A DNA stretch of 64,000 nucleotides, taken from positions 372,001 through 436,000 of the forward strand of contig JAYWIR010000051.1 of NCBI GenBank assembly GCA_036172245.1, given 5' to 3'. Each line of letters begins with the position of its first letter. Within the stretch, counting starts at the first letter, position 1. The translations under genes were made by a program, and so were the position numbers. This document shows, in pieces, positions 1-64,000 of this stretch. The stretch is from Raillietiella orientalis (Eukaryota). The notes under the pieces are model-generated. The model ran no database searches. It worked only from the letters and a program-made list of their open reading frames with translations, and was not told the DNA's origin.

Positions 1-462
1 ATTGTTTTCAACGCACGATTCTCACAGTCCATCGCTAAACCTAGTCACACTTCCCATCTGGTGGTGCTACTGACTCACAAAATGCATACACGCTCGTCAG
101 TCGCTGTAGGAGATTGTAGGAAACCCATGAGGGAGTCATCTACACTCCTTGCCCCAGTTCGACCCTCTCTAAGGGAAGCAAAGGACGGTCTTAATCTGTT
201 AAGGAGGCAAGTGACCTGCTTCACTGCAGCACAAAGAAAAGAAATTTCTTGGTGCGTCGACAACACGGGAACGTACGGAAGCGGCGAATTACACGCTGGG
301 GTGTGCTGCTGGGGATTCCCTCAGAGTACCTGAAGTGACCTCCAGCATGCTGGAGCAGTCGCATGAGGACGGCCTGGAAGCAGGACGATGGAAATCCTTG
401 GGTCCTTTTTTTTTCTTCTGTATTTGCTATTTTTCTTTCAGCTTTTTTTTTTAAGAGTTTTC

Positions 463-1058
463 TTTTTCTTTTGGCTCGCTAAGTAAACCTCAAGAGCCGG
501 TCGCGTGCCTCGCGGCGCACGTGGCACTTTTTAAACATTAAACACAGTTTTGTTTCCACGCCTCTCCGCCCGCGGCAACCCGCAGGGGAAGGTGTAATTC
601 TTCAGTGTAATTCTTCAGGATAAGGGGCACCCCGGGATGAGGGTCCGCCCTATGAATCCAGGAAGGGCTCGGAGTCCGTTCCTCTCACGCTTCGGGAAGG
701 ATTCTACCCCATCCGGGGCGGATCGCACCTCCCACCCTGGTTGTCTCCGAAGGGGAACCCCAAAGGGAACCTCCTTCCTCATTCCCTCCGGAGAGAGGTT
801 TGCCCGTGTTCAACTTCTCCGAAGGGAACCCAAAAAGGGACCCGCTAGTAGGAATTTCTTCTCCGGAGGGAACCCGCAAGGGAACCGCTCCTGTTCACTC
901 CTCTGAAGAGAACCCCGAAGGGACGCTTCCGAAACTCAGAAGGGGCGCTGCAGCTTCCCGCAGGGAATCGCTCTCGCTTGCTTCCTTGCACTCTCGTAGA
1001 GGTGGCGACCCGGAGGGTTCCCCCAGCAACAGGGGGGATCCGCTCCTTTAAACAACTG
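463..1058 (-). repeat. Inverted copy of 4528-5123 (3' two-thirds of the SINE-like element)
   Basis: Ungapped 596-bp reverse-complement match (position i pairs with 5586-i) with 9 mismatches counted by hand. The ORF track mirrors this (637..906+ equals 4680..4949-; 800..1051+ equals 4535..4786-). Confidence 0.95.
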
Positions 1059-4000
1059 AGATTGTCAGGGATCGAGCATTGGGTTTTGCATTGGGGGAAC
1101 CCGTGCAAAGTGCGTCTCTGTCACTGGCCCCAGGGGAATGTGGGCGCAAGGAGAGAGGGAGACCTTCCGCGCCTGCTGCTAGACTGTGCTGTCCTCAACA
1201 CTCCTTTGGGACTGCCTCGCAGCGACTCCTCAGATCCCGGAGAAGCAGCCACAGGGTCATTTTGAAACGCTTCTTTGTACGCGGTGCCCCTCTGTCTCCA
1301 TGCGTGTCCATCACAGTTCTCTGCTGTCTTGACGGGATCACGGCGGCCTGGAAGCAGGAAGAGGCCGGAATGGAGGGAACGCTATCCGCTGAACGCTATC
1401 CGGAATCTTCTACGAGTTGTCCCAGATGAGCGGAAGCGGAACGGCATGCGTGCATGCTTGACCTCTTCGTGCTCCCCGGTCTGAGGTCCCGAGCCTGTGT
1501 CCCCTCGGCTCCCTCCGTCCCTAGGAAGCCCCGCCGCTTACCTCCCCCGGGAGGAGGCACGGCTTTTCCTCGTCGAGGTCTCGCAGTCGCGGGAGCATCC
1601 GCGGCTCCTTTGGACAGTATCCCGGACTCCCTCTGTTCCCCCCCACTTTCCCTGCTTTTCCCGGCTTCACGGTGCGAAGGATCCTCGCGAGTGTCTCACA
1701 GCGGTAGACCACCACGGGCACCGCGGCACGCAGGCGTTTTTGCAGCTGTGCCCCCCTCCGGAACGGCACGGCCACCGTGCAGGGGGAGAGATCGTACCTC
1801 CAGGTTTCCTGACAGTGAACTGAGAGAAGGGGAGAGGAAGTGCTCACTCCGGGAGCAAAGAGCCTTCAAAAGCCAAGGAGGGAGGCAAAAGCGGAGGAGA
1901 ATAAGGGGAGCAAGTGCGCGTGCGCTCCCACGGGGAGGAGCAAGGAGGAGAAGGACCGCACTTCGCGCGCTCCAAGTCAATCGCAGGCAGCTGAGAAGGT
2001 GACGATAGTCAGGGAAGCACGAAATCTCCGGAGGGCGCGCGTGCGCGAGAGCTCCTGCCACCTTGATCGGACGGTGAGGTAACACCTCCCGCAGCCCGGC
2101 AGGAAAGCGAAGGGGTGGAAAAAGACCAAAAAAAAAAGGGCAACAAAAGGGACAGGATGCCGAAAACGCTCAGCGGCCAGCAGTGATTTCCTCCTGTTCC
2201 ACCGGTCCCGGATCCGACTGAAACCTTGGTGGCGCCTTACCAGGATGCTGGCTCGGATATCCTGACCATCCACGAAATCGGATCGCAGATGCAGTTCCGA
2301 CTTTTGACCCTTTCTGAGTAAAAGAACCTGTCTCTGGTGTGCTCCGGCACTCCACGTCCTCCGGCGATGCTATGGAAGCGCAGGACTTCTTTTGCAATTG
2401 CTCCGCAACCTACATAAGAGAACTGGATTTGACTATTGCTTGAGGGCGTCCGTCCCCACTACTGCTAGCCCATCTGTGGATCTCCTGCTACCCTATAAAC
2501 TGGAACGTCCGGCGACAGGAAGCTCTCAAGGCCTGGGTTGCCACTCTGGAAATGAGAGCCCAGAGTGAATGAGAGTCTTCTGCGGAAACTCCTACGCAAG
2601 CCGCTGGACGGTCTCCCGCAGGACTGGGCACAGTGGTCCCGGGTAGCAGCCTTGCCCCTTGCCCCATCTCTGCCTGTCCTCAGGGCAAGTGGAGACAGCA
2701 GCCAGCCGACAGGATGGGAGTTGTCCTGAAACACTGCAGGAGTCGAGGAACGCCGCCACTCCTCGTTTCCGAGAGAATGGACTCCTCCGGCGGAGCGACC
2801 TGCTCGGTATGCCTTCCCGAAGAATGCGCGGCCCTCCTTTCCTGTGCACGGGCGGGCACCTCCGTGCCCCCACTGCTGTGGAAACCGCAGGGTGCTCTGC
2901 TGTTCCCGTATTGGGGATTCCAGTACAACCAACGCAGACACCTGGTTTCCGGGGGAGTTGCCTCCCCAAACTATTCTAGGAGCGGGAGGATGACGGGATC
3001 GTTCTCGCACTTCCTGCCGGACTGCAGTGACCGGTAGGACATGCGGCGATCAGCCTCGGACCTCCGTCGACCGCAGTCCCCCCTCCCCCCTCCGCTTCGG
3101 ACCTGGTGCGGCGCTTCTTCGTTCGAGGCGGGCTGAAGACGGACGCTGCGATCGCACAGTGACAGCCCGCCATGCGTTGGAGTCAGGTTCGCGGCGTAGA
3201 GAGGCCACCGGCACGGCAACCGCCTTCGTGACGACGGCTGCAAGGTGACCTCCATGTGCAAGAAGAAGCCACCAGTGAGATCGCCTCCATGCACAGCCTC
3301 TTCTGAAGAGGAAGGAACGAGTGATACCAAAGACTCCCTATCCCTACTCTCCCGCTTTTATTTATTGATCTGTCGTTCCCTACCTCCGTTCCCTACTTCC
3401 TTAGAAGCCGACCTGCGTGTCGGTGGTCATCCCCAACGAACTTGGTTATTTTTCCTTTTGGCATCTCTGGTATTCAGGTGACGCTGCCCCATATGACTTG
3501 TAGTTTATTTTTAAATAAATGTCCCGGAGTCACCGGGTGAAAACCCTATCTCCTCCCTTCCCCTCCCCACCTTCTCCAGAAAAACTTTGCACCTTCTTTT
3601 TGCTTTCCTTTGTTTTTCTTTTTGTTTATTCCCCCTCCGCTTCGCTGCAAAGGCGGATCGCGCCCGTCTGCATACCGGCTGTCAGGCGATTTCTGTATAT
3701 CTTGACGTGGTGAGTCCGGGGAACTGAAATTTATGATTTTAACTTAATTTTTAAATTATAAATTTATTACTTTTATTATAAATGCCCCGGCAAATCCCAG
3801 CGGAAACCAAAATTCATGCACAGAAACGTTCCCCGTCCTTTGCTCTTAGCAGGGACGGATGCAAAGAATGGTGTGGTCAACAGCTACATAAGGATGGACC
3901 ACTCCCCTTTCGCGTGATGTTGCAGCGGTCGACGCGGTTGTTCCTCATGGCAGTGGAATGGCGCAATGCGCCCAGATGCAGACCCAGTTGCAAGTAGCGG

Positions 4001-4199
4001 CTGGGAAGAGCAAACCCCCCATGAATGGCCCATGTTCCACCAAGCAAGCGACCTACTCCCTAGCCTGGAGCGATCCGGAAGTCACCCGCGCTTCCTTTGC
4101 AGCCTCTGGCTCGACTGCAGACACGTATGTGGGTCACATCCTCTCCTACAGGCAAGGAATCGAAATCGAAAGCAGGGCGCCGCGCTAAGACGCAAGTCG

Positions 4200-5123
4200 G
4201 AGGCGTTGTGGTTAAGGCTTCCGCGTGTGGCACCATGCGTTGCGGGTTCGAATACTCCGGCAGAAACTGACGCCACTGCGCCGTTGCGTTCCGAGTTTCT
4301 CCTGCAAGATGGTGCTGGTTGGCCGAGATTTTCGGGCGTGGCACCGGCGTTGGATTAAGCCGGGAGGCCCCTGATGAAGGCTGGAACAATGGGAGTCGAC
4401 GTTCGGGTCCTTCCAGGAATCAAGGAGTGGGAGTTCCCCTTCAATCATACAACAGAGAGCGGACCCCCCCCGGCGGGGGGACCCTTCCGGTTCATTCTAG
4501 ATGGAGCACCCCTCCAGTGCACCTCTCCAGTTGTTTAAAGGAGCGGATCCCCCCTGTTGCTGGGGGAACCCTCCGGGTCGCCACCTCTACGAGAGTGCAA
4601 GGAAGCAAGCGAGAGCGATTCCCTGCGGGAAGCTGCAGCGCCCCTTCTGAGTTTCGGAAGCGTCCCTTCGGGGTTCTCTTCAGAGGAGTGAACAGGAGCG
4701 GTTCCCTTGCGGGTTCCCTCCGGAGAAGAAATTCCTACTAGCGGGTCCCTTTTTGGGTTCCCTTCGGAGAAGTTGAACACGGGCAAACCTCTCTCCGGAG
4801 GGAATGAGGAAGGAGGTTCCCTTTGGGGTTCCCCTTCGGAGACAACCAGGGTGGGAGGTGCGATCCGCCCCGGATGGAGTAGAATCCTTCCCGAAGCGTG
4901 AGAGGAACGGACTCCGAGCCCTTCCTGGATTCATAGGGCGGACCCTCATCCCGGGGTGCCCCTTATCCTGAAGAATTACACTGAAGAATTACACCTTCCC
5001 CTGCGGGTTGCCGCGGGCGGAGAGGCGTGGAAACAAAACTGTGTTTAATGTTTAAAAGGTGCCACGTGCGCCGCGAGGCATGCGACCGGCTTTTGAGGCG
5101 CGCTTAGCGAACCAAAAGAAAAA
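4200..5123 (+). mobile_element. Putative non-autonomous retroelement (SINE-like, 924 bp) with tRNA-like head, hammerhead-like motif and A-rich tail
   Basis: Flanked by exact 13-bp direct repeat AAGACGCAAGTCG (4187-4199 and 5124-5136). A-box-like AGGCGTTGTGG at 4201-4211, B-box GGTTCGAATAC at 4245-4255, ends in CCAAAAGAAAAA. A second partial copy lies at 463-1058. Confidence 0.65.
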
Positions 5124-5199
5124 AAGACGCAAGTCGCGCTCGCTCGGCCTCCAGCAGCAGAGCGCCTTCCCATTTGAAGAGCCGATCCTCTTTCACTTG

Positions 5200-8100
5200 T
5201 CTGGAGCTAGGATCGTTCCAGGATGTTCGCACTTATTCCCTGTCTGGCGAGCAAATAGAACGATTAAGCGGACCTTCCTTGAATGGTCATCAAGGCTCTT
5301 CTGCGTTTGCAGGGGGATGACCTTAGATGAAGACCACTAGGCTCTCTCAGATTGGACCGCACCTTGCCCCTTTCTGCCTCCATGACTTGCCTTTCTTGGT
5401 TGGTCAGTCTTCGACGCTGAGGAGATAAACCATCCCGTGGCCATGGAGCACGTAGCATCCGTAATACTGCCAAGGAAACGCACCAGCCGATAAGAGTTTG
5501 CTCCAACTGGCTGCTGCGCGCTCCTCCCTGCAACTTCGCCTGGCTTCCTTCATAGGCTACCTGTGGAATAGACCTCGTGAAGACGTCCTTTTCTGCCGCT
5601 CCGGCCTCTCCGGAGCGGGCTTTGAGGTCACCGGTCTCGGGAAGGGGAACTACGATTTCCACCCGGATACGCCGGAGAGTTCATTAAAATTTAGAACAAA
5701 TTCACAAATTGTGGTAGGGCACGTGGTCCTACCAAAATCCGTCTGTCCACGGAACTGCTGCGTCGCCGGTACGCAGACCGGTGGAGCCCACCTCGACTGA
5801 GGAGGAGGAGGGGAGAAAACAAAAAGAAAAATCGAATAAAAAATAAATAAAAAGAAGTGAAACTCTTTGGAGGGTCGGGAAGGGACCACTGTCCACTGGA
5901 GGGAGTCTGAGTCCTTTCCAGGATGGTCCATCTGAGTAGATCCCAGGTGGGGCCACCTGGTCGCTCTCCGCAGAAAGCGAACTGCGAACTGGACAGCGTC
6001 CCCCCATTTCTTCCTCTCCTTTCTTCGACCCCGCTGATGTAGCAGAGCGCTGATGGGACTGCGGCTGGCTGTAGAGCCTCCTGCTCAAATAGGACCCGTG
6101 CAACGTCCCTAAAGGGGCAGACTGGGAGCCGGAGGGTCGTTTCCCAAACGTTCCCACAGGAATTGTTCGAATGGCTGCTCGCGAAATCTCGCTGCCCACT
6201 TCCGCATCCGAGGAGGACACGGCTCCGGCTGGACTTTGTGACGGTTGGTGCAGCTCGTTCCCCGGAGCATTCGGCCGCCGAAGAGAGTCGACCCACACGC
6301 ACCAAGGGGGGCGAAGAAGGGCGAACTGTCCTTTCGGTCCTAGATGGAATGAAGCTCTGAGGAGGCGGCGGCAGAGCTGCCCACTGGCTCTCGTTCTCCG
6401 GGAACCCTGCAACCGACGCGGAGATTCGGATCCAGCGCTGCGAGCCCCCTCTCCGTCTCGACTGCCCCCCAGTCCGATACCAATACTCTCAGCGGGTGAA
6501 CTTGTCCTTTCCGCGTTCCCAGCTCATCAGACAAAGAGCAGCGCGGCAGCGCACGTAAGGGGAGGTTCCGGGCCATTCCCCCCGTTCGTCTCCTTTCGTG
6601 TCTTCTCCGCCGGGAAAGAATCTGTTCCGCGGTACAGAGTGTGCGGGGGAGGGGAAAGGGTGGATGCCGTTGGCTGCATACCACGTGGTTCCTGATGACC
6701 TCGTGCGAGTGTTGCTTGGCCTTCGGGTCCTGCTTCTTGGATCTTTCGCAGCGGTCAGCTCGTTGTCCAAGATGCCGCCCTGCCACAGTCTCATCTCCGT
6801 AGCTCTCCCTTCAGGAGTCCCATCAGAATTTCATCCGTGTCCCTCTGAGAAGTGCACCGTTATTCCGATGGGGATGCTTCGTAAGAAGGCCAGAATGACT
6901 CTCCACGTGGAGTCACACGTTGGAACGACTCGTTGCACTCAATGGAGCCCTCGAAGGACCTCGATCACGGGTTGCTCTCGAAGATTCATTGCCTGAACTC
7001 TCCGGTCCTGAGAGTTTCCACCAGGTCACTCCGGGGCGTTTATTGTAAAAAAAAAAAAAAAGTACATTTTTAAAAATAAATAGTAAGTTTGAAAGGGGGA
7101 AAAGCGGGTCATTCATCCGCAGTGCAAATTCCGAGTGCGTGACAACTAGTCAAATGAGAGAAGCGGCGACCCCGAGTACCCTACCCGAAGGGCTTCTCCG
7201 CGGGGGATCCCTCCGAAATCCCGGATGCGACCCCAGGCGTCGCAGGATAACCGCCCTTTCCCCCTCAAGCGGCGGGAACCAGCCTTTGGGGAATCCCGCG
7301 CAAAGCGCACCTTCGCCACTGGGCCCTGGAGAGTGCGACAGGCGCGGGGGGAAGGGAGGCCCTCCCGCGCCTGCTCCTCGACTGCATCGCCCTCTTGCCC
7401 CGTGGGCACGCTTCGCGACGGCCCTCCGGGTGCCCCAGGACGTCGTCAGGCACCTCGTCGTGCGTGAAGCGCTGCTACGAGCCGCGCGCGTGGCAGCTCT
7501 TCGCTGCCGCCTGCGCGCGCGCGGGACGGCGGCGGTACGGAACGGCGCGAGGAGAGAGCCCAACGCGACCGAGGCTCCGTCCATCGGAACGAAGCTGTTC
7601 TTGAGGATCGCCGCGAGATGGCTCTGTCTGGGAAGCGACAAACTCCCTCTCGCCGGCATCCTCCAGAGGATGGGTGGGACGTCGCGGGACACGCAGAGAT
7701 CGCTTCCCGACCCCACCCCACCCCCAACAAAGAAGTTTATAACTCCTTTGTTTGTTTTTGTTTTGCGTCCCCCCATCCCCTGCACCCCCGCATCGGATCC
7801 CAACAGGCAAGTGGGAAAGGTCCTTTTTTTTTGTGTACGTGTTAGAAGCGAGTGTCGTACCAGAAATGTATACAGTTTTATTTCGATAATAAATGCTCCG
7901 GAAAGGCCAGGCGAGAAACCCCACTTAGTCGGTAAGAGTCCCGCAGGCGATTCCTGGTCGAGAGCAGACTTCTCTAAGAGGTCTGCACAGTGAAGACATG
8001 GAAGGAGGAAAAACACGAAGACAAAACTGCACCTGAATGGATGTTGGGGGGAAGGGGGAGGCAAGGGAAGAGATCATTGAGAGCTCTCCGGCGTTCCCTG

Positions 8101-10620
8101 CGTCCTGTGCAGGATGTCGATAAGTTCCTCCTCGTGCCGAGTGCAATGAGGCCGTCTCATGGCCATCCTGGAAAAGGAGACCACCGTCGCGACGGCGTCT
8201 CTGGTCTTCCGGCCTCTGTCATTGTGTCTTCTGTCCGCTACGGCACCACAGCGAGGAGATGCGAACGATGCCACGAGCGCGGAGGCGCCTCAGCGAAGTC
8301 GTCTTTCGGATTGCCCTGCCGGAGACTCCAGGGACGCAGTTCCCGGATACTCTGGAGGGCAAGGCACACGAAAAGCAGGTATGGTTCCACAGCTCCTGTC
8401 ACAGACAGGGTCGCATTCCCCTTGGTCCAGTGGTGTGGGCATGTGTTGCAGGGGATTGCCCAATGTAACGATCGCAGCGCCGAGTCCTGCCAATTTAGGG
8501 GGGGAAGGGGAAGGGCGAACGGAGTTGTCCAAAAAACACTGCAGGGATCTCCACTTCATCCAAGTTTCCAGGGGATCCTCCATACGGAGGAGTTTCTCGG
8601 GTTGGAAGGTGGTGGTGGGGGAAGTGTAGACAGGCCGACAGACTGCCCGATGGAGGTCGAAGCGCATAGAATTGACCTGCTCTAGAGGAGGGGGAGAGTA
8701 GCAGTGTCGAAGATGGCTCGCCTCTCCTTCCCACTCCGAGCGGGCGGAGCGAAGGCACCCCACATTCGCGGTAGCTCCTCACAAAGGGGGTGAGAGGGAA
8801 GGAGGGAAAGAGACGAGGAAGAGACGTTCCCAAAGGTAACAGTGGGCAGTCGATCGATGCTTCCATTGATTCTTGCTTCGAGCTCCGGCAGGAGAGCCGC
8901 CTTCAGCCCGTCTCTAGGAAGAAGGACTCCCTTTCGCCTCTTTCACCCCAACCCTCAGTGCGTGCATCCGTGCACTTGAGATCTTCTCGACGACCTCGCC
9001 TTTGCTGCTGCTGCCGAGGTCTCTTCGGCACCGCAGAAGGGGCGTCCCGCCCAGGTACGCGCCTCTCTCCCAGTCGATCTTCCCTCCAATAGGCGCCGTC
9101 CCGCTAGCGGGAGGAGGTTGTTCAGGGCTCAAGGGCGGCGCCTGATTCGCTGCTGAGCCGGCTTTCCCACCTCAGCGAACACCGGAAGAGCAACTGCCGC
9201 GACACCGCTGCCTCGGGTCTGGGCCATCCGCCAGCAGCTCCCGGGGGCGATTTCCCCTTCGCGTCATCAAGGTGTGAAGACACTTCCTCCATTTCGGGGT
9301 GCGATTCTCTCCCCTCGTCGTGGTTCCCGGGTGAAGGGAAGGAGGGCAAGAAGAAAAGGTCCTTCGCTTCCTGTGAGGACTTCGGCAGGACCTTTCCTAC
9401 CTGGTCATCGATATGGTGTTGCTCGCGATAACCTCCACACGCAGCCGTGCACGTGAGTTGGTAAAGACAGAAAGCCGCAGTGCCTACTTCCTGGAGTTGT
9501 GGACGCAAAGCTCACCGTTAAAACGCTGTTGTCCTTCGGTTCCCCCAGTGACAGATGGTTTCGGCCGTTTCATCCGCTGGATACCAAGACGTTCGAAAAA
9601 CATAGGAGGCGACTCTCCTCTCTTTGGCGGTCAGCCGCCCCATCGGTGCACATGGAACGCGGACACGCAAGAAAACACGGAAGCGTGGCAAGCAACCGCT
9701 GCCTTGCCCGGGTAGGGGAAGGAGATTAAGCGGTCCAGATGAGGGTAACACTTCTGCGAGCGGAACTTTGAGGATTTCATAGGACTCTAAACGGCCAGGC
9801 TATGAGGGAAATGCGATTCAATATCCGAAACGAAACCCAAAAACATCTCCCGAAAGAGAAGCGGATAATAGCAGGTCACGAATACTCCAAGCTTTGCTGA
9901 GGACGGAGGGAGTGCTGACTTTTGAGGGCTTCCGATCACGCGGTAGACGAGAGAACAGTGGACTCCCATGTAATGGGTTCTGAATAGCGTGTCTCCTTTG
10001 GGAAGACGCTTCGCTGATCCGGATCGGATGTTGCGAGTGGCGAAAGCCGAAGCTGGTAGGATGGGCACAGGCACATCCGGTCACAGCACAGGCCCAATCC
10101 GATCAACGTCAAGGAGACCTGGAGAAAACACGCTTCCCCTCAGGGCCATGATTCGCCGCTCCCAGGTCCTAGGCGGCAAGCACCGCACCAGGTTTGGAAG
10201 CACCTGAAGCACTACGTGGCACTCGTGGACAAGTGTTCAGGGACACGCTCTTGCTCTTCTCGCGCGCGGGACGAACGCTCTTGTTCACGGCGACGGTTTG
10301 TTCCTCAGGAAAAAAGGAAGGAAACCTGCCTCCGCTAATGCCACACCTTGATTGACCGCGGCCCGTCTTTTTCGATTCCCCTTACAGCGATTGTGGCCGA
10401 AGACTGCCCACCATGCCTGACCAACGGATGGCAATGCTGGGAAGTTTCTCATACCCCCTCCCTGAAACGGTCTTTTCCTTTCCGTCACGGGAAAAGAACG
10501 TCCCACGTGGGATTTCCGATGGTTTCACGGAATCGCAGGAAGTGGCTCGCGTCAATCAGTACGCTTTTGGCTTGCCTCCTCGCGGGGTCGAGCTGTAGGG
10601 GTCTGGGAAACTGTCTTATC
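5200..10620 (+). pseudogene. Heavily decayed death-domain-like relics
   Basis: Fragments TIKRTFLEWSSR, LASFIGYLWNRPREDV, GWMPLAAYHVVPDDLVRVL, PEWMLG...SLRALRRSLRPVQD, FRPLSLCLL...LSEVVFRIAL, RSAYFLELWTQ. Weak and recognised by eye; boundaries approximate. Confidence 0.3.
7183..7395 (+). repeat. Older diverged paralogue of about 1009-1197
   Basis: Shared blocks GGGGGATCC, TTGGGG(G)AA.CCG.GCAAAG.GC, CACTGG.CC, CC.CCCGCGCCTGCT.CT.GACTG; both translate to ...LPRLLLDC. Confidence 0.7.
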
Positions 10621-11204
10621 ATAATCCATGTGGAGTATGCACCACCGAGTAAGACCTGTAATGAGTCTACCTGCCGTAACGATCTTTGGCAGTGACTACT
10701 GCTCCTGGAGTGGAAATGTTAGTGATGGATCGATGAACCTGATCAATGAACGCAGAACCACTCGACCCTACTGCTGCACTCACTTATAAACACTTCGTTT
10801 GCTATACAGATTTCCATAATAAACAACTCATGGCATTCCACAAAAATACTGTAATTTCTATATCATACAAGTTTCTACAACATCATATCAGGGCAAGTGC
10901 ACTAACACTCTGTATACCCACCCACATGAAGCAAAGTGATCTTCAAAACTACCTCTTAATAGAAATTTTATGAGGATAACGAATCTTTAACCAAAATTCC
11001 TCATATCACAAGTTACATTGGAATAAAATGTTGGAAGTTCAACAGGTTCATTACACCAAACTGTAGAAAATGGTACTACTTCACAAGCACCTTATATTTA
11101 CACATACAAGACACGTATCACAGATAACAAACACTTTTTGCAAAAGACAAGGTGGATACCATACGGATCAGGAAGATTTCTTGAAAGCCATAACCACCAA
11201 ACTT

Positions 11205-14200
11205 TTATTTGAACTGCAACTCTTTAGCTTCCATTTCATGAGATGAGCTGTCCACCAATTCAATGGCATTATGCAAGGGAAAAACTTTACAATAATGTGT
11301 CATGTATTCTTCAGGTTTCATGAGGAACTCTTCTGGAATTTGATTCCAACCAAGTGAGGTAGAATACATTTGGCCACGCAAGGGGGTTCTTTTCCTCTCA
11401 AACAGTTTCAGTAACCGACTCTGAATAGCTTCCTGCCATTCAACAACCTTTTGTGATGAATGGGTTAGGCAATCTGGATCATCTTCTGGTTGTAACATGA
11501 CATTAAACAGCATCCTAATTAGGTTAATATTCACAACATCAACGACATCAACACTAGTATCAAAATCCAGTTCAATGTCATGTTCTGCAAATACTGGAAC
11601 CGACTCTTGAGTGTCTTGTTCAATGACATAACCTAAGCCACAAAGTATTCCTGAGAGATACTGGTAATCAGGATCACACCTAACATATACTGTGGTCAAT
11701 ATGCTCGAGCAGTGAGCACTAACCTTAATTCAGCACGTGCACAAAACAGCAGCATCACTAGTGCTGGCAAGCCAGGTATCAAGGGCATTAATGTACAATG
11801 CCTTGCAAGGATGGTATGCCCGGTGAAGTTGGACGAAACTCCTGTTGAAACAAGCAACTTGTCACATAAATTGCTGGGCTGAGGATCCAACACAACAGAA
11901 TTGATAGAGTCCTGATCAAAGCGTATATGCATTCTAAAGTTCTTTTGCATAGAGGAAAAGTGTAGTTCCAGTGGTGAGGTCGGCCCTCTGATGGGTGTAA
12001 TATTTGCACATGTTGTCATTCCAAATCGCAAACTACCAAGCATGGTAACCATCTCCTTATCAGTCTGATTAGTCTGAGTTAAATTCAACCCTTTGTGATA
12101 AGGAAGATGCCTATGTCTCATGTCATAATCCACCTACAAAAGTGCTGCAATCTCACTTTAAAGTTGACAACTCACCCTGGAGAGTACACCTTCTTCTGCA
12201 GGTTCAGCAAATCCCTTGTCCAAAAGGGCTTTATTCAAGCTGTAGGAAACTTTGTGCTGACCAACAGGCATCCTCTCAACAATCAGTTCCAAACTGATTA
12301 CGCCATGCACAACAGAGTGTACCTGCACGCACGTTACAAGCATTCTATTAGTCTATACCTACTCTGCCATGCAAAAGCACGGTGGAATCTTCAACAAGAT
12401 AAAGAAAGAATCTACGTGCTTCTGGAGACCACTTTCCATCAGAAATGCGAGTCTTTTTGGGTTTAACTTCGGATAAACGACACTGAATAGCCAGTGTCGG
12501 TGTCTGCTTCAAAATGGGAATCTCTTCTGGAAAAGTACACAGCTGCTCCACTGGCATAACTTCACGATTTCCATAGTCCACAAAAAAGACCTGTCTCATC
12601 ATAAACGTGTGCTCTGTTCAAACAGCTGGACTACCTCCACTTGACTGCCCACAGAAGACTCCACACGAGCACGATAGTAGTCTGTAGTAGACCCATCATT
12701 GAAAGGGGCTACAACAATTGTTCCCGGATTCGGAAAATTCATGAGTGGCCTCAAAGTTCTATCACCACCATTGATAGCATGCTGGATTGTGGCTAGTACA
12801 TCATTGGTTCCTTGCATATGACGAATCCAAAAATGTCCAGGATCAACAATCTGGAAAACGTCTAATTGCAAGTACTTAACCCGAAGTTTAGCCTACATGC
12901 ATGACGTGCAAATTGTTGAGAACATTCTGTGACAATCCAGGTAGTGTTGGTGGTCGCAATCCAGAGAAGGAAATTGAAGATGCTTGGACAGGTCGAGGTA
13001 CAGTGCCATTCTGCATTTGCTCAGTCCGGCATTTATTGAATTTAGAGAGCCAAACCTCTTCTTCCTCTTGCCTAAAATACCTAGCCATATCCCTAAAAAA
13101 GAGAACCCTTACTTGTAGCGTTTGATGGTCAACTTCTCTGAATGGCGAAGTTTAACAGCCAGATACAAAAGACTGTTCACATGTCCATCTGCTGGTAATA
13201 CTGTACTGCCAGATGCTTTGAAAACAACATAGGCTCTAAAGCACATAAGTTTCTGACTGGACAGTCATAAGCTTACTTGGTGTTCTCAAAGAACACTTCG
13301 ATATTAGGAGAAACGGATTTGAAATGGGCTATTATTTGATCCTGATAAAGTAGCCCCAAATTCATCGGAAGTCCTTCCAACACTACAGTGTGAAAAGGAT
13401 TGTAGCCTCCAACAAAGCGATAGATTTTTTTTTCATCCTCATGCAGGGGGTGATGAAGAAAGTAATTAGGATATGAAGCCCCACAAATTGCAAGCTACTA
13501 GGTTTCATTAAATTCCGGAATTTTCCATAGGATCTCACCTTCAGTATCAGATCCTTTTGTTCCGAACTAAGTTCCTTTGATTGCACCCCACTAGGTCGGC
13601 ACAGCCTAACAGATCGTAAATGCTTTTTCAGCTCACCAACTAAACGATCCATTTCTCGAATATTTCTCAGCTGACGTTGATTATTAACTTTCATTAATGA
13701 TTTCACATATATTCACCTGGATGAAATTACTGCTAGTCCACTTTTTCTCAGCTTCATTTGTTTTATTTCTCCCGCCTCCATGTGAAGTGAATGTGCCAAC
13801 CCGGTGATGCTCTTTCCAACACTATAAGTATTCTGGCAAACCAAATATTTTGAAGTATAGCACTTACGTCATAAGCATGCAAAACAGTGATGCAATCACT
13901 AAAACAGTTCTGGGACCAGTAAAGTTTGTTATAAAAAGCCATAAATGGATCCTTGTATGGTCTACTAAAGATATTCTTGACTGATAAACCTGCAGCTGAT
14001 AACAATATATGGCACATGGTGACAAATTACAATCATTATTACCAATCTTGACACATTCATCTACACAACCTAAGCAGTAACCTAAAACAATCAAGCGCCC
14101 TAAGTGGATATCTATGGGCAAGAGTTCCAGAACACGTCCCATGAAAGTTAATTCTCCATCGTGTGGATCGATAACACCATGGTTTTCAAGAGTCAATGCT

Positions 14201-16596
14201 CCAATCTAAAAGGAGTCAGATACCACCAAAGATGGGAAATCAGAACCTCTTTGAGCAGTAATACACTTCGTTCGATGGAGCTTAGAGTTGGTGATTCCAA
14301 AGCATAGGATAAAAGAGCTTTAGGAGCACCCATATCAAGTTTTTTGATAGCCAAAATGATCTTTTCCAAAGGGCAACGTTTCATTTCTGGATCACAATGA
14401 GCATGAAGACGTGTCTATCACAGTACATTAATCCCAAATCTAAGTTTTTCCTAGAAAATGCTGACCTTACAAAAATCTTCAGTGATCATGCGATACACAT
14501 GACCTGTACAAGTACGACCGGTGCGGCCACCTCTTTGCTTCAGGTTTGAATGACTGGCCCAATCAAGTATAAGGGTCTCATAGGAAGTGACTGAATCACA
14601 CACCAAATTCTTCGTCAAGCAGAAATCGATCACTGATTTCATGAATACAGGACAATCAAACAGCCCACTACTTACCATACTGGATATCAGGAACAGTTAA
14701 AGAACTCTCAGCAACATTAGTAGAGACAATAATTTTACGGAAATCATCAGGTAAAGGATTAAAAACTTGTTCTTGTTGTTCTATATTAATTGTGGAATGT
14801 AATGGCAAAACAATCCACCTGAAAGATATACACCTTATCTCCAAAAGCAAGAAATGATGGCCTCACTTGTGTTGAATTGCATTCATATCCAACAAGCTAT
14901 GGAGATGTTCAATTTCTTGCAATCCAGGCAAAAACACCAGAACACTTCCTCTTTTAGATGTAAAATGTTCAGAAGATGATCGTCGATTTTCCATTTGGTC
15001 AAAGGATGCAATTAAACGCACTGCACATTGGTAACCTTCATCTCTAATTCCTGGATCTTCCGAAAAACGAGAAATATCCTGATAAAAGTCTCATTTTCTG
15101 AAGGTCAAACTCCTTCTACTTACAACACCCAATTGTGGAGCGAATTCTTCTATAAAATGTTCTGTCACATCATAGAGAATTCCTTCCACATTGAGAACAG
15201 GAGCATTCTCATCCCCATGAGACAATTTCTGGGGAAAATAGGATGCCAGCATGTCAGTATCCATTGTAGCTGACATCAAGACCACCTACAAAGTTAAGAT
15301 ACTAGCATGTTCAATCGCCCTTATCCTTACTTTCACTCGTGTGGAATTGGTGTTCAATAATTTCTTAACTACCAACAAAGCAAAGTCAATATCTTTATCC
15401 CTTTCATGCACTTCGTCAATTATGACATGAGTATAAAAATTCATATGTTTATGCAGAGTCAACATCCTCAGTAATACCCCAGTTGTCACAAAAAGGATGC
15501 AAGTATGCTCATTTTTCTGCCGATCCATTCCAACCTACAATTTAGAAAAAGAATTAGACAAGGCAGAGAACACAAAAAACAAAATAGTAATTGGTTATGC
15601 AGGAAATAAAATCAAATTTAGTGAATTATTATTTACTTATATTTGGCACTTGGCACTTGGTACTGTTAAAAGTACCGCCTTATGTGAGGTAATCACACAT
15701 TTTTCATCATTTCAAATCTTTTGCAATGATCAATTATTTTCAAGGGAATTTGAAAACAGGGTACTAATTTGCAAACTTATCAAAGATTGATTACTCTAGA
15801 ATAGTATGAAGACTAATATTCCTTACTTGATAACCCACAACACTACCAAGGTTCCAACCACGTTCCTTGGCAACTCTACGAGCCAAAGAAGTGGCTGCAA
15901 TTCTTCTAGGCTGTGTTATTATTATATTACATGCATGTCTGTTCTTTCTGCAATCGTCGAATATGAATTGGGGCACTTGAGTCGATTTGCCGCATCCTGT
16001 ACTTCCTTGAATGATGACTACAGGATTAGAATTAACCATGTTTACAATCTGGAAAATATCATGGAACAGGGAAACAAACTGCTTCACTACCTTATCTCTT
16101 TCAGATAAAATGGGCAAACTGGGTGTTGATCTGTACTCAAAATTGTAAGAATCATAGACGCTCAATGATTTTTCCCATAAGGCTGCTTGGATCTTCGAAT
16201 CTCCTACATCACGTGTATCTTCGAGTTGACTTAAAGGTCCATCGTATCTTCTTTTTTTGGTGTGCTCTTTTCCTATCTACCAATTTCAATCAGTCAAACA
16301 TAGCAAGTACAATTCATCATGAACACTGCTTCAGGCGGCCATATTCTTTTTTTAAAAAAAACAGAATAAAAAAACCTTACCTGTAGGGAACTAATCTGGT
16401 CTCTATGTAGCTTGACATAATCTTCTTTGGTCACACGTTTTATAACTGTACTGGGATTTCTCCCCGAAGGGAACATTGTAGGGACGTTGACGGGTTGAGA
16501 CGACTTGTATTCCATCTTCCTGTAATCATTCTTTAAGCTAAAGAAATCCAGAAAGGTTTTTTCCACCATTTCGGGATCCTTCACGTCCTGATCCAT
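11205..16596 (-). CDS. spn-E: Spindle-E / TDRD9 ATP-dependent DExH RNA helicase with Tudor domain (piRNA pathway); 21 exons, about 1399 aa
   Basis: Motifs: GSTGCGKSTQVPQ (Walker A), TQPRRIAA, IIDEVHERD, LMSAT, VLVFLPG, STNVAESSLTVPD, QRGGRTGR, HA2 region LLPIDIHLGRLI, Tudor YYRARV...VFFVDYGN. Exons traced by hand with GT-AG and consistent phase: 16381-16596, 16091-16276, 15827-16048, 15331-15534, 15124-15285, 14867-15078, 14676-14818, 14466-14632, 14247-14414, 14043-14205, 13868-13995, 13717-13821, 13539-13670, 13277-13494, 13113-13235, 12897-13071, 12635-12850, 12363-12590, 12176-12322, 11724-12133, 11205-11679. Sum is 4200 nt. The start codon is uncertain (an in-frame ATG also lies at 16644). 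Confidence 0.95.
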
Positions 16597-16645
16597 CTCC
16601 GCCGAGCTCAACACAGACTGACACACGCAGCGCGCACCTCGCATT

Positions 16646-16653
16646 TATCGATA
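16646..16653. promoter_or_regulatory. DRE (TATCGATA) core-promoter element upstream of spn-E
   Basis: Exact palindrome TATCGATA 50 bp upstream of the ATG at 16596, in a CpG-rich patch. DRE is an established arthropod housekeeping/proliferation promoter motif; function here is inferred. Confidence 0.55.
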
Positions 16654-17699
16654 CACCGCTCCGGGCCGATTCCTGCCCCGGCGTCAAGCTGTCACGCCTG
16701 AACGGAGCCGCAGATCGACATGCTCCCCATGCGGTTGACCTGACCCCACAGGATCATTATCCACTTTGTGCCCTCCCCTTTTCCTCTTCGTTAAGCGCTT
16801 CTACTCGAAAGGTCACGCTTCACCACCCTTTGCCTTGCACAAGACTCGGTCCCGAACCTGACCGGCAACAAGCAAACCAGAGCCGGCGTGTCGGAACGGG
16901 GTTGTACACGGTCTCGATATGTAAAAGGGGAGGCAAGCCCTTCCAGATTCTCTCGATCCAGGAATGGATCAAACCCTGGATCAAACCAGGCAGCAATAGC
17001 TTCGGGAACACCTAATACGAAGGCAATGCATGTCACCAATGCTGACTACTGCGCTCGTGATTTTCCACACGGTCACATTTGCACAGAATTCACTACCGGC
17101 TATCATCTGTGCATCGAGTTGCAAACACGTTGCGGCAGGTCAAATGATCCTTACTTTACGAATACTTGCAAAACTGTCTTTTCCTTGTTGGAGGAGCCCT
17201 CCGTTCCAGGAACCGTTCTTCAGACGGAATTCTGTTGCAACATCAAGACTGAAAATTTTTTGGTTCTGCAATTTCGTGGTAACAATAACTAAGAAAAAAA
17301 GAAGGAAAAAAGCGATCGAGTGCACAGCAATTTTTTCATTTCCTGCCTGCCATATCGAATTTGTTTGTTTGTCAGATGCTCATTTCCTAATGCACAACCG
17401 AATTTTTTTCCTCTATCCCTCCTAACAACAAAAAAAAAAAAAATGCAGTTTCTATCAAGTGCCGGTGAAAAGTAGAGTGAGGACAGTCGTTTGTGAAACA
17501 TGAAAATTAGTTCAATTAAGTCCTGGTTCGAGACGAGTAGGATGCATATGTTAGGCCTACGTATGTGACCCGAACTTCTTACATGCAAACTTCTTCATTC
17601 CGGCCTATCCTTCCGAATTCACCTCCAAACTTCAAATACAGTCAGGATACCCTATCGTTTCTCCCGATGATAAACATGTGATGTGGAAAGCTGTACAAA

Positions 17700-20600
17700 A
17701 CCTGCGCTGAATCCATAATTCCGAATTTGAGCATTCTGTGGGTTCCAACGAGCTTTCCCGGATGTTTTGAGAAACGCGCGCTCATCGAGTGCTGGGCTTT
17801 TGGCTACTTTGAAAATTAGTGAGATGGCATGTGTCCTCTTTCCAAGAAAACACGCGGCTTACCATATATTTAATCAAAGTGCGATAAAAAAATATTCAGC
17901 CTGATGGAACTTTCGGCAAAGTAGGGCCCAAGACTTTTCCACTAGTCGCATCTTGGCAATTTCAGTGGAGGAAGAAGCAAATCAATTAGCAACGTTCACA
18001 TGTATTTGAGACATTAGAATGGCATTCCGACAATATACAAACGGAAAGAAACGGCTTCACTTTCGTTCTAGGGCTAAAGTGGAATTAAAACTGCCATTAT
18101 GGCCTCCATGAGGGCACTAATGAGAAATGGGGAAGGACTAGCATAATTAGGCGTATGCATAATGACCAGCATAATTAAGCATGCTATTAAAGGTGTTCCG
18201 CTCGAATTCATCCTGAAATACATTCATGAATACTTAAGCTCTCAAATGCCAGAAGATACCATAACGCATTCCTTTTCCGTTGTATGAGTCGTGCACCACA
18301 AAACTCTTGATGATTTTTCCACGTTTCTAAGTCCGAATCGTTCAAACTGAGTGGATGTTTGAATGCATTTGGTCTTAAAAAAATATGCACAGGATGGATT
18401 CGTGGACATGATCTTTATAGGAACATTTCACACGAAACGAAGTATAAATTTCAGAACTGATTTTCCATTTGAAAGTATCCGAATCTTACAAGGCTAAAAT
18501 GTAGGAACAACCGGCTTTCCCATTTTAAAAAAATGTGTACACTAAAGATGACTTTTAGAACCATTTATGAAGAGTACTTGCATAAGAAATAGGAAAAAAG
18601 TTCCATCGCCATTTAAAAAAAAAAAAATTCTGAAAGAAATAAATGACTCAATTAGTGTTCAGTGATGATAAATTTTTTCCTCCATATGGAACCGTGATCC
18701 CCATTAAAGAATGCCTACCATATTGTATTCCGAGCAAGTTATTTGGTGTTCCCAGCAGTTACCAATCAAGGCCTACTGAAGCAAGCAAGCCATACAATCT
18801 CGTAGAAGAATTTCGATGATTCCTTCAAAAAACAAAATCATGAGACATCAACGATTGCGGCACCTTCTCTTATTCTATTCGACTTTTTTTTTTTATGTAA
18901 CAGTACTGCAATTCGTTTCATGGATTTGAAAATGTGCAGTCCTCACTGGAAAGATTTGACAGTTCCGATCGTCAGATTCGAGCAAACACCACACAAAAGA
19001 TTGTCGTAGACTGCTAGACGTCGGGTCCAGCATACAAAAGAGTAAAAGGTGATACCTCAGATTCGCAGTGTCTATTCCATCCTTGAAAAAAAGTTGATCA
19101 GGAAAGGATTTGCTTGTTTCGAGTCACTCTCAGTGGGGAGGGAGTTCTTTCATATATGGACAGGCGTTCCCTATGAAGATGTAAAATTGCAATTCAGTAG
19201 TCTTGGAAGAAATGACTTAAGTACCGGTGTAAAAAATTTTCCTATCCTACATTTCTTACAAATAAAGGCTTTGCCCTGAGATATCTTGAGCAAAAGGTCT
19301 TGTTCGCTTATCCCACCCGTAAAGAATCAAACGGCTTTTTAAAAACGAAGTCTTCCTTCTGATATGAAATTATTTGTTGACTGTGGAATGCAGCAACCTA
19401 AAGCCATGCAAAATAAAAAGAAAATAAATAAATAAATAAAAAGTTCCCTGTTTTCTTTAGAACAGGAAAAAGGATTTCATTGTGAGGAAGTTGTTGGCAC
19501 ACATTATCATATAAACATTAGGAAAACACGGGAAAGCAATTCTAATCTCTTTAATCACAATGAGGACGATTGTGACAGCACAAATGTATTGATTACACAA
19601 ATTCGCAAATGTGTAATTCAAAAATAATTCTATTTTTCTAGTTTTGCAAAAACAAACGTGCTGTGTTGCTGTAGGTAGCTTAGGTCTGCAGAGATTAATA
19701 GAGCCGTGTCTTCTGTGCAAACTTGTTTCCCGTCTTCTGTGGAAGAGATGTACAAACAAGCCTTATTGCTTTTGTGAACAAATAACGCCCTGAAGCAAAG
19801 GAGTCTTCTTTTGACTGGTTTAATGCATTCTATTCTTCGCCATCGTTAACGAACACTTTTGCAGCATTGCTCTAAGAAGATGAAAGAGTTCCCAAAAAAC
19901 GCAACAATAACTTCAGAGAGAAATCCTTTATTCAGGTCATCAAACTACCGAAGCAGACCATGGTGTAATGCCAAAAAGTCGGAACATCCTAGTTTGATTG
20001 TGTATGGAGACTGAATATACCTGGCTAGGCTGATCAGCCTCCTTGGTCCGACTCTTCCAATCCGTATATGCGGCAAAAGTAGTTTCTCTAGAATAAAATT
20101 CTGAACTTTATCAAAAAAAAAAGTTTTGAATAAAAGTATTCTTATTGCTGTTGAAGAGCTGTTGCAGTGCACACAGCACGTGTAGGTGTGTCTCAGTTCT
20201 CCGTATTGCCATACCGAATGGAATGTCCTTAATAGCTAAAGATACATTCACACTCTACTTGCCTTCATTTGCAGGTTGTCTGCATGAACCAAATTCATGC
20301 ATTTATTCATGTAAATGTTCTGCTTATATATTCATTTGCATACATTATGCTTTTGTATATGCATTTGCACATTACGTTTCTATATGTGCACGTTACTTTT
20401 TCCCAGAACTCACAAAATCCAGTTGGGATTTTACTTTTGAAATCTAAGCTGAATACCAAGTTCAAAATAAAGCCAGCGCCGGTACCACTTAAAGAAATAT
20501 CAGCGGCAAAATAAAGTAAGGAGCAATAGATAGAGATAAGCTTTGTGATAGAAGATGGTTTATTTGAAAAATATTCCCACCATGCGGAGTGCACTAAATT

Positions 20601-22900
20601 AACACAAGAGCATTATTAAAGAGGAAACGCAAATCAAAATGGCGAGGTAAAAACAAATCCGCGAATTCCATTAAAACAAGAGGATCACAAGAAAGGTATG
20701 TGGTACAAGGAGAGAAGCGCAGCAAATATTAAGCGTTTCAAATACCATATGAGAACAGCGGAATTGGAGACAACTTTTTCCGGTGATGTCTATGGTGCCA
20801 TTTGCTGACTAATATCTTTGGAGTAATTCCGAAGTTCATTATTTATGTAAGAGTAAATAGCATGTATCTTCAATTACTGGAGTTCACAGAGAGAAGTAAA
20901 GTTGTAGTAAAGTTCTCTCTGTCATCATCCAAAAGAACGAAAGGAGTTTCGTCGAATCAGTGCCCCTGAATGTTCACTAAGCAATGTTTGTTCCACGAAT
21001 ATCCACATGCACTTGCCCGGTCGGTGTCGAGTTTTGATGTTCGGATCGATATCATCCATGTCATTGATTACAGAAGAGATCTCGTTGTTTTTCTTGTGTT
21101 AATTCCGATCCCTTATATCTCGGGAAAGAATTAATCTAAATGCATGGCTGCCAAACAATTCGAAATTTTGGCATTCCCCCGAGAATCGTGTTTCTCAAAC
21201 AAATATGGAGAAAGTCAAAGATGAAACTCGGGCAAACTTGTCTCTCAGAGTTTAGTTTCACTACAGTTATGTGTTTACATCGCATTTTCAGTGCTGAAAC
21301 TAGACTGGAAATTTCACGAGAAAAAGATATGAATAACTCATCATCCCGAAATTGAGCTTCGCATTCACTGTTAACAAATCCTTCACTTTGGGCCTAGTCA
21401 CTGGAAACCAGATGGGGATTATCTCGTGCCTGAGATTTGCAAGTTCCAGAATAGATGAAATGCACATTCTTTATTAGGTCCTTGCTAATAATTTTAAGTT
21501 TGGAGAGTTTCCCTTCTTCCACATAAAAAGTCATCTAGTTCTCTCCTTTCCAAAGTTAAAAGCCCGAATCAACCAATTGTTCTTGTAATATAAATCAAAA
21601 TGAAAGCCATGGGATCTGTAGATGATTTCTTACCTTGGAAACAGTGCCAATTTCTTTGTACTGAAAAATTGTTTCATGAATTTTTAAAAAATCTAAATCT
21701 CCACATAGTACTTGATAATTTTAATTACTCACGTTTGAGTTTTGCCATTTAATAGTTCCTGGGATATTTGCGGGGCTGCATCTTCAAAATCATCTTGGTA
21801 CCAGCCAAATCTGACTCACAAACGGAAAAAGTAAAGGGAAATGTTTGACACCTATGGCTGTTGAAAAGACCGAAGTAGCCTCTAATGATTAGGCCTCACT
21901 CTCAAATCGGTTGCAATGTCAGTAACTCTTTGTCACTGTGCTCAGTGTACAGCAATGTTTCAGGTTCATAGAGAAAAGATTACTTGGGTACTCAAGTAAG
22001 TAAAGATGAATGAGATTTCTAAAATGGAAGACGTATCCACCTTCAACTTTATAGTGACCACTGTATTAAGGTACTTCCTAGGACAAGGCAGAACTCTTGG
22101 AGTTTATTCTCTGAGAAAAAAACTTCCATGAGGATGACCGCAGTTGAGATTGGGCACTTGTCTCACGGAAGGGCTCATAGTCCTGCAGACACTGCAGTCC
22201 CAATGCTCTTGTCATTTCTAATGTATCGATTTTCATGCTTCGTTCAAATACAGTGCCTACTTTTCTCAAACAAATTCCGGCTTTTCCGAATCCCAATAGG
22301 AATCCCAAGTTTCATGGGATTTGTTTTCGGCTGCAAAGCCCTTTGGAGAGTTTTTAAAAGGAAATGTTTTGAGGATGGGATCTTCCAAAAAACTTCCGTT
22401 GATGTAACACACTGAGGTGATTGGTTTTCGAAAACATTTAATGAAGAGCTCGTTAATGCTCGGATTTTGCTTGAAAACTTACGTGGATTGGTTTCTCACT
22501 TGCGGCAAGTCGTAGGAAAAGAGTTGAGAGCATTCGTGGATGTTCGTTCAGGTCATGCCATTTGCTCGGAAATTCACGGGCCGATTCCTTTCATCCGACT
22601 TTCAAACTGGAGATTTCAGGCCACGAGCCACGGAATCGGCTGTTCCCAATCGGCAGCAGTGGTTCCTTGGGGAACGCGGATCCACACGAACCCTTTGGTG
22701 TTCACGTGGATGCGGGAGGCGTGCCAGCAGGCGGTGTTTTGCATTCCTGCAACGGGATGAAGGCGGTTGCACGGTGGTGGTCGTGAGTCGGAATACATTA
22801 AGTGCCGGAGGAATGCATTTCTGCTCAGTGGAACCCCTCAAGTTCCCGTGTGCGTAAAACCGTATGTCCCCAATGTACGGCATTTCTTGATGTTGGCCCA
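17700..22900 (+). pseudogene. Heavily decayed death-domain-like relics between spn-E and MAGI
   Basis: Fragments RAFPDVLRN/AHRVLGF, KLFGVPSSY...PYNLVEEF, IWTGVPYEDVKLQFSSLGRNDL, NNNFREKSF, LENLRGLVSHLRQVVGKEL, MREACQQAVFC. Weak and recognised by eye; boundaries approximate. Confidence 0.3.
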
Positions 22901-24099
22901 GTAGCCTATGTATCTAAGCTGTATGTGACATATGTATGTGACAATAAATCATATTCTTGGTAATACATGTTTGTATTCTTAATTAAAAAAATGATTTGTC
23001 TGATGCATATGCAGGCACAAAACGCTATGTATATTCTCTTCTATAGATTGAAATTGCACTCAGTTATGAAACGTGACAGGCTTTATTCAGAGTTTAGGTA
23101 CTTATGCTCCTTGTTTTTTTCTGTAAACTTTTTAAAGTTCATGACTTGGGTGTATAAATTGGTATTCTTTGTAAAGTGCATTTGTTTTGGATACAGCAAG
23201 TGCAACTTTATCATGTGCATAGTGGATGTTGAAGTTGAGAAATCGGTTAAAGTTGGAAGACAAAAATGCTTTCTGAAATTAGAAATGAAGAACCAGCATC
23301 AATTCCATATGGAGTAGGGAATCTTTCCAACAATAAATTGAAGGATGTGCCATCAGTGACATCCCATGTGCAAAGCACCACACCATCATTTCATTGAGTT
23401 GAAACAATTCCTCCAGAGAATGTGAAGCAGGTGTGTATCATGTGATGTCTCATTCTGACTTATTCAAAATATCTCATGTCATCAAGGAAGATGCACAGTA
23501 CCAAACTTGACATAGTTTGTGAGTTGAAATCAGTTTAGAAGTGTAACTGAGAAAAGTATATTGTCATATGGGAACCACATCAGTAGTAAGTCAGATGTTT
23601 GATTTTGTAAGAACTCAAGATGTTTTCTACTGTATGATAAGTGATGCTGATTTTTTATTGTGCTTGCAAACATTATTCAGATGCCTGGTGTTCTGGATGT
23701 AATTATCAGCATAACCCATCTTCAATTTGAAAGCACATAATGTTGTGTACAAAGCTTATGTATTGTGAAGCTGCTAGCTTGGAATCCTTGATCCTATGCA
23801 CTCTATAAAAACCGCAGACTCCTTTTTTTTTTTTTTTTTTTTCTGCAGTCCATGACCTTGAAATGTTTCATTTATAACACGGAAAATGGTAAAGTGATGT
23901 GAAATGGATGATTAGAAGTGCCTGTGCTTGCAAGCGATTTCGTGACCCTTCCATAGGCACCGATGTGAAATGTGCCTTTCGTCGTGTGTGGTTTATGCGT
24001 GCCCTTATCCATCCATTCAGGCCCATGTCTTCTTGAGCGTTCTGGTAGAGCTGTTTTTTGGCAGAGCCTCCATCGGACGCCTAAGGGAGATGGGAATCG

Positions 24100-24283
24100 C
24101 GTCGAATCTGTACGGTACGCGCGCATCAAGGAGTCGGTTTCGAGGTCACGCAGGGGTGTGCATGTACCTGGAGTGTGTTTGTGCAGGCGGCTTCTTCGCT
24201 GCCGTCCAGGCGGTGAGCCGTAATTCTGGACGCGACGGGAGCAGCTGCCTGCGAGGAACGGCTCCTCGGCCCGGCGGCGGCGA

Positions 24284-24314
<31 letters not shown>

Positions 24315-24500
24315 TCGTCCGCCTGGACTCTGGACGGTGCCTGCCGTGGGGTCCGTGGGTGCTTCCCGTGGGGCGCGGACTCACGCGCAGCCGAACGGGC
24401 AACGCCGCGGCGCGAGTCTATCGACCTCACGCGCGCACGACGAAGCAGCGCCTCGCTCGCTGCCTGCCGTCGGCGGAACCTCCTCGGCAGTGATTTGCTC
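24100..24500 (+). promoter_or_regulatory. CpG-rich island, probable MAGI promoter / 5' UTR
   Basis: Abrupt GC/CpG-rich patch with (GCC)n inside otherwise AT-rich DNA, about 0.5-0.9 kb upstream of the MAGI ATG. Promoter role is inferred. Confidence 0.45.
24284..24319. repeat. (GTC)3(GCC)7(GTC)2 trinucleotide repeat
   Basis: Read directly from the sequence. Confidence 0.9.
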
Positions 24501-25007
24501 CCTCCCGAAAGGTCTCAGGAAGTTCCTTCGAAGATCTCATTGCTTTATTATGTAATTATGATGATGTAGCTCTTCGCAAAAAGGAATGCAAAAACGAACA
24601 GTTACAAAAGCGAATTCCTTATTGGAGCAATGATGGCCTTAGGTTATGTTCGAGATGGCTTGCCAATGAAATAATTCCTTGCATGTTGTGCTGGAAAGAC
24701 TGTTTACGTACAACTGGATTGTGGTTTTAAAGAAACAGGTTGGTGGTGGACCCCATTGTGTAATAACGCAGACTCTTGTTTTTATTTGTGAATCGTGAAC
24801 GAAACGGAAAAAATGTGATAAGTGATCAGATTTTTTTTTTTGTGTGTGTGTTTCCATAAATGTAGCTCAGCTATACGCCAATGGATTCGTTGTAAAATGA
24901 ACGTTCATGAGAATACCTTCATCATACAGTTTGAACACCAGGATGTTCAGTGAATGCCTGCAATCTAATCAAAGTCTGATGATTTTTAATGGATCTACTA
25001 TGGAAAC

Positions 25008-36083
<11,076 letters not shown>

Positions 36084-36485
36084 TGTGATTGTAATTGCTT
36101 TCACCATATTATATATAGTTTTTAATTTTTTTTAACTTTTTTTGTTGTGATTTCAATGCATGCAGTTGTGTATAAGATTCGTATGTACCAATTTTTTTGC
36201 AGGTGTGCATGTTTTGAAACTCCTGTAGGAGTTTCACAACAAACACCAACAAAGTAATGGTGCTTGGTATCACATGCCCCAAAATAGGTTTTTGTGCCAT
36301 TTTTGCATCCGTATGTTTTTGAAAAACATTTGGATTCAGGGTTTCCTGTGAGTTGAGCATTCTTGTTGAAAGAGCTTCATTTTTCAAGTTGCATTACAAC
36401 ATTATATAAATATGATTTTGAATTCATTCCAGTATTACTTCAATGGTAAAACTAAATTGTGTGCACACGTTTGTTTCTCACAAAA

Positions 36486-49400: not shown

Positions 49401-52400
49401 GTACAGCCCCTAGAAGAAGAGACGGGGCGTTCGCACTGCTGGGAAAGGTCAGGACGGGTGAGGCGGGTGACGTCCGGGGGAAGCCGCAGGCGAGGAGTGC
49501 TGAGAGGGGCCACCGCGACAGCGACGCCCGAGGGGAATTTCCTTCGGGAGGACGACGTTTTCCAGGGATTTTTTGCCATTCGACCTCCACCGGTAGCGGC
49601 TCCTATGCGGGGCCGGAGCCGGGTCTACCCCTCAGAGAGATCTCGCAAGACACCTTGGGAAGCTCAGGGACACCGGTTGGCATGGCGACCCGCGCCCTTA
49701 GAGCGCGCGCTGAGAGAACTCGTCATCAGAGGTTTCTCCGGCAGCAGTGTGCTCCCCCCCCCCCCGCCTGCCGGATCGCAAAGGTGGCGGAGCCGTGAAG
49801 GGGGGGGGGGAGGGGGAAGAAAGAAGGACAGTCCGAACCCCTCGGGCATCCGGATCGCTGGAGTCTCCCCACGCGGGGGCACCTGGTAGCAACTCGTTGG
49901 AGCTACGCTCCGCGTGTCCGTCGGTCCTGGGGCGAAAGGTGCGTGGTGGCAGTGTCCCGGAAGTGGCGTCACCACGCAACCGCCTGCCCCCAGGCTGCCT
50001 GACCCGGGAAACGGCCGACACAGACCCCGTGGGCTCCCTCCGCCGAGGTTTGAGCGAGTCCATCCAAAGTTGGGCTGCCACGTGTGAACCGCGGCAACGG
50101 CCATCGTCGCTGCCAGCGTACACCATCGCAGCCCGGGTCACCGTCGCTACAAGAGCGCGCGTCGGAGAGGTCGGAAAGCGGAGCTCTACCGCCCACGTGG
50201 CGAGGCAGGCGCTAGACGCCCCGTTCGGGCGCGTTGGGGTAGCACCGCAAACGCGCGCCATTTCCACATCCCATCCGCGGCTCAAGGTTAGGTGCCGACA
50301 GTTCCCCTGCTGTACCTTTCGTTATCTCCCTGCTCCCGCGCACGTTCCGTCTGAAAAAGAGTGGCCGGTAAATCCTAGCGCGACTTTGGCGCCACTCAAG
50401 CGCACCGCGGAATTAAAGCCAGGAGGAGGAGGGAGAGGGGACGCCAAGGTTCGCGCACTCCAGCCTCTACCAGAAGCACCAACGCGCCACCAACTGCGAG
50501 CTCGGAAAGCAATATGGCGCTGCGAGAGTCGGGCGGGCGCACGGTGGCCTCGAGACCCCCCGGTCGACCCCTCAAAGAGGAGGAAGGGGGAAAAGAGGCG
50601 ACGGACCTCCGCTGCCCAACGCAGCCGTCAGCTTTTCCCTCTAAACGACCTCCTCTCATCGGCGCCACCGCAGCAGCCCGCCCGGTGGCCTCTGTCGCGC
50701 TGCTGCCCTGACTGCACCACCTCGCCGATGGCGCCGCCTTCGGCTCCCCCTCCCCTTGCACGCAGGGGAAGGAAGCTCTTGGCACCCACCCCTCGATGGA
50801 ACTCTCGTCTCAAAGAGACCCGAAGGGCAAAGACGAAAGGGGGACGTCCTTGCGGCGCGCGTCCGTGGACTGCGCTGACGCAGCAGCCGAGGCGCACAGG
50901 CAGTTGTAGCAGCGGATGTATGGCGGAGCTGCGAGCGCGCTCGCGGTTCCGGGCGTTGGCGAGGGACGGGAGGGAGATGGGCAAGCATCGCCCGCGAAGT
51001 TGGTGAGCGGGCGGAGTCGCGCGCGCATGAATGGGGGGACCGGCTGACGGTGCCAAGAGAGTCTGGCAAGCGTAGCCCCACGCGCGGGGGCCAGGGAAGA
51101 GAGCGTGAGGCTGCTTCTCCTTCAATGCGGCGCTAGGATGGCGCCTGCAGAGCACCGAGGCTCTTGGGGTGCCGGCAGTGAAGGGAGTGAAGGGGACTGG
51201 GAAAAGGAAGACCGCCTCTAGGAGTACCGGAGCCGCGCCGTCGTCGCCCGTGCACGCCCTAACTCGCCGTCCTGGCAGGCGGCGACCTCCTGCCCGCAGG
51301 GGAGGTCCACATTCCTCGGTCTCTGCGCGAGCAGTTGCCACTGAAAAGCCAAGGGCCCCCCGGACTAACGAAAGGGACCCTTGGCGTGGTCTACGGGAGG
51401 CGACCGGCGTGCCCCCTTCGCGGCTTCCTCAACAAGCGTCCACGTGGCTCCCCTTTCTCCGCGAGGCGTTGTCGCTGCGGTCTGCGTGGGTCGTCCGCTT
51501 CCCCAGCCACACCCAAGGCTGGCGGGGACCGCTGGGAGTAGGGCGCAGTTTCCTAGGGGACGCTCCCCCTCCTCCGGTGGGAAGCGAACGGAACTGACCA
51601 CGACCTCTCGTAGAGACCCCCAAGCACGGGGGCGGGCACCTCGTGGCCGCGTGCACCCGGAGAGCGGTGAGCGCCTTCGAGGGTCCGTCGCTGAGCCACC
51701 TAAGCGCAGGGAGCCTTCGCGAGGAAGAAAGGGGGCCTCTCGCCCCGGAGTGTGGCCCCCCGCTCAAGTGGGCTGGCAACGCGTTATCCCGGGCGATCCA
51801 CGCCCGCAGCCACGTCCGAACCGCCTCCTAAGTCCGCAGCGTACCCTAAGAGCGAGCGAAGAAGGGGAAGGGCAATGTGGCGCGGTTGCCTGAAAGACGA
51901 TGCCCTCGTAAGACGGATGGACAAGCCAAGAGAGGGGATCGAGCGGCGCCCGGAGAGAGGCGCGCGATTCCTCCCCCCACCCATCCTACCCCCGGGTGGA
52001 GTAGAAAATCCACGTCCTTCTGTCCCATGGGCGCGCGGACGTTTATCCCTTTTCCCTCACCGCGGGCCGGCGCGAGGGAGAAAGGAGAGTCGGAGCGCGC
52101 CTGCACTCTCCCTGGAGCGCGGGGAAGGGGACATCGCAGGGGTTTAGCGCTCCCTCTAGCCCCAGGAAGAGGCGGAAAGTCCTCGGGAGCGCAGGGAAGG
52201 GGTGCTGTCGCGGCTAAGGAGCCGGGACGGAGCGCGGGGTCACCTCGCGAGCCTCGGGAGAGATGCCAGCGACATAGCTGATTCACGGAGGGCCCCCGGA
52301 ATTCCCCTTGCGAGCTTTTCGACTTCCGGAAACCGGGTGCGGGCACAACCACAGTCGGATCGTTCCTCGCCCGGCACCGGGGTTGTCCTTCCTGCACGCA

Positions 52401-55400
52401 CTCAGGGACCGGGGCAAAGAAGCAGTGGGAGCACCCCGTGTGCGTTGGGAGCGGTGCGCGTCCCCGGCCTCCCCGAGTGGGGGGAGAGGCGCACACGCGC
52501 ACCCACCTCCGCGGGTGCGCTTCCGCGCAGCTGACGCTACCGTTGCCAGGAAATCCGGGGGCACCCCTGCAGCGGCGCACCCGCCGCGGATCGTTCTGGG
52601 ACGTCCCCCCCGCCGTCAGGTGCGACCACGCACGCGCAGCAGCGCGGACCGCCGCCTTGCGGCCTTGATGGGCGGATGCCGCCGGCGCGGAACGCCCTGA
52701 GCCGCAGCGTCGCGGCGCTCCCGTCGCCACCGCGGGGCGCGCGCGCAGCGGGCTCCCTCGAGCGCCCTTCGCGGCGAGTGGGCAGTCGACCGAGAAAAAT
52801 CTATGGGTCGACGGGCCGGCCGATGAACTTCCGACTGCCGCCGGCACACCCGAGAACGGACGGATGGGTGTCCCAAGTCGACGGCGGCGCTCCTCGCGGT
52901 CTCGGGGACAGAGGCCGGGGAAGATCCACGGCCCCTTCGGGTAGAGAGGCGGGCGGGGCCGGCCGGGAAAAGCGGCCGTGCAGTTTCGCGGGCGCGCCCC
53001 GAGCGCAGCGAAGATCCTGCGCGCAAGCGATCCGGCCGGCAGTCTCTTTGAGAGGCCGCGCCAAGTGATCCTCCGCCGCTCACCTACGAAGCAGGACCTA
53101 CGAGTAAGGAAGGGAGGAGCCGCCCCCTTTTGACACGCCCGGGAGCGGGAGGTTGGCATAGTGGAGGCGCCCGCTCGACCCGCTTCCCAGCGGCATCCCT
53201 CGGGAGGGCTTCCTGCAGCGATGCAGGTCCAAGTCTGCCTCGGAGCTCGTGCTCCGGCGTCGGGTTTTTCGGCGGCATTCGTCCCTCGAGCCGTCGCCAA
53301 TGTACCGGGGTCGCTGGGCGGCTTCCACATCCTGGCTGTCGGCCAAGCCGCTCTCCCTTGGCTCAATCATCCACCCCCTCCCCCTAAGGCATGTCCCGCC
53401 GCTCGAGTTCTCGCCCGCGGAAGGAGCGCGTTCCCTTCTCGGGAGCAGGAGACAGGAAGGCGCAGCTTATTCGACCTCCGCCTGAACTGGAGCGGCGCAT
53501 ATGCGCCGCCACCGCCGCCGAATGGCGTGGTCGGAGCAGGCGGGCACAAGGGTCCCTTGGAAATCAGAGGAGGGGCGGAGGACTCGGTGCCGCGGATCAC
53601 GCCGCGCGCCGAGGTTTAGAGGGGAGGTCCCGAAGGGGCCACGCCGGATCCCGGGGGGAGGAAGGAAAAAGAATCCTGTCGGAGGGGGGGATGGAGGCTT
53701 CACGAGGAGAGAGCGGCGTTCGGGGCGCCACTCCAGCGACCCTAGCAGACCGCGACCTCACGCGACGTCGGGACCCAACGTGGATCCCCTGCTCGGAGCT
53801 CCCATGAGAGCAGAGGGTCACGGGACAGGGCGCGGATTCCCCATTGCAGGCAGGAGAGTTTTGCTGGCAAGGGCCAGGCCGACTGCGTCCTATCCCGAGT
53901 GCCTGAGGGCCGCACTGCGACTTGCGGGCGCGCCCGTGCGCAGGGAAGGCGGACAGCACGCCCTCAATGTCTTTCCATCCCTGCTCGAGGGGGATTCAGC
54001 TGGATGTGGCCCTTCCTTCTCCCCTCGCGGAAGGAGGACGCCCTGAGGCTGCACGGGGAAACGCCGCCCGCCTCCTCGCCGGAGCCCGGGAGCGGCACGC
54101 CGCCGCACGAAGGAGTCCTCCGGGTCGGAGTGCCGAGAAGACCCGCGGAGACGAGGGTGACCGATAACCTCATGCCCTTCCCTTCCTGGAGGGTGGGGCG
54201 TGCTTTCCTCCCTTTCTCCGCAGAGGCAGCGAGGAAGGGAACGCCGGCAAGTTTTTCCTGGGTGGCGCGGGCGGAAGCCGCCGCCGCTTCGTCGGGAGGG
54301 CGGGCACGGAGAGGAGGGGCGGAGTCCAGGACTGGGGAGCGCGGAGATGTCTGAGGGCTTTCTAGGCAACCGCCCCATCCCGTCGGCTGCCTCTGTGGGG
54401 CGGCGCCCGTCCTCGGCTCGCCGCCGGTGGCGATGCCGCCGACCTTCCGGATCGGAGGAGGAAGGACGTGGACAAGAGACAGTGGAACCCCTTTCCTCAC
54501 CAGAGCTTCAGGAGGCAGCGCCCGCGACCCTCCGCTCCAGAACCCAACCGGGGGGCGCGGATCCACCCGAGGGAGTAGGGAGGAAGGGATCCATCCCCCT
54601 CCCTTCGAGATGCACTCCTCCATTCGCCTGAACCGGGGCGGCGACTGTGTGGTAGGCAGGGAGCGTAGGTCGCGAGAGGGGGTAGACACGTACCAGGACG
54701 TCTACGCGAAACGTCCTTCCTTCGGGATCACTCGGCACGCGCGACGATGGCGAAGGCTCCGGCGTAGCCTGGAAGGTCTCTGCGCCGGTCCTCGTACACG
54801 AAGGCGGTACCTGGCGAGGGACCCCGCGAAAAGCGGACCAGGACGGGGCGCCGCTAAGAGGGCGAGTGAGACGCGCCTGCCGCCCCCCCTTCCCCCCCCC
54901 TCCTATGGGGACGGCACTCACTCACCTTGGTTTCCATGCCGCGCTTCTCTATCTCTGACACGCACAGGGCGATGGGAAGGGGGATGTCGTGGCACGTCCT
55001 CTCCCTGGACCGCTCCAAGCGCCTCCTGTGGCACGGAGTGCCGCGCTGGGGAGAGAAGAGATGCTCGCTGGCGCCCGGCGGTTTCCAGGTAAGGGGAAGA
55101 GGGGGAAGCGCGCGCCGGAGTTCGCGCGACTTCGCGGACCTCCGAAGGGCCGGAGGGTGTTCCTGAGTATGCCGGGAGCGCTGGGAGGGGGGGGAGGTCG
55201 GACCAAGTCCAGAGTCGACCGCGCCACGGCGGCTTACCCGGGTCGCTGGGAAGCCAGGCGTCCGACGACGTCACTCCCCCCCGCACCACCCCAGAACAAA
55301 ATGCGACCGCTTTTCCCGGCTCTGCCGGGAAAGGCCCTCTCCTCCGTTGCTGAGGAAGCGGTGGGAAGCCCGGAGCCGTGGCAGCTGGCCTGGAGCGCCA

Positions 55401-58155
55401 CGGAAGGGAAACTCCCAGAGCTCCCGGGTGCGCGCCTGGCAACCGGAAAAAGCGGCTGCGCTTTCGCACTTTCTGGAAAAGGGGAGGAAGGCACGCAGGC
55501 AAGGCGCGGACCTACTGCTCGCAGTCCCCCACGTGAAGACCCACGGGAGCTTCGGCGCGACCCGCCAGTCCACCTGGAAACCATCAGGAAAGGGCGCGGC
55601 GGCCGCCTCCCTCCTTTTCGAAGCCACAGAGAATGACGAGTGGCATCGAAGGACCATCGATGACACTGCCGGCCGCTCCGCCTTCCTTTGGAGAGCTAGG
55701 GGCCCTCCCTTCATCTTAGGCAAAAAGAACGGGAGGGGTGCCCCAGCAAGCGTAGAGGGAAAGGCGCTTTGGTTGCCAATTGCCAGGGGTACATCGGGAG
55801 GAGAAAGGGGAGAAAACAAAGCAGGGAGGAGGAACAGGAAGGGAGAGGGAGGAGGGAGAGGAAGGAAGGAAGAAGGGAGGAGGAGGAAGGAAGGAAGAAG
55901 GGAGGAGGAGGAAGGAAGGAAGAGAGGAAGAGGAAAGGAAAAGCCGCCGTGACCGCCCTCTCATCAGACGCTCCCGGAGCGCCCTGGTCCCGTCCCGCGC
56001 GCGAGTCGCTCGAGAACTCAAGGGAACCGCACCAGAGCGGAGGATGAGAAGATAGGCGCAACAGGAGGGCGTCCGTGCTATCCCGCGCAAGCGCGCCCCC
56101 TCTCAAGAGCCTCCCATGTCCTTGGTGGAGGGACGGTTTCCGGGACTCACCCTCTCGTGCTCCACTCCTGGGTCCTCCTCCGGGCAGGGACACTCGCAGC
56201 ATCCCGCTCTGGATCTTCCCGAAGGGAGCGTCTCTGGAAAGAAGAAAAGCTCTCTGCACCCCGCTGTGGAGACGGCAGAGGGAAAGGCTGGACTGAGAGA
56301 GAGGAGGGGAAGGGGAAGATGCCCCGCGTCCCGGCTTGAGGCCAGGGAGCGCGATGCACTCACCGACTGGTGAGTTCCCGCTGAGCTGGCCGGAGGACGC
56401 CCCGCGGTAGCATGTGGTCACGGGCGACGCCGAGGAAGACGTGGCGTCCTGGTCGGGGTTGCTGTGACCGCTGCCCGCGCTCTCACTGTCGCTAACGGGC
56501 GTCGTCCACGCCCGGAGCGGCTGCTTCCCTGCGGAGACACATGCGAGAGAGAGTGGAAGGCCCCATGGCTGGGAGGGGGAGGAGGAGCGGGTAGGGAGTC
56601 ACGGCTTGCCTCCCGATGCCTTCCGAGGAGCGGAGAGCGCCCCCTCTGCCGACCGTGCCTCGAGAGCGGGACGAGCCGACCGGGAGGGAAAGCACGCCGA
56701 GGCGACCTCTGAGCGCTGACCCGCACGGTGCTGCTGCCAGGCGGCGGCTGGCGGAAGCTCCCTTCTTCCCTGCTCTCGAAGGGCACGCCTGGCCGCCGTG
56801 TGGAAAAAGGCGGAGAGGGTCCTCCTTCCTTCGCTATGCCTCGCCTGCTGACGAGCCCATTCCGGACGCCGCCAGCTGCGGGGGAGAAGAGGGGGCCACC
56901 GGGTACCAAAGAAAGGCAGGAAGAGCGGCCGGCAACTATGGTGGAAGCCGCTAGGGAGCGCCAGAACAGAACCGACGTCGAATCCGACGTCAACGCTGCG
57001 GGCAGTGGCGGTCCCTTTCTCCCCTGCTCCAAGTTCAGCAGTACCCGTGGACGGGGCGTGGCTCTCCGAGCAAAAGGGGAGCGACCGTGGGAACGACCTG
57101 TCACCCAGTCACGTCTCGGGGACGGTGCTGGGGGTGCAGATTCCGAGCGGGTCAGAGCAGCAGGTCAAGGTAGCGGGTCGGTGCGGGAGGCCGAAGACGA
57201 GCGAAGCAGAAGCCCGCTTCGTCCCGCAAGGCGGTGGGCCTCCGGCCCATCTGAATCGAACATGAGAGGGGGGCGTTGTCCTGTGTCTCTCAAGAGCGTT
57301 GTCTTCGCCGAAGACAACCACCCGGAGGAACGCTCCTCCGCCGATCATCCGGGAAGAACGGAATGACCTCGGGAGAACGCCGGAAGGCACGGAAGAGACT
57401 CTCCCCATAGGCCTCTCCTCGCGTGATGCGCAGTTACCTTCGCGGCACCCATCCTCCACACGCAGAGGGTCTGCGGATCTGTGGTCAGATGGCTCTGCCT
57501 TCGCTCTCATTTTCTCGGCCGCGGGCTCGAAGACGAACGGCGAGGCGGGAACTTCCTGAGGTTGGTCGTGAGGGGCAGTCGCACACAGCTTCCCGATTTC
57601 CTCCAGATAGCCGGAACCGGGTGCGTATAGGCAGCACTTCTCTGCTAGCATCTTGTACTGTGGTGGAACAGGGTGAGACCGGAAGCGCCCTCGATCCAGC
57701 CATCCGGGAGGAGGAAGAGGATGAAAGAAGGGAAGAGGAGGAAAAGAGGAAGAAGAGGAGTAAGTGAGGGAGAGAAGAGGAAGAAGAGAGAATGAGGAGG
57801 AAGAAAGGAGGCAGGGCAGAGGAGGAGAAAGATAGGAAGAAGGAGGAAGAGGAAAAGGAAAGGAGGAGGAAGAAAAGAGGAGGAGGAAGGCAGTTGGCAC
57901 CTGCATTCCAGGACCTCTGAGGTGCGGGGAGGGTGGGTATGGAGTGGGGTGTGGACTCACCCGGTGGTAGCTGAGGGCAGCGCGGGAGGCATGCATCTGG
58001 AAGTAACCGGTGCTGGCGGTCTTCATGGCCTTGTCGTACTGGCGGACGATCTCTTGGATCTGCTCCAGGACTTCCCTCTTCACCTTGCGCAGGGAGGAGT
58101 ACCTCTCGTTGGCCTCCACGATGCAGGCCTTGTACGTCGTCTCGGCCTCGCTCGC
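46432..58155 (-). CDS. ARHGAP45: Rho GTPase-activating protein of the ARHGAP45(HMHA1)/ARHGAP29(PARG1)/GMIP family; 5' end not located
   Basis: Exons found: 57961-58155 (F-BAR tail ASEAETTYKACIVEANER...YFQM), 57438-57657 (YKMLAEKCCLYAPGSGY...FVFEP), 56364-56491 (DSESAGSG Ser-rich linker), 54926-55045 (C1 remnant plus DIPLPIALCVSEIEKRGMETK), 49225-49409 (GLYRVSA arginine finger, HPNIISNVLKQYLRQMPDPLIP), 47650-47896 (FLVRHLKKI...MSATNLGVVFGPTLFR), 46432-47592 (tail ending EHFI*). AATAAA at 46419-46424 on the minus strand. One or two linker exons and the N-terminal exons are unresolved. Family assignment is firm; the symbol is only one of three vertebrate co-orthologues. Confidence 0.85.
49466..49558 (-). 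repeat. Diverged copy of part of the RhoGAP last exon (47113-47204) inside an upstream intron of the same gene
   Basis: GGTGACGTCCGGGGGAAGCCGCAGGCGAGGAGTGCT...CCACCGCG...CGGGAGGACGACGT aligns to GGTGACGCCCAGGGGAAGCCGCAGGCGAGGGGTACT...CCACCGCG...CGGGAGGACGACGT. Confidence 0.8.
55796..55943. repeat. Homopurine (GGA/GAA) low-complexity tract with a 25-bp unit repeated about 2.5 times
   Basis: GGAAGGAAGGAAGAAGGGAGGAGGA in tandem; lies in a RhoGAP intron. Confidence 0.85.
57706..57890. repeat. Homopurine (GGA/GAA) low-complexity tract in RhoGAP intron 57658-57960
   Basis: Almost pure A/G on the plus strand for about 185 bp. Confidence 0.85.
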
Positions 58156-61100
58156 CTGCAAGATGGGAGAAAGGGGGGGAGGTGGGAGAACTGCAGCCGG
58201 ACGGAAGGGGGGGGGAGGCAAAATCAAGGAAGAACAAAGGGGAGGAGGAGGAAGGGCCAGACATCTTTCGTGGTCCCGAGCAGAACGCCACGCTCTGGGA
58301 GCTACTACTTCAACCCGCCGCCGACTGGGCGCCGCGGCGGGGAAGGACGGAAGGCGTGCCGGAAAGAGGCGCACCCACGCGGGTGCGAACCTGAGGAGGC
58401 CGCCGTAGACCTCCGAATGTGCGAGATCTCCACCGCCGCCGACGCTCCTCCGGGAAAGCCGTCCGCCAGCCTTCGGGACCGGACCCAGGGCGGCGGGAGA
58501 GGGAGAGCCACAAGCGCCCTGAGGGACGCTGAGATGAAGACGCTTCCTAGGAGGCGCAGGTCGTCATACAGGACGCGGAAGAAAGAGTTCCACGACGAGC
58601 CACGCCTCCCGGAAGGTCGACGAGGTCGCGATGCTCGGCGCGGCCATGACACCGAGGCGGCCTCCTCCCTTCAGGAAACCTCGGGAGGAATCCCGATGAG
58701 AAAGACGCGATGCTCCGGCAAGTGGCAGCCGTCCCGGGTTTGAGGCGTTGGTCGCCATGGGAAACCTCCGGCGACTTTGCCTCCTCTCAACAGCCGCGGG
58801 TCGACGAAGAGGACAGGCTGCTGCCCTTCGGAAACATCGCCAAGAGCTTCCCTCCATCACACCCTCACGAGGTTGGGGGGAAGTCCTTGTCCCGCCAGAG
58901 TCCCTCTTCTCCTCCTGAGTATGCGGCCGGCTGGGCCGCCCGCTTCCCCATCCCGGAGGAAACTCGTGGAACGTGGCGCGGCGTTTGGAGCGGAAGAAAC
59001 CCCCCTCCCCGGGAACGCAAGCGCGAGGGGGGACGGGGGGTAACTGCCCGCAATCCCTGCCCGGATTTCCCGGTCGGAGGTGGAAAAAATCAAAGCAAAA
59101 CAATCACGCGTGCTCCGCTCCTTCTATTCGAGGTGACTGGAGCTTCCGTATCGCAGGCGACCAGGGGCGTGGCGCGGATCCCCTGATAATAAATCTCAAG
59201 GGGAGTCGCGACAGTGACGAACGACAGGGGCGCGCGATGCGGACAACACGCTAAGCACCGTGTGATGGAGAGAACCTCCTGCGGATCGCCGCGAGAAAGC
59301 GAAACCGCGCGGGAGGCCCGCGCCGACCGACAACAACAACAGCCCGAACGGGGGCGTCTGGGATCCCGTCGCTGCCCCGGAAGGAAGTCGAGAGCATCCG
59401 GATATCTGCGACGGGGAGGGAGGGACGCGGGATCCTCTCGGGAACGCCTCCTGCGGCCATCGAGGAGATGCGCCTTCCTCCTCCGCATGCTGCTGCTTCC
59501 GATTCTTCCGATAAGCGCCCGGGGATGTTCTCTGTCCTGCCGCTAGGTCCGGTCGCACAGCTTCACAAGAGAAAACTCGCGTTCCTTGCGTGCGCGGAAA
59601 GGCAAAAAAAAAAAAACCACCCTCAGAAAAACCGCTGTTTCATCCTCGCCGCACCCCTAAGCGCCTGAACGTGCGCATGCGCGCCAGCGCACACTCGTCG
59701 CCACTTTCGCTACCGCTCGCTGCATCCACCCTGTCTGCCAGCCGTCTTTGCCAATCCGTCTTTCACAATGCGAACGCGAAACTCGTTTTCTTCCCCCGCC
59801 CCCCCTCGCCTTTCAGATCTGCCGAAATGGCGCGCACTTTGGATTGGGGAGGCGGGGAGGGGGGGGGGCTTTGGGGTTTGGGAACTCACTAATTCCATCA
59901 GGGCATCAGGAGTTTCCCCTCCTGCGGCCGGTCGTTCGCGCAATCTGCTGGGGGTGCATTGCATTCCGCTCAAGTTCCCATTAAGAGGGTTGTTGCTTCT
60001 GACCTCTGCTAACCGGCGGAATTCGGGCTGCCCAACAGGGATCAGATGCAGGGAAAAAACAAAAACCCAGACTCTTGGAAGGAGCACGAAAGGCCGAAAA
60101 AGTTCTACGAGCGCGCCCGATCCGTGAGCCGAGCTCAAAATCGGGAAGCTCGCGCGGCAACAACGAAAGAGGCGGGCATGGCGGTGTCCGCGTTGTGTAG
60201 AGACAGTGTAGTCCACCTGGTGGGATGTTCCGAGGGCGGCGTCCATGTGCAAGGAAGAAAGTTGTGACAAGCGGAAGTCCAAACGCCAGGAGCGCGTGCG
60301 AACCCTGGCACCACCGAAGACCACAACAAGGAACCGACCCGCAGGGAAGAGCGATGGAGCAGACCGAGGTCGGAAGCAAAGGACGCGCGAACGAGTCCAC
60401 GTGGACCTATCGGATGGAAGTGAGCGGGAAAGGCACGAATTATCTGATCTCCTGCAAATGGGAATGAGGCAAGCGCATTCGAAAAGGCGAGAACCTCTGG
60501 CTGACAGGAAAAGAGCTGTGCGTGCGCGTTCGGGAAGCTCCGAGAGAAGCCGTGATCGGAGACGGGGACTGGGAGGACCGAATGGCCCGCAACGGTGAAG
60601 CGAAGATGAGAAGGGAAGAAGGATCCGTGCTGTTTCCTGCTTTCCCTTCTTTGTTTTGCTCGCTCCCTTCTTTTTTTTTTTTTGTCGAAGCAAACCTCCC
60701 CCTCTGCTACAGAGAGTCTTTTTCCGCGGAAGGCTGATCTGGTCCTCGCCACTCCCTTCCCACTTTCCCCTGCTGGAATGCTGCTCGCGTGGGACCGAGT
60801 TTCCCTTCCGTTCCCGGATGGCTTACGATGCTACGAGGATTTCCGATCTAACCTAACCTGGCGCCGCGAGAAGCGGTTTCTGGCGCATGTGCGCGTCCAA
60901 ACCCCGAAGAGCAAAACGATACTGCGTGTCTCCAGGTGCCCACGCCTACGCCGGACGCGTTCTCGGTGACATCCGGGAAGAGAGAAGCAAAAATGGCGAC
61001 TCTGCACGAAGGGTGCAAACGCCAGCGACGCGGCCGCCACCACCGGAGGAGGCGCAAGGCCATGAGGATGGACGCCTTAGTCTCGGAAAGAACATACTGG

Positions 61101-64000
61101 AAGGTGACGAGTCGAAGCTGTCGCCCCCTCCAATTTAGTCTCTGAAGAGGCAAAGCTTGGTCCAGGTTTCACGGTCACAGCACCAGAGGGAGGAAAGGAG
61201 CCCCGGAAAGGAGGAGGCAGACAGCAGAGAATGCAGAAGCCGCGACTCGCAACCCCGCAGTAAAGCAGGAATCTACCGCTCTCTTTTTTTTTTTTTGTCC
61301 CCTTCCCACCCTCAGAATAGGCAACGGGTGGCTTGCGGTGGGCACGCCGTGGAATCCTTCATCGGCAGAAGCGCTTCGCGAGTACACTCAAGCACGATGG
61401 ACCTCTTCCTACTTGCTTCCCCTTCCTGAGGATGTTCCACCGCGTCTGGCTGGCGGACTCCCTCGACGTGGCTCGGCGTGGCTTACCGCAAGCTGCCCGC
61501 TGACCATCCAGACTTGCAACTTCCATTCTTCGAAGCACCTCGGGAGCCTCACTCACCAATCACAGCGTCGGCAGCGGATGATGCCCCGTGCTCGCGACCG
61601 CTCTCCCACTTTCCCCGCGTTTCCTTTTCCTACGCGTCCGAGCGTCCTCCCGACCTTCCACCACGACTTTCGCGGGCTCGCGCAACCCTCCGTCCCCTCG
61701 CGTCAGGAGCGTCGGGAGACCCCCGTACGCCAGTGGCCGAATGCACCGCAACTGGACGGGTTGCTGGTCCGCTCCAGGGAAAGGCGAAGGAGAATCACCG
61801 AACCTGGCCGCTCCGCTCCCGAAAAAAGTGCTTTGTTTTCTTACGGCAGAAGCCCTGGGCATCGGCTGAGGTCGCATGCCTCCTCGATCGGCCCTCGTAA
61901 TCACACGGGCGTGCATGCGCGCAGCGCAGCTCGCAGCTGCCGTCCTGCCAAGAAGCAACTGGTCTGAGCAACGTCTCTCCGGTCCTACGCAAGCTTCCTG
62001 GAAAGGCGCTTGCTGCAGATGGGATCAGAAATTTCGCGTCTGCATTTCTTGTCTGGACCGCAAGACGTTCACTGGAACATCCAAATCTTCTTCCCGGTTT
62101 TTTATTTTCATTTTACTTTTTTTTTTCTTCTCGTGCATCGATGACAACCGTTGCCAAGAACGTCCGTTAACAGTTGTCCTCGGTAGTCAGGGAAAAACGT
62201 CTTGACACGAGGATCCCTTGTGCTTTGTTAGTAAAGGATGGAGGTCCACGAACCTTTCGTTCCGGGAAGTTTTCGAGGTTACGAGTGGCAATGTCCACTT
62301 CCTCCCGGCTGTGCACTGGGATGGCTACAACCCCCCCCCCGCCTTTCCACCCCTCTGCAGCCATCTTCATCAAGCCTTGGTCCAGCTCCGCTCCGAAGTG
62401 CTTTGCTTGCCTCATTCTTCAAGGGCGCTACTTCTGCGCGAATGAGGTCGGCGTTTGTGCACGCTTGAGCATTCGCACGAACGTCGAACACATTTGTGCG
62501 GATTCCATGGTATAAGATAGAGGAGGGTCTCCCTCCCCGAGGGGGAAGCAATGGTTCCTGGAAGGACCCCGGAGGGTTAACTTCCCATCCCGGCCACTCA
62601 TCAGGGGCATTCGCGGCGGATGGCACGTCCCCACGGTAGCGAGGATACAAAGTGAAGCGCGAGGATTTTTCTTAATGGCAAGGACGCGTCGAAGGAGAAC
62701 AACGGTCCGGAGAGAAACAGCGCTACAGGAAACAATGGCAGCGGGATCTTCCCGGGTTCCGGTCTGTGCCAAGTCGACACGAGGCACGGCTCAGGAGAGG
62801 GACAAGGGGCACTTGGAGGGGAACGACTTCCTAGGAAAGCATCTCTAGATCCTTAGAGAGAACAGCGAGCCGCAAAAACACCCATAAGAGCGCAGCCTTT
62901 GGAAGCTGAAGAACCCGTCTTCCGGGCAAGCCGAGACGATCGTGGATCCCCTAGGAGAAATCGCGCGTGCCTCCCGTCTCCCGCTGCCAGGTGATGACTA
63001 TAACTTCTTGAGCAACGAGCCGGTGGTGGCTGGGACGACATGCCATGCGCATGGGCACGCACATGCCACGTGCAAATGGGCTTGGAAGTGCCAGAATTGA
63101 TGGCGCTATAAAACATGGCAGATGGCAGACGTTCCAGAAGGTTTCCATAGAGTGGACGAAAAGCGAATGGACAGCCGGAACTCTGCAAATTACAGTTCCC
63201 CCCCCCCCCTTTCCCCTCCCACACGCTTCCCCTCCTTTCCGATCTAGTGACTTCGTTCGTTCTTGATGCTATTTCCGCTCCTTCGGACCCCTCCGGTCTT
63301 CTCTTTTCGTAGAAAAAGCCGCGGGAAGCCGGCGGTAGGAACGCCAGCCGTTGCAAGCGCCCAGGCGCGCGCCAGCACGTGCACGTGACTGTCTGCCCGC
63401 CCCTACCACTGCAACGCGCCTCGGCGCCGCGCAACCCGAAGCGAAAGCGCAGGGGACTCCTGCGGTGGGCTCCCCCGCACTGGGACACCGCGAGACACTC
63501 GACGCAGCATCCACGGTTCCAGCACTCTCGACTAAATGGATGAGAAGACACGTGGCGCACGGGAAGGGAACTCACACACGCGTTTTGGGGCGATGTTTCG
63601 TTTTGGCGAATGAAGAAGAAGTGGCTCAAGTGCAGCCGGAAGACACGAGGCACCCCTGCAAAGCCGGCTACGTGGCCCGAGGAGACCCGCGCTTACGTAA
63701 AGAAATGCAAGGAAGGAGTTTCCATGGCTTCCATCCTTTCCTCGACCAGCCCATCTCCGTCATCGTAAGAGAAGGGCTGGTCCGCGAAGGGAGTTTCGGA
63801 GTGGGGGGCTTCATCGCACGGGTTCGCAACCGCGCTTCTAGCACGCAGCCTTCCGTTCGGCGCCGGGAGTGCCCGCCCTTGCGTTACGAACACGATGCCA
63901 TGGAGCTCCCATCAAACATGCGGGGATCATACAGCGTCCCATTTCCAAAAACACCTCAAACGCCTACCTATCAATGTGACACCTCGCAGGTCAGCCTAGG

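Follow-up and report, generated by a model that had tools for sequence, protein, structure and literature searches.

A target site duplication (TSD), an A-run and a 3' end held in common with a 5'-truncated sibling are together the product of target-primed reverse transcription by the endonuclease and reverse transcriptase (RT) of a LINE. Composite retroposons of the SVA type, which are specific to hominids, are mobilised by L1, and the SM-alpha element of schistosomes joins a pol III head to a ribozyme. For the SINEs of bivalves, the part of the source available gives TSDs of 6-18 bp and an accepted length of 200-700 nt (PMC11481361). Retrozymes are described, in the accessible portions of the respective sources, as tandem units of 170-400 nt in animals (PMC7229834; bioRxiv 10.64898/2026.07.22.740005) and as LTR-like repeats with ribozymes in plants (PMC4918200).

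The element described here lies in a 64-kb stretch of DNA, the whole of which was analysed and is referred to below as the window. It is bounded on both sides by an exact 13-mer, AAGACGCAAGTCG (Table 1). This direct repeat had been pointed out in an earlier note on the same DNA and, on direct reading of the sequence, is indeed present at both junctions (4187-4199 and 5124-5136); an exact 13-mer common to two 100-nt junction windows would be expected by chance 1.5e-4 times. The 3' terminus of the 924-nt unit is CCAAAAGAAAAAAA. No AATAAA-type signal occurs anywhere in the unit, and repeat scans found no terminal direct repeats inside it. The bases preceding the TSD give a bottom-strand site of TCTT/AG which, although this is one site only, resembles the TTTT/AA preferred by the L1 endonuclease.

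Table 1. Features of the window and of the metagenome loci used for comparison. Positions are those of the window except in the last row, where they are those of each locus.
Feature	Position	Strand	Basis or remark
Longer degenerate A-rich tract beyond copy 2, its tail or A-rich target	385-462	-	direct reading
5'-truncated sibling (copy 2), 596 nt	463-1058	-	unit positions 329-924, 98.5% identical; inverted-repeat scan, BLASTN, alignment
TSD, 5' copy, 13 bp, AAGACGCAAGTCG	4187-4199		identical to 5124-5136
Degenerate tRNA-related head; A-box-like 4201-4211, B-box-like 4245-4255	4195-4266	+	33/72 ungapped matches to window tRNA-Pro
Non-coding retroposed unit, 924 nt	4200-5123	+	TSD on both sides; no Pfam family in its ORFs
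Internal TTTT, likely pol III stop ~130 nt into unit	4329-4332	+	T-run list
CUGAUGA heptamer (the "hammerhead-like motif" of the earlier note), no ribozyme	4371-4377	+	descriptor test, Rfam, local fold
G+C-rich body with degenerate subrepeats	4447-5022	+	repeat-family search; TRF agrees
Internal TTTTT, retained in copy 2 (at 836)	4750-4754	+	T-run list
Stable hairpin of the 3' module, identical in both copies	4990-5029	+	folds of last 134 nt
Short A-rich tail, AACCAAAAGAAAAA	5110-5123	+	direct reading; stretch up to the A run common to copy 2
TSD, 3' copy, 13 bp	5124-5136		direct reading
MAGI-like PDZ, WW, PDZ exons	24990-35697	+	Pfam
tRNA-Pro genes, anticodons AGG and TGG, 699 bp apart	41664-41735, 42363-42434	+	tRNA search
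FCH + RhoGAP gene, GMIP-like	46432-58563	-	Pfam
Metagenome tRNA-like heads with the same two boxes	L001 1501-1548; L002 1501-1548; L003 1501-1548	-; +; +	

A repeat scan found one long inverted pair in the whole window, 463-1058 against 4528-5123 (596 nt, about 98%), and a BLASTN comparison of the unit with the window returned two copies only, the next-best matches being 28-nt internal subrepeats (E=0.049). Copy 2 is without the 5' 328 nt of the unit; the remainder is colinear with copy 1, has no indels and differs from it at 9 of 596 positions; 4 of these differences fall together at 5099-5102, and the remaining 5 are all transitions. Homology between the copies ceases at 5123, in the A-run, while their 5' ends differ (4200 vs 4528). 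The A-rich end at which homology to a second copy stops, and the 5'-truncated sibling sharing that boundary, had both been claimed in the earlier note and are both borne out by the alignment. Immediately 3' of the A-run, copy 1 passes into the 13-mer and copy 2 into a degenerate A-rich stretch of about 75 nt. When aligned, the sequences flanking the copies, upstream included, show no relation to each other. No direct repeat longer than 6 nt flanks copy 2 (the best is 6 nt), and the 13-mer of copy 1 is not present there.

The TSD, the A-rich end and the sibling with a common 3' end therefore point to target-primed reverse transcription, and the retrotransposition that had been proposed on these grounds holds up. 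We consider it probable that a non-autonomous, non-coding non-LTR retroposon, moved by a LINE enzyme acting in trans, was recently inserted at 4200-5123. Under this explanation, an RNA of the unit that ended with a short A-rich run would have been copied into the chromosome by the endonuclease and RT of a LINE of the L1-like, A-tail-using kind; the bottom strand would have been nicked at ...TCTT/AG..., with priming on the A-run, and staggered cleavage of the second strand would have produced the 13-bp duplication. The sequence at 463-1058 would belong to the same family but have been inserted separately, its 5' truncation being due to an early halt of reverse transcription. The unit itself would be a composite of a worn tRNA-related 5' module, a G+C-rich subrepeat body and a unique 3' module (hairpin and A-run), its full-length RNA being made by pol II or by read-through, as in SVA-type composite elements.

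The 5' module was described in the earlier note as a pol III-like head with an A box and a B box. Both motifs are there, but they are weaker than was stated, with 2 mismatches to the consensus in the A box (4201-4211) and 1 in the B box (4245-4255). A lenient scan for A/B pairs gave 6 in the window, of which 3 coincide with its two tRNA-Pro genes, and a mean of 1.58 in block shuffles (pairs per 128 kb, both strands); because shuffled sequence gives 1.58 pairs against the 6 of the window, A/B motifs alone are weak evidence. From the shuffle rate, only about 2e-4 pairs would be expected to start within ~15 nt of any one end, and the box pair of the head, placed at an end that was independently defined by the TSD, is evidence that is not weak. 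Furthermore, in an ungapped comparison the head is identical to window tRNA-Pro at 33 of 72 positions, base 1 of the tRNA falling at 4195, against a background of 18.2 +/- 3.7. A score of at least 33/72 was reached at 17 of 127,458 window positions, with a maximum of 38/72. Since this best register takes in the last 5 nt of the 5' TSD copy, the true 5' end of the unit is uncertain; either a few 5' bases are missing from the unit or there was microhomology between the target and the end of the element.

Dedicated tRNA finders did not recognise the head. ARAGORN called no tRNA there at its default, -ps or -ps70 settings; at a 50% threshold with introns it made two calls, with introns of 121 nt and 16 nt, which were rejected as implausible. 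The Rfam tRNA model gave nothing at E<=10 on 4100-5200 or on 4180-4480, and a cloverleaf is absent from the predicted fold of the head, the stems of which do not pair. A search with the two-box pattern found 3 metagenome loci and had 0 matches in prokaryote genomes. The heads of these three loci align gap-free with the unit head and with tRNA-Pro across the D-loop and T-loop regions, and head motifs are all that the loci have in common with the unit (longest blastn match 22 nt); judged on these alignments they are comparators, not relatives. At the pattern sites their heads are also left uncalled by ARAGORN and by the Rfam tRNA model, and because the same tools miss all three, their negative result at the unit head is not decisive. 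In one of the loci (L001) a real tRNA match lies ~150 nt off, on the same strand as the head, and in another (L003) a T6 run follows the head. We read the head of the unit as a decayed tRNA-related module that appears tRNA-like in primary sequence only. Of the proposed pol III-like head, the box-like motifs at tRNA spacing and the resemblance to tRNA-Pro stand, whereas a tRNA call and a cloverleaf are lacking.

A run of four Ts stops pol III. Both tRNA-Pro genes of the window have exactly TTTT within 7 nt 3', this being the first T-run after each, and four Ts are therefore probably enough to stop pol III in this organism. Within the unit, in addition to the T4 and T5 runs of Table 1, a further TTTT occurs at 5091-5094. 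With these internal runs, pol III starting at the head would be expected to terminate after ~130 nt, and a full-length pol III transcript is therefore unlikely; the ~0.9-kb pol III transcript envisaged in the earlier note is thus not what would be expected. We infer that pol II, or read-through, is the more likely source of the 924-nt RNA that served as template.

The subrepeats that had been reported in the body are real. A 29-nt motif (family D1) occurs five times, at 4660, 4700, 4744, 4816 and 4994, with 69-100% identity and spacings of 40-178 nt; further subrepeat families (D2, D6, D9 and D10) are present, as are two 13-nt tandem doublets (4506-4531 and 4968-4994). The subrepeats show no length difference between copy 1 and copy 2. 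The last 134 nt, which include the hairpin of the 3' module, fold with z-scores of -1.53 in copy 1 and -2.61 in copy 2. The hairpins listed in the earlier note exist in the sequence, but their stability is no more than chance, with z-scores of +0.53 for the head (first 101 nt), -0.81 for the whole plus strand and -0.55 for the minus strand; the unit folds no better than shuffled sequence. An inverted 13-nt match of 85% between 4222-4234 and 5058-5070 was set aside as being at chance level, ~5 such pairs being expected by our own estimate. Searches with short probes from the unit gave 0 matches for a 22-mer of the 3' module in metagenome contigs and 0 for a 24-mer of the subrepeat in viral contigs; a 20-mer of the 3' module had 8 matches in G+C-rich bacterial genomes, which were rejected as chance, with only 20-30 nt in common with the unit.

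Like tRNA-derived SINEs, the unit is non-coding, with an A/B-box-like 5' module, a body of unknown origin and an A-rich tail. Its 13-bp TSD is within the 6-18 bp of bivalve SINEs, whereas its 924 nt lie outside the 200-700 nt range of acceptance, both as given in the accessible part of that study (PMC11481361). It also differs from these SINEs in that its head goes unrecognised by tRNA finders, in that pol III would be expected to halt at its internal T4 and T5 runs, and in the long 5' truncation of its sibling copy. By analogy, then, the unit would be SINE-like in being non-coding and LINE-dependent, but is at odds with SINEs in length and in its internal terminators, and its architecture appears closer to the SVA type. 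As in SVA elements, the unit is non-coding, ~1 kb or more in length, and made up of a SINE-derived 5' piece, internal repeats and a unique 3' piece; the likeness extends to an A-tail, a TSD of at least 10 nt, frequent 5' truncation and probably pol II transcription. No sequence relation to SVA is expected, and there are differences: the subrepeats of the unit are degenerate and are equal in length in both copies, and it has no polyadenylation signal.

It is clear that the unit has no coding capacity. Its longest open frame (4271-4741, 156 codons) has no Met and matched no Pfam family; a HMMER pass for this frame, which covered 1.84 billion representative proteins, gave a single match (E=2e-6) to a 681-aa tandem-repeat protein, and this was rejected as low complexity, a 22-residue stretch being matched 10 times. 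None of the ORFs of the unit has a start codon and Pfam found no family in them, which agrees with the statement in the earlier note that there is no RT ORF between the TSDs. Neither RT, endonuclease nor GIY-YIG families were found by Pfam in the 221 stop-to-stop frames of at least 110 aa in the window (scanned in sets of 16, 92 and 120, nine frames being only in the 16-frame set), and the 80 frames of 60-109 aa in 1-10.5 kb had no Pfam family at all. There is therefore no autonomous partner in the 64-kb window, whether a LINE or a Penelope, and the absence of a GIY-YIG/RT ORF family from the window and of a hammerhead from the unit likewise sets it apart from Penelope-like elements.

An alternative that we regard as unlikely is that the two copies derive from the 3' end (3' UTR) of an autonomous LINE and are both 5'-truncated, 4200 being one truncation point and the boxes coincidental. 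Such copies would resemble the unit in their TSD, A-rich 3' end and variable 5' ends, and the differing 5' ends (4200, 4528) and common 3' end seen here are typical of LINE insertions. A random truncation would, on the other hand, be unlikely to place a tRNA-like register and a box pair exactly at the TSD-defined 5' end. The internal T4 and T5 runs fit the pol II transcript that this alternative supposes, and neither ARAGORN nor Rfam calls a tRNA, but the 5' part has no frame like the C-terminus of LINE ORF2: there is no Pfam match, the 156-codon frame has no real relative, and no trace of ORF2 was seen in the unit or in the window. The length of 924 nt, which exceeds the SINE acceptance range of 200-700 nt found in the available part of PMC11481361, would also suit a LINE.

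It is less probable again that a cellular pol II transcript, for instance an lncRNA or a long UTR, gave rise to both copies as processed retrocopies, with no dedicated mobile family involved. While a TSD, an A-run and 5' truncation also arise when LINE enzymes copy cellular RNAs, two near-identical independent retrocopies within 5 kb fit an abundant active family more easily. The presence of only two copies in the window and the absence of coding capacity would be in keeping with retrocopies; the tRNA-like start of the unit, and the lack of an AATAAA-type signal 5' of the A-run, would not. We think it very improbable that the pair is an inverted duplication at the DNA level, with the 13-mer an internal or chance repeat. 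The copies are indeed inverted and 3.5 kb apart, but their homology stops exactly at the A-run and TSD, the flanks of both are unrelated, and the 13-mer, with its low chance expectation, is not found in the flanks of copy 2.

The unit contains no hammerhead ribozyme. What the earlier note took for a hammerhead-like motif is the CUGAUGA heptamer only. No Rfam hammerhead family was matched at E<=10 in 4100-5200 or 4180-4480; the Rfam matches below E=10 (mir-9318, PyrR205, sbcD, mir-1261 and ZFAT-AS1_1) were far under their gathering scores and were discarded as chance. A descriptor test, in which a helix of 3 bp or more had to start directly after CUGANGA and close just before GAA, gave 0 candidates on either strand of the unit plus 50 nt each side, and 2 in the whole window. 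Three unpaired bases stand between CUGAUGA and a nearby 6-bp helix, which is then followed by GAA; no helix I or helix III partners of the heptamer were found by eye, and the minimum-energy local fold places it, base-paired, within a long hairpin whose stability is ordinary (z -0.94). The unit resembles retrozymes and SM-alpha as a non-autonomous, non-coding animal retroelement, but differs from them in having an A-tail and a 13-bp TSD and no hammerhead. That it is a retrozyme or an SM-alpha-like SINE with an RNA self-cleaving via a hammerhead, the pol III-hammerhead chimera of the earlier note, is the least probable of these alternatives, as the heptamer, 3-nt gap, helix and GAA are set against wholly negative ribozyme tests, and a single unit with an A-tail and long TSD is found instead of the tandem array of 170-400-nt monomers given for animal retrozymes in the accessible part of PMC7229834.

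To return to a non-autonomous retroposon moved by a LINE in trans, the unit is an element of an ordinary kind, of somewhat unusual length and composite build. A tentative extension of this explanation is that it could be a founder-like copy from a family of long composite retroposons, as yet undescribed, in a poorly sampled animal or animal relative. Such a family would be an independent, SVA-like invention in which a decayed tRNA-SINE head became joined to a subrepeat array and a unique 3' module; it would be transcribed by pol II, moved by an A-tail-using LINE and still active, the last because of the 98.5% identity between the copies. Should the family prove large and young, it would mark active LINE machinery in the genome, and could serve as a presence/absence marker and help in annotating repeats. 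A composite of just under 1 kb headed by a pol III-derived module would add another case of independent fusion between SINEs and repeats. No new mechanism is opened by it, the seemingly exceptional feature, the pol III/hammerhead chimera, being absent.

Some features of the surrounding sequence may be added. The first 10,500 nt of the window, in which both copies lie, have no Pfam family in stop-to-stop frames of at least 60 aa, despite a G+C content of 57% and frames of up to 314 codons; its CpG o/e is 0.8-0.9, and thus there is no strong CpG depletion, the values around the unit being 0.8-1.0. From 37-47% over ~10-41 kb, G+C content jumps to 64-69% over 42-60 kb; the tRNA genes sit where the change occurs. 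The RhoGAP part of the gene at 46432-58563 had no relatives in word-based protein searches. Protein look-ups yielded eukaryotes of mixed phyla and no close relatives, and the PDZ/WW/PDZ and FCH/RhoGAP genes suggest an animal or something closely related. Two pairs of direct repeats, 44172-44233 with 47554-47615 (94% identity) and 47109-47182 with 49462-49535 (80% identity), lie in the G+C-rich gene region, and both may be internal gene duplications or another repeat.
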